Part shown: positions 1 to 64,000 of the stretch, one piece after another
Numbering within the stretch: position 1 is the stretch's first letter
Layout: each line of letters starts with the position of its first letter
Assembly (NCBI GenBank): GCA_964448605.1
Contig: CAYUZV010000003.1
Coordinates: 33,377-97,376 of the forward strand
Length of the DNA: 64,000 bases
From: Candidatus Woesearchaeota archaeon
GTDB lineage: Archaea > Nanobdellota > Nanobdellia > Pacearchaeales > GW2011-AR1
Reading direction: 5' to 3'
Position numbers and translations under genes: made by a program
The notes under the pieces: generated by a model
What the model was told of the DNA's origin: nothing
Database searches by the model: none
Seen by the model: the letters and a program-made list of their open reading frames with translations, nothing else

Positions 1-78
1 ATTTGGTTGGAGGGTGGTCGGGTGAAAATGGAAGATAAGGCAGATGAAGTTGTTAAGGAGTATTTGAAGGAGAAGTAA
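1..78 (+). CDS. 3' end of a probable ABC transporter ATP-binding protein (Wzt-like), truncated by the window edge
   Basis: Frame 1 reads IWLEGGRVKMEDKADEVVKEYLKEK*, resembling the C-terminal end of ABC ATPase domains; it lies next to glycosyltransferases. Confidence 0.4.
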   Translation: MWLEGGRVKMEDKADEVVKEYLKEK

Positions 79-967
79 GGGTTTTGTATTTAAAATAACC
101 TTTTATTAATCCAATTCTCCAAAAGATTCCAGTTATTGTTTCATAAATTAGTTCAGAAGGGTTTTTTTGAAGGATTTTTTTTATTTTATAGGGTTTAAAT
201 AATTTTAGATTATCTTTTTGAGCTGATTTTTTTTTGAAGTTTTTTATGTAAGGATTATTTTTGTGGTCTTTTGTTATTATGTAAGTCCACATTCCTCTGT
301 AAATTTGTTTATTTATTATTTTTTTTAATTTTGAAGAATGAAAATGTTTTACTTTTAAATTTTTTAAAAATTTGACTTTGCAGTTGTGTTTTGCTAATTT
401 AAGGGAAAGGTCAGTATCATTTCCACTTATGTATTTTCTTGAAGAGTATCCTATTTTTTTTAGAGTGTTTTTTTTAATTGCAAAGTTTTTTGTGTCTATC
501 ATTCCAGGAATGTTTTCTTTTTCTAATGTTATTATATTTGTGTATTTTTTTTCAGATTGAATTTGGTGTTGAATTGACCAAAAATCATTTGATATATTTT
601 TTTGAAATCCCTGAACTGCATCAAAATTTTCATTTTGCAAGGGTTTGATTATGTTGTTAATCCAATTTTTAGGTAGAATGCAATCTGAATCTGTCATTAG
701 GATTATTTCTTCTTTTGCAGATTTTTCGCCTGTGTTTCTTGCAGGACCTCTTCCTTTTTGTTTTTCAAAAAGATATTTGATTTTTTTTGATTTTTTTTGA
801 AAATTTTTAATTATTTTTTTTGTGTTGTCTGTTGAGTTGTTGTCTACAAGGATTAATTCGTAATTTTTGTAAGACTGGTTAAGAATTGAATTTATGCAAG
901 GGATAATTGTTTTTTCTGCATTGTATATTGGAATTATAATTGATATTTTAGGATTGTTTGATTGCAT
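53..967 (-). CDS. Glycosyltransferase family 2
   Basis: ISIIIPIYN, LILVDNNSTDNT, GRGPARNTG and MTDSD (DxD) motifs. Confidence 0.9.
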   Translation of the reverse strand: MQSNNPKISIIIPIYNAEKTIIPCINSILNQSYKNYELILVDNNSTDNTKKIIKNFQKKSKKIKYLFEKQKGRGPARNTGEKSAKEEIILMTDSDCILPKNWINNIIKPLQNENFDAVQGFQKNISNDFWSIQHQIQSEKKYTNIITLEKENIPGMIDTKNFAIKKNTLKKIGYSSRKYISGNDTDLSLKLAKHNCKVKFLKNLKVKHFHSSKLKKIINKQIYRGMWTYIITKDHKNNPYIKNFKKKSAQKDNLKLFKPYKIKKILQKNPSELIYETITGIFWRIGLIKGYFKYKTLTSPSNTP

Positions 968-2054
968 TTTGAATTTCTTGTTTGATTTTTTTTATGAATT
1001 TTTTTGTGTCGAATTTTTTTGCTTGGTTTATGCAAGCATTTTTGTATTTTATTGGGTTTTTGTTTATTATTTTTATTGCTTTTATGATTTTATCTTCATT
1101 TATATTATCTATTAAAATTCCTGTTTTATTGTTTATTATTGATTCTTTGTATCCTCCTTCATTTGGTGCTATTACTGGTTTTCCTGATGCCATTGCTTCG
1201 ACAACATTCATACCGAAATCTTCGTCTTTTGAGGTTGTTAGAAATCCTTTGCATTCTGAATAAAGTTTGATTAGTTGTTTTTCATCAATATTTCCTAATA
1301 AATTAATATTTTTTGGAAGGTTTTTAAGTATTTTTTTTTGGTATTTTTCTGTTCTGTCTCCTGAAGCTATTCCACCTATTATTGTTAAATTTTCATTAGG
1401 AATTTTTTTAAATGCTTTAATCTGCATTTCAATTCTTTTATGAGGATAAATCCTATTTACAGATAAATAATAATTTTTAGGTTTGCTGAATTTTAGTTTA
1501 TTTGTTTCAATTGGTGGGAAAATTGTAGTAGAGTTTCTTTTAAAATATTTTTTAATTCTTTTTTTGACATTTTGGGAGTTTGATATAATTTTGTTTGTGT
1601 GTTTTATATATTTCTCTCCCCATTTTTTGTGCAGATTTGCATATAAATAAAAAATTGGTTTTTCATAAATTTTTAATACTTGTTTATGTTCGTGTTGTTC
1701 GTAGAACATTCTTGTTGGAGTATGGCAATAATAGAGATTGGGTTTGTTTTTTTTTGAAGCAAAAGGAGCCCAGTTTCCTGAAAAAATGAAGAAGTTGTAT
1801 TTTTTTGAAAAATTGCAGGATTTAAAATTGAAAGATGCTTGCAGTTGTTTGAAGGGAGGTATTTTTATTGTATTTCCTAAATTTATGAAATTAATATCCT
1901 GAGAGTTTGTTTTTTTTATTGAATTTTTGTTTAAATTGTTAGTTATTAAATCTGCTTTAAGATTTCTTGCTAAGGTTATTGCAACTTTTTCTCCTCCTCC
2001 TATTGAATCAAAAAAGTCGTGGAAAATTGCTATTTTTAGATTTTGTGGTTTCAT
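948..2054 (-). CDS. Glycosyltransferase family 4 (GT-B fold)
   Basis: GGGEKV N-terminal motif, YYCHTP, and EDFGMNVVEAMASGKPVI C-terminal motif. Confidence 0.9.
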   Translation of the reverse strand: MKPQNLKIAIFHDFFDSIGGGEKVAITLARNLKADLITNNLNKNSIKKTNSQDINFINLGNTIKIPPFKQLQASFNFKSCNFSKKYNFFIFSGNWAPFASKKNKPNLYYCHTPTRMFYEQHEHKQVLKIYEKPIFYLYANLHKKWGEKYIKHTNKIISNSQNVKKRIKKYFKRNSTTIFPPIETNKLKFSKPKNYYLSVNRIYPHKRIEMQIKAFKKIPNENLTIIGGIASGDRTEKYQKKILKNLPKNINLLGNIDEKQLIKLYSECKGFLTTSKDEDFGMNVVEAMASGKPVIAPNEGGYKESIINNKTGILIDNINEDKIIKAIKIINKNPIKYKNACINQAKKFDTKKFIKKIKQEIQNAIKQS

Positions 2055-3220
2055 TTTTCTTTAATTCCTAAAATGCTTATCATAAATGATGAGAATATTG
2101 TTTGAATTCCTATGATTAGAAGTGTTGAGCCGATTATTAGGTTTTTGATTTGGTCTAATGAACTGAAGTTTGCATTTATCCATTTGATTAGAACATAGAT
2201 GTAGATTATTGCTCCTGTTAAAAGGATTAGTCCTCCTGTTATGATTGAGTTTTCAATTGTGATGTAATTGAAGATTTTTTTAAGTGGTGAGTTTTCGTTT
2301 AAGTGGTTTATTGCATAGATTTTTGCAAACATTGAGAAAATTATGAGTTGGTAGCCAGTGATTATGAATAAGGAGGAGAGGAAAAGGGGGTGGGTGTGGA
2401 GGGTTATTCCAAATACTTTTGCTGTTCCAAAATAAATCCATAGCATTGTTATTGTTCCTAATAGGAAAAGGATTAAACCTGGTATAAAAAAAAGAAATAA
2501 AGGTGAGTAGAGAAGCATAAATCTCATGTGTCTCCATGCATCTGGAAAGGATTTGAGTTTGGATTTTCCAATTCTTTTATGGTAGTTTATTGGAATTTGT
2601 TTTATTTTTAGTTTGTTTTTAAGTGCTTTGATAACCATTTCTGATGCAAATTCCATTCCTGTTGTTTGAAGGTTTAATTTTTTTAGTGATTCTGTTTTAA
2701 TTGCTCTCATTCCAGAATGAGAATCTTTGATTTTTGCTTTGAAAAATAATCTTAGAATTCCTGAGAGAATTGGGTTTCCTATGTGTTGGTGAGACCAGGG
2801 CATTGCATTTTTGTCTATTTTTCCTTTAAATCTGTTTCCAATTACAAAATCATATCCTTGTTTTAGTGCATTGAGGAATTTAGGTATTTCATTGAAATCA
2901 TAAGTTCCATCGCAGTCTGCTAAGAAGATGTAAGGAGTTTTTATGTGTTTGAATGTTTCTAAATATGCATTTCCATAACCTTCTTTGTCGTGTTTTATTA
3001 AAGTTACATTGTGTTGTTTTGCTATTTCAGGTGAATTGTCTGTTGAAGAGTCTGAAACAATTATTTCTGCTTTAATGTTATTGTTTTTTAAGGTTTGTTT
3101 TATTTGAGTTAGAACAGAAGGAAGTGCTTTTTCTTCATTTCTGCAAGGGAGAATAATAGTTAGTTCTGGTTTTGTTGTTAGTATTTGGTTTAGTATTTTT
3201 TCTGTGTTGAAATTTTCCAT
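2051..3220 (-). CDS. GT2 dolichol-phosphate mannosyltransferase-like protein with C-terminal transmembrane helices
   Basis: IILPCRNEE, VSDSSTDNS, GYGNA, ADCDGTY and DFVIGNRF motifs; hydrophobic C-terminal third. Confidence 0.85.
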   Translation of the reverse strand: MENFNTEKILNQILTTKPELTIILPCRNEEKALPSVLTQIKQTLKNNNIKAEIIVSDSSTDNSPEIAKQHNVTLIKHDKEGYGNAYLETFKHIKTPYIFLADCDGTYDFNEIPKFLNALKQGYDFVIGNRFKGKIDKNAMPWSHQHIGNPILSGILRLFFKAKIKDSHSGMRAIKTESLKKLNLQTTGMEFASEMVIKALKNKLKIKQIPINYHKRIGKSKLKSFPDAWRHMRFMLLYSPLFLFFIPGLILFLLGTITMLWIYFGTAKVFGITLHTHPLFLSSLFIITGYQLIIFSMFAKIYAINHLNENSPLKKIFNYITIENSIITGGLILLTGAIIYIYVLIKWINANFSSLDQIKNLIIGSTLLIIGIQTIFSSFMISILGIKEK

Positions 3221-3302
3221 GATTTTATAATGTTTTTTGGTTTATATTTTTTGTTGTGGGGTGATGATGGTTTTTGTTTAAAATTAGGTAGTATCGCCAA
3301 CC

Positions 3303-3431
3303 TAATTTTTTAATACAGAAATAAATCTCCATTATTTATAATGGAGTTGGAGATTGATTTCTGTCCTCACCAAATCCAAAACAAACTCTCCACTTTAGTT
3401 TGGAGTTCAATCCGAAGGATTTGGTGATTTT
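3303..3431. mobile_element. Palindromic dispersed repeat, copy 1 (IS200/IS605-end-like, non-autonomous)
   Basis: Near-identical to 46695-46824. Nested inverted repeats TCACCAAATCC/GGATTTGGTGA and ACAGAAAT..AATCTCC/GGAGATT..ATTTCTGT; inner stem with a CTTTAG loop region. Confidence 0.65.
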
Positions 3432-3546
3432 ATAGGTAATTGATGAATGTTTTTAAGATGATTTTTTGGAGGTATTTCTTGAATTGTTGTCAAACGAGGA
3501 TTTAGGAGGGATTTTGCTGGTTTTTGGAAATAAACAAAAAAATTTA

Positions 3547-3568
3547 TAAGTAAGAATTTTCTTACTTA
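3547..3568. promoter_or_regulatory. Operator-like perfect inverted repeat next to the TATA box of the AbrB-family gene
   Basis: TAAGTAAGAA-TT-TTCTTACTTA directly after AAAAAATTTATA and 3 nt before the ATG at 3572. Confidence 0.6.
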
Positions 3569-3571
3569 GAT

Positions 3572-3853
3572 ATGGAAAATAATTTTATTAAAAATTTAAA
3601 AATATCTGATAAAGGGCAAATTTCTATCCCTAATTTTGTAAGGCAAAAATTGGGTATTCACAGAGGGGATAATTTGGTTTTGTTTGAAGTAGATGGTAAA
3701 ATTTTAATTGAAAAACAGCAGAGGGTATTGGATAAAATGAAGTATGATTTTAAAGATATTTTGCATTTTTCAGAACATTCATTGAGAGAGATTTGGGATA
3801 ATTCTGAAGATGAAATTTGGAGTCAGTATTTAGAAGATGAGGATGTATGTTAA
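3572..3853 (+). CDS. AbrB/MazE/SpoVT-family antitoxin
   Basis: KISDKGQISIPNFVRQKLGIHRGDNLVLF swapped-hairpin motif; acidic SLREIWDNSEDEIW tail typical of PemK/MazF partners. Confidence 0.8.
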   Translation: MENNFIKNLKISDKGQISIPNFVRQKLGIHRGDNLVLFEVDGKILIEKQQRVLDKMKYDFKDILHFSEHSLREIWDNSEDEIWSQYLEDEDVC

Positions 3854-3953
3854 TCAAAAAGAGATTGTTTTGTTAGATTATCCTTTTTCAAATTTAAAGG
3901 GAACTAAAGCCAACAAATGCTGGAATTTTGTTATTTGGAAAGAATCCTGGTGA
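3843..3953 (+). pseudogene. Truncated PemK/MazF toxin (N-terminal ~22 aa only)
   Basis: Overlaps the antitoxin stop. Reads MYVNQKEIVLLDYPFSNLKGTK, matching the MazF start (xIVLxxFPFSDxxxxKxRP), then breaks just before the catalytic RP and stops at 3953. Confidence 0.7.
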
Positions 3954-6873
3954 ATTTTTTCCAAGGAGTTATATTACTATTGCAAGGTATCCTGGAAAAG
4001 ATGTGGGTATTGCTTATTTGGAGCTTAAAGATATTGAAGGGAATTTGTTTGAGATTATTGATAATTCTGAAAAATATATTCAAGAGCATACTGAAAGTTT
4101 TTATATGTTAAAAGAAGGGCAAATAGAGAGGAAGAGAGTGCCTCAATATCCTGATTTTGTTATTAGGGAATTGATTGTTAATGCTGTTGCACATAGGGAT
4201 TATAGAATTATGGGTTCAAAAACTTTGATTAAAATGTTTAAAGATAGGATTGAGTTTGATTCTCCAGGAGGTTTTGGAGGTGATGTTAATGAGAAGAATA
4301 TCTTATATAAACAATATACTCGGAATCCTGTTATTGCAAGAATTTTGAATAAAATTAGATATATTGAGGATATGGGGGAGGGATGGAATAGAATAATTGA
4401 TGTAATTGATAATTATGAGCTGGATTTTAAGAAAAAACCTGAAGTTAAGGGAGATACAAGGGTTGTTGTTACACTTTATCCTGGAAGTAGTGAGGTTGAG
4501 AATAAAGAGAAAAAGGGGGAGAAAGTTGAAGAAACTACCCAGAAAACTACCCAGAAAACTACCCAGAAAATTATTAATTTGATAAAAGAGAATCCTAAGA
4601 TTACAAGAAAAGAATTATCAATTATTATTGGATTAAGTGAGGATGGAATAAAATATAATCTTAATAGACTTAAAGCTGAAGGATTGTTAAAAAGAATTGG
4701 TTCTGATAAGGGTGGTTATTGGGAGATTGTTGGAGATTTGAAGGAGAAGAAAAAGAAATCTGGTTTAAGTGGTGTTAATTTGTTTTTGATTTTGGGAATA
4801 GGGTTGTTGTTAGTTTTGAGCAGTATGATTGGAGTTAGGGGGATTGGTGATTCTGGTTTTGAGTTGATTAAAATTTCTGATATTTATGAGGGTGTTTTAG
4901 ATGGCAGGGTTAATGTTAGTGAATTAGTTTTATTGTATGAGTGTGAGGAAGTTAGGATTAAGAGTATTGAAGATTTAGGGGGTGGGGATTATAAGGTGAT
5001 TGTTGAGGGGGAAGATATTGATGAATTGCAAGGTGAGAGTGAGGGTGGGAGATGTTTTATTAGAGGGGTTGGGAGGTGGGTGGAGGAGGATTATGATTTA
5101 ATTGCTGGAGTAGATTTTGAAGATTCAGAAAGAACAAGTTCCTCTGACTCTTCAAAACCTTTAATTGCTGGAGTAGATTTTGAAGATTCAGAAAGAAATG
5201 GGGTGGTGAGTGTGGGAGATATTATTTATTTAGACCCAACAATAACAATAGATGAATTTAAAACAAGTGAGTCAATAGACACTAACATAACTCAAGAGAA
5301 TAATTATTCTCATTTGGATATTTCAGATGTTGCACCTTATGATAGTTTAATTGGTTATTGGAGTTTTGATGATAATGTTTCAGGGTGTTATGATAGTGAG
5401 ACAGAGATTTTGAGTTTAGAAGAAGTTGATTGTGTTGGAGAGTATGATTATGTTGAGATTGACGGGAAGTTGATTGAGGTTAATTCTTCCACTATCCTTT
5501 TCTATGATGAATTAGAAGATAATTTGAATGATGAATATATTGGTAACTTGATACAGGGGAGGAGGGGAGGGGTGGAAGATAATTATAATGAGCAAAACGA
5601 GAGTTGTTTAGATTTATCAGGTTTTGATAAAAAATGCTATGTTAAAAAATGGAAGTATTTTTATGAGTTAGAGAATGGTGAGAGGGTTATGACTTTGGAT
5701 GGTGAGAGAGGGGAGAGTGAATGGGAGGTTCCTATGGAGAGGCAGGTTTTTGATAATAGGGAGTTGGGTGGGGAGATGTATAGAATTGAAATGGTTGATA
5801 GCAGTGGTGATGTTGGTGAGTTAGTTGTTAGTGAAAAGCATAAGGTTTATGCTTCTAAAAATTCTTTAAGTTCTTTAGTTGCAAATACTTCTCTAACTGA
5901 TTGTTCTTTAAGATGTGGGTCTTCGGACCAAATCGGGCAGTTAAGTTTTAATGCTAGTGCAAGATATGGAGCATCATTAGGATCTGAAATTAATGATTTA
6001 GCCCAGTTTAATTGTTGTGGAGAAAATTTAAGTTTTAAGTTAATTAATTTTGATAATATTTCTTTTATTCTTTCAAATTTTTCAGTGGATACATTTAGCA
6101 ATTCACAAAGTTCTTCAGAATGTTTTTCTAATTCATTTAATATGAATTTGTGTGAATATAATTCTAAAGAATATTCTTTGGTTAATGTTCTTGTAAAGGA
6201 TTCTTTTTTTAATAGTGAAAAAGCTATGTTAGCATCAATTACTAATTTCATCTATTGTCCTCCCGGGTGTTTTGTAAATCTTTCTTTAACAAGTTTAGCA
6301 AATCTTAAACAATCCTCATCTGTTAGTTTGCTGTCTTTGGTTAATTCTTCAAGTTCTTCAAATAATTTTGATTTTTCATTTTGTAAAAGTATTTCTCGTC
6401 TTGCAAGTTCAGACCAGTTAACCCAAGAAAATTCTTTCATTTCAGATTTGAGTTTATCAGGAACAGAAAAAGTTACAGATGCCATTTATAATTTACCTCT
6501 TTCTAGTTTTTTTAATTGCTCTATTTTTGAGGATATCATTTTTCTAAATACTTCAGACCATTTAATTTTAGGATGCTTGTCTATTTTGGATTTTAATTCT
6601 TCTGGAATTGATAATGTTACGGTTGCCATTTTAACTTTTAATAATTATGTTAGTGAACATAAATATGTTGATATTTATAAATCTTTTGGTTTAAGAAAGA
6701 TTGAAGAAGTAAATAATGATTTTAATAAAGGTGAGGAGGTTTGGTTTATGGATTCTGATGGGGAGTTGGTTGAGGTTAAAGATATTGAGAAAGTTGATTA
6801 TTTCGGAAAGATTTATGATGTTGATGTTGAGAATGATATTGTGTTGGTGAGGAGGATGTTTCTTTTGAATTAG
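3928..6873 (+). CDS. Composite 981-aa ORF: truncated RecG-C/HATPase_c_4-like + HTH fragment, signal/TM segment, LamG-like start, intein-like Hint domain with nested antisense cargo
   Basis: The frame is open from PTNAGILLFGKNP (3910) but has no convincing start. IRELIVNAVAHRDY..IEFDSPGG..RNPVIA..IEDMGEG; HTH ITRKELS..LKRIGSDKGGYWEI; hydrophobic LFLILGIGLLLVLSS; DSLIGYWSFDD; then Hint motifs. Confidence 0.6.
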   Translation: MLFGKNPGEFFPRSYITIARYPGKDVGIAYLELKDIEGNLFEIIDNSEKYIQEHTESFYMLKEGQIERKRVPQYPDFVIRELIVNAVAHRDYRIMGSKTLIKMFKDRIEFDSPGGFGGDVNEKNILYKQYTRNPVIARILNKIRYIEDMGEGWNRIIDVIDNYELDFKKKPEVKGDTRVVVTLYPGSSEVENKEKKGEKVEETTQKTTQKTTQKIINLIKENPKITRKELSIIIGLSEDGIKYNLNRLKAEGLLKRIGSDKGGYWEIVGDLKEKKKKSGLSGVNLFLILGIGLLLVLSSMIGVRGIGDSGFELIKISDIYEGVLDGRVNVSELVLLYECEEVRIKSIEDLGGGDYKVIVEGEDIDELQGESEGGRCFIRGVGRWVEEDYDLIAGVDFEDSERTSSSDSSKPLIAGVDFEDSERNGVVSVGDIIYLDPTITIDEFKTSESIDTNITQENNYSHLDISDVAPYDSLIGYWSFDDNVSGCYDSETEILSLEEVDCVGEYDYVEIDGKLIEVNSSTILFYDELEDNLNDEYIGNLIQGRRGGVEDNYNEQNESCLDLSGFDKKCYVKKWKYFYELENGERVMTLDGERGESEWEVPMERQVFDNRELGGEMYRIEMVDSSGDVGELVVSEKHKVYASKNSLSSLVANTSLTDCSLRCGSSDQIGQLSFNASARYGASLGSEINDLAQFNCCGENLSFKLINFDNISFILSNFSVDTFSNSQSSSECFSNSFNMNLCEYNSKEYSLVNVLVKDSFFNSEKAMLASITNFIYCPPGCFVNLSLTSLANLKQSSSVSLLSLVNSSSSSNNFDFSFCKSISRLASSDQLTQENSFISDLSLSGTEKVTDAIYNLPLSSFFNCSIFEDIIFLNTSDHLILGCLSILDFNSSGIDNVTVAILTFNNYVSEHKYVDIYKSFGLRKIEEVNNDFNKGEEVWFMDSDGELVEVKDIEKVDYFGKIYDVDVENDIVLVRRMFLLN
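4534..4569 (+). repeat. Tandem repeat (ACTACCCAGAAA)x3 encoding TTQK x3
   Basis: Three exact 12-bp units in the linker before the HTH. Confidence 0.9.
5097..5197 (+). repeat. 38-bp direct repeat with 63-bp period (LIAGVDFEDSER x2)
   Basis: TTTAATTGCTGGAGTAGATTTTGAAGATTCAGAAAGAA at 5097-5134 and 5160-5197. Confidence 0.9.
5847..6251 (-). CDS. PIN-domain (VapC-like) toxin nested antisense in the Hint domain
   Basis: LVIDANI, LNELEKH, DPNDAPYLALAL and IWSEDPHL give the PIN acidic tetrad; SD-like GGAGG upstream. Confidence 0.85.
   Translation of the reverse strand: MKLVIDANIAFSLLKKESFTRTLTKEYSLELYSHKFILNELEKHSEELCELLNVSTEKFERIKEILSKLINLKLKFSPQQLNWAKSLISDPNDAPYLALALKLNCPIWSEDPHLKEQSVREVFATKELKEFLEA
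6252..6485 (-). CDS. Ribbon-helix-helix antitoxin-like protein nested antisense in the Hint domain
   Basis: MASVTFSVPDKLKSEMKEFSWVNWSELARREI (beta strand plus two helices); SD-like GAGGT; its stop abuts the toxin ATG. Confidence 0.8.
   Translation of the reverse strand: MASVTFSVPDKLKSEMKEFSWVNWSELARREILLQNEKSKLFEELEELTKDSKLTDEDCLRFAKLVKERFTKHPGGQ
6486..6629 (-). CDS. Second RHH antitoxin-like protein (47 aa, not in the ORF track)
   Basis: Manual translation MATVTLSIPEELKSKIDKHPKIKWSEVFRKMISSKIEQLKKLERGKL*; paralogous to 6252-6485. Confidence 0.75.
   Translation of the reverse strand: MATVTLSIPEELKSKIDKHPKIKWSEVFRKMISSKIEQLKKLERGKL
6656..6691 (-). promoter_or_regulatory. Archaeal promoter (BRE + TATA) and operator-like palindrome for the nested TA operon
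   Basis: Minus strand AACCAAAAGA-TTTATAAATA (TATA at 6672-6681), then palindrome AACATA-aa-TATGTT (6656-6669), about 45 nt upstream of the ATG at 6629. Confidence 0.6.
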
Positions 6874-7628
6874 AAGGTAATGGAAAAAAGACAATTAACT
6901 TTAGAGTTTTTGGACCTGAAGAGATTGGTGTTTATTCTGGTAAGATTAAGGTTAATGGACAAGAGGTTTTGGTTATTGTTAATATTAAGGAAGAGGATTC
7001 TTTGTTTGATGCTAAGATTGAGATTCCTGGTAATTTTAATAGGATTGGAGAAGGTGAGAGTTTGCCTACTGTTGTGACAATGCTTCCAATGGGTAAGGAA
7101 ACTCGAATGGATATTAGTGTGACTTATGTTGTTAAGGATTTTGATGGAAATGTTTATTTGACAGAAACAGAGACTTTTTTAGTTGATACTAATAGGGTTT
7201 TTAAAAAGGATTTTGATACTTCTGAACTTCCTGAGGGGGATTATTTGGTTGAGATGAATGTTGTTTATCCTAATGGAAATGCTGTTTCAAGTGCTCATTT
7301 TAAGGTTAGAAGAAGTGGAGTTAGTGAGCTTTTGAATTTATTAAAGGGGGTTTGGAGTAAAGCAGTTGAAAATAAGATGATTATAATTATAGGGATAGTA
7401 TGTATTGTTGTTTTGATTCTTTTTGTTTGTTTGTTTAAAAAAATTAAGAGTTTTAAGAATAAGAAGAGAGAAAGTAAGAAAAAAGATTTGAAGAAAAAAC
7501 AGAAGATTAAAGAAGATAAGGATGGTTTTTGGAGCAGGTGGGTAGAGAATAGGAAGAGAAAAAGAGAAGAGAGGAAAAGAAAGAGAGAGGAGAAAAGAAA
7601 AAAGAAAATATTGAGGCAAAGAGATTAA
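6837..7628 (+). pseudogene. C-terminal part of a surface/membrane-anchored protein (Ig-like domains, TM helix, K/R-rich tail), out of frame with the upstream Hint ORF
   Basis: The frame is open from 6837 (EEDVSFELEGNGKKTINFRVFGPEEIGVYSGKIKVNG..) with no ATG start; TM IIIIGIVCIVVLILFVCLF; basic tail. Confidence 0.55.
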
Positions 7629-7866
7629 AGGCATTGGAAAAAGCAGAAGGTATAATTAAAAATCTTAAAAAAGCATAGAGGGTGAGAAGAGGGAAAAAAT
7701 AAGTATTTTTGAATTTTGTCGTCGATAAAATTAATTTTGTTATAGAAAGGTTTTTAAAGGTAAATGCTTATATTTTTTTACAAATGAGTTAGTTTCTAAC
7801 TTGAAAATTAATTAAATTTATAATGGTTATTGAGAGATTTGAGTGAAAGATTGGAGGAATTTTAAT

Positions 7867-8016
7867 ATGAGTGATAAATATGGAGCTGAAAATATAAAGG
7901 TTTTGGAGGGGGTCAGGCATAAGTTTGATTTAGTTGAACTTTCAAGGAAAATAAAAAAGAAAGGAGATATTTTGATTTTGGCTAATGAAAATAAAATTGG
8001 AGGCAATCAAGAATGA
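7867..8016 (+). CDS. 49-aa ORF beginning with a copy of the GyrB N-terminus
   Basis: MSDKYGAENIKVLEGVRHKFDL..GNQE*; its TGA overlaps the gyrB ATG (ATGA). Confidence 0.5.
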   Translation: MSDKYGAENIKVLEGVRHKFDLVELSRKIKKKGDILILANENKIGGNQE

Positions 8017-9887
8017 CAGATAAGTACGGTGCTGAGAACATAAAAGTTCTCGAAGGTCTTGAGGGCGTCAGGAGGCGTCCTGCAATGTATATTGGAAGTA
8101 CTGGTAAGGAGGGTTTGCATCATTTGGTTTTTGAGGTTGTTGATAATTCTATTGATGAATGTTTGGCTGGATTTTGCAAGGTTGTTGAAATTGTGATTAA
8201 TAAGGATGGTTCTCTTACTGTTAAAGATGATGGAAGAGGTATTCCTGTTGATAAGCATCCTGTTCATAAAAAATCTGCAATGGAGATTGCATTGACTAAA
8301 CTTCATGCAGGGGGGAAATTTGAGAAAAGTGCTTATCAGATTTCAGGAGGTTTGCATGGAGTTGGTGTTAGTTGTGTTAATGCTTTGTCTAAAAAACTTA
8401 AGGCAAGAGTTATGAGGAGTGGAAAAATTCATCAGCAAGAGTATAAAATTGGAAAGCCATTATCTGATGTTAAGGTCGTCGGTAAATGCGGAAGTCAATC
8501 TGGAACTGAAATAACTTTTTTTCCTGATACTGAGATTTTTTCAACTGTTGAATTTGATTTTGCTGTTTTAAGAAAAAGATTGCAGGAGATTGCTTTTTTA
8601 AATCCTGTTAAGATTGTTTTGAAAGATGAGAGAAATGGAAAAAAGGAGGTTTTTCATTATACAGGAGGTTTAAGAGAATTTATTGAGCATATTAATAAAA
8701 CCAAGAGTGTTTTGCATAAGCCGGTTTATTTTAAGAAAGAGTTGGATGGGAATTCTGTTGAAGTTGCGATTCAGTATACTGATAGTTATAATGAGAATTT
8801 GTTTGGTTTTGTTAATACTATTAATACTACTGAAGGAGGGACTCATGTTTCTGGTTTTAAGACTGCGATTACAAGGGCTATTAATGATTATATTACTAAA
8901 AAGAATATGTTAAAGAATGAGAAGATTTCAGGAGATGATACCCGGGAAGGTTTGACTGCAGTTATTAATATTAAAATGAAGGATCCTCAGTTTGAAGGGC
9001 AGACAAAGACGAAATTGGGTAATTCTGAAATGAAAGGTATTGTTGATTCTATGGTTTTTATTTCTCTGACTGAATTTTTAGAAGAGAATCCAAGTATTGC
9101 TAATAAAATTGCTCAAAAAATTGTTAGTTCTGCAAAAGCTCGTAGTGCTGCAAAAAAAGCTCGTGATTTGGTTAGAAGGAAGAATGCAATGGGTGTTAGT
9201 GGTTTGCCTGGAAAACTTGCTGATTGTTCAAGTAAAAAGGTAGAGAAAACTGAATTGTATATTGTTGAAGGAGATAGTGCAGCTGGTTCAGGAAAAATGG
9301 CTCGTGATAAAGAGTTTCAGGCGATTCTTCCCTTGAAGGGTAAGATTTTAAATGTTGAAAAATCAAATCCTACTAAGGCATTGAGCAGTGAGGAAATTAT
9401 GAATTTAATTACTGCTATTGGAACTGGTGTTAAGGAGAATTTTGATATTAGTAAATTAAGGTATGGTAAGATTGTTTTGCTTACTGATGCTGATGTTGAT
9501 GGAAGTCATATTGATACTCTTTTGCTTACTTTCTTTTTTAGATATATGCCTGAATTGATTGAGAATGGGAATGTTTTTATTGCTGTTCCTCCTTTGTATA
9601 GATTTAGAAAGAAAAAAGATTATTATGTTTATTCTGAGGAAGAGTTGAAAAAATTGAATGCTAAGCTGGGTAGTGGAGATGTTCAGAGATTTAAAGGGCT
9701 TGGTGAAATGAATGCTCAACAGCTTTGGGATACAACTATGGACCCTAAGAAGAGGATTTTGAAAAAAGTTAAAATTGAGGATGCTGTTATTGCTGATGAA
9801 ACTTTTAATATGCTTATGGGTGATGTTGTTGCTCCTCGTAGGAAATTTATTGAAGTAAATGCTAAGATAGCAGAGGTGGATGTATGA
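8013..9887 (+). CDS. gyrB: DNA gyrase subunit B
   Basis: GLEGVRRRPAMYIG, EVVDNSIDE, DDGRGIP, GGLHGVG, TOPRIM EGDSA and DADVDGSHI, RFKGLGEMN. Confidence 0.97.
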   Translation: MTDKYGAENIKVLEGLEGVRRRPAMYIGSTGKEGLHHLVFEVVDNSIDECLAGFCKVVEIVINKDGSLTVKDDGRGIPVDKHPVHKKSAMEIALTKLHAGGKFEKSAYQISGGLHGVGVSCVNALSKKLKARVMRSGKIHQQEYKIGKPLSDVKVVGKCGSQSGTEITFFPDTEIFSTVEFDFAVLRKRLQEIAFLNPVKIVLKDERNGKKEVFHYTGGLREFIEHINKTKSVLHKPVYFKKELDGNSVEVAIQYTDSYNENLFGFVNTINTTEGGTHVSGFKTAITRAINDYITKKNMLKNEKISGDDTREGLTAVINIKMKDPQFEGQTKTKLGNSEMKGIVDSMVFISLTEFLEENPSIANKIAQKIVSSAKARSAAKKARDLVRRKNAMGVSGLPGKLADCSSKKVEKTELYIVEGDSAAGSGKMARDKEFQAILPLKGKILNVEKSNPTKALSSEEIMNLITAIGTGVKENFDISKLRYGKIVLLTDADVDGSHIDTLLLTFFFRYMPELIENGNVFIAVPPLYRFRKKKDYYVYSEEELKKLNAKLGSGDVQRFKGLGEMNAQQLWDTTMDPKKRILKKVKIEDAVIADETFNMLMGDVVAPRRKFIEVNAKIAEVDV

Positions 9888-10003
9888 TGGAAGGAGAATT
9901 TAATGGAGATGAGAGAGAAGGAAGATATGAGGGATATAGATGCAAGGATTTTCTTGTTCAGGATTATTTAATTTCAAAACATAAATTGGAGAGAGATATT
10001 TAA
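9884..10003 (+). CDS. Small hypothetical protein (39 aa)
   Basis: Its ATG overlaps the gyrB stop; MMEGEFNGDEREGRYEGYRCKDFLVQDYLISKHKLERDI*. Confidence 0.3.
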   Translation: MMEGEFNGDEREGRYEGYRCKDFLVQDYLISKHKLERDI

Positions 10004-10004
10004 A

Positions 10005-10181
10005 ATGATTTTTAATTATGTATATTATGTTGAAAGTAGTAAGAGAGAGTTTGGTAGTGATAATGAGATATTTAGTTCAATAGACAGATGTGATTGTCAG
10101 TATGATTTAAAAGTAAGATGTGTTTATGATGAGCATTGTTTTGAGAGAGATACTTGTCAGGCATATCATGGAGAAGAATGA
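10005..10181 (+). CDS. Small Cys/His-rich hypothetical protein (58 aa)
   Basis: MIFNYVYYVESS..RCDCQYDLKVRCVYDEHCFERDTCQAYHGEE*; its stop overlaps the next ATG. Confidence 0.35.
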   Translation: MIFNYVYYVESSKREFGSDNEIFSSIDRCDCQYDLKVRCVYDEHCFERDTCQAYHGEE

Positions 10182-10873
10182 AATTGAAAAAATCACTGAA
10201 TAAAATAGAGAAATTTGTTAGGTTAAGGTATGGCAGAAACTTAGCTGGGCTTTTGGTTTTTGGAAGTGTTGTGAGTGGTGATTTTGTTGAAGGAAAAAGT
10301 GATATTGATGTTATGATTTTGTTGAAAGATAAAGAGGGTTTGAATTTTGAAGAGGAGATTTTGGAATTGAGTGATGAATTGGGTAGTAGTGGTTTTGTTT
10401 GTCAGTATTTTCATACCTTAAGAAGTATTAAGGATTATGTTTTAAAGAGAAAGAGTTGGGGTGTTTTTGTTGTAATTGCTTCTGAAGATGGTGCTTTTGT
10501 GTTGTTTTCTTCTAAGGGGTTTAAGAGTTTGAAGGATTGGTTTAAGTCGCATCCTTTGACTAAGAATGATTGTGTTTATTATTTAAAAGAAAAACAAAAA
10601 ACAGATGTTAATGGTTATTTTAAAGAGAGAAAGGGTTTTGAATTTACTAAATCGATTTTTGCACATATTAGAAAGCAGTTGCAGATGTTGAATTTTTTTA
10701 AGAGTGGGAAATTGTTGTTTGATTATGAGAAATGTTTGAGAGGTATTGAAGGAGATTGTGAGTTGAAAGAATTGTATGAGAGGTATAAGAATCGTAAAGG
10801 ATTGAGTGTTAGTGAGGGGAAAGTTTATTATGATTATATTCGGAAGTTAAATAATGAAGTGAAGAGGGTTTAA
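10178..10873 (+). CDS. Nucleotidyltransferase (MNT/Pol-beta superfamily) domain protein
   Basis: LLVFGSVVSGDFVEGKSDIDVMILL (GS..DxD); ATG at 10178 preferred over the TTG start in the track. Confidence 0.8.
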   Translation: MKLKKSLNKIEKFVRLRYGRNLAGLLVFGSVVSGDFVEGKSDIDVMILLKDKEGLNFEEEILELSDELGSSGFVCQYFHTLRSIKDYVLKRKSWGVFVVIASEDGAFVLFSSKGFKSLKDWFKSHPLTKNDCVYYLKEKQKTDVNGYFKERKGFEFTKSIFAHIRKQLQMLNFFKSGKLLFDYEKCLRGIEGDCELKELYERYKNRKGLSVSEGKVYYDYIRKLNNEVKRV

Positions 10874-10874
10874 A

Positions 10875-11360
10875 ATGTCTGAAGAGCAAATAAAGATTAA
10901 GAATGAATTTGATTATTATATTTTTATAGATTATTCAGAAAATCTAATTGGTTATAATATAATTGAGAATAAAAAAATAAGAGAAATACTTCCAAAAATT
11001 AAAAAATTATCACATTATAAAACACTTAGGCATAAAAGAGAATACTTAAATTCTATGAGAAAACTGTTTGCTAGAGAAAAAATTGACTCTTATCTAAAAA
11101 AATTGAAGATAAAAAATATTAGAGATAATTTAGATATTTTTATTGAAGTTTCTGAATTTATTAAAAAACATGATAATTGTATTATTTTTGTTTCTGTGGA
11201 TAATTTTCAGTATAAGAAATTTATAAAAATAATTAACTTAGTGGATAGTAAAAAAGTTGAGATTGTTAAAGAGAGTCAATTAAAAAAAGGGTCTATTGAG
11301 TATAGATTAAGTTTAATAATTGATACACAATTAAATTTAAATAGGAGAAACAGAAAATGA
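10875..11360 (+). CDS. Hypothetical protein, weakly DUF3800-like
   Basis: N-terminal YYIFIDYS and C-terminal S..SLIID recall DUF3800 (YxFxDES..LQLAD); A-rich composition unlike its neighbours. Confidence 0.5.
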   Translation: MSEEQIKIKNEFDYYIFIDYSENLIGYNIIENKKIREILPKIKKLSHYKTLRHKREYLNSMRKLFAREKIDSYLKKLKIKNIRDNLDIFIEVSEFIKKHDNCIIFVSVDNFQYKKFIKIINLVDSKKVEIVKESQLKKGSIEYRLSLIIDTQLNLNRRNRK

Positions 11361-11371
11361 ATAATAGATTT

Positions 11372-11503
11372 GGGAGCTCGTCAATCCTACCACAGAAATT
11401 AAAAATTTCTGTGCCTTCAACTCTTAGGAGTTTAAAGGTAACCGCATCATCTTCGGATTTCTCCTATCTCCTCGAAGGAGGCACGGGGTTCGTCAGAGCT
11501 CTT
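11372..11503. ncRNA. Candidate structured RNA between the DUF3800-like gene and gyrA
   Basis: GC-rich island closed by a GGGAGCTC/GAGCTCTT stem; perfect 10-bp hairpin CACAGAAATT/AATTTCTGTG; further pairings GTGCCT/AGGCAC and TAGGAG/CTCCTA. Confidence 0.45.
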
Positions 11504-11559
11504 ACATCTATTGATAATAAATATAAGATGAAGAGATATTTAAATTTTTTGGTTAGAAG

Positions 11560-14082
11560 ATGGAAGAAGAAAAACAAACAAGTTTAGAGAATGGAAATGG
11601 TTCAGAGATTGAACATCTGGAAAAAGAAGATATTAATTTAAGGGATTTGGATGAGAATAGGATTTTGAATGCAGAGATTTCTAAGGAAATGAAGAAGTCG
11701 TATATTGATTATGCAATGAGTGTTATTGTTAGTCGTGCTTTGCCTTCTGTTGAGGATGGGCTTAAACCTGTTCATAGGAGAATTTTGTATGCTATGAAAA
11801 AAATGGGGCTTGAGAAAGGGATGACTAAAAAGAGTGCTCGTATTGTTGGAGATGTGATTGGTAAATATCATCCTCATGGAGATACTGCTGTTTATGATTC
11901 AATGGTTAGAATGGCTCAGGATTTTTCATTGAGATATCCTTTGGTTTTAGGACAGGGTAATTTTGGTTCAATGGATGGAGATAGTCCTGCTGCACAAAGA
12001 TATACAGAAGCAAAGCTTGCAAAAATTTCAATAGAATTACTCCAAGATATAGAAAAGGAAACTGTGAAAATGATTCCTAATTTTGATAATTCAGAGAAAG
12101 AGCCAGTTGTTTTGCCTGGTAAATTGCCAAATTTGTTGATTAATGGTTCATCGGGAATTGCTGTTGGTATGACTACTAATATTCCTCCTCATAATTTGGT
12201 TGAGGTTTGTGATGCTATTATTGCTATGATAAATAAACCAAAGATTGCAATTGATGAGTTAATGGAGATAATCAGGGGGCCTGATTTTCCAACCGGAGGG
12301 CAGATTGTTGCAGAGAACCTGAAAGATTTGTATGAAAATGGAAAGGCAAGTTTTGTTATAAGGGGCAAGGTTAGTAGTGAGGAAAAGAAAGGCAAGGAGT
12401 TGATTGTGATTACAGAAATTCCTTATCAAGTTAATAAATCTGATTTAGTTAAGAGTATTGCAGAATTGGTTAGGGATAAAAAACTGGTTGATGTTTCTGA
12501 TGTGAGGGATGAGAGTAGTAAGGGGAAGGTGAGGGTTGTCATTGAATTAAAGAAAGGTGCTAATTCACAGTTTACAATTAATAGATTATTTAAGTCAACT
12601 CGTTTGCAGAGTCGTTTTGATGCTGTTCTTGTTGCATTAGTTAATGGAGTTCCGAAAACTCTGAATTTGAGACAGATAATTCAGTGTTATATTGATTACA
12701 GGAGAAGGATTATTAGAAAGAGGACTGAATTTGATTTAAGAAAAGCAGAGGCAAGATTGCATATTGTTGAGGGATTGTTGATTGCTCAAAAGAATTTGGA
12801 TGCTGTTATTGAGACAATTAAGAAAAGTCGGACAAGTGCTGAAGCTGGTGAAGCATTACAGAAGAAGTTTAAATTGAGTAAAAAACAGGCAGAAGCTATT
12901 TTGGAAATTACTTTGAAAAGTTTGACTGCTTTGGAGAGAGAGAAATTGCAGAAAGAGGAGAAGGATTTGAAAGAATTGATTACTAAATTGAGAAAAATAT
13001 TAGATGATGAAAAAGAGATTTTGAAGATTATCAGGTTAGAGTTGAATGAGTTGAAAAAGAATTATGGGGATAAGAGAAGGAGCCAGATTATTAAATCAAT
13101 TAAGGAGATTAAGGAAAGGGATTTGGTTCAGAAGAAAGATGTGGTTATTACAATTACTGAAAAAGGTTATATTAAGAGAATGCCTTATCGGGTTTATAAT
13201 GAGCAGAAAAGAGGGGGCAGAGGAGTTATTGGTGCTGAATTGACAAGTGATGATTTTGTGAAAAAGTTGATTAGTTGTTCAACTCATGATTATTTGTTAT
13301 TGTTTACTAGAAGAGGGAGGGTTTTTTGGTTGAAAGCATATAAAGTTCCTGAAACACAGAGGTATGGAAAAGGACAGGCGATTATCAATTTGTTGAATGT
13401 TAAGGATGATTCTATAACGAATGTTATTGCTGTTAAAGATTTTAAGAATTATTTGTTTATTGGGACTAAGAAAGGTATTGTTAAGAAGATTAAACTGGAA
13501 TTGTTTTCTAAACCTCGTAATACTGGTGTGAGGATTATTAATCTGCCTAATGATGGAAGTGATGGAGTTGTTGATGTTAAGTGTGTTTTTAAAGGGCAGG
13601 AGATTATGCTTTTGAGTAAAAAAGGGCAGGCAATTAGATTTAATTCTGATAATGTTCGGGACATGGGTCGTGCAAGTTATGGTGTTACTGGAATAAAAAT
13701 GGATAAGGGTGATGAAGTTGTTAGTTTGGAGATTGCTGGAGATGTTAAAGATTCAATTTTGACAATTACTGAAAAGGGTTATGGTAAAAGGAGCAAGATA
13801 GAGGATTATAGAAAGACAGGAAGGGCTGGGAAAGGTGTTAAGAATTTGAAAATAGGTGATAAAACCGGAGATGTTGTTAGTAGTTTGAATGTTATTAATA
13901 GTGATAAATTTGTTGTTTCAACAAAAAAAGGAATTGTTATAAGGACAAATGTTAGTGATTTGAGAGTGATGGGCAGAGTGACTTCTGGTGTGAGGATTAT
14001 TCGGTTGGGGCAGGGAGATAGAGTTAGTGCTATTGCTAAGTTGGTGGAGGGAGAAGTTGAGAGAGGGGAAGAGGTTGAGTGA
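11560..14082 (+). CDS. gyrA: DNA gyrase subunit A
   Basis: [22 protein letters not shown], catalytic AAQRYTE, GyrA box QKRGGRG and beta-pinwheel repeats. Confidence 0.97.
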
Positions 14083-14134
14083 GATTCTGGAAAAAAGGAG
14101 ATTGAATGTATAGCATAATAATTTTTATAAATAG

Positions 14135-14371
14135 TTGATGATTGAATTATTTATGTATTCAGAAATAAAAAAGTTTGGAAGATTTTTAAGAGGTTTGTTT
14201 GATTCTTCTCATAGGGTTGATTGTTATTATGAGGGATTTGATAAGAATTGGGGAGATTTACATAAAGGAACTTTTGAAGGTTTTGAAGTAGAAAAAAGGA
14301 TTCATCATTGCAGGTCAGGAGTTGATGATTGTTCTTTGGGTGAGTGGTTTTGTAGTTTTGGAGGGGTTTAG
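14135..14371 (+). CDS. Hypothetical protein
   Basis: ORF with + strand-typical composition after a TATA-like TTTTATAAATA. Confidence 0.4.
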   Translation: MMIELFMYSEIKKFGRFLRGLFDSSHRVDCYYEGFDKNWGDLHKGTFEGFEVEKRIHHCRSGVDDCSLGEWFCSFGGV

Positions 14372-14408
14372 TATAATAATCCTTATAATGTTTGAAAGGT
14401 AGTTTTTT

Positions 14409-14719
14409 ATGAGATTGATTTATTTTGAACCTAAGTATAAAGTTGGAGAGTTTGTTTTGGGTGATATTTGTGGAGATGATGTTTTAATGAAAGTTATATG
14501 CTCTGAATTTAAACGAGATAATGGAGATTGGTTTAAACATAATTATTATGATGGAGGGAGAGTTCCTTTGAAAAAGATTATCCTTCTGGTAATTATGGTG
14601 TGGTTTGTGAAATTAGAAATCGGAGAGAAAGAGATTTAAGGCCTGTTAATGTTAGGGAGATTGATTTGCTTGATTTGTTGGAGGTAAAGAAGCACCTGAG
14701 GGTTGGTGAAATTTGTTAA
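14409..14719 (+). CDS. Hypothetical protein, apparently frameshifted at TTGAAAAAG (~14568-14576)
   Basis: The ORF 14409-14639 turns into poor sequence after VPLKK, while the -1 frame continues DYPSGNYGVVCEIRNRRERDLRPVNVREIDLLDLLEVKKHLRVGEIC*. Confidence 0.35.
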
Positions 14720-14746
14720 GGGATTAAAGTAATCTTTATATACTTG

Positions 14747-14762
14747 CTATAGTTAACTATAG
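14747..14762. promoter_or_regulatory. Operator-like perfect palindrome before the TA operon
   Basis: CTATAGTTAACTATAG between TTTATATA and the ATG at 14764. Confidence 0.55.
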
Positions 14763-14763
14763 T

Positions 14764-15000
14764 ATGGAAAAAACAACAATTCAAATAAATTTTAATACTT
14801 TGAATAGGATTAAATCTTTGAAACGATTTGAAAGAGAAACTTATGATGAGATTTTGAATAATCTTATTAATGATGTTGAGGAAGATGTTTTATTTGACGA
14901 TGAAATCGTTGAGCTTCAAGAAGCATTGGAAGAAATTAGACAGGGCAAGACTAAATCAATAGAAGAAGTTGCAAAAGAAATGCAGATTTCTTTAATATAA
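14764..15000 (+). CDS. Antitoxin (RHH-like N-terminus, RelB-like)
   Basis: TTIQINFNTLNRIKSLK..ETYDEILNNLI; acidic C-terminus ALEEIRQGKTKSIEEV; lies directly before a RelE gene. Confidence 0.75.
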   Translation: MEKTTIQINFNTLNRIKSLKRFERETYDEILNNLINDVEEDVLFDDEIVELQEALEEIRQGKTKSIEEVAKEMQISLI

Positions 15001-15001
15001 A

Positions 15002-15250
15002 ATGTATTCTATTGAATTGACTGAAAAGGCTCAAAAATTTCTCAATAAGATTGAAAAAAGAGATGTTGAGATTATTTTGAGGAAGATATATTCAATTAGA
15101 GAGAATCCTTTTCCTTATCTTAAAAAACTAAAGGGAGAAAAGTTTTGGAGATTAAGAGTTTTGAAATATAGAGTTATTATTGATGTGGTTATAAGTGGAA
15201 AACGGATTTTTGTTTTAAGGATAGGTCTTAGAAAAAATGTTTATGATTAA
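15002..15250 (+). CDS. RelE/ParE-family toxin
   Basis: MYSIELTEKAQKFL..LKGEKFWRLRVLKYRVI..IGLRKNVY. Confidence 0.85.
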   Translation: MYSIELTEKAQKFLNKIEKRDVEIILRKIYSIRENPFPYLKKLKGEKFWRLRVLKYRVIIDVVISGKRIFVLRIGLRKNVYD

Positions 15251-15666
15251 ATCCTGAAAAATCTTTTTATAATATTTAGAAAAGAGGTTTTGTCAGGTGT
15301 TTCTATTTTTGGAGGATTGCATTTTCCTTTATTGCATCCATTTGGACATTTGTATTTTATTGATTCCTGAAATCTGTTTTTTGTTGAATCTTCTATGCAA
15401 TAGTATTCTATTAGTGTTTTTTCATCTTTGCATTCATCTGAATGTTGGAAGTTTTCTGTTTTGAAAAATGTGTATTCGCCTCTTACATTTCCTTTAATCC
15501 AGTATTCTTTTCCTCCATCTGAATCTGTGCAAGTGTTTATTGTTGTTCCAACTGCACGAATTGCAAATCCTGTGAGTTTTACAAATGATAAAAGAATTAG
15601 TATTAGAATTATTATTGCGATTATTCTTTTTATTGTTTTTTTATTGGGTTTTTTCTTTGATTTCAT
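15247..15666 (-). CDS. Membrane-anchored/secreted Cys-rich protein
   Basis: Basic N-terminus + hydrophobic helix; CTDSDGG..LIEYYC..CPNGCNKGKC module. Confidence 0.65.
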   Translation of the reverse strand: MKSKKKPNKKTIKRIIAIIILILILLSFVKLTGFAIRAVGTTINTCTDSDGGKEYWIKGNVRGEYTFFKTENFQHSDECKDEKTLIEYYCIEDSTKNRFQESIKYKCPNGCNKGKCNPPKIETPDKTSFLNIIKRFFRI

Positions 15667-16034
15667 TTTTTACAATAACAGCTTCTTCCTTCTGATACAC
15701 ATTCTCCTTCTGGACAAGTTCCTGTGCATATTTCGTATTCTTCTGTGTAAAATCCACAAGGTCTTGTTTCAATATCCTCGGGCAAAGGTTCTTCTGAATT
15801 TCCTCCTGATGAACTCCCTCCACTTCCTGATGAGTCTCCTCCTGTTAGGGATGTCGGGGAAGTGGTTTCTGAATTTATTTCAGGATTGTCATTATTTTGA
15901 TTTGATTGAGATGAATTTTTTGTTCTTAGTTCAAGTTCTATTAGTGATTCTCCTTCTGGTGTTTTATAGAATATTAAAAATCCTAAGACGATTAATGTTA
16001 AAATTATTATGATTATTATTAAACTCTTTTTCAT
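15663..16034 (-). CDS. Membrane-anchored protein with Ser/Gly linker and Cys-rich C-terminus
   Basis: MKKSLIIIIIILTLIVLGF; GGDSSGSGGSSSGG; C-terminal Cys cluster. Confidence 0.6.
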   Translation of the reverse strand: MKKSLIIIIIILTLIVLGFLIFYKTPEGESLIELELRTKNSSQSNQNNDNPEINSETTSPTSLTGGDSSGSGGSSSGGNSEEPLPEDIETRPCGFYTEEYEICTGTCPEGECVSEGRSCYCKK

Positions 16035-16101
16035 ATTTAAAGTAAGAGATAGTATTATTTAAAGGTTTTTTGGTATTTGAGTTATAGAAGGAGTGAATTT
16101 A

Positions 16102-17049
16102 TTACATTGTAAGTTCATCTACCTGATATGTTGAAAGATGCGCATCATCTATTTTAAACCATGTTGGCATATTTTGGATTCTTGAAGACGAAGGTGTGTT
16201 TGATGAGAAGTAAATGTAATCTACACAGGTCTTGTCTTTTACTGCTATTCCTTGAGTTGAAAATTCTGGGAGATAGACAAGTGATTCTATGCCATTAGGG
16301 TTTGCATTTAGATTTCCTTGTAATCTGTCTAAAAAACTTGGTGCTGATGTTGAGTTTATGTAAAAAGATTTTTCTAAGTGGTCTTGCAGATTGGAGGTAT
16401 CTGTTCCTTGTGTGAAGTTTTCATATATTGTTTTGTTTATTTTTTTAGTTATTAATCCATTTGAGTTTATTGTGTAAAGAGGGTCTTCAAAATTTTCAAT
16501 TGGAATGTAAGTGTGTGTTGTGAATGTTCGGTTCCATGAAACAAGATTGTTTTCATCCTCTATTTTAAGGTTGGTTTGAAAGTTTATTTTTATGTTCCAA
16601 GGATTATCTTGTGTTATTGAGATTGAAGGGGTTGTTAGATTAACATCAACATTCATTTTTCTTGATTTTTCATTTATTGAGTTTTTAATTCCTGAAAAAG
16701 TTACACCATTCATTATTGGCTGATATTCATTGTAAATTGTTCCATTGTAAAAACATTCTTCAAATGTTGAATTCAGGTTTGTTATGTAGTTTCCTGATTC
16801 TGAAATTTTTTTATTAAAAAGAAAGATTATTCTGAAGGTTGAGATGTATATTTGTCGCGGGATGTCTTCTTCTAATGAGAATACAAAATCATTCATTGTT
16901 TTTATTCTTCGGTTTGTGTCTTTTCTGTCTTTAGAAATGTTGTAAAATCCGTAGCTTAGTATGAAAAGTGAAAGCAGAGCTATTGAGATTATTGTGAATA
17001 CCATTGCTTTTTTTGATTTCATGAATGGATTAAGTTTTTTCATCTCCAC
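16102..17049 (-). CDS. Pilin-like protein with class III-type signal peptide
   Basis: MKSKKA/MVFTIISIALLSLFILSY; last gene of the pilin-like operon. Confidence 0.6.
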   Translation of the reverse strand: MEMKKLNPFMKSKKAMVFTIISIALLSLFILSYGFYNISKDRKDTNRRIKTMNDFVFSLEEDIPRQIYISTFRIIFLFNKKISESGNYITNLNSTFEECFYNGTIYNEYQPIMNGVTFSGIKNSINEKSRKMNVDVNLTTPSISITQDNPWNIKINFQTNLKIEDENNLVSWNRTFTTHTYIPIENFEDPLYTINSNGLITKKINKTIYENFTQGTDTSNLQDHLEKSFYINSTSAPSFLDRLQGNLNANPNGIESLVYLPEFSTQGIAVKDKTCVDYIYFSSNTPSSSRIQNMPTWFKIDDAHLSTYQVDELTM

Positions 17050-20000
17050 CTCCTGACCTGGATTTCTGTGGACCAGCTGTAAGGGATGCCTGTTATTTCA
17101 AATGAATTTATTTGGAAATCCTGTTCTGTGAATTTTACATCAAGTTTTCCATCTGAATCAAAGTCCATTAGTGTAAAAAGATTATAAACTGCTGTTTGAA
17201 TTGCATCATTTGTATCATAACTTATTTCTGCTTCTGTGTATGAGCATTTGTTTTCTCCTGTATAGTTTGAGGGTATTGTGATTGTTGTATTTGTTTCATC
17301 TTCAAAATCAAGTTTCCATTCGCATCCTTGTGCAAATGCTGAAATTGATGAGTATGAGTTTAATTCTTTTACAACTGTGTAAATTATTTTGTTTGATGGA
17401 GAGCCTGTTGTTGAGTTTTGCGGTGATAGTCCTGTTGTTAGGTATACTTCATTGCTTGAGTTTATATATTTATTTGGAGAGTTTATTGCATAAGGGTCTC
17501 CTAATTCTATGTAATCTGAATCGTATTCACTTAAATTGAAAATGTTTTGATTGTTTATTTTGACATTGTCTGTCCATCTTGAGCCAGAATAAGAGAGGAC
17601 TTTTGTTTCAATAATTGTTGAGTTTTCAGGCAGGGTGAATGTTCCGTGTGAACTGTCTGAAAAATCTTTTTCTGAAATCATGGTTATTCCATAAGGATTT
17701 GTTGATTCAGTGTAATTGAATTCTATATAAGAATCTGGGTATAGGATTGTTGTTATGTTTCCTGTACTTTGTATAGTTTGTTCTGAATATGCAGCTTCAA
17801 TAATTTCTTCTGCTAATTGTTGATATATTTCAACTAATTCATCTACATCTCCGAAATAATAACTCCCATTACCACAATCTGCTATTGCCCTCAGGGTGTC
17901 TTCATCTGCACTGGAACCAAATCCAACAGCATGAACAACAATTTCAAAATCATTATAGGCATCACAAGCAGCTTGTATTGCATCTTCAGTTGCAGAGCCA
18001 GTTCCTTGTTCTGAACATTCACCATTTGCCTGACCATCGCTCATAACAATCATAGATTTGTATTCATTTCCAAAATAAGTATTTAATTTAAAATCAAATC
18101 CAACTGATTCATTATCATTATTGATTAATTTAACTGCAATAGTATTATCTCCAATATTAAAACTCTCTGAGTTAATTGAAAATTCATAATTCCAATACTC
18201 TCCAACATTGTCAGAGGTAATATTATAAATGAGATTTTCATTGAGATAAATTTCAGCTTTATCATCAACATAAACATATGCTTTTGAACCTCCTGGAATT
18301 TCATTTAGGTTAAATTCATTTCTAAGATACCATTCACCTGAAGGAACTGATATTTCTGAAACATAAACAAAATCAGTTTTAAGAGAATTTTGTTTTTTTA
18401 ATTCTTTTTCATATTCTTTTAAAATTCTTTTATGAATAAATCCTGATTCTTTTAACATTTTATTAACTTCTTTTTCATTTAAATCAAAATCTTTTTTATA
18501 AGGTTCATAATAACCCCTAATATTTAGAAAAAATGAGTTGGTTTCAGGATTGTAATATTTTCCATTGTCAAATACTAATTCAACTTTTTCATTTGAACTT
18601 CCTTTTAGAGTAATTCTATTTTTATCGCTTTTGCTTAGTTTATTAAAAACATCCTTATTATTTTTAATAGCTTTTTTTAATTTAACTTTTTCAATATCAA
18701 AATTTGATTCAGAATAATCAATTTTAATAGAATCAATCAACATTGTTTTTGAGAGAGCACTTAATCTTATTTTGAGTTTATTCTCATTTAATAAACCTAT
18801 ATTTAGGGGCATGATTACTTTTGAAGCTTTCTCTCTTGGGAAATCTAAAAGAGTTCCTCCATATTTCCATTTTTTTCCATTCCAGTATTCTATTTTTAGA
18901 GAAAAATCCTCAAAGGTTCTTTCATAAAATCTTTTTTTATCAGGGTCTATATTATCATTTATTTTTTCTAAAATTCTTGCTCCAAACCAACTAATAAACT
19001 CATCTTCTTTATATTTGATTAATAATTTTGCATTTTTAACATTTTCAGGTTTTTCAAATGCTAATTCAACATTCCTTTTTCCTTCTTTAAAATCTGTATT
19101 CCAATAAATATCGTCTTCTTTTAATAAACTATTTACAGGTTCTTTATTTTCAAAAGCAGTTAAAGGTTCTTTTAAATTTTTTACACTTTCAAAACTATAA
19201 AAAAAATCAGCATTCATAAAATCGTAATTATCAGAAAGTTTATTATGCAAATATCTTAAATGGTAGAGATTTTTCATGGGAAGAAATTTATTAATTTTAT
19301 CATATAGATTCTTATGGTAGTTTAAAACAGGATAGATTTCAACATCTTCAGAATGAGAAATTCTTAAAAGTTCTACATTGTCAATATAACTATCTTCTTC
19401 TAATTCTTCTTTTATCAGTATTTTATATTTTGTTCTGTCTTGTTTTAAATTAGGTAATTTTGAGGGTTGTTTTCCTTCATATTCTTCAAATAAAGGATAA
19501 GAAGTTATTCCTTCACTATCAAAGACATAATCACTTCCATTCCATGAATATAGATAAGGGCAACTGCTTCCTATATAATGTTTATGAGCAACTAAAAAAG
19601 AAATTTGTTCAGATTCACTTATATAATTAGTTGTATTAAGAAGGTCTACAATAATATTATCGTCTTCAGAAGTTTCAAATTCTTTGGTGCTTTTAAAATC
19701 CCAGGTGTTATCGTTTACATTCCAAACGTAAATTGAAGTTCCATAACCTGTATTTGAAATTGTGTCATGACCTTCCCAATAGAATCTTAGTTTTTCAATA
19801 TCTGAAACTTCAAAAGTAAATATTTGAGATTCATAATAATCAGTTTCATTTGTACCTGTTGTTGTCCATCTGTTATCATCACTTAATTCTAATGAATTAT
19901 AATCTTCTGTTTCTGCATAACTGGTGCAATCAAGATTATTAGAAGGAAGGTCTGTGGTTCCTGTTTTTTCACAAGCCCATTGAATACTATTATATTCTGA

Positions 20001-21533
20001 ATAATTTTTCTTTTCTCCTTTTAAAATATAAGCGAAACCAGGCATTTTTTTATCTTCCCATGAAGAATCATCATAATCAATTTGATTCCATTCTGAATAA
20101 CTTTCATTAGTAACTTTCCAAGATTCTTCTATGGTAATTGCTTTAAAAATTTCAAGATAGTCAATTGCCTCATTTATACCGCAGCAAATACATGTTCCTC
20201 CACCATCTTCCCATTCATTAATTTTTGTTTTTAATGAACTTTCATCTCTTGAAAGATTGTGGCAATCGTCTGGGGAAACTGAACTTCTGTATCCAACTAA
20301 ACCTATTTTGCTGTTTGATTCATTTAAAATAACATCTATAAGAGCATTATTCGCTTCTTTTGCATTTGATAATTTGTCTCCTGACATGCTTCCTGAAAGG
20401 TCAGTAACTGAAACAATATCCATTTCTTTTGATTTATTAGTGATATAGGAGGCATTTTCCATTCCAAGTCTTAAAGGAATTGTTTTTTCTATAAAAAATG
20501 AAAAATTAATATCTTCATTCTCAACTATTGAAAGAAGTTCAGATTTATTAAAATAGATTGTTTCTTCTCCATTAGTTTTATTATTAAAAATAGTGATATT
20601 TGCAATCTTAAAAAAAACTGTTTGATCTGTGTCCATATGAAGTTTAATCCTCATATCATTCAATTCTCCCGGAATATAAAATCCATCATAAAGATTAATT
20701 AAACCTTCTATTCCTGGAAAGTAATATCTTGTTGGTTGTTCGTAGAAGCTGTAGTTGCTGAAGATTATTTTTGCATATCCTCCTGCTATGTAGAGGTTGT
20801 TTCCTGTTATTTTAATTGTGTTTTCACCTGAATGGAAATATTCTGTGTAAGCATCCAAGTCGTATTTTGCAGGTGTGAATGGAGATGAAGCATTTTCATA
20901 ATGTCCTGAATAAATGTCATTTATATAGACATCAAAATCCCGGTTTATTGCAAATTCAATTTCAAAATCATTAACTCCATTTGTGCTGTTTACATTTAAT
21001 GATATGTTTCCTTCTCCAACATATCCTCCGAAATAATAGTATTTTTTTGGCATGTTTGCTGACAAATATGCTTTTGAAGAGTATCCTGTTGTTGAGTTTC
21101 CTTCACTTATTCCAGATATTATTTGTCTGTTTATTTCTATTTTTTCTGCATCTTCTGATGGTGTTGAGTTTTTTGATGCAATGAGTTTTGTTCCATACCA
21201 TATTCCTATGTTTTCAGTTGTGTTTAATTCATTTAAAATAGATGTTCCTAATTCTCTTGCTATTGTCAAATTGGTTACATAAAATTCTCCGATTTGTTCT
21301 AAAATTGTGTTGTTGTAATTTGTTATTTTTCCTTGTGAGATTAGTTCACCTACATAAGTATTGTTTATTTCTGAAATTTTTAGAGAGGATAGTGTTGAGA
21401 TTATATCTCCTGGAAGGTTTGTTTCTTGTTCTGAATATTTTATTAGTGGAAAAATTACAATTAGTGCTAAAAGTATTACTGATATTGCTACTAAAGCATC
21501 TAAACTGAAAAATACTGCTTTTTTGGTTTTCAT
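17040..21533 (-). CDS. Large pilin-associated vWA-domain adhesin-like protein (1497 aa)
   Basis: MKTKKA/VFFSLDAL signal; vWA MIDAS DLSGSM, GGGTCICCGI, MIVMSDGQAN, VHAVGFG..EDTLRAIA; large insertion inside the vWA domain. Confidence 0.8.
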   Translation of the reverse strand: MKTKKAVFFSLDALVAISVILLALIVIFPLIKYSEQETNLPGDIISTLSSLKISEINNTYVGELISQGKITNYNNTILEQIGEFYVTNLTIARELGTSILNELNTTENIGIWYGTKLIASKNSTPSEDAEKIEINRQIISGISEGNSTTGYSSKAYLSANMPKKYYYFGGYVGEGNISLNVNSTNGVNDFEIEFAINRDFDVYINDIYSGHYENASSPFTPAKYDLDAYTEYFHSGENTIKITGNNLYIAGGYAKIIFSNYSFYEQPTRYYFPGIEGLINLYDGFYIPGELNDMRIKLHMDTDQTVFFKIANITIFNNKTNGEETIYFNKSELLSIVENEDINFSFFIEKTIPLRLGMENASYITNKSKEMDIVSVTDLSGSMSGDKLSNAKEANNALIDVILNESNSKIGLVGYRSSVSPDDCHNLSRDESSLKTKINEWEDGGGTCICCGINEAIDYLEIFKAITIEESWKVTNESYSEWNQIDYDDSSWEDKKMPGFAYILKGEKKNYSEYNSIQWACEKTGTTDLPSNNLDCTSYAETEDYNSLELSDDNRWTTTGTNETDYYESQIFTFEVSDIEKLRFYWEGHDTISNTGYGTSIYVWNVNDNTWDFKSTKEFETSEDDNIIVDLLNTTNYISESEQISFLVAHKHYIGSSCPYLYSWNGSDYVFDSEGITSYPLFEEYEGKQPSKLPNLKQDRTKYKILIKEELEEDSYIDNVELLRISHSEDVEIYPVLNYHKNLYDKINKFLPMKNLYHLRYLHNKLSDNYDFMNADFFYSFESVKNLKEPLTAFENKEPVNSLLKEDDIYWNTDFKEGKRNVELAFEKPENVKNAKLLIKYKEDEFISWFGARILEKINDNIDPDKKRFYERTFEDFSLKIEYWNGKKWKYGGTLLDFPREKASKVIMPLNIGLLNENKLKIRLSALSKTMLIDSIKIDYSESNFDIEKVKLKKAIKNNKDVFNKLSKSDKNRITLKGSSNEKVELVFDNGKYYNPETNSFFLNIRGYYEPYKKDFDLNEKEVNKMLKESGFIHKRILKEYEKELKKQNSLKTDFVYVSEISVPSGEWYLRNEFNLNEIPGGSKAYVYVDDKAEIYLNENLIYNITSDNVGEYWNYEFSINSESFNIGDNTIAVKLINNDNESVGFDFKLNTYFGNEYKSMIVMSDGQANGECSEQGTGSATEDAIQAACDAYNDFEIVVHAVGFGSSADEDTLRAIADCGNGSYYFGDVDELVEIYQQLAEEIIEAAYSEQTIQSTGNITTILYPDSYIEFNYTESTNPYGITMISEKDFSDSSHGTFTLPENSTIIETKVLSYSGSRWTDNVKINNQNIFNLSEYDSDYIELGDPYAINSPNKYINSSNEVYLTTGLSPQNSTTGSPSNKIIYTVVKELNSYSSISAFAQGCEWKLDFEDETNTTITIPSNYTGENKCSYTEAEISYDTNDAIQTAVYNLFTLMDFDSDGKLDVKFTEQDFQINSFEITGIPYSWSTEIQVRRWR

Positions 21534-21542
21534 TTTAAGGAT

Positions 21543-22046
21543 TTATGCTTCCTCCCAGACATAGAGGTATGCTGTTACAGGTTTATTTTGATAAATAGTG
21601 AAACGGGTTATTTTGATTAGATTTGTTGAATCTATGCTGTCTTTGGTTGTTCCAGGTTTTCCAATTCCTTCTTTTGTGCCTTCATTGATTGATAGAGGTT
21701 TTTCAAGAAATAAATAATATTCATAAGGTGTGTTGAAGATTTCTTTTGTTGTTTGATAGTTGGTTTGTGAGAGGTTGTAGAATTTTTCTAATTTTGTTTG
21801 ATTTATTTTTTCATTGCTTAGAATTCCTATTTTTATCACATTGGTTGTGTTCCAGTTTTCAGGATGTCCTTCTGAAAGTATTTCATTCATTATGATTTCT
21901 CCGTCGTAAGTCAATGAGCTGAAAATTTCTTCTGATTCTCCGGAATAATTTATTGAATAAATCATAAATACTACAATTCCAATTAGAAAAATTACAAGTC
22001 CTATTATAAGGTCCATTCCCCATGCCTGAGCTTTTGAATTGAACAT
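21543..22046 (-). CDS. Pilin-like protein, class III signal peptide
   Basis: NSKA/QAWGMDLIIGLVIFLIG. Confidence 0.7.
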   Translation of the reverse strand: MFNSKAQAWGMDLIIGLVIFLIGIVVFMIYSINYSGESEEIFSSLTYDGEIIMNEILSEGHPENWNTTNVIKIGILSNEKINQTKLEKFYNLSQTNYQTTKEIFNTPYEYYLFLEKPLSINEGTKEGIGKPGTTKDSIDSTNLIKITRFTIYQNKPVTAYLYVWEEA

Positions 22047-22047
22047 T

Positions 22048-22461
22048 TTATTCTGAGTTTAGATAAACTGTGCCTTGTTTTTTTTGAATTGTGTTTTCTC
22101 CGATTAGGGGCTGTCCTGTTGTGTTTTGGACTGGAAGTGCTGTTGCATATTTTTCATTATTTGTTTTTATGTAAATCATTCCTTCTGTTATTGTTGCTTG
22201 ATAGTTTTGACCATCAATGTTTTGGGGAATTGTAAATGTTCTTTGATATCCATTTGTTGATTGGGATGCTAAATTTATTTCATTTTGAATTGTTATTGCT
22301 ATTTCTTTTACTTGATTCATTCTTTCTTGTCTTGTTTTTTCAGACATTGATTCATTAATTCCAATTAAAAAAAGGATTAGAAAAAAAATAACAACTCCTG
22401 TTAGGATTACAAATTCAATAGCACTTTGGGATTTTGATGACATTTTAGTTAGCCATTTCAA
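22048..22461 (-). CDS. Pilin-like protein, class III signal peptide
   Basis: MSSKS/QSAIEFVILTGVVIFF (Q+1, E+5). Confidence 0.75.
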   Translation of the reverse strand: MKWLTKMSSKSQSAIEFVILTGVVIFFLILFLIGINESMSEKTRQERMNQVKEIAITIQNEINLASQSTNGYQRTFTIPQNIDGQNYQATITEGMIYIKTNNEKYATALPVQNTTGQPLIGENTIQKKQGTVYLNSE

Positions 22462-22864
22462 TTAAGGCATAGTTTTCTTGAGCTGTTATTTCTATTTTTT
22501 TTACACCTGAAACTGAATTTATTGTTCCTTGAATTGGGACCTTGCTTGAGAATCCTGATTTTTGAGTTCCTGTTGAGGTTCTGCTTGTAATGAATAAAGT
22601 GTTTTCTGAAATTTCAATTTCATCTACTCCGTCTGGAAGATAAACTGAAACTGTTGCTTTTGAAGGTGTGCCATAATAATAAACAGATTCTGCTGTTGAG
22701 ACAATTTTGTTTGCAAGGTTGTTTATTTGAGTTATTTTTATTTTGTCTTTGATTGTTCCACTATAAAATACTGCAATTCCGAGTGTTGTAATTAAAATAA
22801 ATGTTATAAATGAAACAATTATTATATATTCCACACTTATTTGAGATTTTTTGGATATATTCAT
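22445..22864 (-). CDS. Pilin-like protein, class III signal peptide
   Basis: MNISKKS/QISVEYIIIVSFITF (Q+1, E+5). Confidence 0.75.
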   Translation of the reverse strand: MNISKKSQISVEYIIIVSFITFILITTLGIAVFYSGTIKDKIKITQINNLANKIVSTAESVYYYGTPSKATVSVYLPDGVDEIEISENTLFITSRTSTGTQKSGFSSKVPIQGTINSVSGVKKIEITAQENYALIEMAN

Positions 22865-23019
22865 CTTCTTTTTTTATAATAATGAAAAGGGATTAATAAA
22901 GGTGTGGGTTTTAAGATTATTTTGACTCGCATCTGGCTTTGTTTAGGTGTTTGTTTTTATGTAGTTTTGAAATGTTATTTTTTGAAAAGATTTATAAGTT
23001 TTTATTGCTTTTATTTATA

Positions 23020-23124
23020 ATGGGAAAAAAAGATAGGAGAAGGATTTTGGATTATATTTCTATTGCTGTAGGAGTTGTAGCAATAACTATTTTGATTGTA
23101 GCAATAATAAAATCCATGGTGTAA
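23020..23124 (+). CDS. Small single-TM protein (34 aa)
   Basis: MGKKDRRRILDYISIAVGVVAITILIVAIIKSMV after a TATA-like TTTATAAG. Confidence 0.45.
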   Translation: MGKKDRRRILDYISIAVGVVAITILIVAIIKSMV

Positions 23125-23336
23125 GATGGATGAAAAATTGTATGACTGGTTTATTATTATGATAAATTATTTGATTTATATTTATGTTTTTATCAAAACG
23201 TTGGGGACTACTTGTTTTAAAACTGCTGATTTGAGTATAGCTTTAGTTGGATTAGTTGCTTCTGTTTGGTTGTTGATTGTTAGAGCATTTAGATAATTGT
23301 GAAAAGATTTATAAGTATTGTTTTGTTATGTTGGTT

Positions 23337-23897
23337 ATGGAAAAAAGAGGAGCATTGGAAATGTCTATTGGGACTATTGTTATTTTGGTTATAGCTATAA
23401 TTATGTTGATTTTTGGGATTGTTTTTGTGAGGAGCATTATGTGCACTGGAATTCAGGTTACAGAGGATTTGGGAGAGGGTGTTAAGAATGAAGTTAAAGG
23501 GCTTTTTAATGCAGGGCAATTTGGTGTGAAGTGTGTTGGTGAAGGGAGTCAGGAGATTAAGATTGGAAGTGGTGGAAGAAGGAAAATTATTTGCATAGTT
23601 AAAACAGAAGAAGAAACTGAATATGATTTGAATGTGAGGAATGTTGAAAGTGTGAAGGGTGCGAGTGGAAGTGTTTTGGATAGATGGATTCTTGATGAGG
23701 GATGGTCTGGAATTGTAAGTCCTGGGGGGGAGGGGACAGAGGCGACTGTTCTTTTATTGGATATTCCAAAAGATGCTCCAACAACAACTCTGAAAATAAC
23801 AATTGATGCTGTGAATGGATTAACTGGAACTACAAGAACTCATGTTTCATATATTGATGTTGTTCCTGCTGGTTTTTTTAGGACTGCTATGTGTTAG
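23337..23897 (+). CDS. Pilin-like protein, class III signal peptide
   Basis: MEKRG/ALEMSIGTIVILVIAIIMLIFG; ATG at 23337. Confidence 0.75.
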   Translation: MEKRGALEMSIGTIVILVIAIIMLIFGIVFVRSIMCTGIQVTEDLGEGVKNEVKGLFNAGQFGVKCVGEGSQEIKIGSGGRRKIICIVKTEEETEYDLNVRNVESVKGASGSVLDRWILDEGWSGIVSPGGEGTEATVLLLDIPKDAPTTTLKITIDAVNGLTGTTRTHVSYIDVVPAGFFRTAMC

Positions 23898-23939
23898 TGG
23901 TTTTGGGAGATTTATATTTTAGAGGATATTAGGAGTAGG

Positions 23940-24330
23940 AGGACACATGCATTTTTCATCCTTAAATAAATAGTTCCTGAACTAAAAGGTGCTATGAAAA
24001 AAACATCTCTTCAGAAAAGAGTTTTTGAAATTAAGATTCTCTGGTAAATCCTGCAAAGAATGTCAAGAAGAGTTTTTAGAAAGATATGAAATATCTTATT
24101 CTATAAGAACTCTAAAAAGATGGATAAGAGAATTAATAAAGAAGATGGGAATTTCAAAGATATTTTTACTAAACTGAAGATATTTCAATTTAAAAGACAC
24201 AAGAAATATTATGAATTATAACAGGTGACAAGATTCACTATCTTACACCTATTATAGAGGATATGAATGTTTATAAATCCCTCAGATTTAGTGGGTTATG
24301 GAATTTGAAGAGAGTGTTAGGTTAGTTGAT
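23940..24330 (+). pseudogene. Degenerate ORF remnant, possibly a transposase N-terminal HTH
   Basis: Fragments KEFLKLRFSGKSCKECQEEFLERYEISYSIRTLKRW broken by stops and frameshifts. Confidence 0.3.
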
Positions 24331-24681
24331 TTAGTATAGGTGAAGCATATTGAAAATTAGTTATTGATAATTATACTCCTTTATTTGAACCTATTGAAAA
24401 ATAGGCTGTTAAGCATATGAGGGAAAGAGATATTTCTAGAATTCAATTAGGTCTTAAACATTCAGGTCTTTATTTTGAAAATGATGGGAATTTTTATCAT
24501 GAAAGAATGAGAGGGTTCCAATTAGTGATTTGCCTCAAATTTATCAAGAGGAATCAAGATATATTGTAGGATGTGCAGATTGTAGAACTGATGGAGATAT
24601 TTCTGTTCAAACAGCTATGAGAAATGCTTTATTTGATTTTAGGAAGAGTGTTAAGAAATCTCTTGCAGATGTTGTTTAGAT

Positions 24682-25017
24682 TTATTGATTATCTCTGATA
24701 AATTTTTCAACTGAATCTGGGTGATATGTAAAAACTAAGATTTCTGAATCGACTTCTTCATAATCTGTTCCTGAGTGGGGTGCAGTTATAAGAGCAACTT
24801 TAGTGTTTGGATATTGTTTAATTATTTTTTGTACATTATATTGTTCTCTGACTTCTGGATGGTATAATAAAATGGGATAATCTTCTAAGTTAAATCTATT
24901 TTGGAATCTTTCTAAGGAGGTATCGGTATCTAAATGTATTCCTCTTTTTCTTAACTCTAGTGCAAAGAATGTGTTTATTTCAAGACATCTATCTATCCAA
25001 GCACATTTTGGTTTCAT
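24682..25017 (-). CDS. Hypothetical protein
   Basis: 111-aa ORF with alpha/beta character; no recognised motif. Confidence 0.5.
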   Translation of the reverse strand: MKPKCAWIDRCLEINTFFALELRKRGIHLDTDTSLERFQNRFNLEDYPILLYHPEVREQYNVQKIIKQYPNTKVALITAPHSGTDYEEVDSEILVFTYHPDSVEKFIRDNQ

Positions 25018-25048
25018 GTAAGAATAAATTTGCCTATGTTTATAAGCT

Positions 25049-26290
25049 TTATTCTTCTAGTCTTACCCAATTTATCCGCATTTCTTTAATTGTTTTGGAT
25101 TTATTTTTTAGAAATTTATTAAACCATTTCTGAAATGTTAAATTATGATTTATTTTTGTGTGGATGTGATTTTCTTTTGGAAATGTTTTTTTATGGATTT
25201 TTTTAAATTTTTTTAAATTTTCTTTGTCTGTTAGTGGAGGTCCTTTTTTTAATTCATCGAATTTTTTTTCAGGGCAAATGTAGAAGTTTGCGAAGTTTTC
25301 TTTTTCATTATAATAGAATTCTGATTTTTTTAAAGTGAATTCTTTTTTTAGGTTGTATAAGAAGAAGTGATAAAATTTTTTTAGTTTTGAACCTGCTATG
25401 TTTCCTTTTTGTGATTTTGTTGTTACTTTTATTTTAAATGGATAGTTTTTGCATTTGTCTTTTATGTCTTTTTTTTCAAAGAATTTTTCTGAAGGATTTT
25501 TTAGAAATTTTTTGCAGGATGTTTTAAATTTTTTAAATGTTTCATAGTTTAGTCCAGATGTTGCATTTCTTTCTTTAAAGGTAGGGTCAATTAATAGGAT
25601 TGGGCTGTCTTGTTTTGATTTATTTAATTTTTCAAGTAGTTCTTTTTTTGATTTGTAGAATTTTGAATCATCTATTATTATTTTTTCTTTTTCAGGAGAT
25701 TTTGCCAAACTTTTTATGAAATTTAGGAATGTTTTATAGTGAGTTATTAAAAGTTCCAGAGAATATCCTGAAAATCCGTGGATGTAGCTTTCAGCTCCAT
25801 AGCAGTTTTGTGCATGTGTGAATGATTTTGCTAGCATGATTTGTTCAGGGAGATTCGGGTTTTGTTTTATTTTTTGATTTATATAATTGACATGAAAATA
25901 ACTTAAGTCTGTTACATTTTCTGCTTGTTCTGGTTTTGATATTTTTAAAACAGGAATTATTTCAATGAGTATCTTTTCTTTTTCTATTTGAATATAATCT
26001 CTTGAGCCGTGGATTTTTTTGTAGTCTTTATTTATTTTTTTTATTATGTTTTCTAATTGGTGTATGTTTTTACTTTCCTTAAATCTTACAAAAATATCTA
26101 TGTCGTATTTTTCTTTTTTTATCAATGTTTTTTTTGCAAGACTTCCACCAACAAATATTTCTGCATCTATGTTTTTTCTTAGCAGATTTGTAAACTCTTT
26201 TGAAATTGACTTTATTTTTTTAATTTCTGTTTCAGAAGGCTTTATTTTATTAATTTGTTTTTTTAAAATTTCATTTATGTTTTTTTCCAT
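25049..26290 (-). CDS. cca: Archaeal CCA-adding enzyme
   Basis: VGGSLAKKT..YDIDIFVRF, HGSRDY, IEIIP, CYGAESYIHGFSGYSLELL, LIDPT..RNA. Confidence 0.9.
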   Translation of the reverse strand: MEKNINEILKKQINKIKPSETEIKKIKSISKEFTNLLRKNIDAEIFVGGSLAKKTLIKKEKYDIDIFVRFKESKNIHQLENIIKKINKDYKKIHGSRDYIQIEKEKILIEIIPVLKISKPEQAENVTDLSYFHVNYINQKIKQNPNLPEQIMLAKSFTHAQNCYGAESYIHGFSGYSLELLITHYKTFLNFIKSLAKSPEKEKIIIDDSKFYKSKKELLEKLNKSKQDSPILLIDPTFKERNATSGLNYETFKKFKTSCKKFLKNPSEKFFEKKDIKDKCKNYPFKIKVTTKSQKGNIAGSKLKKFYHFFLYNLKKEFTLKKSEFYYNEKENFANFYICPEKKFDELKKGPPLTDKENLKKFKKIHKKTFPKENHIHTKINHNLTFQKWFNKFLKNKSKTIKEMRINWVRLEE

Positions 26291-27398
26291 TAGTAAAGAA
26301 TGCTTTTAGTTTTTTTAATGTTTTTGTTTTTTTATGATTTTTTTTGAGATGAAATTTTGGTAATTTAGTTTTGGTAAATTTCTTTTTTGATTTTTTTGAG
26401 GATTTTCTTTTTTTATTCGGTTTGATTAATCTATAAATAAGGTAAAGAATTATTAGAAAAAGAATGGTTATTAGGGTTATTGCAAGTGCGATTAACATTT
26501 GTTTTTTTGTAGTTTCTTTTTTAGGTTCTGGTGAAAGTGTTTGATTTGTTTCATTGTTTTTTGGTTCAGTTGATTCTGTTTTTATTGTTTTTTCTTTAGG
26601 TTTTTCTTCTTTAGGTTTTTCATTACATTTTCCATTTTCACATATTTGGTTTTCTTCACAGATTCCACAACTTCCACCACATCCATCATCACCACATTCT
26701 GAATAAAGACAGTTTGGAACACAATCTGGAACACAAACATTTTCAATGCAAGATTCGTCATTCTCACATTCTCCGCAACTTCTTCCACAATCATTTGTTC
26801 CACAATCCTTGCCTTCACAACTATCATCGCAATAAGTTTCTCCTACGAGGATTGGGTCATCAATTAGATAATTGTCTTCTTCAACTTTTAAGGTGTAAAT
26901 TTCAGTTGTTTCTGTTATTTCTATTATTTCTGTTACTTCTTTTATTGAAGTTCCGGTGTCGATTTCATCTCCTATTTTTAATCTTGGATATCCTCCTGAT
27001 TTTTTCCATCCATTGTTTGTGTAAAAGTAAATATTTGGAGTTGTTGTTATATCATTTCCTTCACTGAATTTTATTTTTATTAGTTCATCTGCATAGCAGG
27101 AAGTTATTTCTGTTATTTGAGTTGGTGTATTTTCATCTTCTGCGAAATTATAACCCATAACTTCATTATCAATTTGCAGTTCTTCAATGTTTTTGTAAGA
27201 TTCATCTGCCATGTAAATTCGTGTTGTTTCTACAAATCCTATTTGATTTGATTCGCATTCTTCGCCATATCCATATCCTTCTACATCAGGACTTAAAAGC
27301 AGATTTTTATTTAAATTTGGAAGAAACCAGATTAATGTTATTACTGATAAAATTGCTATCAATGATATTAATAATTTTATTTCCTCTTTTTTTTCCAT
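26271..27398 (-). CDS. Membrane-anchored protein with a degenerate Hint domain and Cys-rich repeats
   Basis: N- and C-terminal TM helices; GFVETTRIYMAD..KNIEEL, ITTTPN, EIYTLKV..ILVG (about 26841-27239); CGxxxCGxSCGxC repeats. Confidence 0.7.
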   Translation of the reverse strand: MEKKEEIKLLISLIAILSVITLIWFLPNLNKNLLLSPDVEGYGYGEECESNQIGFVETTRIYMADESYKNIEELQIDNEVMGYNFAEDENTPTQITEITSCYADELIKIKFSEGNDITTTPNIYFYTNNGWKKSGGYPRLKIGDEIDTGTSIKEVTEIIEITETTEIYTLKVEEDNYLIDDPILVGETYCDDSCEGKDCGTNDCGRSCGECENDESCIENVCVPDCVPNCLYSECGDDGCGGSCGICEENQICENGKCNEKPKEEKPKEKTIKTESTEPKNNETNQTLSPEPKKETTKKQMLIALAITLITILFLIILYLIYRLIKPNKKRKSSKKSKKKFTKTKLPKFHLKKNHKKTKTLKKLKAFFTNGKKHK

Positions 27399-27433
27399 AA
27401 TAGAATATAGTAAATATATTTATTAAGGTTTCG

Positions 27434-28099
27434 TTAGTATCTCATTTGAAAACCTGCTCTTAGATATGCTCCTGTTTCTTTGTTATAGCCGGTTCCTATT
27501 GTTAGTTGAGAATTGGGTTTTTGTATTAGTAAGTAAGATGTTCCAATTTCACCTTGACTATTTCCATAAACATTTAATTTTCCTATTTTTGCTTTTGCTT
27601 TTGCATGGAGTTTTTCTTTTTCTGAATCATAACTTAATCCGGTTTGGGTTTTTATTTTTAAATCTGGTCTAATTTTTATTTCAGGATTTTTTATTTTTCT
27701 TACTCTTTTTGCTATTCTTCTTAATTGAGGAAAGGAAACTAAATCTTCTATGCTTTCGAGTGAAATTCTTTCTAAAAAATTTTCTATTCTTTGTGTTTTT
27801 TGTTCAGGTGTTTCATAGGAATAGTTGTTATATAATTGTTTTAATTCATCCTGAATTTTTACATTTTCTATTTTTTCTAATCTTTGATATGTGTTTTGAT
27901 TTATTGCTTCAGAGTATTGGTTTAAAATTTTTTGAGTTCTTGATTGTGTTTCTTGAGGTTTTTCCTGGTAGAAATTTTCTGGAAGTTCTATTTGAGATTC
28001 ATTTAGGATAGGTGTTTGAAGAGGTTTTTCAGCATTAGCATAGCTGGGTGGAATTATTGAGATTGCTCCTGCAATTATTAATTTTAGTAATGTTTTCAT
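27434..28099 (-). CDS. Hypothetical secreted protein
   Basis: Signal-like MKTLLKLIIAGAISIIPPSYANA; beta-rich C-terminus ending in QMRY. Confidence 0.55.
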   Translation of the reverse strand: MKTLLKLIIAGAISIIPPSYANAEKPLQTPILNESQIELPENFYQEKPQETQSRTQKILNQYSEAINQNTYQRLEKIENVKIQDELKQLYNNYSYETPEQKTQRIENFLERISLESIEDLVSFPQLRRIAKRVRKIKNPEIKIRPDLKIKTQTGLSYDSEKEKLHAKAKAKIGKLNVYGNSQGEIGTSYLLIQKPNSQLTIGTGYNKETGAYLRAGFQMRY

Positions 28100-28227
28100 T
28101 TTGTTTATATTTTGTTGTAATTTGTAATTATAAGTTTTTGGGTTTTTGAAGCATAGGTTTATAAACTGATTTTTCTAAGTTTTTATTATTGATGTTAGAG
28201 AAATACTATGCTATTTCTTGATTTAAT

Positions 28228-29565
28228 ATGGAAAAATTTAAACAATTGTTGGAAATTAGTCCTTCATTGCTTTCTGAGATTGAGTCTCGGGGTTTTGAAG
28301 AGCCAACTGAAATACAGGAGAAATCTATTCCAGAGATTTTGGAAGGAAAGGATGTTATAGCAGGTGCTGCGACAGGTTCTGGTAAGACTCTGGCTTTTGC
28401 AACTGGTTTGGTTAATAATGTTAAGAAGGATTATGGTGTTCAGGGTTTGGTTTTGACACCGACTCGGGAACTTGCAGTGCAGGTTGCTCAAGAGATTTCT
28501 GATTTTGCCAGTGAAAAGGATTTGAAAGTTCTTGCAGTTTATGGAGGTGTTTCAATTAATAATCAAATAAGGGGAATTGATTCTTCTGAAATTATAGTAG
28601 GGACTCCAGGTAGGATTTTGGATCATCTTGAAAGGAATTCTATTGATTTGTCTCATGTGAATACTCTTGTTTTGGATGAGGCAGATAGGATGCTTGATAT
28701 GGGTTTTAGAGATGATGTGGATAAGATAATTTCTTCTTGTTCTAAAAATCGACAGACATTGCTTTTTTCTGCTACGATTTCCTCTGATGTTATTATTATG
28801 TCTGAAAAATATATGAATAATCCTGTGGAGGTTTCTGCTAAGAAGTTGATTGACCCTGCGAAGTTGGAGCAGTGTTATTATGATGTTGAAGATGGCTTGA
28901 AGTTTTCTTTGTTAAAATATTTATTGGATGATGAGGATTCTGGGCTTGTTATGGTTTTTTGCAGGACTCGGACTAATGTTGATTTTATTGTGAATAATCT
29001 TCAGAAGATGGGGATAAATGCTGTGGGGATTCATGGAGGTTATACACAGGATAAAAGAAATAGGATTATTAAGAGTTTTCATTCTAATGATAAGCATATT
29101 TTAGTTGCGACTGATGTTGCTGCTCGTGGTTTGGATATTAAGGGAGTTAGTCATGTTTATAATTATGATATTCCAGAGAGTAAGGATGATTATATTCATA
29201 GGATTGGAAGGACTGCTCGGGCTGGAAGTTCTGGAAAGGTTGTGAATATTTTAACTAGTCGTGATTATTCGAATTTTGATATTTTGATGGAAGCAGGATT
29301 TAAAATTGATTCTAAGGATGTTCCTTATATTAAGAAAGTTCAGTTGAAGTGGAGGCCTGTTGCTCGGGGTCGGAGTGGTTCTGGTTCGGGGCGAAGTTTT
29401 GGTGATTCAGGAAGAGGTGGTTCTCGGGGAAGAAGTTCTAATAGGGGAAGAGGTTTTGATAAAAGTTTTCAGGGAAAAAATAGGAAAAAGAATTTTAAGG
29501 GGAAAGGTGGGAGAGATTTTGGGAATAAGGATGGTAAAAAATTTTTTAAGAAGAAATTTAGATAG
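28228..29565 (+). CDS. DEAD-box RNA helicase
   Basis: Q motif GFEEPTEIQ, ATGSGKT, PTRELA, TPGR, DEAD, SAT, ARGLD, HRIGRTAR; RG-rich tail. Confidence 0.95.
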   Translation: MEKFKQLLEISPSLLSEIESRGFEEPTEIQEKSIPEILEGKDVIAGAATGSGKTLAFATGLVNNVKKDYGVQGLVLTPTRELAVQVAQEISDFASEKDLKVLAVYGGVSINNQIRGIDSSEIIVGTPGRILDHLERNSIDLSHVNTLVLDEADRMLDMGFRDDVDKIISSCSKNRQTLLFSATISSDVIIMSEKYMNNPVEVSAKKLIDPAKLEQCYYDVEDGLKFSLLKYLLDDEDSGLVMVFCRTRTNVDFIVNNLQKMGINAVGIHGGYTQDKRNRIIKSFHSNDKHILVATDVAARGLDIKGVSHVYNYDIPESKDDYIHRIGRTARAGSSGKVVNILTSRDYSNFDILMEAGFKIDSKDVPYIKKVQLKWRPVARGRSGSGSGRSFGDSGRGGSRGRSSNRGRGFDKSFQGKNRKKNFKGKGGRDFGNKDGKKFFKKKFR

Positions 29566-29594
29566 TTTTAAAAAGTGAGTTTTATTTTGTTTTT

Positions 29595-30116
29595 ATGAAC
29601 ATAAAGGAATTGGAAGATGTTGAAATTACAACTGATAGTTTATACAAGGATTTTTTGAAGGATTGTTATGATTATGCTTCTGGAAGTAATCATCCTTCTA
29701 CACATACAGGAGCATTGCTTGTTGGTGATGATGGAATTGTTTTGAGAGGTAGAAATGTTTTACCACCTGGTGTTAAAAATTTAAAGGAAAGATTTGAAGG
29801 GCAGAATAAACATATGTATCCTAATCATGTTGAGAGAGATTTAATTTATAAGGCTGCTAGAAAGGGTATTAAAACAGAGGGATTGACAATGGTTATGCCT
29901 TGGCTTCCCTGTATTCCTTGTGCTAATGCAATAATTAGTTCGGGTATTGATAGATTAGTTGTTCATAAGCAAATGATTGAAAGAACAAGGGAAGGATGGC
30001 AAGGAGAATTAAAAAATGCTGTTAGAGTTATGAGAGAGGCAAAAGTTGAAATTATTGCTTATGATGGAGTTGTGGGTGCAAAAGCTTATATGCATAGTCA
30101 GGAATGGGATGCTTGA
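29595..30116 (+). CDS. dCMP/cytidine deaminase-family protein
   Basis: Zn-binding HVE and PCIPC motifs. Confidence 0.8.
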   Translation: MNIKELEDVEITTDSLYKDFLKDCYDYASGSNHPSTHTGALLVGDDGIVLRGRNVLPPGVKNLKERFEGQNKHMYPNHVERDLIYKAARKGIKTEGLTMVMPWLPCIPCANAIISSGIDRLVVHKQMIERTREGWQGELKNAVRVMREAKVEIIAYDGVVGAKAYMHSQEWDA

Positions 30117-30220
30117 AATTTTGAAGTTTTAGGTTCTGGATAGTTCAAGAATTTGAACCTGCAACACTGGTGAAAATCTTGTTAAGAGAATTACAATATC
30201 ACTGTATGCGATATTGATAT

Positions 30221-30294
30221 GCCCCCGACAGGATTTGAACCTGCGACACCGTGATTAAGAGTCACGTGCTCTAACCAGACTGAGCTACGGGAGC
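30221..30294 (-). tRNA. tRNA-Lys (anticodon CTT)
   Basis: GCTCCCGTAGCTCAGTCTGGTTAGAGCACGTGACTCTTAATCACGGTGTCGCAGGTTCAAATCCTGTCGGGGGC folds as a cloverleaf; anticodon loop CTCTTAA; CCA not encoded. Confidence 0.95.
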
Positions 30295-30412
30295 ATAATA
30301 TTTCTATAATTGCAGGTTTTAAAAAGATATTGGATTTTGTTGAAAACCTCTGAAAATTGATTACTACTTGATAATTACGAAAGATTTAAAAAGGTTTATT
30401 CTATAATTTTTT

Positions 30413-30547
30413 ATGGAAAATATAGAAGCAAATATTATCCGTTCTTTTGCAGAAGTGAGAAAGGATATTTCTGAATTGAGGAACGAAGTAAATGAATTAA
30501 AAGATTCTTTGAAGGTAAATAAATCTACTAAGGGAAGGAAAAAATGA
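30413..30547 (+). CDS. Small coiled-coil protein (44 aa, not in the ORF track)
   Basis: MENIEANIIRSFAEVRKDISELRNEVNELKDSLKVNKSTKGRKK*; TATA TTTAAAAA upstream. Confidence 0.65.
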   Translation: MENIEANIIRSFAEVRKDISELRNEVNELKDSLKVNKSTKGRKK

Positions 30548-30705
30548 GTCTTGAAAATAATTTGAGAATTTCTTTTGCAGAGGTTAGAAAAGATATTTTA
30601 GAGATTAAGAATCAGATTATACAGCTTGCTGAAGGGATTGAGAAAGTTGAGGCACAGGTGAGTGAGTTGAAATCTGTTAAGAAGAGTTCTAGGAAGAGGA
30701 AATAG
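30544..30705 (+). CDS. Small coiled-coil protein (53 aa), paralogue of the previous gene
   Basis: MSLENNLRISFAEVRKDILEIKNQILQLAEGIEKVEAQVSELKSVKKSSRKRK*; ATGA overlap with the previous gene. Confidence 0.65.
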   Translation: MSLENNLRISFAEVRKDILEIKNQIIQLAEGIEKVEAQVSELKSVKKSSRKRK

Positions 30706-30895
30706 AATATCGATGAAAATAGTTCCTGTTAAATGTCCTAAGTTGAATATTCGTTGGAATGAAGGATCTGATAAACCGGTTTCTGTTGAAGCTCTTGTTG
30801 GACTTGCTATTTTAGTCCTGAAATATATAATGGTTTTGGTCAATGATATTCTCTGTTCCAATACCATTAATCCTTATTGTTGTTTAAGATAGTGA

Positions 30896-31204
30896 TTAAT
30901 GATATTCTCGCCAAGTATGCTTGCATTTTGTGCATCTGAAGAATTTGGTTTCTGCTTCGTCGCCGGCTCTTGTTTGAGATGTCCAGAAGTATGCTTCTTT
31001 GTTGTTGCATTTTGGACAATTAGCATTTGTTATTGGGAAAACATCTGTGTCTTTGTCTGATATGACTCCGATTTTGGGTTTTCTTTGAATGTTTTCAGAA
31101 GATTCTATTTTAACTTTTGATTTAGGAGTGTAACCACATCTGGGACATCCGAAGTTCTTTCTTTTTTCTACTAAAACACAACCGCACTTTGGACAAAATT
31201 CCAT
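30896..31204 (-). CDS. tfs: Transcription factor S (TFS / RpoM family)
   Basis: MEFCPKCG..CPRC and CPKC..QTRAGDEAETKFFRCTKC. Confidence 0.9.
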   Translation of the reverse strand: MEFCPKCGCVLVEKRKNFGCPRCGYTPKSKVKIESSENIQRKPKIGVISDKDTDVFPITNANCPKCNNKEAYFWTSQTRAGDEAETKFFRCTKCKHTWREYH

Positions 31205-31383
31205 ATTTAACCTCTGGTATTTTTAACCTTTTTAATTAATTTCTGTTATTTAAAAATGTTTCTATGGTTTGATGTTGTGTTTTTTGTTTGCAGTTGGCTT
31301 TACTGAAATGTTTGCGATATTTATTAGTAATTGGTAAAATTTTATGAGTTGATTAGTGGGAGATTTATTTTATTAGGGATGTT

Positions 31384-32115
31384 TTATCCAAATAATTGAA
31401 AAAATCCTTTTAGGATTTCAACAACAATTATTTTGAACCATCCTAAAAGAGGTATTTTGAAAATAACTTTTCCAATTATTTGTTCTTGAGTTATTTCTGT
31501 TTCGTCTGTTTTGTAGATGTTGTTGTTTTGTTTTAGTTGTTCTTTGTTGTGGTCTCCTTTTGTTTCAATTACTAGGTTTTTGTTTTCTTTGATTTCAACT
31601 ATTCTATGGACAATTGGACGAGGTGCTGTTGATTCTTTGTTTGGTTTGAATATGATTATGTCTCCGATTTTAGGTGTGAATCTTCCCCAGACAATTACAA
31701 TGTCTCCTTTTCTGAATCCGTTTTTTAGAGGGAAGTTGGAGAATTCTTCTTTTGTTATTCCATTGTTTTCATACCAATTTCCGCAGTTTTCCCAGTATTT
31801 CTCGAAATTAATATATTCTTTTTCTTCTTTTGTGAATGTGTTTCCACACAAATTTAGGGTTCCATAGTCACTTGGGACAATCTGATGGTCCATGCTTGAT
31901 GATTCAACTCCTGCAAGGGGAAGAGATGTTCCGAACATTAGAGATAGTCCTGGAAAAAATAAGAATTTGACAAATATATAAATTATTGCTAAGGCGATTA
32001 TCCAGCTTAGTATTGAATTTGAATTCCAAATCCAGTCCCATGTTTTTTTTACATTTTTATAGAATTTTTTGAATTCACTTTTTTCTTCTGAAATTTTTTC
32101 TTCAATATATTCCAT
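31384..32115 (-). CDS. Signal peptidase I (S26, archaeal type)
   Basis: TM helix, VESSSM, GDIVIV, IVHRIV, TKGDHN, IIGKV. Confidence 0.85.
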   Translation of the reverse strand: MEYIEEKISEEKSEFKKFYKNVKKTWDWIWNSNSILSWIIALAIIYIFVKFLFFPGLSLMFGTSLPLAGVESSSMDHQIVPSDYGTLNLCGNTFTKEEKEYINFEKYWENCGNWYENNGITKEEFSNFPLKNGFRKGDIVIVWGRFTPKIGDIIIFKPNKESTAPRPIVHRIVEIKENKNLVIETKGDHNKEQLKQNNNIYKTDETEITQEQIIGKVIFKIPLLGWFKIIVVEILKGFFQLFG

Positions 32116-32160
32116 GGATATTATAGAGAAATAGGTTTTTAAAATGTTGTTGTTTGTTTA

Positions 32161-32955
32161 TTATCTTTTTTCAGGAACTGGTAAGGTTGGTGTTTCTTCT
32201 TGCTTTGGTTTCCATTTTGGAGCAAGAGTAGGTGTTTGAGAAGGTTTCCAAGTTTTTGGTTGAGATTCTACTGCTGGTTCACAAACAGGAGGTTGATAAG
32301 CAGGTTCACAAGTTGGACAAGTTGGTTGAACTGGTTCACAAACATATGGAACATTGCAATCTCTCATTCTTCTTCTATTTTTTATTGCTTGTTTTACTCT
32401 TTGGTGGTGCTCTCTTACATCTTCGCAGAATTCTTTACTTTCTTCTTTTAATTCTTCGCAAATTTCTCTGCCTGCTCTTTTTAAAAATCTCATATTTCTT
32501 TCATGGAAATTTTCTAAACAATTCATATTTCTTTTATGTTGTTTTCCTATTTTATCTGATAATTTTTTAATACATGATTCATCATAATTGAAATCTACAT
32601 CATATCCTTCTGTAACTGTTTTTCTTTCACAGTGTTCTTCAAGGATTATTTTAGGATGGTAAAATGTTTTAGGTTCACCACATTCTGATTGACATTGCAT
32701 TTCTTCAAGGACACATTTTGGAGTTGTATAGCAACATTCAACATCTCTTTCAACTGGTGTGAATGTCCATCCTCCAATCTTTTTTTGTTTAGATAAATCA
32801 GAATAACAACCTTCGCAATATTCATTTCTTCCTGATTCATAGAATTGCCGAGATGATTGTGCTTCAGCAGGTTTTCCAGAAAGTCCTAATCCAGAAAGTT
32901 CTAATGCAAGTGCAAATCCTCCTACAATTCTAGCAAGTTTAGTTTTTGTTTTCAT
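32161..32955 (-). CDS. Hypothetical secreted Cys/Pro-rich protein
   Basis: Signal-like N-terminus ending AEA; VCEP/TCEP repeats. Confidence 0.55.
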   Translation of the reverse strand: MKTKTKLARIVGGFALALELSGLGLSGKPAEAQSSRQFYESGRNEYCEGCYSDLSKQKKIGGWTFTPVERDVECCYTTPKCVLEEMQCQSECGEPKTFYHPKIILEEHCERKTVTEGYDVDFNYDESCIKKLSDKIGKQHKRNMNCLENFHERNMRFLKRAGREICEELKEESKEFCEDVREHHQRVKQAIKNRRRMRDCNVPYVCEPVQPTCPTCEPAYQPPVCEPAVESQPKTWKPSQTPTLAPKWKPKQEETPTLPVPEKR

Positions 32956-33252
32956 CTTGATATTTTGAAGAATAACTTATATATAAATTTTTTTGTCAGA
33001 ATTTGTTATTAAGTGGTAGTTAAAATTCGAAGGAAAATTATATACTTGAAAATAGAAAACTTTATAAACGTCTACATCTTGTATATACCAGAATGTATAC
33101 ACTTCGGTTGTTTTACATTCGACAAACACCTCTTTTCCCCAGAAAAGTTAAGACATGGTTTTTCATGACACTGGCTTTTACTGGGTTTAAAAACTTGAAA
33201 ATGGGAATAGAAAATAAAGATGATGAATGGGAAGTTGAAATTGATTTGAAAA

Positions 33253-33615
33253 ATGACAGATATTTTTGATAACAAGATAATTTGCAAGAATTGTGATATG
33301 GAGATGGAGCCAATCAAAGTTAGTAGGTCGGGATTGGTTTTAAGGGCAGTTGAGTGTCCGAAATGTTCAAGTAGAATTATTCATCCAAAAGATGAACAAG
33401 AGTATAATGATTTTATTAAGTTGAGGAAAAAGAAGTTTAATGTTAAGATGAGGTTTGTGGGGAATTCTTATGCTGTTTCAATTCCGCGGGAAATAGTTAA
33501 TTTTATAAAGGAGCAAGAAAAGGTTATGGATAATATGGTTAGATTATGTTTTGAGGATTTTGGAAGAATTAGTCTTAATTTTGGAAAAGGAAATAAGGGG
33601 GTTGAAGTAAAATGA
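33253..33615 (+). CDS. Zn-ribbon + AbrB-like DNA-binding protein
   Basis: CKNC..CPKC followed by VKMRFVGNSYAVSIPREIV. Confidence 0.7.
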   Translation: MTDIFDNKIICKNCDMEMEPIKVSRSGLVLRAVECPKCSSRIIHPKDEQEYNDFIKLRKKKFNVKMRFVGNSYAVSIPREIVNFIKEQEKVMDNMVRLCFEDFGRISLNFGKGNKGVEVK

Positions 33616-35900
33616 GTTCAGGAGTCAAGTTAAGAGTTGCTGAAGCATTGCAGGATGATGCATACAGGGGAATTGCGAGAATTGATTTTGAAGTTATGAA
33701 AGAGTTAGGGATTAGGAGAGGAGATATAATTAAGATTAAAGGTGGAAAGGAGACAGTTGCAATTGCTGACAAGGCATATCCTGCTGATATTGGTGAGGGG
33801 ATTATTCGGATTGATGGAATTATTCGGAGAAATTCGAGAACAGGTGTTAGTGAGAATGTTGTTGTCACTAAAGCAGATGTTAAGGAGGCGAAGAGAGTTG
33901 TTGTTGCACCTGCTCAAAAAGGTATTCGTGTTCAGGGTGATTTAAAACCTGGTTTATTGGGAAGAGCTATTTTAAAAGGTGATATTCTTGTTTTAGGAAA
34001 TATTCAAAGAAGAAGAGATTTAACAGGAGGAGATATGGATATGGATGATATTTTTGGAGGTTTGAATGATTTTTTTGGTGGAATGGGTTTGGGTAATTTG
34101 GGTGGTGGAATGCAACAGGTTAGATTTATTATTTCAAATGTTAGTCCGAATTCACCTTGCATAGTTACTGAAAATACTGAAGTTGTTTTAACTAATAAGC
34201 CAGTAGAGATTAGTGATGAAGTTATTCCTGAAATTACTTATGAAGATATTGGTGGTTTAGGTGAGGAGGTTAAGAAGATTAGAGAGATGGTTGAAGTTCC
34301 GTTAAAACATCCTGAGATATTTGAGAAATTGGGTGTTGAACCTCCGAAAGGAGTTTTACTTCATGGACCTCCTGGAACTGGTAAGACACTTTTGGCTAAG
34401 GCAGTTGCAAATGAATCTGATGCTAATTTTATTTTATTAAATGGTCCAGAGTGTATGAGCAAGTTTTATGGAGAGTCTGAAAAAAAGATTCGTGATATTT
34501 TTGAAGATGCTGAAAAGAATTCTCCTTCAATTATTTTTATTGATGAAATTGATGCAATTGCTCCTCAAAGAGAGGATGTTGGAGGAGAGGTTGAGAGGAG
34601 AGTTGTTAGTCAGTTATTGACTATGATGGATGGTTTGCAGTCAAGGGGCAAGGTTGTTGTTATGGCTGCGACAAATAGATTAAATTCAATTGACCCTGCA
34701 TTAAGGAGACCTGGAAGGTTTGATAGAGAAGTTGAAATAAGAGCTCCTGATAAAAAGGGCAGATTGCAGGTTTTGAAAATTCATACTCGTGGAATGCCTT
34801 TGACAAAAGATGTTAATTTAGAAGCTATTGCAGGAGTTACTCATGGTTTTGTTGGTGCTGATTTGTCTGCATTAGCAAAAGAAGCTGCAATGGTTGTTTT
34901 GAGGAGAGTTTTGCCTAAATTAGAATTGAAAGAAGGTGATGAAATTCCTGAAGATTTTTTAAAGGATTTGATAGTTAGAAAAAAGGATTTTGATGAAGCA
35001 TTAAAGGTTGTTAGACCAAGTGCTATGAGAGAGGTTTTGGTTGAAACTCCTAATGTTGGATGGAATGATGTTGGTGGTTTGATTAAAATTAAACAAGAAT
35101 TAAAGGAAGCTGTTGAATGGCCTTTGAAATATCCAGATGCTTTTAAGAGAATGGGAATTAAAGCACCTAAGGGTATTTTGTTGTATGGACCTCCTGGAAC
35201 AGGTAAGACACTTTTGGCAAAGGCGATTGCTAAGGAATCTGAATCTAATTTTATTTCAGTTAAGGGTCCTGAATTATTGAGCAAGTGGGTTAATGATTCT
35301 CATAAAGGTGTTCAAAAGATTTTTAATCGTGCTAGGCAGGTTGCACCTTGCATTGTTTTGATTGATGAGTTAGAGTCAATTGCGAGTAAGAGAGGTTCTG
35401 AAAATGCTTCGGGTCAAGAAGGGACTAAAGTTTTGAATCAGTTGCTTTCAGAAATGGATGGTTTAGAGGATTTGAAGGATGTGGTTGTTGTTGCAACAAC
35501 TAATCGTCCTGATATGCTTGATAGTGCAATACTAAGACCTGGAAGGTTTGACAGAATTTTGTTAGTTAGTTCACCTGAAAAAGAAGGTCGTGAACAGATT
35601 TTTAATATTCATACAAAAGATATGCCTTTGTGCAAGGATGTTAATGCTGGTAAAATAATTAATTGCACAGAAGGATATGTTGGAGCTGATATTGAGTCAT
35701 TTGTGCGAGAGGCAGGTATGCTTTCACTTCGTGAAGATATTGAGAATAAAGAAGTTAAAATGAAACATTTTGAAGAAGCATTAAAAAAAGTTGCACCTTC
35801 AGTAACTAAATCAGATATGGATAGGTATAGGCGGATTGAAACAGAGTATTTGAAATCTGCAAAATCTGCTTTGGAAAAACCTATTGAGTATTTGGGATGA
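33612..35900 (+). CDS. cdc48: CDC48/VAT-family AAA+ ATPase (copy 1)
   Basis: N domain plus two AAA modules (GPPGTGKT x2, [28 protein letters not shown]). Confidence 0.95.
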
Positions 35901-36067
35901 AATGTAAATGTGGAAATGAGATTGAGATGAAAATGGGTTCAAAGTTAGTATCAAAAGGATGTAAGGTTTTAACTGCTATGACAGTTATAGTCACAGGGCA
36001 GTGTGAGAAATGCGGTTCAATCTTTCAAGTTCCAATTAAAAGTGATGGAGTAAGTGTGGAGAGATAA
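35897..36067 (+). CDS. Small Zn-finger-like protein (56 aa, not in the ORF track)
   Basis: MKCKCG..GQCEKCG; overlaps the cdc48 stop. Confidence 0.55.
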   Translation: MKCKCGNEIEMKMGSKLVSKGCKVLTAMTVIVTGQCEKCGSIFQVPIKSDGVSVER

Positions 36068-36068
36068 G

Positions 36069-36212
36069 ATGGTAGAATATTGTTCAGGATGCAGTGGGCA
36101 AGGATGTTCGAGTGGATATTCTGTTAATCCTGCTGGAAGTTATAATGAGTTAAATAAATCTTATGGGGAGCAGTCTTATGAGGTTAATCTTGTGAGATAT
36201 GATGTGATGTAA
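36069..36212 (+). CDS. Small hypothetical protein (47 aa)
   Basis: MVEYCSGCSGQGCSSG..; fills the gap in the operon with 1-nt spacers. Confidence 0.4.
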   Translation: MVEYCSGCSGQGCSSGYSVNPAGSYNELNKSYGEQSYEVNLVRYDVM

Positions 36213-36213
36213 A

Positions 36214-36687
36214 ATGGCATGGGATTCAGATTTGGGAAGAGATATGAAAAGATTGAAAAGACAGATGAAGAGATTTTTTAGAGATTGGGGTTTTGATAGA
36301 GATGTTATTGATTTAAGAGATGAAGTTGATGAGAGTTTTGATAGAAGTGAGTTTAAGGGTTCTAGGAAAGCAAGAATGGATTTTAGAGAGGAGAATGGAA
36401 AATATGTTTTAGAAGTTGAACTTCCTGGTGTTGATAAAGAGGATATTTCTTTGAATGTTTCTGATGGCAGAGTTGAGATTAGGGCTGGGAAGAAAAAAGA
36501 GGATAGAGATGAAGGCGAGGGTTCTTATAGTTATTCCCAGAGTTTTGTTGGTTTTCATAGGATTGTTGAATTGCCTGAGAATGCTGATTGTGATAGTGTA
36601 GACGCAAATTATAAAAATGGTATTTTATTAATTAAAATATCAAAAAAAGAAAAAGATTTTGATAAAAGGGAGGTTGAAATAAAATGA
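36214..36687 (+). CDS. Small heat-shock protein (Hsp20/alpha-crystallin)
   Basis: VELPGVDKEDI..FHRIVELP..ANYKNGILLIKI. Confidence 0.9.
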   Translation: MAWDSDLGRDMKRLKRQMKRFFRDWGFDRDVIDLRDEVDESFDRSEFKGSRKARMDFREENGKYVLEVELPGVDKEDISLNVSDGRVEIRAGKKKEDRDEGEGSYSYSQSFVGFHRIVELPENADCDSVDANYKNGILLIKISKKEKDFDKREVEIK

Positions 36688-37079
36688 ATCCATTTGATGA
36701 TGATTTTGGAAGCAGTCCTTTTGACGAGTTAGTTAGAGAGTTTTTTGGACCGAATGTTCAGAGAAGACATAACACGATTATAAAAGGTGAAGAGGAAGAT
36801 AGGAGTATTGATTATGTTGAGGATAAGGATTATATTTATCTTGTTTTTGAATTGCCTGGTTATGATGAAGATGATGTTGATGTTAAGGTGAGGGGCAAGG
36901 AGCTTGAGGTTTCTGCGAGTAAGAAAGGATGCAAGGTTGATAAGGTTCAGAGTTATCTTTCACAGAAATTATGCAAGGGTTTGCATTTTAAGAAGTTTCT
37001 TCCTAATTTTATTAATCCAAATAAATCAAAGCATAGTTTTAAGAATGGTGTGCTGGAGATAAAGTTTAATAAGAGATAA
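36684..37079 (+). CDS. Hsp20-like protein
   Basis: FELPGYDEDDVDVKV..SFKNGVLEIKF. Confidence 0.8.
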   Translation: MNPFDDDFGSSPFDELVREFFGPNVQRRHNTIIKGEEEDRSIDYVEDKDYIYLVFELPGYDEDDVDVKVRGKELEVSASKKGCKVDKVQSYLSQKLCKGLHFKKFLPNFINPNKSKHSFKNGVLEIKFNKR

Positions 37080-37080
37080 A

Positions 37081-39252
37081 ATGGTAGAGCATAAAGAGTT
37101 AGAGATAGTTGAATCATTACAAGAAGATATTGATAAAGGTATTGCTCGGGTTCCTTCTTTGATTATGGAGGAGTTGGGGCTTGTTTCAGGAGATATTATT
37201 GAGATTAAAGGCAAGGAGAAAACAGTTGTTAAAGTTATGAGGTCAATTAAAGATGATGATGAGAGAGGGATAATTCGTTTGGATGGAACTATTCGTTCTA
37301 ATATTGGAAGTTCAATTGGAGACAAGGTTAAAGTTGGTAAGGTTAAGGTTGGTGAAGCTAAGAGTGTAACTCTTTCGCCTTTGCAGGAGGTTAAATTTAG
37401 TGATGACCCTACTGAATATTTTCATACTAAACTTTTGCATAAATCTTTGGTTTTGAAACAGAAGGTTGTGATTGATGTTTTTGGGACTCGTTTGAGTTAT
37501 GTTGTTTCAAAATTGAATCCTAAGGGATATGCGATTGTTACTCCGAATACAAAAATTATTGTTTCTGATGATGCTTATTCTGGTGATTTGAAGTCAACTG
37601 GAATTAGTTATGAGGATATTGGTGGTTTGAAGAGTGAAGTTGAGTTGGTTAGAGAAATGGTTGAACTTCCGATGAAGCATCCAGAGGTTTTTGAAAAGTT
37701 AGGTGTTGGTGCTCCTAAGGGTGTTTTATTGACAGGACCTCCTGGAACAGGTAAGACACTTTTGGCTAAGGCAGTTGCAAATGAAACTGATTCTCAATTT
37801 TTTTCAATTGCAGGGCCTGAAATTATGAGCAAGTATTATGGTGAGAGTGAAAAGCATGTTAGAGAGGTTTTTGAAAAAGCACAGAAAGCGGCACCTGCGA
37901 TTGTGTTTATTGATGAGATTGATTCAATTGCACCTAAGAGAAGTGAGGGAACTGACCAGACAGAAAAGAGAATTGTTGCTCAGTTGTTGGCTTTAATGGA
38001 TGGTTTGAAATCAAGAGGACAGGTTGTTGTTATGGCTGCGACAAATCGTCCTGAAGATATTGATGAAGCTTTAAGAAGACCGGGGAGATTTGATAGAGAG
38101 TTAAAAATTAATCCTCCTGATGAAACTGGTAGGAAAGAGATTTTGCAGATTCATACTCGTGGAATGCCTTTGGATAAAGATGTTAATTTTGATGAAATTG
38201 CTATGAGGACAATTGGTTATACTGGTGCTGATATTGAGGTTTTGTGCAAGGAGGCGGGTTTGAAATCTATTAAACCTTATTTTTCTAAGTTGAAAAATTT
38301 GCAAGAGAAAATTCCTACTGATATTTTGGATAAGATTAAAGTTTCTCGTGATAATTTTATTGAGGCTATGAAACATGTTGAACCAAGTGCTATGAGAGAG
38401 GTTTTGATTAATAAACCTCATGTTAGGTGGGGTGATGTTGGTGGATTGGGAAAAGCTAAGGAGAAATTAAGAGAGCTTGTTGAATTGCCTTTGATTCGTC
38501 CTGATTTGTTTGCAAAAGCTGGAATAAAACCAAGTAAGGGAATTTTGTTGACTGGGCCTTCTGGAACTGGTAAGACACTTTTGGCTAAGGCAGTTGCAAC
38601 AGAATCCAATGCGAATTTTATTTCTGTTAAAGGTCCGGAGTTGGTGAGTAAATGGGTTGGTGAATCTGAAAAGCATGTTAGGGAGATATTTAAAAAAGCT
38701 CGTCAGGTTTCACCATCTATAATTTTCTTTGATGAATTTGATAGTATTTCTAAAATGAGAGGACACTCCTTAAATGATTCTACTGAAAAAATTGTTAATC
38801 AGTTATTGACTGAGTTGGATGGTGTTGAGGAATTAGAGAAAGTTGTTGTTATTGCTGCTACAAATCGTAGAGATTTGATTGACCCTGCGATTATTCGTCC
38901 AGGCAGGATTGATGCAATTGTAGAGTTGGAAGTTCCTGATAAGAAAACTCGGGAAGAGATTTTTAAAGTTCATACTCGGGATATGCCTTTGGATAAAAAT
39001 GTGAAGTTGAAAGATTATGTTGATAAGACAGAAGGTTGGACTGGTGCTGATATAGAAGCTGTTTGTCGAAATGCTGGTTTGATTGCAATTAAGAGAAGTT
39101 ATTCAAAAGGTGGGAAGGATATTAAAATATTGAAGAGTGATTTTGATAGTGGTTTATTGGAAGTGGGTAAATCGATTGGGAAGGTGGTGGAAAATGAGAA
39201 AAAACCTACTTCTGCTTCCAACTCCAAAAAAGGTAAATTCCAAAAGAAATGA
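37081..39252 (+). CDS. cdc48: CDC48/VAT-family AAA+ ATPase (copy 2)
   Basis: N domain plus two AAA modules ([16 protein letters not shown]; FIDEID, FFDEFD). Confidence 0.95.
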
Positions 39253-39430
39253 TTATTAATAATGCTATGAAGAAAAATGAATAATCTGACATGAATATTG
39301 TTAAGAGAAATTCGTTCTTTTTTGTGAGGCAGGGAGGATTTCTGCACATGAAAATTGTTATTATGTAGATTATTGGGAATCCTGCAAGGATTGATGTTGT
39401 TGTTTTTAGTATTGTTGGTTTGAGTTTCAT
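39206..39430 (-). CDS. Small membrane protein
   Basis: Two hydrophobic segments; minus-strand-typical composition. Confidence 0.45.
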   Translation of the reverse strand: MKLKPTILKTTTSILAGFPIIYIITIFMCRNPPCLTKKNEFLLTIFMSDYSFFFIALLIIISFGIYLFWSWKQK

Positions 39431-39431
39431 T

Positions 39432-39632
39432 TTATACAGATGTTAATTGTTGGTATAGTAAATAGATTCTTTTTCCAACTGGAGTTCTGTTTCTTATTTC
39501 AGTGATTGCTTGTTCTGCAGAGTAAGATTTATCTTCAAGAGTGATAAAAGGGTAAGTTGATGTTGGTGATTCTGCTTGTTTTATTATTTCATCAAGTATT
39601 TCTCTATTTGGTATAAATTCATCAGTTTTCAT
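39432..39632 (-). CDS. Hypothetical protein
   Basis: 66-aa ORF coupled to the flavodoxin gene. Confidence 0.45.
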   Translation of the reverse strand: MKTDEFIPNREILDEIIKQAESPTSTYPFITLEDKSYSAEQAITEIRNRTPVGKRIYLLYQQLTSV

Positions 39633-40086
39633 ATTGTTTTATTTTTTCACAAAATTGTTTTATTTTTTCTTTGTGTTTATTTTGATTTAGTTCTTTTGAA
39701 TTTATTTCCAGTGTTGTGATTGGTTTTTTGCTTAGAATCATCATTTCTTTGAATGTGTTTGATTGTGATGAATCGCAAGTGCAAAAAAATGATAATTTTT
39801 TGAATTCATATTTGCAGAAGTAGGTTCTTATTGCAGGAGTCATGTTTCCTGCCCAGACAGGAGTTCCGATTATTATTAAATCGTAATTTTCTGGATTGAG
39901 TTTATTTTTTATTGTTGTTTGTTTTTTAAAAATAGCATCTTTTCCTCCTGAAAGAAAACCGAAAATTCCTTTTCTATTTTTTAAGTCATGTATTTCGTCT
40001 ATGTTTGCTTTTAGAATTTGAGCAATTTGTTGAGCTACTTTTTTTGTGTTTCCTGTTTGTGAGTAAAATGATACTAGTGTTTTCAT
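39622..40086 (-). CDS. Flavodoxin-like protein
   Basis: FYSQTGNT, IIIGTPVWAG, FFCT. Confidence 0.85.
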   Translation of the reverse strand: MKTLVSFYSQTGNTKKVAQQIAQILKANIDEIHDLKNRKGIFGFLSGGKDAIFKKQTTIKNKLNPENYDLIIIGTPVWAGNMTPAIRTYFCKYEFKKLSFFCTCDSSQSNTFKEMMILSKKPITTLEINSKELNQNKHKEKIKQFCEKIKQYEN

Positions 40087-40165
40087 TTAATTGTAATAAG
40101 TAAGAGGTGTTTTTAATATTTAGCAATATAGGAAACCTTTATAAACATTGTGCACATTGTATTAC

Positions 40166-40669
40166 ATGGTTGTTATAAAGGATAGCATGGTATTAATTCA
40201 TCTTGCAAAAATAACTCTTCTTAGGAAAAGTTGCGAGTTATTTAAATCAGTTTTAATACCGAGGAGGATATATGAGGAGATTTTGAAAGGTGAAGAAAAA
40301 GGGTATGGAGAAGTTATTTTGATAAAGGAATTAATTGAAGAAAATGCAATTTCAATAATTAAAATTGAAAATTCAAATTTATTAAAAAAAGCAAATGAAT
40401 TTAATATTCAGAGAGGAGAGGCAGAGGCAGTTGCATTGTATTGGCAGGAGAGTGCAGATTTTCTTGCGAGTGATGATAATAATGTTCGTAAAAAATCTCA
40501 TTTATTAAATTTAAAAGTAATTGGAACTCCTGTAATAATATTAAATTTATTTAGAAAAAAAATCATAGATGAGGATAAAACAATTTTGTCTATTGAAAAA
40601 CTTAAAGAAATAGGATGGTTTTCTGATTTTGTTTTAGATAAAATTTTAATGGAGGTTAAAAATGGATAA
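40166..40669 (+). CDS. PIN-domain protein (DUF3368-like toxin)
   Basis: VIKDSMVLIHL, IQRGEAEAVAL, LASDD, VIGT. Confidence 0.8.
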   Translation: MVVIKDSMVLIHLAKITLLRKSCELFKSVLIPRRIYEEILKGEEKGYGEVILIKELIEENAISIIKIENSNLLKKANEFNIQRGEAEAVALYWQESADFLASDDNNVRKKSHLLNLKVIGTPVIILNLFRKKIIDEDKTILSIEKLKEIGWFSDFVLDKILMEVKNG

Positions 40670-40961
40670 ACCAATTGGAGTAAGATTGCCAAGAGAAATT
40701 TTAGTTAAGATTGAAAAAATTGGAAAAGAAGAAATGCTTGATAGAAGTTCTATTATTAGAAAGTTGGTATTAACAGGATATAAAGAATTGATGAAAGAGA
40801 AATCTGTTGAAGATTATAGAAGGGGTAAGATAACTTTTTCAGAGGCAGCACATAGGGCGGGATTGAGTTTGTGGGATATGGAAAGATTTTTAGTTGAGAG
40901 CGGGCTTAAATCAGATTATTCAATTGAGGATTTGGAAAGAGAGATTAAATTTTTGGATTAA
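40662..40961 (+). CDS. UPF0175-like antitoxin (RHH + HTH)
   Basis: IGVRLPREI..DRSSIIRKL; YRRGKITFSEAAHRAGLS. Confidence 0.8.
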   Translation: MDKPIGVRLPREILVKIEKIGKEEMLDRSSIIRKLVLTGYKELMKEKSVEDYRRGKITFSEAAHRAGLSLWDMERFLVESGLKSDYSIEDLEREIKFLD

Positions 40962-41851
40962 TCCCTTGTGAAAACAATTATTTTGTTGTCTGGTGTTTTG
41001 ATGAAGCTGTGTTCAGATTGTGAGACTGGTTTGTGGGATTTTTCAATTAATTGATTGTAGGATTTGATTATGTCTTGGTTTTCAAGTTCTTTTAGATGTA
41101 TTCTGGAGAAGGCTCCGAATTTTTTTTGTATTTGCCTTAGTGAAAATGGAAGTGTTCTGTGTTTTTCCATTATGTATTCAAGGATTTCTCTTGCTTTTGG
41201 ACTTCTTGTGTTTTTTGGTGTTGTGAGTGCATAGATGTTTCCTGGAGGACCTTCGTAGATTTTTCCTTCACCTGTGGTTGCAAATGGTTCAATTGCATAA
41301 GCTCCTTCTTGTAAAATATTTTGATTGTTGTTTTTGTAATTTGGAATTGTTATTCCTGAATGAACTTCAAATTCATCTAAGGAATGTCCTGATAAATTTA
41401 CTATGGGTGAAAAACCTTTTTCTTCAATTGCTTTTTGAATTGTTTCACCTATTTCTGAAAGAGAAGGATTTTGTTTTAGGATTTCTAATGCTTGAGTGAG
41501 TGCCTCTTCTGATGATTGAATTAGTTCTTTGTGTTCCTGGTTTTCGGTTAAATCTATTGTTAGTGCTGTGTCTGCTATCATTCCATTTATATGAATTCCT
41601 ATATCGATTTTTAATAATCCCTCTGCTTTTGTTTTGTCTTCTAATGCTGGTTGAAAATGTGCTGCAATTTCATTTATGCATAAATTTACTGGAAATGCTA
41701 TTTCTCCACCTAATTCTTCAATTTTGTTTTCTATTTTTTCTGCTATTTCTGCTAAAAGGATTCCGGGTTTTATTATTTGTCGAGAGTATTCTCTTATTTG
41801 TTTTGCAATTTTTCCTGCTTTTTGATAAGATTCTATTTCTTGTTTTAGCAT
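40958..41851 (-). CDS. map: Methionine aminopeptidase type II
   Basis: AAHFQP, KIDIGIH..IADTA, GHSLD..H, AIEPF, SQSEH. Confidence 0.93.
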   Translation of the reverse strand: MLKQEIESYQKAGKIAKQIREYSRQIIKPGILLAEIAEKIENKIEELGGEIAFPVNLCINEIAAHFQPALEDKTKAEGLLKIDIGIHINGMIADTALTIDLTENQEHKELIQSSEEALTQALEILKQNPSLSEIGETIQKAIEEKGFSPIVNLSGHSLDEFEVHSGITIPNYKNNNQNILQEGAYAIEPFATTGEGKIYEGPPGNIYALTTPKNTRSPKAREILEYIMEKHRTLPFSLRQIQKKFGAFSRIHLKELENQDIIKSYNQLIEKSHKPVSQSEHSFIKTPDNKIIVFTRD

Positions 41852-41895
41852 TTTCGCACCAATAAAATTTTATAGTATTTAGACTTTAAAAATAT

Positions 41896-42270
41896 ATGAG
41901 TATTGCAGATATTATTAAGAGAGAGATTTATGAAGAAGTTGATAGGGAAAATCCAGGGCTTTTTGAGTCAGATCCTATTGAGTATCATAGATTGTGCAGG
42001 GCTAAGTCAGATAATGAGTTGAATTCAAGATTGAATTCTTGGAAGAATATTAAGGTGAGGTATGGATTGGGTTTTGTTGTGAAACCTGTTTTAAGGAAAT
42101 ATGCTAAATATTACAGATATACTCCTGAATCAGATGTGGAAGGCAGAAGAAGAATTGATAGAAATGTTTTTTCAAAACTTCTTTTATTTTGTTGTGCTAA
42201 TCAAAGACTTTTTTTAGATTATTATAGGTTTTATTGGAAAGCTAAGAAAGGGATTGATGGACTTTGTTGA
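41896..42270 (+). CDS. Hypothetical protein
   Basis: 124-aa ORF after a TATA-like TTTAAAAATA. Confidence 0.55.
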   Translation: MSIADIIKREIYEEVDRENPGLFESDPIEYHRLCRAKSDNELNSRLNSWKNIKVRYGLGFVVKPVLRKYAKYYRYTPESDVEGRRRIDRNVFSKLLLFCCANQRLFLDYYRFYWKAKKGIDGLC

Positions 42271-42284
42271 AAATTTTTTTAAAA

Positions 42285-42354
42285 GCAGTGGGTGAGAGTT
42301 ATTCCCTCCCACCTTCCCCTTGTGGAGGAGTTTAGCAACTCTCTTGTCCATTGC
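42285..42354. ncRNA. Candidate structured RNA element
   Basis: GC-rich island: GCAGTGG/CCATTGC outer stem, GAGAGTT/AACTCTC perfect stem, inner CTCC(C)AC/GTGGAG hairpin. Confidence 0.35.
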
Positions 42355-42424
42355 CTGAATTTGACTTTTTTAACAAAGATGGATTGATGATAAGGGTTAA
42401 ATATGTTATAAATTATTATATATT

Positions 42425-42820
42425 ATGGATTATATTGAACTTGAATGGAGGTTGGATGGTCTTGCGATAAGGTATTATGGACAGGAAAGTGATAGGAATA
42501 GAGAAAGATGTGATAAGATTGCATGGAGGTTGATAAGGAGGAATAGAGAGGGATTAAGGGAAAAGATTGATGCATTGAAATATTATCGTAAATCAAAGAA
42601 ATTAGTTGAAGTTATGAAACCTCGTTTGAAGGGTTTTGCAGATACTTATCCTGAACTTGAAGGATATGATGCTTGTAGGAATTGTGATAAGGCTGCATTG
42701 GAATTTGTTAGTGCTGTTTTTTGCGGAAGTTTAAGAAATGTTGTTTATGCATATAGAATGTATGAAAGATTGAAAATGGATATTCCTCCTGGAGGATATA
42801 AGGATTTTGTGCCTTCTTGA
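42425..42820 (+). CDS. Hypothetical protein
   Basis: 131-aa ORF; no recognised motif. Confidence 0.55.
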   Translation: MDYIELEWRLDGLAIRYYGQESDRNRERCDKIAWRLIRRNREGLREKIDALKYYRKSKKLVEVMKPRLKGFADTYPELEGYDACRNCDKAALEFVSAVFCGSLRNVVYAYRMYERLKMDIPPGGYKDFVPS

Positions 42821-42881
42821 TTCTGAACCGGACTTTGTCACAGTGTTCTTTTAATTTATTGGTGAGTTTTTGGAGCTTGGT

Positions 42882-43331
42882 TTATTGATTATTTATTTTT
42901 TCTTTTTTAGAAATAAAATTTTTAATTTCTTCTCCTGCAGATTTTCCAGAACCTAAGAATTCTTCTTTGTATTTTAGTATGACTGGACCTGGTTGATGTT
43001 TTATTTCTAAGTTTTTGCCTTTGAGCCATTTGTCTTTTTGTTCTTGATTGAGAGTTAGGATATTCTTTTTTATTTCAGGTTTTAGAATTTGTGTTCCCTC
43101 TAAGGTTAATTTTATTTCTGTTTTTTCTTGTTTTGCAAAATACAATCCTGCTGATTCTATGTTTATTGAGTGGTCTAATTTGTTTAGTTCTTCTTTTGAA
43201 AGATTACCTGAATATAATCTTATTTTTTCTTTGCCGAATTTTAGGAATAGGTAGGGAATGTTTTTTATTCCGAAATTTTCATTTAATTCTTTTGTTATTT
43301 TCTTTTTTTGAGATGATGATAGGATTTTCAT
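42882..43331 (-). CDS. NIP7/RsmF-C-terminal-like (pre-PUA/PUA) RNA-methyltransferase partner
   Basis: AGLYF..LTLEG..KWLKG..VILKY..LGSGK; adjacent to the NOP2 gene. Confidence 0.6.
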   Translation of the reverse strand: MKILSSSQKKKITKELNENFGIKNIPYLFLKFGKEKIRLYSGNLSKEELNKLDHSINIESAGLYFAKQEKTEIKLTLEGTQILKPEIKKNILTLNQEQKDKWLKGKNLEIKHQPGPVILKYKEEFLGSGKSAGEEIKNFISKKEKINNQ

Positions 43332-43356
43332 TTTTTGTGTTCATTTATTTTTATGT

Positions 43357-44331
43357 TTAATTTAAGGATATAGTTTCCTTTAGTTTTTTCATTTTACATA
43401 AAAAAAATCCCTCCATATTGTTGTCATGATGATAGATTCTTATTGCTTTTTTTAGGTTAGGATGGAATGTTTTGTTTTTCCATTTTGTTATTCCAGGACG
43501 GGTTTTTATTGGAAGTTTTATTTCTTGTATTTCTAAGGGATAGTTTTCTATTAGATGTTGTATGACTTCTTCGTTTTCTTCTGGTGAATAAGTGCAGGTT
43601 GAATAAAGAAGAGTTCCTTCTGGTTTTAAAATTTCTACTGCCTTTGATACAAGTTGTTTTTGTTTTCTTGATAGTGATTTTATTTGTCCCTCTGACCATT
43701 CTAAATAGGTTTTGGGATTTGTTCTGATGTTTCCTTCGCCTGAACAGGATGTATCTACAAGTATTTTATTGAATTTAAATTTTAATTTTTTTAATTTTTG
43801 ACAAAGTTCTATTCCTGGATGTTTTGTGATTAGAGTATTTGTTGCTCCGTATCGTTCTAAATTTATATTTAATATTCCTGCTCTCTGAATTGATAAATCA
43901 TTTGCAATTATGATTCCTTTGTTTTTCATTTCAGATATTGCTTGTGTTGTTTTTGAACCAGGTGATGCACAGAGGTCTAAAAAAATATCCTGAGAATTTA
44001 GATTAAGTGCTATTACTGGCATCATTGATGTTATTTCCTGAACATAATAGTAACCTAATCTGTGTTCAAGTGAATTTCCTAGTTCTCCGGGTTTTAATTT
44101 TGATTCTATTTGAAATATTTCTGGATGATTTTTTATTGGTTGGTTTATTTTCCAGTTTTTCTTTTCTAATTTTTGTTTTAGTTTTTCTGGTGAAATTTTT
44201 AAGGTGTTTACTCTGATTGATTTTTTTGGTTTTGTTTTTGTTGTTTCTAAGAATTGGTTTAAATCCTCTTGGTTGTTTAGAAGTAGTTTCATTCTTTCTA
44301 CGAATGGAGGTTTTGGTTTGTAGGTTTTCAT
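43357..44331 (-). CDS. RsmB/NOP2/Fmu-family RNA m5C methyltransferase
   Basis: IRVNTLK, YYVQEITSM, LDLCASPGSKT, ILVDTSCSGEG, YSTCT..EENE, GFF. Confidence 0.92.
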   Translation of the reverse strand: MKTYKPKPPFVERMKLLLNNQEDLNQFLETTKTKPKKSIRVNTLKISPEKLKQKLEKKNWKINQPIKNHPEIFQIESKLKPGELGNSLEHRLGYYYVQEITSMMPVIALNLNSQDIFLDLCASPGSKTTQAISEMKNKGIIIANDLSIQRAGILNINLERYGATNTLITKHPGIELCQKLKKLKFKFNKILVDTSCSGEGNIRTNPKTYLEWSEGQIKSLSRKQKQLVSKAVEILKPEGTLLYSTCTYSPEENEEVIQHLIENYPLEIQEIKLPIKTRPGITKWKNKTFHPNLKKAIRIYHHDNNMEGFFLCKMKKLKETISLN

Positions 44332-44400
44332 GGAATATTCAAATAAAAAATATACTTAAAACTATCTATATGCTTTTAAATTAAACAGGGTTTTTAAGTG

Positions 44401-44844
44401 ATGGGTAGTAAGAAAAAAAGTAAGAAAATGAAATCACCTAAGAGGTATTTTAGAAAACTTGTTTTTGAAGATTCTATGAGTGTTTCAAATTGGCCGGTTT
44501 TTGTTCAAAAAGGAATTGCTGTTTCTGGAATTCATGAACTTCATGAATTAGTTGAGGGGTTTGATGTTAGTGAATATACTGAATCAAGATTTGAAGGGAG
44601 TAATTATTTTGGAATTAGAAGAGCTTATGTTTTTGGAAATTCTGAGGGTTTTGAAGATTGTGCTGGAATTGTGAATTCAGTCCTTGTTACAAGAAATCCA
44701 GAAGGTTGTGAAGGGAGTAAGATTTATCAGACGAAGCTTTATTTAAATAAATCAAGAGAACCCCCTGGAGATTTAAGAGAGATGATTGAGGGTATTTATT
44801 TCAGATATGGGCAAAATCCTGGAGTAAATGAATTTTTAATTTAA
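44401..44844 (+). CDS. Hypothetical protein
   Basis: ORF co-oriented with and 1 nt from the MTAP-APRT gene. Confidence 0.5.
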
Positions 44845-44845
44845 A

Positions 44846-46123
44846 ATGAAAATCGGAATAATTGGTGGTTCAGGTCTTGATGACCCTAAGATTTTGGAAA
44901 ATTATAATGAAAGAGAAGTTAAGACTCCTTATGGAAGGGCTTCGTCTAAATTGACTTGCGGTAGGATTAAAGGTGTTGAGGTTTGTATTCTTGCTCGGCA
45001 TGGTAAGAATCATGAGATTTATCCTTCGAGAGTGAATTATCGGGCGAATATTTATGCATTGAAACAAGAAGGATGCGGAATTATTTTAGCAACTTCTGCT
45101 GTGGGTTCTTTGAAGGAATGGATTAAACCAGGTGATTTAGTTTTTCCTGACCAGTTTATTGATTTTACTAAATATAGAAGGCTAACTTTTTTTGATAAGT
45201 ATGGAGAAGTTAAGCATCAACCAATGGCAGAGCCATTTTCTAAGGATGTTCGTGGAGTTTTGATTTCAGAGTGTGAGAAATTGGGATTTTCTTGTCATAA
45301 GGGAGCGACGATTGTTGTAATTGAAGGTCCTCGTTTTTCAACCAAGGCAGAATCATTTATGTTTAGAAATTTTGCTGATATAATTGGAATGACTACTGCT
45401 CCTGAAATTTGTCTTGCAAATGAAATGGAAATTCCTTATGCTACGATTGCTATGTCTACTGATTATGATTGTTGGAAAGAGGATGAGGAGCCAGTTACTT
45501 TTGAAATGGTTATGCAAAGAATGAAAGAGAATGCAGATAAGGTTAAGTCATTGCTTTTGAATGTTATTCCTGAAATTGCTCGGGTTGATGAGAATTTTAT
45601 TAAGAGCAGGATTAGGACAATTCCTGATTTTCCTAAGAAAGGTATTTTGTTTAGAGATATTACAACTTTATTAAGTGACAGAGAGGGTCTTGCTCGGGTT
45701 GTTGATATTTTAGTTAAAAGATATCAGAATAAAGGAATTGATGTTATTGCTGGAATTGAGTCAAGAGGTTTTATTATTGGTGGAATTTTAGCTGAAAGGT
45801 TGGGTGTTGGTTTTGTTCCAATTAGGAAGTCAGGGAAATTACCTTTTGAAGTTTTGAGTGAGGAATATTCTTTAGAGTATGGAACTGATAAAGTTGAGAT
45901 TCATAAAGATGCTATTAAACTCGGTGATAAAGTTTTATTGATTGATGATTTATTAGCTACTGGAGGAACTGCTTTGGCTTCTGCGAAATTGATTTCTAAT
46001 TTAGGAGGGAATATTGAAGAGATTGGTTTTATTATTGAGTTGTTGGATTTAAAGGGTTGTGAGAAATTGGAGAATTCAGGTTACAAGGTTTTTAGTATTG
46101 TGAATTATGAGGAGAGTGGTTAA
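44846..46123 (+). CDS. Fusion of 5'-methylthioadenosine phosphorylase (MTAP) and adenine phosphoribosyltransferase (APRT)
   Basis: MTAP: [42 protein letters not shown]: [43 protein letters not shown]. Confidence 0.9.
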
Positions 46124-46693
46124 ATGGAAAGAGAGAAAGATTTGGTAATTGAAGGAAGTCCTTGTGATGTTAATTATTTTGATAGAAGGGTTTTGACCTT
46201 GACTCAGGCAGTTGAAGATAAAAGTTTTTGTCCTAATATTGAGATATGTAAGGAATATCCAGAACAATGTGCTTTGAGATATGGTCAGAAAGTTGCTTCA
46301 TATGTTGTTGAAGGAAGTGATTTAAAAACAGAACTTTATGATTTTTATAGAGAGATTTTGCAAAAGGATTTTTCTGGAAGTGAATTTTGGAATTCTGTTG
46401 ATAGAGAAGAATTTTCAAAAATTAGGAGTAAGGGAAGAGTTTTAAGAGCTGTTGAGAATTTTGCAAGAGTTGTTTTATTAATGGATACTTCTGAATCTGT
46501 TTTTCCTTATTGTGAAAAATGTGAATCAGGGGTTGTATTAGAAAAGTTAATTGAGGAGCAAGGCAGAATTCGTGGAAGAGGTCTTGCTGGGACTGGAAGG
46601 ATAAGAACAAGAAGGGTTTTGTATTGTCCTGATTGTGATTTTGAACCTCAAAATGGTATTTTTTATGAAGGAGAGGGTGATGATTTAGTTTGA
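46124..46693 (+). CDS. Hypothetical protein with CxxC pairs
   Basis: CEKC and CPDC; abuts the previous stop. Confidence 0.55.
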   Translation: MEREKDLVIEGSPCDVNYFDRRVLTLTQAVEDKSFCPNIEICKEYPEQCALRYGQKVASYVVEGSDLKTELYDFYREILQKDFSGSEFWNSVDREEFSKIRSKGRVLRAVENFARVVLLMDTSESVFPYCEKCESGVVLEKLIEEQGRIRGRGLAGTGRIRTRRVLYCPDCDFEPQNGIFYEGEGDDLV

Positions 46694-46694
46694 A

Positions 46695-46824
46695 TAATTT
46701 TTTAATACAGAAATAAATCTTTATTATGTATAATTGAGTTGGAGATTGATTTCTGTCCTCACCAAATCCAAGACAAACTCCACACTTTAGTGTGGAGTTC
46801 AAATCCGAAGGATTTGGTGATTTT
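46695..46824. mobile_element. Palindromic dispersed repeat, copy 2 (IS200/IS605-end-like, non-autonomous)
   Basis: Near-identical to 3303-3431; perfect AACTCCACAC-TTTA-GTGTGGAGTT hairpin inside the TCACCAAATCC/GGATTTGGTGA stem. Confidence 0.65.
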
Positions 46825-46937
46825 TATGATGACTCATTGTTTATGGATAAGAAAAATTGGAGGGAATTTTTAGTGGATTTAGAATTTTATTGTTATTAAC
46901 ATAACAATATTTATAAAGTTATTTTTATTTCTAAAAA

Positions 46938-47168
46938 ATGGTGAATATTCCAACTTTAGAAGCAATGAAAAAGGATTTTGAAGATAATCTTGGAAATTAT
47001 GTGAGAGAACATCCAGGAGAGTTTGTTTTATATGAAGGAAGTGTTATGAGAGGAATTACACATCGGTTTTTTGAGACAAGGGAAAGTGTAGTAAGTGAAG
47101 TTGAAAAGCATGGACTGGTATGTGGTTTTAATTATATTATTGAAAAAATTCCTGAAAGTCTTGATTAA
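46938..47168 (+). CDS. Hypothetical protein
   Basis: 76-aa ORF after TATA TTTATAAA. Confidence 0.5.
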   Translation: MVNIPTLEAMKKDFEDNLGNYVREHPGEFVLYEGSVMRGITHRFFETRESVVSEVEKHGLVCGFNYIIEKIPESLD

Positions 47169-47202
47169 GATAATTTTTTATAATTTAAGTTCTTGGTTGT
47201 TT

Positions 47203-47793
47203 ATGGATAAAAGGGAATTGATTGAGGAGTTGAGAAAAGGAGGATTTTCTGAAAAGATTCTTCGTGGATTTGAAAATGTTAGGAGAGAGGATTTTGTTTC
47301 TGAAGATTTAAAAAAATATGCTTATGAGAATCGAGCATTGGGATTGGTTAGAGGTGCTACGATTTCTCAACCTTATACAATTGCATTTATGTTGGAGTTG
47401 TTAGAACTTGGAGAAGGTTTGAGGATTGTGGAGATAGGGAGTGGAAGTGGTTATGTTTTGAGTTTGATTAATGAGATGTGTTTGAATTGTGAGATTTATG
47501 GAATTGAGATTGTAAAAGAGTTGGTTGAGAGTTCTAAGAATGCTTTGAAAGGTTATGAGAATATTAAGGTGATTTATGGGAATGGTGTTGATTTTGTAAA
47601 AGATAAGAAATTTGATAGAATTTTAGTGAGTGCTTCATCTGATAATTTGATTAAAGAATTATTAGATAGTTTGAATGAGGGTGGTGTTTTAGTTTGTGTT
47701 ATTAAGGATTCTATTTTTCAATTTAAGAAAGTTAATGGTTCAGTGGTTGAGAAAAAATTTCCGGGTTTTGTTTTTGTTAAGTTAGTGGATTAA
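47203..47793 (+). CDS. pcm: Protein-L-isoaspartate O-methyltransferase
   Basis: VRREDFV, ATISQPY, VEIGSGSGY, FDRILVSA, FVFVKL; ATG at 47203. Confidence 0.88.
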   Translation: MDKRELIEELRKGGFSEKILRGFENVRREDFVSEDLKKYAYENRALGLVRGATISQPYTIAFMLELLELGEGLRIVEIGSGSGYVLSLINEMCLNCEIYGIEIVKELVESSKNALKGYENIKVIYGNGVDFVKDKKFDRILVSASSDNLIKELLDSLNEGGVLVCVIKDSIFQFKKVNGSVVEKKFPGFVFVKLVD

Positions 47794-48082
47794 TTTTTGA
47801 TATGTTTTTTATTTCTTCTGGAATTTTTTTAAGATGATAATTAAATTTATTTAGTAAAAGAAGTCCTGTAATTATGACAGCTCCTGAAATTACAATTGAA
47901 AAATAGACATCAAAAATGTCTGTTATTATTAATTGATTTGTTAAAAATGCAATTGAAATTGCTATGATATATGTAAATATAAGAATTATTGTTGTATTTC
48001 TATTTTGAAGATTTTTATTGTAATAAAGGTCTAGTATATTTTTTCTGTAATCGTTAAGAGGCATTTTAGTCACCAAAAACAA
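47777..48082 (-). CDS. Small membrane protein
   Basis: Two TM segments. Confidence 0.5.
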   Translation of the reverse strand: MFLVTKMPLNDYRKNILDLYYNKNLQNRNTTIILIFTYIIAISIAFLTNQLIITDIFDVYFSIVISGAVIITGLLLLNKFNYHLKKIPEEIKNISKINPLT

Positions 48083-48236
48083 TAGATAATAAGATTACTC
48101 CTATGACAATTAATATAAAATCTATTGAAAGTATAATGAAATTTCTTTCTAAAAATGCACCTATTGAAGTGGTGATTCCAGTTATTAATAATATTGATGC
48201 AATAACTGAAATTATGTTTTTTATTTTTAAGTTCAT
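48066..48236 (-). CDS. Small two-TM protein (56 aa, not in the ORF track)
   Basis: MNLKIKNIISVIASILLITGITTSIGAFLEENFIILSIDFILIVIGVILLSIVFGD*. Confidence 0.5.
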   Translation of the reverse strand: MNLKIKNIISVIASILLITGITTSIGAFLERNFIILSIDFILIVIGVILLSIVFGD

Positions 48237-48277
48237 TTTATTTACATGAGTATGTTCTTTTTAAGTTTTTGGAATTT

Positions 48278-50725
48278 TTAAAAGTCAGCCAGGCACATCT
48301 GCTTTTTTCCATCTAAAAGTTCTTTTGTGTTTACTTTGAAAACTTCAAAAATGTTTTCTACTGCTGGAAGAATTTGATTTTTTAAATAGTATTCAATGTC
48401 ATATTTTTCTTTTTCATCTGGAAGTTTTGCTCTTTCTCTGACTAATGCTTTTTTTTCTTTTGATTCTGCTATGTAATATTCAATTAACATTCCGATATTT
48501 ATTGGAAGTCCAAGCTGTTTCATTTTTTTTGCAATTGTTACATGAGGGTTTATTGTTTTGTATTCATTAATTGGTTTTTTTAATTGAGTTTTTATGATTA
48601 GTTTTTCTAAAGGTATTTCTCTTGATTTTAATTTTTTGATTATTTCTTTTAGATATTCAAGTGCTTTTTTTTCATTTCCATTTTTTAAAATTAATTCAAG
48701 AACTTTGTTTTGGGTTGTTCTGGCTAAGTTGCACCAATCTCTTCTTACTGTTTCAAATCCTCTTATTTTTATTTCATTATCTTCATCAATCAATGCATAT
48801 TTCTTTTTTGCACCAAATTCTCCTGTTCTTTTTGTAACCCATATTCCTCTTTTAAAAAATCCTTCTAAATCTAATTCCATTATTCCGGGAAGTTTTTTGT
48901 TTACATCTTTTAGAAGTTCTTTAATTTCTTTTTTTGTTTTGTTTTCCTGTGTAAATGCAATTGAATCTGTATCAGAATAAACAATATTGTAACCTTGTTT
49001 TTTTATTTTTTCAATTGTTTCTTTTATTGCTTCTCTTGCAAGTGCTGCTGTTGCTGCTGCTGCTTCAATTTGATGATATCTTGCTGCAAAAAAACCCTGA
49101 TAACCATAAGCTGCATTTGTAAGAAGTTTGAATGCATTGCTTCTTGCTTTTGAAAGATTATCTTTTTTTTCATTAAACTCTTTTTTGTAGATCTTTCTTT
49201 TTTCAATTATTTCTCCGAGCATTTGTGGAAAGAATCCTTTTTTTCTTGAGAAATAAACTTTCTTTTTTCCTAAATTGACTTCTAATGCATTTGGTTCTTT
49301 TTTTTCTAAGTATGTTGATTTTGAAAGATTGTAACTTACGATTACACTTCCATACATGCTTGTAAAATCAAAGAAGACAATGTTTTCGTAAAGTCCGGGT
49401 GTTGGCTGAAATACAAATGCACCTTCAAATCTTTCTTCTCCTCTTCTTTGTCCTATTTCATTATGGGTTGGTCTTTTTTCAATTATTTCATTGTATTTTT
49501 CTGAATGATGAATTATATAATTTTCAACTAAATTTGACATGCTTGCTCTTGAAATTTCAAATAAAGGTTCTTGGATAATTCTTGTGAATTCTAACATGTC
49601 GGACCAGAGTTTTTCTGCAAGTTGGTGGGTCAAAAGTGAATCTTTAAGATTGTATTCAAAAAAAGTTTCCCATTCTTTTGAATTTATTTTTGAAGAGTGT
49701 TTGTGATTCCATTCTACTTTTTTTTCACCAAGTAATTCAGAGGCAACATCATTAAGGGAAAGAGTTTCTGATTTTAAATATTGAGAGTAGACTGTTCGAA
49801 TGAATCTTAATAAATCAATATGAATTATTCCTTTGATTTTTCCAGTCATTAATCTTCCTCTTGAGAAAATAGGTTGAGAGTTGTCTATTCCGAGATTTAA
49901 TTTTATCTTGTTTTTTTCAGCTCTTGCTCTTAGGTAGGGGAGGTCAAAACCATCTGAAAAATAACCTGTCAGAATATCAGGTTCTTGTTCTTTTATGTGT
50001 TTTACAAATGCTTCAAGCATTTCTTCTTCATCCTTATAGGTTTCTACAAAGGATTTTTTGGAATCTTTTTTCCATGTTAAAACTTTTTTGAAATTTTCTC
50101 CAACTAATGATATCATTAAAATTTTTCCTTTTCCTATTTCAAATTCTTCTGTTTCAATATCATATGCAAGGATTTTTGGTTTGAATTCTTTTTTTTCCAA
50201 GTGTTTTAAGGAAGAAAGTTTTAGACAGAAATCTACTTCGAGATTATTTTCCACCCCTCCGAATTCTTGTGAATTTAAAATTTCTCCTTCTATTTCATAC
50301 CAATTGAGAGGTTTTATTTTTTTTTCTAAAATGTATTTTGTGGTGAAGTTTAAGTCGTATTCTCTTCTTTTGTAGATTTCTTTGAAATCTATTTTGTCTG
50401 CTATGTCGTGAGCATCTTTATAATTTGTTATAAAAACTTTTATTGCTTTGCAGGGTTTTCCTAAAAAGTTTTTTTTGTGTATTTCTGTTTTTAAAACTTT
50501 TGAAGTTCTTGTTTTTGAACTTATTTTTATTTTTTCTATTTTTTTTTGAATTTCTTTTATTTTTTTTTCTTTTGTTTTTGGATTTAAAATTGCCCAGAAG
50601 TAAATTTCACATGTATCAATTATGCAGATTTTTTTATTTTTTTCATTTCTTCCTATGATTTTTGCATAGTTTTTTCCTTTAAAATCAAAGTAATCATAAT
50701 CTATTGGAATGAATTGAGTTTTCAT
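48278..50725 (-). CDS. polB: Family B DNA polymerase
   Basis: Exo I AYDIET, Exo II SDGFDLPYL, Exo III YNLKD; DFTSMY, KLLTNAAYGY, YSDTDS, KKKYA, RGFETVRRDW. Confidence 0.95.
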   Translation of the reverse strand: MKTQFIPIDYDYFDFKGKNYAKIIGRNEKNKKICIIDTCEIYFWAILNPKTKEKKIKEIQKKIEKIKISSKTRTSKVLKTEIHKKNFLGKPCKAIKVFITNYKDAHDIADKIDFKEIYKRREYDLNFTTKYILEKKIKPLNWYEIEGEILNSQEFGGVENNLEVDFCLKLSSLKHLEKKEFKPKILAYDIETEEFEIGKGKILMISLVGENFKKVLTWKKDSKKSFVETYKDEEEMLEAFVKHIKEQEPDILTGYFSDGFDLPYLRARAEKNKIKLNLGIDNSQPIFSRGRLMTGKIKGIIHIDLLRFIRTVYSQYLKSETLSLNDVASELLGEKKVEWNHKHSSKINSKEWETFFEYNLKDSLLTHQLAEKLWSDMLEFTRIIQEPLFEISRASMSNLVENYIIHHSEKYNEIIEKRPTHNEIGQRRGEERFEGAFVFQPTPGLYENIVFFDFTSMYGSVIVSYNLSKSTYLEKKEPNALEVNLGKKKVYFSRKKGFFPQMLGEIIEKRKIYKKEFNEKKDNLSKARSNAFKLLTNAAYGYQGFFAARYHQIEAAAATAALAREAIKETIEKIKKQGYNIVYSDTDSIAFTQENKTKKEIKELLKDVNKKLPGIMELDLEGFFKRGIWVTKRTGEFGAKKKYALIDEDNEIKIRGFETVRRDWCNLARTTQNKVLELILKNGNEKKALEYLKEIIKKLKSREIPLEKLIIKTQLKKPINEYKTINPHVTIAKKMKQLGLPINIGMLIEYYIAESKEKKALVRERAKLPDEKEKYDIEYYLKNQILPAVENIFEVFKVNTKELLDGKKQMCLADF

Positions 50726-50765
50726 TGTTAAGAAAGGTTTAAATATTATTTAAAAGTTGGGTTAG

Positions 50766-51110
50766 ATGGTAAAGGATGTTCATTTAGATGATATGATAGT
50801 TGATGGAAAAAGTTATAGAGTTCCTGATGAAGAGAGAGTTAGTGTTGGTCGGAAAAATGATGCTGGAGTTGTTATTCTATGCAGAGGTTCTGAAATTACA
50901 AGTGTTTCAAGAATTCATTGTTTTATTTATAGAGAGGATTTAGGAGGAGGAGATGTTTATGTTAAGGATAATTCTTCAAAGAATGGAACTTATGTAAATG
51001 GAGAAAAGATTGAAGGGAAGAGAGTTCTTGAAGAAGGAGATTATTTGAAATTAGGGGCTTATGTTCTGCAGGTTAGGATTTTTGATAGACTTGATGGGAT
51101 TTTGATTTAG
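50766..51110 (+). CDS. FHA-domain protein
   Basis: VGR, VSRIHC, DNSSKNGTYVNG, GDYLKLG. Confidence 0.85.
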   Translation: MVKDVHLDDMIVDGKSYRVPDEERVSVGRKNDAGVVILCRGSEITSVSRIHCFIYREDLGGGDVYVKDNSSKNGTYVNGEKIEGKRVLEEGDYLKLGAYVLQVRIFDRLDGILI

Positions 51111-51344
51111 GTGAGTAGTGTGCTTAAAGGATTAAAACCGGACATATTTTTAGAAAATTAAGGAAGACAATTTTAACTCTAATTTTTCTGGATATTATGG
51201 ATAAATAATAATTTAGGGATTATTCAGTTATCTCAGAGGCAATTTATCAAGGCAAATAAAATAATTAGGAATAGGATATATTTTTTTGTTTTCATATTTG
51301 AAAGAGGTTAGAAAGGTTTTTAAGGAGATGATTGAATTTATTTT

Positions 51345-51776
51345 ATGGGAAAAATAAAATATAGAGTATCTCTTCCTGAAAGATTGGGTGTAAGAGGATA
51401 TTTAGGGATAGATAGAACTGGAAATACTATGGCTTATTCAAAAGCACAAGCAGTTACTCATTTCTTAAACCGTCAAAATTCTGATTTAGCTAAAATTATA
51501 GCTCATGCTTTAAAAGATAAATTCGGTGGACTTGAGCCTTTTGCAGAAGAAATTGGAAAACTTAACTTATCTGCATTAGGGTTAGTTGATTTAGGAGTTG
51601 AACAAACAAAAGAAGATTTGAGAGAAGGAAAAAGAATGAATAAAGCTGAAAGAGAATTATTAAGGGAGTATGAAATAGCGAGAGAATTAGGATTTAGAGA
51701 TGGCGCTGATTTGAATCACTCTTATATTCAAATGCATTATTTGAGAAAAGCAAGAGAACTATTAAAAAGACAATAA
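51345..51776 (+). CDS. Hypothetical protein
   Basis: 143-aa ORF; A-rich composition unlike its neighbours. Confidence 0.55.
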   Translation: MGKIKYRVSLPERLGVRGYLGIDRTGNTMAYSKAQAVTHFLNRQNSDLAKIIAHALKDKFGGLEPFAEEIGKLNLSALGLVDLGVEQTKEDLREGKRMNKAERELLREYEIARELGFRDGADLNHSYIQMHYLRKARELLKRQ

Positions 51777-51806
51777 TTTTATTAAGTGGTGATTGTTTTT
51801 TTGAAT

Positions 51807-52826
51807 ATGGGTTTGCAGATTGGAGATATTATTCCTAAAAGAAATATTGAATTTAAAGATTTGAAAAGCAGGACAGTTGCTGTTGATGCTTTTAATGCGA
51901 TTTATCAGTTTTTGACTACGATTCGGCAACCTGATGGAACTCCTTTGAAGGATTCAGAAGGGAATATTACTTCGCATTTGTCAGGTTTGTTTTATAGAAA
52001 TATGAAATTGATTTTAGAGGGGATTAAATTGATTTATGTTTTTGATGGAGAGGCACCTGAATTGAAAGTTCGGATTCGGGAGGCTCGGAGAGAGGTTCGA
52101 AAGGAGATGAAGGAGAAATATGAAGAGGCACGGGCTAAGGAGGATATTGAAAGTATGGGGAAGTATTCTCGTAGTGATGTTAGTTTGGATGAAGAAAAGA
52201 TTAAAGAGAGTAAGGAGTTGTTGGAAGCAATGGGAATTGCAGTTGTTCAGGCACCTGGTGAAGGAGAGGCACAGGCAAGTTATTTTTCTAAAAAAGGAAA
52301 GGCATATGCTGTTGCTTCGCAGGATTATGATTGTTTGATGTTTAAGGCACCTCTGCTTATTCAGAATTTGAGTATGGCTCGAAAGAGAAAAACTATTTCA
52401 GGATATAAAGAGGTTTTTCCTCAGGTTATTGAGCTTTCGCAGGTTTTGGAAGAGTTGGAGATTAATCAGGAGCAGTTGATTTGTTTGGGAATTTTATGTG
52501 GGACTGATTATAATCCCGGAGGGGTTAAGGGGTTGGGTCCTAAAAAAAGTTTGAAGATTGTTAGAGAGTTTAAAACTAAAGAAGAAATATTTAAGGAGAT
52601 TGAAGGGAATGAGAAATATGAGATTGAATTTGATTGGAAGGAGATTTATGAGGAGATTGAAAATCCTAATATTGATAAAGATGTAAAAATAGAATTTCCA
52701 AAAATTGATAAAGATAAGATTAGGGAAATTTTGGTTAAGTATGAATTTAGTTCTTCGAGGATTGATAAGCAGTTGGAGAAATTTGATGAATTGAAAAAGA
52801 AGGGTGAGCAGAGGACATTGTTTTAG
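51807..52826 (+). CDS. fen: Flap endonuclease 1
   Basis: DAFNAIYQFL..IRQPDG, VFDGEAP, APGEGEAQA, SQDYD, GTDYNPGG, PIP-box QRTLF. Confidence 0.95.
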   Translation: MGLQIGDIIPKRNIEFKDLKSRTVAVDAFNAIYQFLTTIRQPDGTPLKDSEGNITSHLSGLFYRNMKLILEGIKLIYVFDGEAPELKVRIREARREVRKEMKEKYEEARAKEDIESMGKYSRSDVSLDEEKIKESKELLEAMGIAVVQAPGEGEAQASYFSKKGKAYAVASQDYDCLMFKAPLLIQNLSMARKRKTISGYKEVFPQVIELSQVLEELEINQEQLICLGILCGTDYNPGGVKGLGPKKSLKIVREFKTKEEIFKEIEGNEKYEIEFDWKEIYEEIENPNIDKDVKIEFPKIDKDKIREILVKYEFSSSRIDKQLEKFDELKKKGEQRTLF

Positions 52827-52827
52827 A

Positions 52828-53062
52828 ATGGAAGATAAAAAATTAGAAATACATTATGATGAAGATGCTGATTTCTTGGAAATATTTTTTAGGATTCTGT
52901 TTCTTCAATAGTAGAAGAGATTGAACCTATGCTTTTATTAGGGAAGATGAAGAAACTGGAGATATTACAAGTATAGAAATTTTTAGTTTTAAGAAAAGAG
53001 GAAGTGATATTTTAAGAGAGATTTCTCAAAAAATAGATTTGAAAATGCCATTAAATAGAATA
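52828..53062 (+). pseudogene. Frameshifted DUF2283-like small gene
   Basis: Pieces LEIHYDEDADFLEIFF / DSVSSIVEEIEP / FIREDEETGDITSIEIF..MPLNR* lie in different frames. Confidence 0.45.
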
Positions 53063-53063
53063 A

Positions 53064-53705
53064 TTAACTTCTTAAACCTTTTGTGAAACTTTCAGTGATT
53101 TCCAGATTTTGTTTTAATCTTTCTCTGTTAAGTGATTCTGTTTGTTTGTCTCTTGAGGTTTTCATTCCTTTGAATAAATCTCTGATGCTTCTTGAGAAAA
53201 TTGATAGAGTGATTAGTGCGATTATTAGAATTCCTGTTACAATTAATTGCATCCACCATGTTGGAAGTGTTGAGATTGAGTTGATTATTTGTTCTGAAAT
53301 CCAGGGAGTTAGTCCTAAGTATGAAATTATTGCTATTGTGATAATTGGAGAAATTATTCTTATTAAGGGAGAGAATAGGTTGAAAAATTCTAAGATTCTG
53401 AAGATTGAGATTACTAAAGTTATCCATATGATTAGGTTTAGAAAGAAAAGAAAGGAGAGTGAGAATTCCATTCCTAATGTTATTTTGAAAAGAGGGTTGA
53501 GGTATGAGAGATTGTCTATAAATGACATGAAAGAATTGTTTTCTAATTTATTAAATTCTTTTGTTAGGAAATCTTCTGGATTTTCTCCAATTTCTTTGAC
53601 TTGATTGATTTCTTTTGGTAATCCTGTTACTGGGTCTATGTCCTGGGTTAGTGTTACTGGAAGAAGGGTTAAGATTAGTAGTAGGATAAATATCTCTTTT
53701 TTCAT
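53064..53705 (-). CDS. Multi-TM hypothetical membrane protein
   Basis: Signal peptide plus 3-4 hydrophobic helices. Confidence 0.65.
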   Translation of the reverse strand: MKKEIFILLLILTLLPVTLTQDIDPVTGLPKEINQVKEIGENPEDFLTKEFNKLENNSFMSFIDNLSYLNPLFKITLGMEFSLSFLFFLNLIIWITLVISIFRILEFFNLFSPLIRIISPIITIAIISYLGLTPWISEQIINSISTLPTWWMQLIVTGILIIALITLSIFSRSIRDLFKGMKTSRDKQTESLNRERLKQNLEITESFTKGLRS

Positions 53706-53737
53706 AGAATGTATAAGGATGGAGGGTTTTTAAGGGT

Positions 53738-54370
53738 TTATCTTCCTTTTTTTACTAATTCTTTTCCAATTTTTTTTAGTCCTGCAATTGTTCCTGCAAC
53801 TTCTTGTCCTCCTGCCTCTGCTTTTGCAGCATAATCCATCGCTTTTCTATTCATTATCCACCTTCCCATTCCACTTATCCCCCAGTAAACTGCAAACATT
53901 GCAACAAAAATAGATACAAGAGCTGCTATTACAGAACCTGCGGCTAGAAATGAAAATAAAGCCATAAGATTAACTAATAAATTAAAGTAAAAGCCAAAAT
54001 TTGCTAATATCACTGCAATACCAAATCCTATTAACCAGGCCATCCATGTTTCACTTAAAAATCCATAATTTTTTATTGAATCTGAAATAAATATGAAAAA
54101 AATTCCCCAAACAATAAACATTACAATTAAGGCACTTATTGATTGAGCTGATTCATTGTCGATTCCAAATATGTATTTTAATGCCCATCCTAAAGGACTA
54201 TCCCAAGGGATATTTGGAGAAGTGTTGTCTAACCAAACAGGTTCAGTTGGTTGAATGAATAAAATTTCTGGAAACCATGAAATCAGAATTAATATTATTG
54301 CAATTATAATTGATATTAATCCAAATACAATCCAAAATTTTCTGCCTACACCTTTTTTATTCATACCCAT
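53738..54370 (-). CDS. Multi-TM hypothetical membrane protein
   Basis: MNKKG/V-type N-terminus and 4 hydrophobic helices. Confidence 0.65.
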   Translation of the reverse strand: MGMNKKGVGRKFWIVFGLISIIIAIILILISWFPEILFIQPTEPVWLDNTSPNIPWDSPLGWALKYIFGIDNESAQSISALIVMFIVWGIFFIFISDSIKNYGFLSETWMAWLIGFGIAVILANFGFYFNLLVNLMALFSFLAAGSVIAALVSIFVAMFAVYWGISGMGRWIMNRKAMDYAAKAEAGGQEVAGTIAGLKKIGKELVKKGR

Positions 54371-54398
54371 CTTAACACTTGCACCTTTTTAAATATTT

Positions 54399-54635
54399 CT
54401 AATCTTTTTTATGTTTTTCCATTTCTACTCTTGGTTTTATTTTGAAAATCAGCCATGCACCTAATACTATAAGAATTATTTGATAAATGATTTCTCCAGG
54501 AGTCATATATGATAAAAGAGCATATTGGTTGAAGAAATTACTGATTGTTTCTATTTTTAATAAGAATGGAAGAGCTCCGATTATTATTATCAAGAGTCCG
54601 ATGAGTTTTTGTTTTATCATTTTTCCTCCTTTCAT
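54399..54635 (-). CDS. Small two-TM protein
   Basis: Two hydrophobic helices. Confidence 0.55.
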   Translation of the reverse strand: MKGGKMIKQKLIGLLIIIIGALPFLLKIETISNFFNQYALLSYMTPGEIIYQIILIVLGAWLIFKIKPRVEMEKHKKD

Positions 54636-54638
54636 TAT

Positions 54639-55238
54639 TTATTTAAGTCCTAAATTTTTAAGTATTTTTTTCATGAATTTTTGACCTTTTGTTTCTCCTT
54701 CCATAAAAGGAGATGCAAAAATTGCAATTGCTACAAGGATGATTAATCCAAAAATGCTTGTTATGAATTCATATGCCTGAACTATTGAATAAGGTGCTCC
54801 GTAAGGAATTATTGAATAAGCATCTGCTCTTTGCAGTAATAACCATGCAAAAAAAACTGCGATTGTTGAACCTACTGCACCAAATGTTTCATAAGATAGT
54901 TTAATTAAAAAACCAAGTAAAACTAAACCTGCTGCAATTAAAACCCAAGAGCCTATTTCATCTCCAAGGTATCCGTATAGGAGTCCTCTTTTTAAAACAG
55001 TTATTGTAATTAAAAGAGATATTGAACCTGCGATTACTGCTGAAACTGCTTGATTATTAAATGCCTTGTTAGTTGTATGAAAAATAAGTGCAAAAGACAC
55101 AAGCAAAATAATAGTAAACATTACCCATTCGTTGTCAAGATACATCAAAGGGGAGTTATAGTACCCCCAACTGTATGCTGAAATAATTGGTAAAAGTAAT
55201 ATTGCTGTAATTATTAGTATTGACACTTCTTTTTTCAT
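54639..55238 (-). CDS. Multi-TM hypothetical membrane protein
   Basis: About six hydrophobic helices. Confidence 0.65.
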   Translation of the reverse strand: MKKEVSILIITAILLLPIISAYSWGYYNSPLMYLDNEWVMFTIILLVSFALIFHTTNKAFNNQAVSAVIAGSISLLITITVLKRGLLYGYLGDEIGSWVLIAAGLVLLGFLIKLSYETFGAVGSTIAVFFAWLLLQRADAYSIIPYGAPYSIVQAYEFITSIFGLIILVAIAIFASPFMEGETKGQKFMKKILKNLGLK

Positions 55239-55321
55239 GTTGTTATTAGAGAAAAAGCATTTAAATAGTTTTCTTATGGATTTCTTTGATTTTTTAATTT
55301 AGTTATAGAAAGATTTAAATA

Positions 55322-55335
55322 ATATCAATTGATAT
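55322..55335. promoter_or_regulatory. Operator-like palindrome before a TA-like operon
   Basis: ATATCAATTGATAT directly after GAAAGATTTAAATA. Confidence 0.5.
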
Positions 55336-55341
55336 AATAAT

Positions 55342-55626
55342 ATGGAAACAAGTAATTATGCTCAGCAGAATTCAGTGGCTAGGAGTCCTACTCTTCAGAC
55401 TGTTTTGATGGTTGAGAGATTTATTGATGAGAATTCAGGAGAGTTTAAGAAAACAGATGTTTTTAAGAATCTTCCTAAGAAAGTTATGTGGCAGACATTT
55501 CAGGTTATTATGGAGTATCTTGAAGATATTCGGAAAATTGTTTATGATAAAGAAGGATTTGTTGTTTATATTTGGAATCCTGATTTTTATGAGAAAATAA
55601 AAGATAGACCTGAAATAAGAATATGA
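55342..55626 (+). CDS. Putative winged-HTH antitoxin/regulator
   Basis: Upstream of and overlapping a RelE-like gene; PTLQTVLMVE..LPKKVMWQT..LE..KI. Confidence 0.5.
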   Translation: METSNYAQQNSVARSPTLQTVLMVERFIDENSGEFKKTDVFKNLPKKVMWQTFQVIMEYLEDIRKIVYDKEGFVVYIWNPDFYEKIKDRPEIRI

Positions 55627-55946
55627 AAGCAGATAAGATAATATTTATTGATGAAGATTTAGAATCTGATTTTAATAGTTTATCTGAGGGAGATCCAATT
55701 AGAAAAGCATTAAAAAGAGCTATTCAAACTATTAAAGAGGATTGTTACTGTGGTAGAAATGTTAAAAAGAAATTGATTCCAAGGGAATTGATTATTAAAT
55801 ATGAAATTAATAATCTTTGGATATATAATCTGCCTTCTTCATGGAGGCTTTTGTATTCTATTACTGATTCTCCTGATATAAAAATTATAGCAGTAGTTCT
55901 TGATTGGATTAATCACAAGGATTATGAAAAGCTTTTTGGATTTTAA
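55623..55946 (+). CDS. RelE/YoeB-like toxin
   Basis: LWIYNLPSSWRLLYSI..VLDWINHKDYEKLFG. Confidence 0.65.
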   Translation: MKADKIIFIDEDLESDFNSLSEGDPIRKALKRAIQTIKEDCYCGRNVKKKLIPRELIIKYEINNLWIYNLPSSWRLLYSITDSPDIKIIAVVLDWINHKDYEKLFGF

Positions 55947-55947
55947 A

Positions 55948-56712
55948 ATGACATCATATGATATTTTGGGAAACATTGCAGTAATTAAGTCAGAAGGTAG
56001 TTTTAAAGAGAAGAAGGATTTAGGTAAGGAAATTTTGAAAAGAAATTCTGTGAGGACTGTTTTGGAAAAGGTGGGAGAGGTTAAAGGACGGCTTCGGACA
56101 ATAAAGACAAAACATATTGCAGGTGAAAAAAATTTAATTGCAGAGTATAAGGAGAATGGATGTGTTTTTAGATTTGATGTTGAGAAGTGTTATTTTTCTT
56201 CTCGTTTGTCTAATGAAAGAAAAGAGATTTCTGAAAAGATAAAAAAGAAAGATAGTGTTTTGGTTATGTTTGCAGGTGTTGGTGTTTATCCGATTGTGAT
56301 TTATAAAAATGCTAAGCCATTGAGAGTTGTTGGTGTTGAGATTGGAAGGAAGTGTTGCAAGTGGTTTAAGGAAAATTTGAAGTTAAATAAAATTCCTGTT
56401 GAAAGAGTGGAGGTTGTTCAGGGTGATGTGAAGAAGAGGGTTTCTGGATTAGGGGAATTTGATGTTGTGATTATGGCTCGTCCTAATTTGAAAGAGAGTT
56501 TTTTGAAATGGGGTTTGGATGCTTGTAAGAAGGGAGGGAGGATTTATTATTATGGTTTTTGTCATGATGATGAACTGAAGAAAATGGTTTCTGATTTGAA
56601 AGAAGAGTGTAAGGAATTGGGCAGGGAGATTAGGGTTTTGAGAGTTGTTAAAGCAGGAGAGATTGCACCTTTTAAGCATAGGTGGAGAATTGAGATTAAG
56701 GTGTGTGATTGA
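55948..56712 (+). CDS. Trm5/Taw2-like tRNA methyltransferase/transferase (Met_10 family)
   Basis: YDILGNIAV, GEVKGRLRT, YKENGCVFRFD..YFSSRLSNER, VMFAGVG, IMARP. Confidence 0.8.
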   Translation: MTSYDILGNIAVIKSEGSFKEKKDLGKEILKRNSVRTVLEKVGEVKGRLRTIKTKHIAGEKNLIAEYKENGCVFRFDVEKCYFSSRLSNERKEISEKIKKKDSVLVMFAGVGVYPIVIYKNAKPLRVVGVEIGRKCCKWFKENLKLNKIPVERVEVVQGDVKKRVSGLGEFDVVIMARPNLKESFLKWGLDACKKGGRIYYYGFCHDDELKKMVSDLKEECKELGREIRVLRVVKAGEIAPFKHRWRIEIKVCD

Positions 56713-56767
56713 ATATATATTTTGAATTGTTAAAAAAGGTTTATATTCGGGTTTTTGTTATTTTTTA

Positions 56768-57406
56768 ATGGATGTTAAAGATAAGTATTTGAATTTTCAA
56801 AGAGGAGTTATGAATGGTGGGAATATTAGTGTGAGGATGGCGGATTTTAAAGATATTCATGATATTTATGATGTTATTGTTAGATGTCTTGATAAGAAAG
56901 TTGAGGGAGATTATCCAGAGGCAACTGTTAATGGTTTAAGGACTATTTATACTCCAAAAGGAATAGGGATGAAATTAAGAGATAAGAGTAATGAAGTGTG
57001 GGTTGCTGAAAAAAATGATGAGTTGAAATGGGTTTGTGAATTAAATCCTTATGATGAAAATCCTAATTCTGATTTTGTTGAGGGAAATGGTCATAGGTTT
57101 GATGATGGAAAAGGTATTGAAATAAAAACTTTTTATGGATTGGATTTGGATTGTGCTACTGCTTGTATGGTTAATGCTAAGAAAGTTTTGGCTAATAGAG
57201 GAGGAGATTATTTGAGCGGACTTGTTTTAAGATGTGGGTGGAAATTTTTTGAAAGACTTGGAAAGGTTAATGGAGAACTTTATTCTACTCCTTCTATGTT
57301 TAAATTGGAAAATTATAGAAAGCCAGATGGAAGTAAGGATTCGCAGGTATTTCATGTTGAGGTAAAGTATTATCAAATAGAAAGTGATGGAGTTGGAGAT
57401 TATTAG
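56768..57406 (+). CDS. Hypothetical protein with a GNAT-like N-terminus
   Basis: SVRMADFKDIHDIYDVI..EVWVAEK. Confidence 0.45.
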   Translation: MDVKDKYLNFQRGVMNGGNISVRMADFKDIHDIYDVIVRCLDKKVEGDYPEATVNGLRTIYTPKGIGMKLRDKSNEVWVAEKNDELKWVCELNPYDENPNSDFVEGNGHRFDDGKGIEIKTFYGLDLDCATACMVNAKKVLANRGGDYLSGLVLRCGWKFFERLGKVNGELYSTPSMFKLENYRKPDGSKDSQVFHVEVKYYQIESDGVGDY

Positions 57407-57439
57407 TGAAGTTTTTAAACTTTGATTTTTGTATTCTTT

Positions 57440-58417
57440 ATGGAAAATAATAGTTTGAAGGAAATTTGGGAGAAGCTGGAGAGTTGTCAGAGTGTTGTTA
57501 TGTCTTTGCATTCTGGACCTGATGGAGATAGTTTGGGTTCTTGTTGTGCAATAAAATATGTTCTTGAGAAAATGGGAAAAAAAGTTAAGTTGGTTAGTTA
57601 TGGAAGACTTCCTAAAAATTATGAGAATCTTTCTTATTATGAGGAAGTTGAATGGGGAGTTGATATTAGTGAGCTGGATTTGAGTGAGTTTGATACTGTT
57701 GTTTTGATTGATTGTGGTGATTTGAATTATTTTTCAGGGAAAAGAAAAGATGATTTTAGTATTTCTGATGATGTTTTTAAAATTAATATAGACCATCATT
57801 ATAAGAATAAGTATTTTGGAGATTTGAATTATGTTGATTTTAAAAAACCTTCTGCTTGTAATGTTTTGGTTGATTTGTTTAGGGAAGGGTGTGTTGAATT
57901 TGATAAGGATTTGGGTGAGAGATTGTTGTTGGGTATTTGCAGTGATAGTTTGTTTTTTACAACTGAGAATTCTGATGTTGCTTTGAAAGATGCTGTTTTT
58001 TTGATTGAGAATGGTGCGAGTTATCTTGAGAGTGTTTTGAAACCTATTTATTATAATCAGGATTTGAAATTGAAAAAATATAATGCTTTGGTTTTTAATA
58101 AACTGAAGGTTAGTGAGGATGGGAGATTTGCTTATGCTTTGATTTCTAATGAAGAGATTAAAGAGATTGGTTTGATTCCTTCTGAAGTTAGATTGGTTAT
58201 TAATGAGATTCAGTTTTTAGAGGGTTTTGATTTTGTTTTTATTTTGGCTGAAATGGAGGACCATATTAAAGGAAGTTTTAGAAGTAAGAGAGGAGTGGAT
58301 GTTTCTGAATTTGCTTCTTGGCTTGGAGGGGGTGGACATAAAGAGGCATCTGCTTTTACATTAAAAGGGGTGTCGTTGGAAGGGGCGGAGAAAAGGGTGC
58401 TGGAGGTTGTTGGATGA
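57440..58417 (+). CDS. DHH/DHHA1 phosphoesterase (NrnA-like)
   Basis: HSGPDGDSLGS, LIDC, IDHH, KGSFRS, GGGGHKEAS. Confidence 0.9.
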   Translation: MENNSLKEIWEKLESCQSVVMSLHSGPDGDSLGSCCAIKYVLEKMGKKVKLVSYGRLPKNYENLSYYEEVEWGVDISELDLSEFDTVVLIDCGDLNYFSGKRKDDFSISDDVFKINIDHHYKNKYFGDLNYVDFKKPSACNVLVDLFREGCVEFDKDLGERLLLGICSDSLFFTTENSDVALKDAVFLIENGASYLESVLKPIYYNQDLKLKKYNALVFNKLKVSEDGRFAYALISNEEIKEIGLIPSEVRLVINEIQFLEGFDFVFILAEMEDHIKGSFRSKRGVDVSEFASWLGGGGHKEASAFTLKGVSLEGAEKRVLEVVG

Positions 58418-58468
58418 AATTGAGATGCTTAAAAAAGATTTATAATATTTTTGGTGTTTATGATATTA

Positions 58469-58774
58469 ATGGAGTTTGCTGAAAAAGTTTATAATGTTTT
58501 GAAGAGGATTCCTTGTGGCAAGGTTGTTACATATAAGTGGGTTGCTTGTCAGATTGGATGTCCTTTTGGAAGTCGTGCTGTTGGGCAGGTTTTAAAAAGT
58601 AATCCTAAGTTGATTGAAGTTCCTTGTCATAGAGTTATTTGCAGTGATGGTTCTGTTGGAGGTTATGTTAAAGGTGTTGAAGAGAAAGTTTGTTTATTGA
58701 AAAAAGAGGGTGTTGAGGTTGTTGATGGGAAAGTGGATTTGGAGAAGTTTGGAATTAATTTCTCTTCCAAATAA
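58469..58774 (+). CDS. ogt: O6-methylguanine-DNA methyltransferase, C-terminal domain only
   Basis: IPCGKVVTY, SRAVG, active-site PCHRV, GGY. Confidence 0.85.
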   Translation: MEFAEKVYNVLKRIPCGKVVTYKWVACQIGCPFGSRAVGQVLKSNPKLIEVPCHRVICSDGSVGGYVKGVEEKVCLLKKEGVEVVDGKVDLEKFGINFSSK

Positions 58775-59063
58775 GTGTTCCTAAGAAGTATGGTTGCAAA
58801 AGAGTGTTGGCAGAGAGAGGCAATTCTGCTAAACTGCAGTCATATCCTTGTTTATTAATTTCAATATCTAATTTACCTAAATCATCAGAAAATTTCGGAG
58901 TGTAATTTTTTTTAACTAAAAACCAGTAAACAACAAAATCTTTTTCAGGGTCTTTTCCCTTGGTTATTCCATTTACTTCAGGATTTTCTTCTGCAAATTT
59001 AATTAGTTCTTTTTCAAGAGGATTATTCATTTTCATCAACGGCTTTAGGTGCTTCACCACCAT
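58755..59063 (-). CDS. Hypothetical protein
   Basis: Short ORF overlapping the end of the HerA-like gene; true start may be downstream. Confidence 0.45.
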   Translation of the reverse strand: MVVKHLKPLMKMNNPLEKELIKFAEENPEVNGITKGKDPEKDFVVYWFLVKKNYTPKFSDDLGKLDIEINKQGYDCSLAELPLSANTLLQPYFLGTLIWKRN

Positions 59064-61611
59064 GCCAAGTGAATCTTGGTCTTATTCGAATTGGATATAA
59101 TCTTTCTGAATTGTCATCTAAAATTATTGCTGAACCTTTTAGGTCTGGAAGGTTGTTCATTGATTTTTTGATTCCTTCTAAAAGATAAGTTTGCATTATT
59201 TCATTAAGTGCTTCAATGTCGTGTTTGTTTGTAAGTCGATGAGAGATTATTATATCTGATTGAGTCATGACATCACGATGGATTACACCGGGTTGTTGTG
59301 TTGCTAAAACCATTGAGATTCCTGGTTGTCTTCCTTCTCTTAAAAGTTGGAGTAATGAATTTGTTGCAGGTGTTTTTTCATTTATTGGAAGAAATTCATG
59401 TGCTTCATCAATAAAGAGCCATACTAAAGGTGTTTCTTTTTTTATAGAAGATTCTCCGTGGATTGATTCTATTTCTTCTTTTTTTCTTGCTAAAATTCTT
59501 TGTTTGAATAGTTTTCTTGAAACTAATCCTATTATTAATGCTCTTATGTTGAAGGAGGAAGTTGAAGAATACATTGAAAGGTCAAGGACTGATGTTTTTC
59601 CTGCTGTAATTAGGTCCTGAACTTTTGTTGGTTTTGTTTCTTTTGTTGCAAATATTTTCCAAGATTCTGTTGCTTGAAAAAGTGCAATTGTTGATTTTTT
59701 TATTTTTTCTTCTTCATTTGATTCTTTTATTTTATTTATTATTTCATCTAAATCAAAGAATTTTTTGTTTTTTAATTCTGAAATTATTTTTTGTATTAGG
59801 ACTGCTGGTTGTTCTGTTATTTTCAGATTGAAAATTGAGAGCCAGTCTTCGATTTCCATTTCTGTAGGGTCTAATGCGAATTTTTTGTCAACTGGTATGT
59901 TTCTTTCCTGATATTCTTTAAAGTATCCTTCTGGTATCCAGATGTTTGCTGGAAGTTCTTTTGGTGTTTCTTCCCATTCTTCTAAAAGATTTATATCTTT
60001 TTCATTTTGATATTTCATTGTCCAGAAAATTCCCATTGTGTCAAAGATTAAAGGTGCTATGTTTTTTTTAGTTTCTTCTGGTAGATTTGAGAGTTCTTCT
60101 GCTAAGACACCTATTGTGTAACTATTATGAACAATAATATCATTTGCAATAAAGTTGTGGTTTTCTGGAACAGATATGTCATAAACTGTAAATTCTCCTT
60201 CTAATATTTCCATATTTATAATTTCATCCCAGAATATATCTGAAGTGGCTAAAAGAGTTAAAGGATTACTTTGTTCAACTTCTGCTATTTTTAGTAAGTT
60301 TTGTCTTGAAGGAGCATATCTGATTTTTTCTCTCATCGCTTTGGGATATTTATATCCTAATTCTCTGCCAATCTTAGCCCAATTTTTAGGCTTATATGTT
60401 TCCCAAAATTCTTTGGGTATTGTGTCTATGTTTGGATTTTTTAATTTAAGAGAAATTTCAGTTATTGCAGGTTTGATTCTTTTTTCTTTTTCTCCAAAAA
60501 AACCTATCTCATTTACAAATTTTATTAGGTTTTTTGAATTGAGAACTAATTCAAATGTATTAAATATTTTTTCATTGAGTTTGATATTTTTTTTTCTAAG
60601 TTTTGATAATATTCCAAATCTTAGAAGTAAACTTTGAATTTGTTTTATTAATTTTAGGGAGGAGGATGAATAAGATATTTCCCAGTAGTCATTTGATTTA
60701 TAGATACTTCCGTCACAACTAAACAATCTATTTAAGAATAATGATAATTTTTCTTTTTTCAATTTTATTATACTTTCTGGAATTTCTTTTTCAATTGATA
60801 ATTTTCCATATAAACTTTCTCTTTCTATTAGTTCTCTTATACTTCTTTTTTTTACTATATTTATTTCACCTTTTAAAAATTGTCCTTTTTCGTTTCTTTT
60901 ATCAGAGTGTTTTAATATTTCTGTTTTGAAATTTGGTTGACTTATTCTATAATGGTTTTCTTTTTCTTTTATTAATTTTAATAAAGGATCAAATTCTTTT
61001 AAAGATTTTTCAAAGTCATTCACTATTTTTTTATCAGAATTTGCAAATAATACTATTTTTTTTGTATGCCCTTCAGCAATTAAATAGGATAAAATTTTTA
61101 TTTCATGCTCTGGTAAATCGTTTTTTCCAAAACAAGGAAGAACTCTTGGAGTTGCAATTCTACTTCCAATTTTGAGTTCTTGAACAGGTAACCATCCTTT
61201 AATAGTTAATAAAGGGTGTTCTGGAGTGAGTTTTATTTCTTTTCCACTTCTTAATCTTATTTTTAACATTTTGTTAACTTTTCTACTAAAGAATTCCTTT
61301 TTTTCAGATGTTTCTATTTTTAGTTTGTTGTTTAAGGAGAGTATGTTTTCTTTGTTTTTTTCTAAATCTTTTATTGGAACAATTGAACCATCTGATACAG
61401 ATATTAAAGTGTCTTCATGAAGACATTTTCCCGAACCTCTCTTTCCAGAAATAAGTATTACATGACTTTTTGCAATATCAAGGAAAATTTTATTTGAGAG
61501 AGAGGTGTAATTTCCCATTTGGACATATCCTTTGCCAATATAGGTTAAACCTTTTTCTTTGAATTTTTCCTTGTCTTCTTTGTCTCTTCCGATAGTTATA
61601 TTGTGAGGCAT
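59023..61611 (-). CDS. HerA/DUF87-like P-loop ATPase containing an intein
   Basis: Walker A GKRGSGK|S split by the intein; IFDTMG, Walker B FIDEAH, GRQPGISMVLATQQP. Confidence 0.88.
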   Translation of the reverse strand: MPHNITIGRDKEDKEKFKEKGLTYIGKGYVQMGNYTSLSNKIFLDIAKSHVILISGKRGSGKCLHEDTLISVSDGSIVPIKDLEKNKENILSLNNKLKIETSEKKEFFSRKVNKMLKIRLRSGKEIKLTPEHPLLTIKGWLPVQELKIGSRIATPRVLPCFGKNDLPEHEIKILSYLIAEGHTKKIVLFANSDKKIVNDFEKSLKEFDPLLKLIKEKENHYRISQPNFKTEILKHSDKRNEKGQFLKGEINIVKKRSIRELIERESLYGKLSIEKEIPESIIKLKKEKLSLFLNRLFSCDGSIYKSNDYWEISYSSSSLKLIKQIQSLLLRFGILSKLRKKNIKLNEKIFNTFELVLNSKNLIKFVNEIGFFGEKEKRIKPAITEISLKLKNPNIDTIPKEFWETYKPKNWAKIGRELGYKYPKAMREKIRYAPSRQNLLKIAEVEQSNPLTLLATSDIFWDEIINMEILEGEFTVYDISVPENHNFIANDIIVHNSYTIGVLAEELSNLPEETKKNIAPLIFDTMGIFWTMKYQNEKDINLLEEWEETPKELPANIWIPEGYFKEYQERNIPVDKKFALDPTEMEIEDWLSIFNLKITEQPAVLIQKIISELKNKKFFDLDEIINKIKESNEEEKIKKSTIALFQATESWKIFATKETKPTKVQDLITAGKTSVLDLSMYSSTSSFNIRALIIGLVSRKLFKQRILARKKEEIESIHGESSIKKETPLVWLFIDEAHEFLPINEKTPATNSLLQLLREGRQPGISMVLATQQPGVIHRDVMTQSDIIISHRLTNKHDIEALNEIMQTYLLEGIKKSMNNLPDLKGSAIILDDNSERLYPIRIRPRFTWHGGEAPKAVDENE
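60124..61425 (-). mobile_element. Intein (434 aa) with LAGLIDADG homing endonuclease
   Basis: Starts CLHEDT; block B LTPEHPL; LAGLIDADG motifs LSYLIAEG and FLNRLFSCDGS; ends VYDISVPENHNFIANDIIVHN followed by Ser. Confidence 0.92.
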
Positions 61612-61720
61612 ATTAAAATCAAGTAAGGGGTGTTTATTAATTTTTGTTATTTGGAATTACAGCGAAAAATAAATACCAAAAAACCATAATGTTTTTAAAG
61701 GCTAATTGTTAAAAGTAGAT

Positions 61721-62788
61721 ATGGAAGAAGAAAATCGAGAGATTAAAGAAGAGGAAAGGAGTGTTGGTGGGGAGGATTCTGGAAGTTCAAATTCTGGAAG
61801 TGATGTTTCTGAAAATAAATCTGAAGAAGTTTCGCAAACTGAAAATCCCCGGATTGATAATGAACCTGATAAAAAGAATCCTTGGGTTGTTTCAACTTTG
61901 GTTTTAGGAATCGCTGTTATTGTTTTGTTAATATTAATGTTTAATGGAGGAGTTACAGGCGGTGTGATTGGTGTTGGAAGTAATGGTGGAATTAATTCTG
62001 ATGATGCAAGTGATAAAGTTGTTGAATATTTGAATGAGATGACTGGAGGAGGTGTTGAATTTATTTCAACAGAAGATTTAGGTGATTTATATGAAGTTAT
62101 GGTTGAATTTCAGGAACAGGAGATTCCTGTTTATATAACTAAAGATGGTGAATATTTTGTTCAGGGTGCTGTTGAAATTGCAGCTGTTGAGGAGATGGAG
62201 GAAATGGAAGGTGAACAACCTGTTGCAGAACCTCCGAAGTCAGATATGCCTATTGTTGAGTTGTTTGTGATGACTCATTGTCCTTATGGAACTCAGGCAG
62301 AAAAAGGTATTATACCTGTTTATGAATTATTAGGTGATAAAATAGAGGGTAATATTAATTTTGTTCATTATTTTATGCATGAGCCAGAAGAAACTGAAAC
62401 ACCTGTTCAGGTTTGTATTAGAGAAGAGCAAGGGGATAAATATATGGATTATTTAAGGTGCTTTTTGGAAGAAGGTATTGGAGAAGATTGTTTGAGTGAA
62501 GTTGGTATTGATGAGGAGATGCTTAATGAATGTATTGAGAATAATGCAGAGGGATATTATGAAGAAGATTCTATTTTAAGTGAGGATTATGGAGTTAGAG
62601 GAAGTCCTACTTTGGTGATAAATGGAGAGGTAGTGAGTTCAGGAAGGAGCCCTTCTGCTTATTTGGATATAATATGTTCTGCATTTAATGAAGTTCCTGA
62701 AGAGTGTAATGAAGAATTGTCTTCTGAAACACCTGCTCCAATGTGGGGATGGGAAGAGAGTGGAACAGATACGGAGGCACAGTGTTAG
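61721..62788 (+). CDS. Membrane-anchored thioredoxin/DsbA-like protein (CPYG active site)
   Basis: TM helix; VELFVMTHCPYG; GVRGSPTLVING (cis-Pro loop). Confidence 0.8.
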   Translation: MEEENREIKEEERSVGGEDSGSSNSGSDVSENKSEEVSQTENPRIDNEPDKKNPWVVSTLVLGIAVIVLLILMFNGGVTGGVIGVGSNGGINSDDASDKVVEYLNEMTGGGVEFISTEDLGDLYEVMVEFQEQEIPVYITKDGEYFVQGAVEIAAVEEMEEMEGEQPVAEPPKSDMPIVELFVMTHCPYGTQAEKGIIPVYELLGDKIEGNINFVHYFMHEPEETETPVQVCIREEQGDKYMDYLRCFLEEGIGEDCLSEVGIDEEMLNECIENNAEGYYEEDSILSEDYGVRGSPTLVINGEVVSSGRSPSAYLDIICSAFNEVPEECNEELSSETPAPMWGWEESGTDTEAQC

Positions 62789-62789
62789 A

Positions 62790-63176
62790 ATGGCAAGTGT
62801 ATCAGAGTTGAATATTGGACAGGGAAGTGTTGAGATTGAGGGCACTATTAAAGAGATTGGAGAATTGAAGACATTTAATAAATTTGGAAGAGAATTGAGT
62901 GTTGCTGATGCGATTTTTGATGATGGAACTGGAACGATTAAGTTGTCTTTATGGAATGATGATGCAAAGAGATTTAAGGAAGGTGATAAGATTAAGATTG
63001 TTAATGGTTATGTTAATGAATTTCAGGGTGAAAAGCAATTGACTGCTGGAAAGTTTGGAAGGATTGAGAAGGTTGAAGGAGAAGATGGGAGTTCTTCAGA
63101 GGAGAGTGCTCCTGTTGAGAGTGGTGCTGGAGATGGTGCAGGTGCTGAAGAACCTGCAAGTGAAGATGTTTTTTGA
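62790..63176 (+). CDS. Single OB-fold ssDNA-binding protein (RPA/SSB-like)
   Basis: DDGTGTIKLSLWND..KIVNGYVNEFQGEKQLTAGKFG; acidic tail. Confidence 0.85.
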   Translation: MASVSELNIGQGSVEIEGTIKEIGELKTFNKFGRELSVADAIFDDGTGTIKLSLWNDDAKRFKEGDKIKIVNGYVNEFQGEKQLTAGKFGRIEKVEGEDGSSSEESAPVESGAGDGAGAEEPASEDVF

Positions 63177-63208
63177 AAATGAAATAAATCAGGAGGATTT
63201 GTTGATAA

Positions 63209-63583
63209 ATGAATTTCATGTTATATCCAACTTTTGAAATTGCTGATGGAAGAATTATTCCCAATATCAGATTACCAAGAGATTTTGAGGAAAGAGTTCC
63301 TGTTTTTTATGAACAAGAAAGAGAGCAGGATGTTGTTGATTATTCCAGAAGATTGATTGATTATTTGAAACCTATTAATTTTGAAGCTGAAAGGGATTTA
63401 GTTTGGGATGATGGAAAAGGGTTGGTGGTAATTAGAATGAAACCTTCTGGAGGTTTAGATTTGGTTGATAGTGGTTGGATTCATTTTCAAGAGCATAATT
63501 TAGGAGGAACTCAATCTTTATTTGCAGGTGCTGTTGCAATGAAATATGTTTCTGAATTGTTGAAGTCAAATGTTAGGGATTAA
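63209..63583 (+). CDS. Hypothetical protein
   Basis: 124-aa ORF; no recognised motif. Confidence 0.5.
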   Translation: MNFMLYPTFEIADGRIIPNIRLPRDFEERVPVFYEQEREQDVVDYSRRLIDYLKPINFEAERDLVWDDGKGLVVIRMKPSGGLDLVDSGWIHFQEHNLGGTQSLFAGAVAMKYVSELLKSNVRD

Positions 63584-63601
63584 ATTCTAAATCTATTCAA
63601 A

Positions 63602-64000
63602 TTATTTGCAATAATTATTGTTCCTTGTCTTTCTTTTAGGAATTCTTGTTCTTTTTCATCTAAATCTAATTTATCTTTTGTTTTTTTATTTAAATTATTA
63701 AGTATTAATGGAAGGAGATGTTTGTCTTTTTCAGCTTTCTTTTTTGACATGTGAGTTAATCGGGCATATTTTGTTAGTATTGATTTTTGTTTTGCTTTTT
63801 TTTGATTTGAGAGCCAGATTTTTAAAATTCTTGAAGGTTTTTTGTATTGTGTGAATTTTTTGTTTTTTAATTTTGTTGCAGAAGATATTCCTGCTGAAAG
63901 GAAAAAGTTTTGGTAAACTAAAAATCTCCAGTGTTGCTGTCGGTAAATTCTTCCTCTGAAAACATCTGCTTTGCTTAGAGAATTGAATGCTTTTGCAAGT
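63602..64000 (-). CDS. rfcL: Replication factor C large subunit, 3' part (truncated by the window edge)
   Basis: Manual translation LAKAFNSLSKADVFRGRIYRQQHWRFLVYQ..YKKPSR, the RFC1 C-terminal signature. Confidence 0.75.

Follow-up and report, generated by a model that had tools for sequence, protein, structure and literature searches.

Inteins are usually seen either as vehicles for homing endonucleases or as relics with nothing inside, and such an endonuclease is what the B-F loop of the Hint domain normally houses. Type II modules of the VapBC kind consist of a PIN toxin with an upstream RHH or AbrB antitoxin. Homing endonuclease ORFs on the antisense strand are known in the inteins of Synechocystis DnaX, a Chloroflexus SpoVR-like gene and actinobacteriophage (Gosselin, Arsenault and Gogarten, bioRxiv 10.1101/2025.01.02.630785). 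That preprint cites, among other sources, Gorbalenya 1998 and Gogarten 2002 for such inteins, which are proposed to have arisen when a free-standing gene moved into an intein.

The locus described here lies in a window of 64,000 nucleotides (the whole stretch of DNA that we analysed) from a Candidatus Woesearchaeota archaeon. Its intein family resembles the antisense-endonuclease inteins in that an opposite-strand ORF sits between splicing blocks without interrupting the open host frame, and in that the in-frame translation of the ORF stretch has no recognisable structure. It differs in cargo, in the loops occupied and in hosts. The antisense ORF is not a LAGLIDADG or VSR-like endonuclease; the cargo is a predicted two- or three-gene toxin-antitoxin (TA) operon with its own promoter and no homing function; cargo is also found in the A-B and F-G loops; and the hosts are giant DPANN surface proteins, not replication or phage genes. 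The antisense layout in inteins is already published. The TA cargo is new: no publication describing TA genes within an intein turned up in our literature search, where the only antisense cargo described was the homing endonuclease. We consider it probable that the window holds a truncated relic of a class-1-type intein with an antisense TA operon in its B-F loop and a host frame that was inherited open.

A truncated Hint domain

The initial annotation had placed Hint blocks A, B and F on the plus strand, and all three are present. Block A (CYDSETEIL, with Cys1) spans 5386-5412 (Cys codon 5386-5388), block B covers 5824-5850 (VVSEKHKVY), and block F (IYDVDVENDIVLV) together with RR occupies 6811-6855 (block F proper 6811-6849). 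The N-terminal Hint half (5386-5850, plus strand) comprises block A, a variable A-B loop and block B, while the C-terminal half (6646-6858, plus strand) ends with block F and RR. The core of the N-terminal half is 78% identical to that of a paralogue (C13#1), and Cys1 and the block B S-x-x-H of the window copy are invariant throughout the intein family. Three abutting minus-strand genes are located between blocks B and F, and the plus frame of 3928-6873 runs across them without a stop. The Ser/Asn/Leu/Phe-rich text reported earlier between these blocks is there: in the plus-strand translation of 5851-6645 these four residues make up 54%, against 22% in the Hint parts, and the translation has no match in Pfam.

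Because sequence matches are weak, intein membership was settled by fold search. Pfam Intein_splicing and Hint_2 matches fall under the gathering cut-offs, and the best PDB sequence match of the intein is 2jmz (E=0.0076). For family member L032, the AlphaFold model gives pLDDT values of ~90 (1-77) and ~85 (316-386) for the Hint halves and ~24 for the linker, and the top matches of a Foldseek PDB search are all inteins, BIL or Hedgehog domains at a probability of 1.00. The window copy aligns to the same Hint blocks. The prediction is thus of one joint fold made by both Hint halves, with the linker between them disordered.

Canonical class 1 inteins and mini-inteins (M. jannaschii KlbA 2jmz; PI-PfuI; DnaB) have Cys1, the block B S-x-x-H, block F and the Hint fold in common with the window copy, and a terminal Asn followed by Ser in common with its relatives. 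Unlike them, the family has no in-frame endonuclease and a penultimate Gly instead of His (its block G carries Gly-Asn, not the usual His-Asn), and the window copy has no block G. BIL and Hedgehog Hint domains have the same fold and likewise occur in variable secreted or surface proteins; unlike them, the family has an intein-type N|S C-terminal junction and interrupts a LamG leader motif that excision would restore. The predicted spliced product of the G027 intein, RMDDVNGSGDVVDYMH|SNNGSVEG..., agrees with the uninterrupted LVSWWRMDDANSSTVFDYMGRNNGSVEG... of the same gene. The N|S junction and the LamG restoration suggest that the family splices and does not just cleave.

The copy in the window, by contrast with its intact relatives, is broken. 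Homology to every relative ends at 6858/6859, in line with the earlier caveat that the C-terminal splice junction is missing. Block G (WSGN|S), present in every relative whose contig extends far enough, is absent here together with the C-extein; the frame ends VLVRRMFLLN*, with no block G terminal Asn followed by Ser, Thr or Cys at +1. The Hint fragment is joined out of frame to the 3' ~260 codons (6859-7628, plus strand; opening at 6843) of an unrelated gene for a membrane-anchored surface protein (~450 aa). This gene lies outside the element and has full-length homologues in G016 and G005; the part in the window gives only TM-type noise in Pfam.

On the 5' side lies another truncated intein. 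Its sense cargo remnant (3928-4740, plus strand) is 5'-truncated and has lost its AlbA_2 domain but retains HATPase_c_4 (aa 96-168) and winged HTH (aa 210-255) matches in Pfam. It is collinear with the in-frame AlbA_2-HATPase_c_4-HTH cargo of an intact intein (G000 C13:10742-13579; BLASTP E=3e-32), and nucleotide homology to C13 begins at 3913. A hydrophobic segment and a degenerate C-terminal Hint half of this upstream intein (SGFELIKISDIY...) occupy 4774-5040 on the plus strand; this stretch matches the C-Hint regions of C13 and C14 in tblastn, and neither a block F/G consensus nor a terminal Asn is found. An extein remnant follows (5041-5385, plus strand) with the LamG leader motif LIGYWSFDDNVSG at its end, assigned by comparison with spliced and uninterrupted LamG leaders (WWRMDD.NGS|S..VDYMGRNNG). 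Of this motif, the N-extein half YWSFDDNVSG| alone survives in the window. The remnant also contains a 38-bp direct repeat (5097-5134 and 5160-5197). The element as a whole sits in a variable intergenic spot.

Because block G and the C-extein are lost and the 5' side is another truncated intein, the window copy is unable to splice. The stretch 5386-6858 is a dead, truncated relic of a class-1-type intein, and a rearrangement at 6858/6859 would have taken block G and the C-extein. Its open frame would be inherited. As the assembly is a MAG in which the Hint domain has paralogous copies, the missing junction could in principle be an assembly artefact that hides an intact intein in the real genome. 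However, no paralogue is more than 88% identical over more than 100 nt of the region, the locus is interior to a 123-kb contig, the fragment is truncated on both sides, and the gene downstream is also shorter than its full-length homologues, which makes an artefact highly improbable. Repeat-driven assembly collapse was likewise rejected, there being no near-identical paralogue. An old pseudogene would not be expected to keep a frame of 981 codons open in a genome of 31% GC, so that the copy either broke recently or is still under some selection.

The antisense operon

The three minus-strand genes were found at exactly the positions first assigned to them. The toxin gene (5847-6251) encodes a 134-aa PIN_2 protein (Pfam PF10130, E=2e-21) that is 76% identical to its orthologue within the intact G027 intein. 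Across 16 cargo PINs, the acidic residues E40 and D93 are invariant, D6 is nearly invariant and D/E111 is conserved. Abutting the toxin is an antitoxin candidate of 77 aa (6252-6485) with an RHH-like N-terminus and an acidic C-terminal tail; it has no Pfam match and belongs to the same family as the antitoxins upstream of PIN_2 in 20+ inteins. The pairing of a toxin with a small gene abutting upstream recurs in 20+ operons. The third gene (6486-6629) encodes a second RHH-like protein of 47 aa, a candidate repressor, and is portable, as it also accompanies ParE-like and DUF5615 cargos; among the metagenome operons, 7 that together represent three cargo families carry the RHH1 label. The junctions between the cargo genes are TAA-ATG and TAG-ATG.

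The RHH identity of the small cargo genes is weakly supported. Pfam RHH_1 matches are weak (E=0.15 and 0.023), and the AlphaFold model of the RHH-like protein has a strand(extended)-helix-helix arrangement (pLDDT 83). A fold search with this model returned nothing significant, with ParD2 and VapB as the only RHH antitoxins (E ~9), and the protein has no match among PDB sequences.

The putative promoter region of the operon (6630-6689, minus strand) is embedded in host codons. A BRE/TATA and an operator-like palindrome had been described inside the Hint codons, and by sequence they are found on the minus strand at 6656-6689. The BRE-like CCAAAAG lies at 6683-6689, the TATA-like element at 6672-6682 reads ATTTATAAATA, and the palindrome at 6656-6669 reads AACATAAATATGTT. 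In ~30/30 operons the first gene has a BRE/TATA-like motif ahead of it, and G027 and G023 share the palindrome. Each cargo's predicted promoter points against the host gene, and the operons might mainly be regulators whose transcription collides with or silences the giant gene. We consider this very unlikely, as it leaves the intact, conserved toxin and antitoxin proteins unexplained.

By the acidic residues of its PIN protein and the small gene upstream, the cargo is predicted to be a VapBC-like type II TA module. As in VapBC modules, a PIN_2 with conserved acidic residues follows an abutting, antitoxin-sized gene, and a palindrome lies near the promoter. Unlike them, the operon has two RHH-like genes, not one, and is wholly inside the frame of another gene that constrains its codon choice. 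We also considered the minus-strand ORFs as shadows of a real plus-strand linker, a view contradicted by Pfam matches to PIN_2, ParE, DUF433 and DUF5615. The operon is the sole part of the window copy that looks intact and, with its full length preserved, is likely active; the window copy would then be a case of a TA operon outliving its intein.

The open host frame

As first described, the three genes abut in one shared register and leave the plus frame free of stops. In this register, codon position 3 of the minus strand coincides with codon position 3 of the plus strand; because the wobble positions of both frames coincide, dN/dS is unable to tell which strand is selected. The toxin stop is indeed built from the V-Y codons of block B, with TAA (5847-5849) spanning V (5845-5847) and Y (5848-5850). 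The number of codon pairs at risk of creating a host stop had been put at about ten; our recount gives 17 in the window operon, and the preceding codon ends in A or G in 17/17.

For the window operon alone, resampling with genome codon usage gave a probability of ~0.006-0.008 of staying open, and a within-gene synonymous shuffle gave P ~0.06, which is moderately unlikely. With values of ~0.006-0.06 depending on the null model, and in a copy that is indeed broken, a TA operon might have landed in a dead Hint pseudogene whose plus frame is open by accident. When the family is considered, this possibility becomes close to negligible: the host frame is stop-free through the cargo in 82/84 slots sampled from independent assemblies, and real host domains resume in frame downstream of the inteins. 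In ordinary genes of the same genome, an antisense frame was open in 0/541 windows of 260 codons. When 30 operons were resampled, ~124 host stops were expected and 0 observed, a pooled statistic that overstates independence because many copies share common ancestry. An alternative genetic code was discarded, since no stops require reassignment.

Depletion of stops relative to free-standing homologues, a comparison raised by the initial annotation, was also found. Clearly free-standing PIN_2 homologues carry 1-8 stops each in that register (14/14). An open frame is also seen at four PIN_2 loci that have no recognisable Hint around them. These loci would suit a passive safe harbour, in which TA cassettes land anywhere, arrival is filtered and neither recoding nor benefit follows, as would the permissiveness of register 3, the most permissive antisense frame, and the within-gene synonymous shuffles, in 10-20% of which a single PIN gene stays open. 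Other observations argue against it. ParE-like toxins, which lie in the fully antiparallel register, wholly lack TTA, CTA and TCA (P 0.0004-0.04 each), whereas their partner antitoxins use TTA freely. Between orthologues, 144/783 nt differ and no stop has been created (P 0.04 and 0.13); T/C-ending codons occur only ahead of codons not at risk, and third-base choice is compensating at sites 124, 150 and 220. Strict register rules hold over 80+ operons. Given these patterns, a purely passive harbour is rather unlikely.

At the family level, the open frame through the cargo is not chance, and the data can be accounted for by an arrival filter together with purifying selection that acts on the host frame. 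The B-F loop of the family holds a self-contained, predicted type II TA operon on the opposite strand, and the codons that open the C-terminal Hint half double as its putative archaeal BRE/TATA promoter. Where the intein is intact, the ribosome would read the cargo as an unstructured loop of ~260 aa, and the intein would then splice out. Selection on the giant protein would purge stop-bearing insertions, acting as a filter on arrival and as maintenance later.

The intein family and its persistence

The same genome encodes four to five paralogous inteins within giant genes, among them copies with antisense PIN/RHH and ParE-like cargo inside open frames of 4482 and 3765 aa. Our census combined a genome search (12 genomes, 27 B-F slots) with a metagenome contig scan (57 cargo slots); a narrow-pattern contig scan with N-Hint alignment yielded 2 loci, and the counts rest on the wider searches. 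The hosts are LamG repeats of giant surface-protein genes in DPANN archaea (Pacearchaeota/Woesearchaeota-type). The initial annotation had asked whether homologous Hints carry antisense genes and whether cargo varies while the junctions are fixed; both are the case. Antisense TA cargo occupies 26/27 B-F slots in the 12 genomes, with 0 host-frame stops, and recognisable TA genes occupy 54/57 slots on metagenome contigs, of which 55/57 are stop-free. The antisense genes are PIN_2, ParE-like, DUF5615/DUF433, DUF2283/PBECR-like and RHH-like, between junctions that are fixed across the family. The proposed "cargo intein" is supported for the family, with its fixed junctions, varied cargo and open host frame, but not for the truncated window copy.

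No homing endonuclease was found in ~84 family members; the one intein with a sense LAGLIDADG-like insert, L018, is unrelated to the family. Yet these inteins are numerous at repeated LamG sites. In a working cargo intein, TA addiction could have replaced homing, such that loss of the intein allele, for example by conversion to an intein-free LamG repeat, would poison the cell. The close homologues of these toxins in genome G000 all lie within inteins, and just 3/58 complete slots are empty, which favours this idea. However, such empty mini-inteins do occur (three in the metagenomes, each 50-51 aa). Cargo and scaffold also have different histories, which fits TA cassettes as independent hitch-hikers, and here the operon outlives a dead intein, so that dependence is not mutual. 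We regard replacement of homing by addiction as unlikely.

A broader view, which we put forward only tentatively, is that the endonuclease-less inteins of giant DPANN surface-protein genes serve as gene-capture platforms, stabilised by TA addiction, whose broken copies return TA operons to the free-standing pool. The permissive A-B, B-F and F-G loops would hold exchangeable, promoter-bearing cassettes: TA operons in antisense, and tRNA genes and an AlbA_2-HTH regulator in sense orientation. It would be through addiction, not homing, that the TA cargo keeps both intein and giant gene from being lost.

For annotation, the layout means that gene callers will either break up the giant surface-protein genes of DPANN archaea or overlook the TA genes within them. 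The 80+ operons are a natural data set on selection in antisense overlapping genes, with codon usage visibly shaped by two strands simultaneously. For the family, these data point to another role that the endonuclease slot has repeatedly taken on, in which whole TA operons run backwards through a frame predicted to be translated, and to a possible alternative persistence strategy for inteins that lack an endonuclease.

The antisense operon in a broken Hint fragment

A + strand frame of 981 codons (3928-6873) contains, by sequence, Hint block A (CYDSETEIL, 5386-5412), block B (VVSEKHKVY, 5824-5850) and block F (IYDVDVENDIVLV-RR, 6811-6855). Between blocks B and F, three minus-strand ORFs abut exactly: a promoter-proximal 47-aa gene (6486-6629), a 77-aa gene (6252-6485) and a 134-aa PIN_2 gene (5847-6251; Pfam E=2e-21). 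The toxin TAA stop (5847-5849) straddles the V and Y codons of block B, and all three genes share one register, with minus-strand codon position 3 on + strand codon position 3. The initial annotation had described this arrangement, and we confirm it. Its assignment of the genes as RHH, RHH and PIN held for the PIN_2 toxin, where D6, E40, D93 and D/E111 are conserved among the 16 cargo PINs compared. The small genes share the pattern M..vTlS.P.elk....nWSe.aR, and an AlphaFold model has extended-helix-helix topology. Because their Pfam RHH_1 matches are weak and PDB sequence and fold searches were non-significant, we call them RHH-like. Ser, Asn, Leu and Phe make up 54% of the + translation over the cargo stretch, compared with 22% in the Hint parts, and a Pfam search with the cargo-stretch translation returned no match.

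Homology of the window copy to all paralogues and orthologues ends at 6858, after which the frame closes with MFLLN*. The copy lacks block G and the C-extein, as the initial annotation had noted for the C-terminal splice junction, and WSGN|S is found in every relative whose contig extends far enough. The window copy is thus a degenerate family member whose intein is predicted to be unable to splice. The TA operon is likely the only part still working, since it retains its full length and a close match to its orthologue. The 981-codon frame is still open, implying that the breakage was recent or that some selection persists. Mis-assembly could produce such a truncation but is unlikely, as we found no paralogue similar enough to collapse.

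Beyond 6858, another frame holds the final ~260 codons of a gene for a membrane-anchored surface protein, whose full-length form (~450 aa) occurs in two related genomes (G016 and G005). On the upstream side, residues 1-370 of the 981-aa frame align collinearly (E=3e-32) with an intein on contig C13 (10742-13579) of the window's genome, across its in-frame cargo and C-terminal Hint half, marking 3928-4740 (+) as a truncated sense-cargo remnant of that type without AlbA_2, a proper start or its own block G. In G021, the homologue of the gene at 2051-3220 directly adjoins that of the conserved gene at 8013-9887, which marks 3221-8012 as variable, inserted material.

Several other features lie in or near this segment. 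At its left edge lies a ~130-bp element (3303-3431) resembling a MITE-type repeat. Further copies with 93-95% identity are at C3:80071-80200 (window ~46695-46824), C1:151522-151643 and C12:20440-20570, and a weaker one is in C4. Directly upstream of the truncated intein fragment is an orphan MazE/AbrB-type antitoxin gene (3572-3853, +; Pfam MazE_antitoxin E=1.7e-8), for which we could recognise no partner toxin. The extein remnant holds a perfect 38-bp direct repeat (5097-5134 / 5160-5197) encoding a duplicated LIAGVDFEDSER peptide. The conserved 8013-9887 gene encodes 624 aa, and a mini-ORF (7843-8016) resembles its N-terminus. Because its homologues in five relatives (G007, G012, G022, G039 and G042) lie in ~1065-aa open frames, with the matching sequence interrupted around residue ~426, a classical intein is suggested at this site in those genomes.

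A family of cargo-bearing inteins

Using tblastn and six-frame reading, we located paralogous Hint elements with antisense genes between their blocks in two giant frames of the window's genome, one of 4482 aa that runs off its contig (C13 5369-18814) and one of 3765 aa (C14 1-11295). Their cargo includes three ParE/RelE-like toxin-antitoxin pairs and, within a single intein, a stack of two PIN_2-antitoxin pairs, and each intein is followed in frame by real host domains. We also found homologous inteins, in frames of up to 5176 aa, in nine further genomes of this genus and in two public MAGs, one recorded as Woesearchaeota and the other as Nanoarchaeota. The initial annotation had proposed looking for Hints with reverse-strand ORFs in other MAGs; across 12 genomes, 26 of 27 mapped B-F slots carry antisense operons and one carries sense cargo, with host-frame stops in 0/27. 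By Pfam, the antisense cargo families are PIN_2 with an RHH-like antitoxin, ParE-like with its antitoxin, DUF5615 (PIN-like) with DUF433, and DUF2283 with a PBECR-like nuclease. ParE-like operons are also found in A-B and F-G loops that are large. With PIN, ParE-like and DUF5615 cargos alike, the 47-aa RHH-like gene turns up again as a third gene next to the promoter. Several unrelated toxin families have their stop within the GTTTAT codons of block B. All close homologues of the cargo genes in the window's genome are intein-borne.

An independent metagenome scan found 3 of 58 complete slots empty (50-51 aa). Among 57 cargo slots, 54 had recognisable TA genes, 55 were stop-free and two had one stop. 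These two, on contigs L098 and L170, are the only such cargo slots among 84 sampled and may be copies in decay or errors of sequencing.

Family members have Cys1, block B S-x-x-H, block F and a C-terminal WSGN|S. The best PDB sequence match of a cargo-deleted profile is the M. jannaschii KlbA intein (E=0.0076), and 7/7 members tested match Pfam Intein_splicing or Hint_2, all below cut-offs. We modeled an intact member (L032, 386 aa) with AlphaFold from a 12-row alignment including the window copy. Its pLDDT is ~90 for residues 1-77, ~85 for residues 316-386 and ~24 for the 238-residue antisense-encoded linker. The top Foldseek PDB matches were only inteins, BIL domains and Hedgehog Hint domains, indicating a Hint fold in common with KlbA and other inteins. 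In G027, the gene carrying the window copy's orthologue has a predicted spliced product, RMDDVNGSGDVVDYMH|SNNGSVEGDAKQVDNGKMGKGFEFDG, that agrees with three repeats carrying no insertion (LVSWWRMDD...DYMGRNNGSVEG...GKGFEFDG). Another insertion site in that gene, WWRMDDTNGS|S, lies eight residues upstream and corresponds to the window copy's N-extein, YWSFDDNVSG|. C-exteins of the family are Laminin_G_3 domains. From these sequence features we infer that intact family members splice.

Some members depart from the simple layout. Inteins with a duplicated block-B segment (C13:6161-7093; locus L031 1387-2622) have the order A-B-cargo-B-cargo-F-G, holding two TA operons in one slot, each ending in its own HKVY-codon copy. 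The intact C13:10742-13579 intein (partly covered by locus L011) carries sense, in-frame cargo rather than an antisense TA operon: SLFN_AlbA_2, HATPase_c_4 and a winged HTH between two hydrophobic segments (Pfam E=9e-22, 2e-19). Once excised, it would be a DNA-binding-regulator fusion. ARAGORN called sense-strand tRNA genes (Val, Ile, Leu; 84-90 nt) in the A-B loop of several inteins: L025 1410-1493 (C14:2487-2570), L028 258-347 (C13:17404-17493), L036 2928-3012, 7080-7164 and 10437-10520, and L041 3327-3413. The giant ORF reads through them in frame, and ...GSIP... in the host peptide is encoded by the T-loop. No tRNA gene lies in the window's intein.

Depletion of stops in the host frame

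In the wobble-on-wobble register, a + stop arises where a codon with T in third position precedes a minus-strand TAN or CAN codon; ahead of TAN, third-position C has the same effect. The window operon has 17 at-risk sites, and every preceding codon ends in A or G, while T- or C-ending codons make up 36% of the operon. It stays open in ~0.6-0.8% of trials of synonymous resampling with genome codon usage and in ~6% of within-gene shuffles. Among ordinary genes of the same genome, 1.2% of 134-codon windows are open in this register, and none of 541 windows with 260 codons is open in any antisense frame. The window copy alone is therefore suggestive of openness beyond chance; with the family added, the evidence is decisive. 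Resampling of 30 operons predicted ~124 host-frame stops and none was observed, making a chance origin unlikely. The initial annotation had proposed testing for such depletion, with free-standing homologues of the PIN/RHH genes for comparison: 14/14 clearly free-standing PIN_2 homologues from related genomes have 1-8 stops in that register, whereas 10/10 intein-borne copies are stop-free. Four more open PIN_2 copies, in short frames without recognisable Hint blocks, may be relics.

Register use is strict: PIN_2 toxins, DUF5615 toxins and all ordinary antitoxins use the wobble-on-wobble register. ParE-like toxins and DUF433 are in the fully antiparallel register, shifted by an ATGA overlap, where TTA, CTA and TCA would be host stops. 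These genes contain none, whereas TTA is the main Leu codon of their operon partners; genome-wide, TTA is 39% of Leu codons and TCA 31% of Ser codons. A pure filter on arrival, admitting only cargo already free of stops, explains much of the pattern but leaves the TTA-free ParE-like toxins unexplained.

Probable autonomy and maintenance of the cargo

In ~30/30 operons, a purine-rich stretch and TATA-like box (gaaaGTTTTTTATAAT, gaaaaaCTTAAATAAT or ccaaaaGATTTATAAAT) lie 30-55 nt before the first ATG and read in the host frame as recurrent DYKKLS, DYLSFS or YKSF peptides. The window's BRE-like and TATA-like elements and operator-like palindrome, reported initially as embedded in Hint codons, are present upstream of the first gene at 6656-6689 on the minus strand as CCAAAAG (6683-6689), ATTTATAAATA (6672-6682) and palindrome AACATAAATATGTT (6656-6669), respectively. 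The window, G027 and G023:C45 share the conserved palindrome AACATAwwTATGTT.

Compared with its genomic paralogue C13#1, the window copy is 78% identical in the Hint core but only 47% in PIN; compared with G027, the cargo is 76-83% identical but the Hint core only 56%. The window-G027 cargo alignment is gapless over ~830 nt at 80-90% identity, above that of the Hint flanks. Because these identities are discordant, the histories of scaffold and cargo are different. The two operons differ at 144/783 nt, and neither has gained a host stop (P=0.04 and 0.13 when only changed codons are re-drawn). At three sites, a T/C-ending codon occurs only in the orthologue whose following codon is not at risk, covariation that a filter on arrival leaves unexplained. 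This divergence provides modest evidence for continued maintenance on top of such a filter.

The initial annotation had proposed a "cargo intein" maintained by TA addiction in place of homing. Antisense TA operons in an open host frame support the cargo intein at the family level, but not for the window copy, which has lost block G. As a hypothesis, addiction would be consistent with there being no endonucleases and few empty slots; the discordant histories count against it, as does a window TA operon that outlives its dead intein.

Inteins with antisense LAGLIDADG or VSR-like endonuclease ORFs have been described, likewise with an open host frame and an unstructured in-frame stretch (Gosselin, Arsenault and Gogarten, bioRxiv 10.1101/2025.01.02.630785); a passage of that preprint cites Gorbalenya 1998 and Gogarten 2002 on such inteins. 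The present family instead carries TA operons, and our literature searches turned up no publication describing TA operons within inteins. The evidence best supports a composite element of intein and TA operon, in which the intein would keep the insertion from harming the host protein, the TA operon would act as an autonomous antisense transcription unit, and selection on the giant protein would purge cargo that puts a stop into the host frame.
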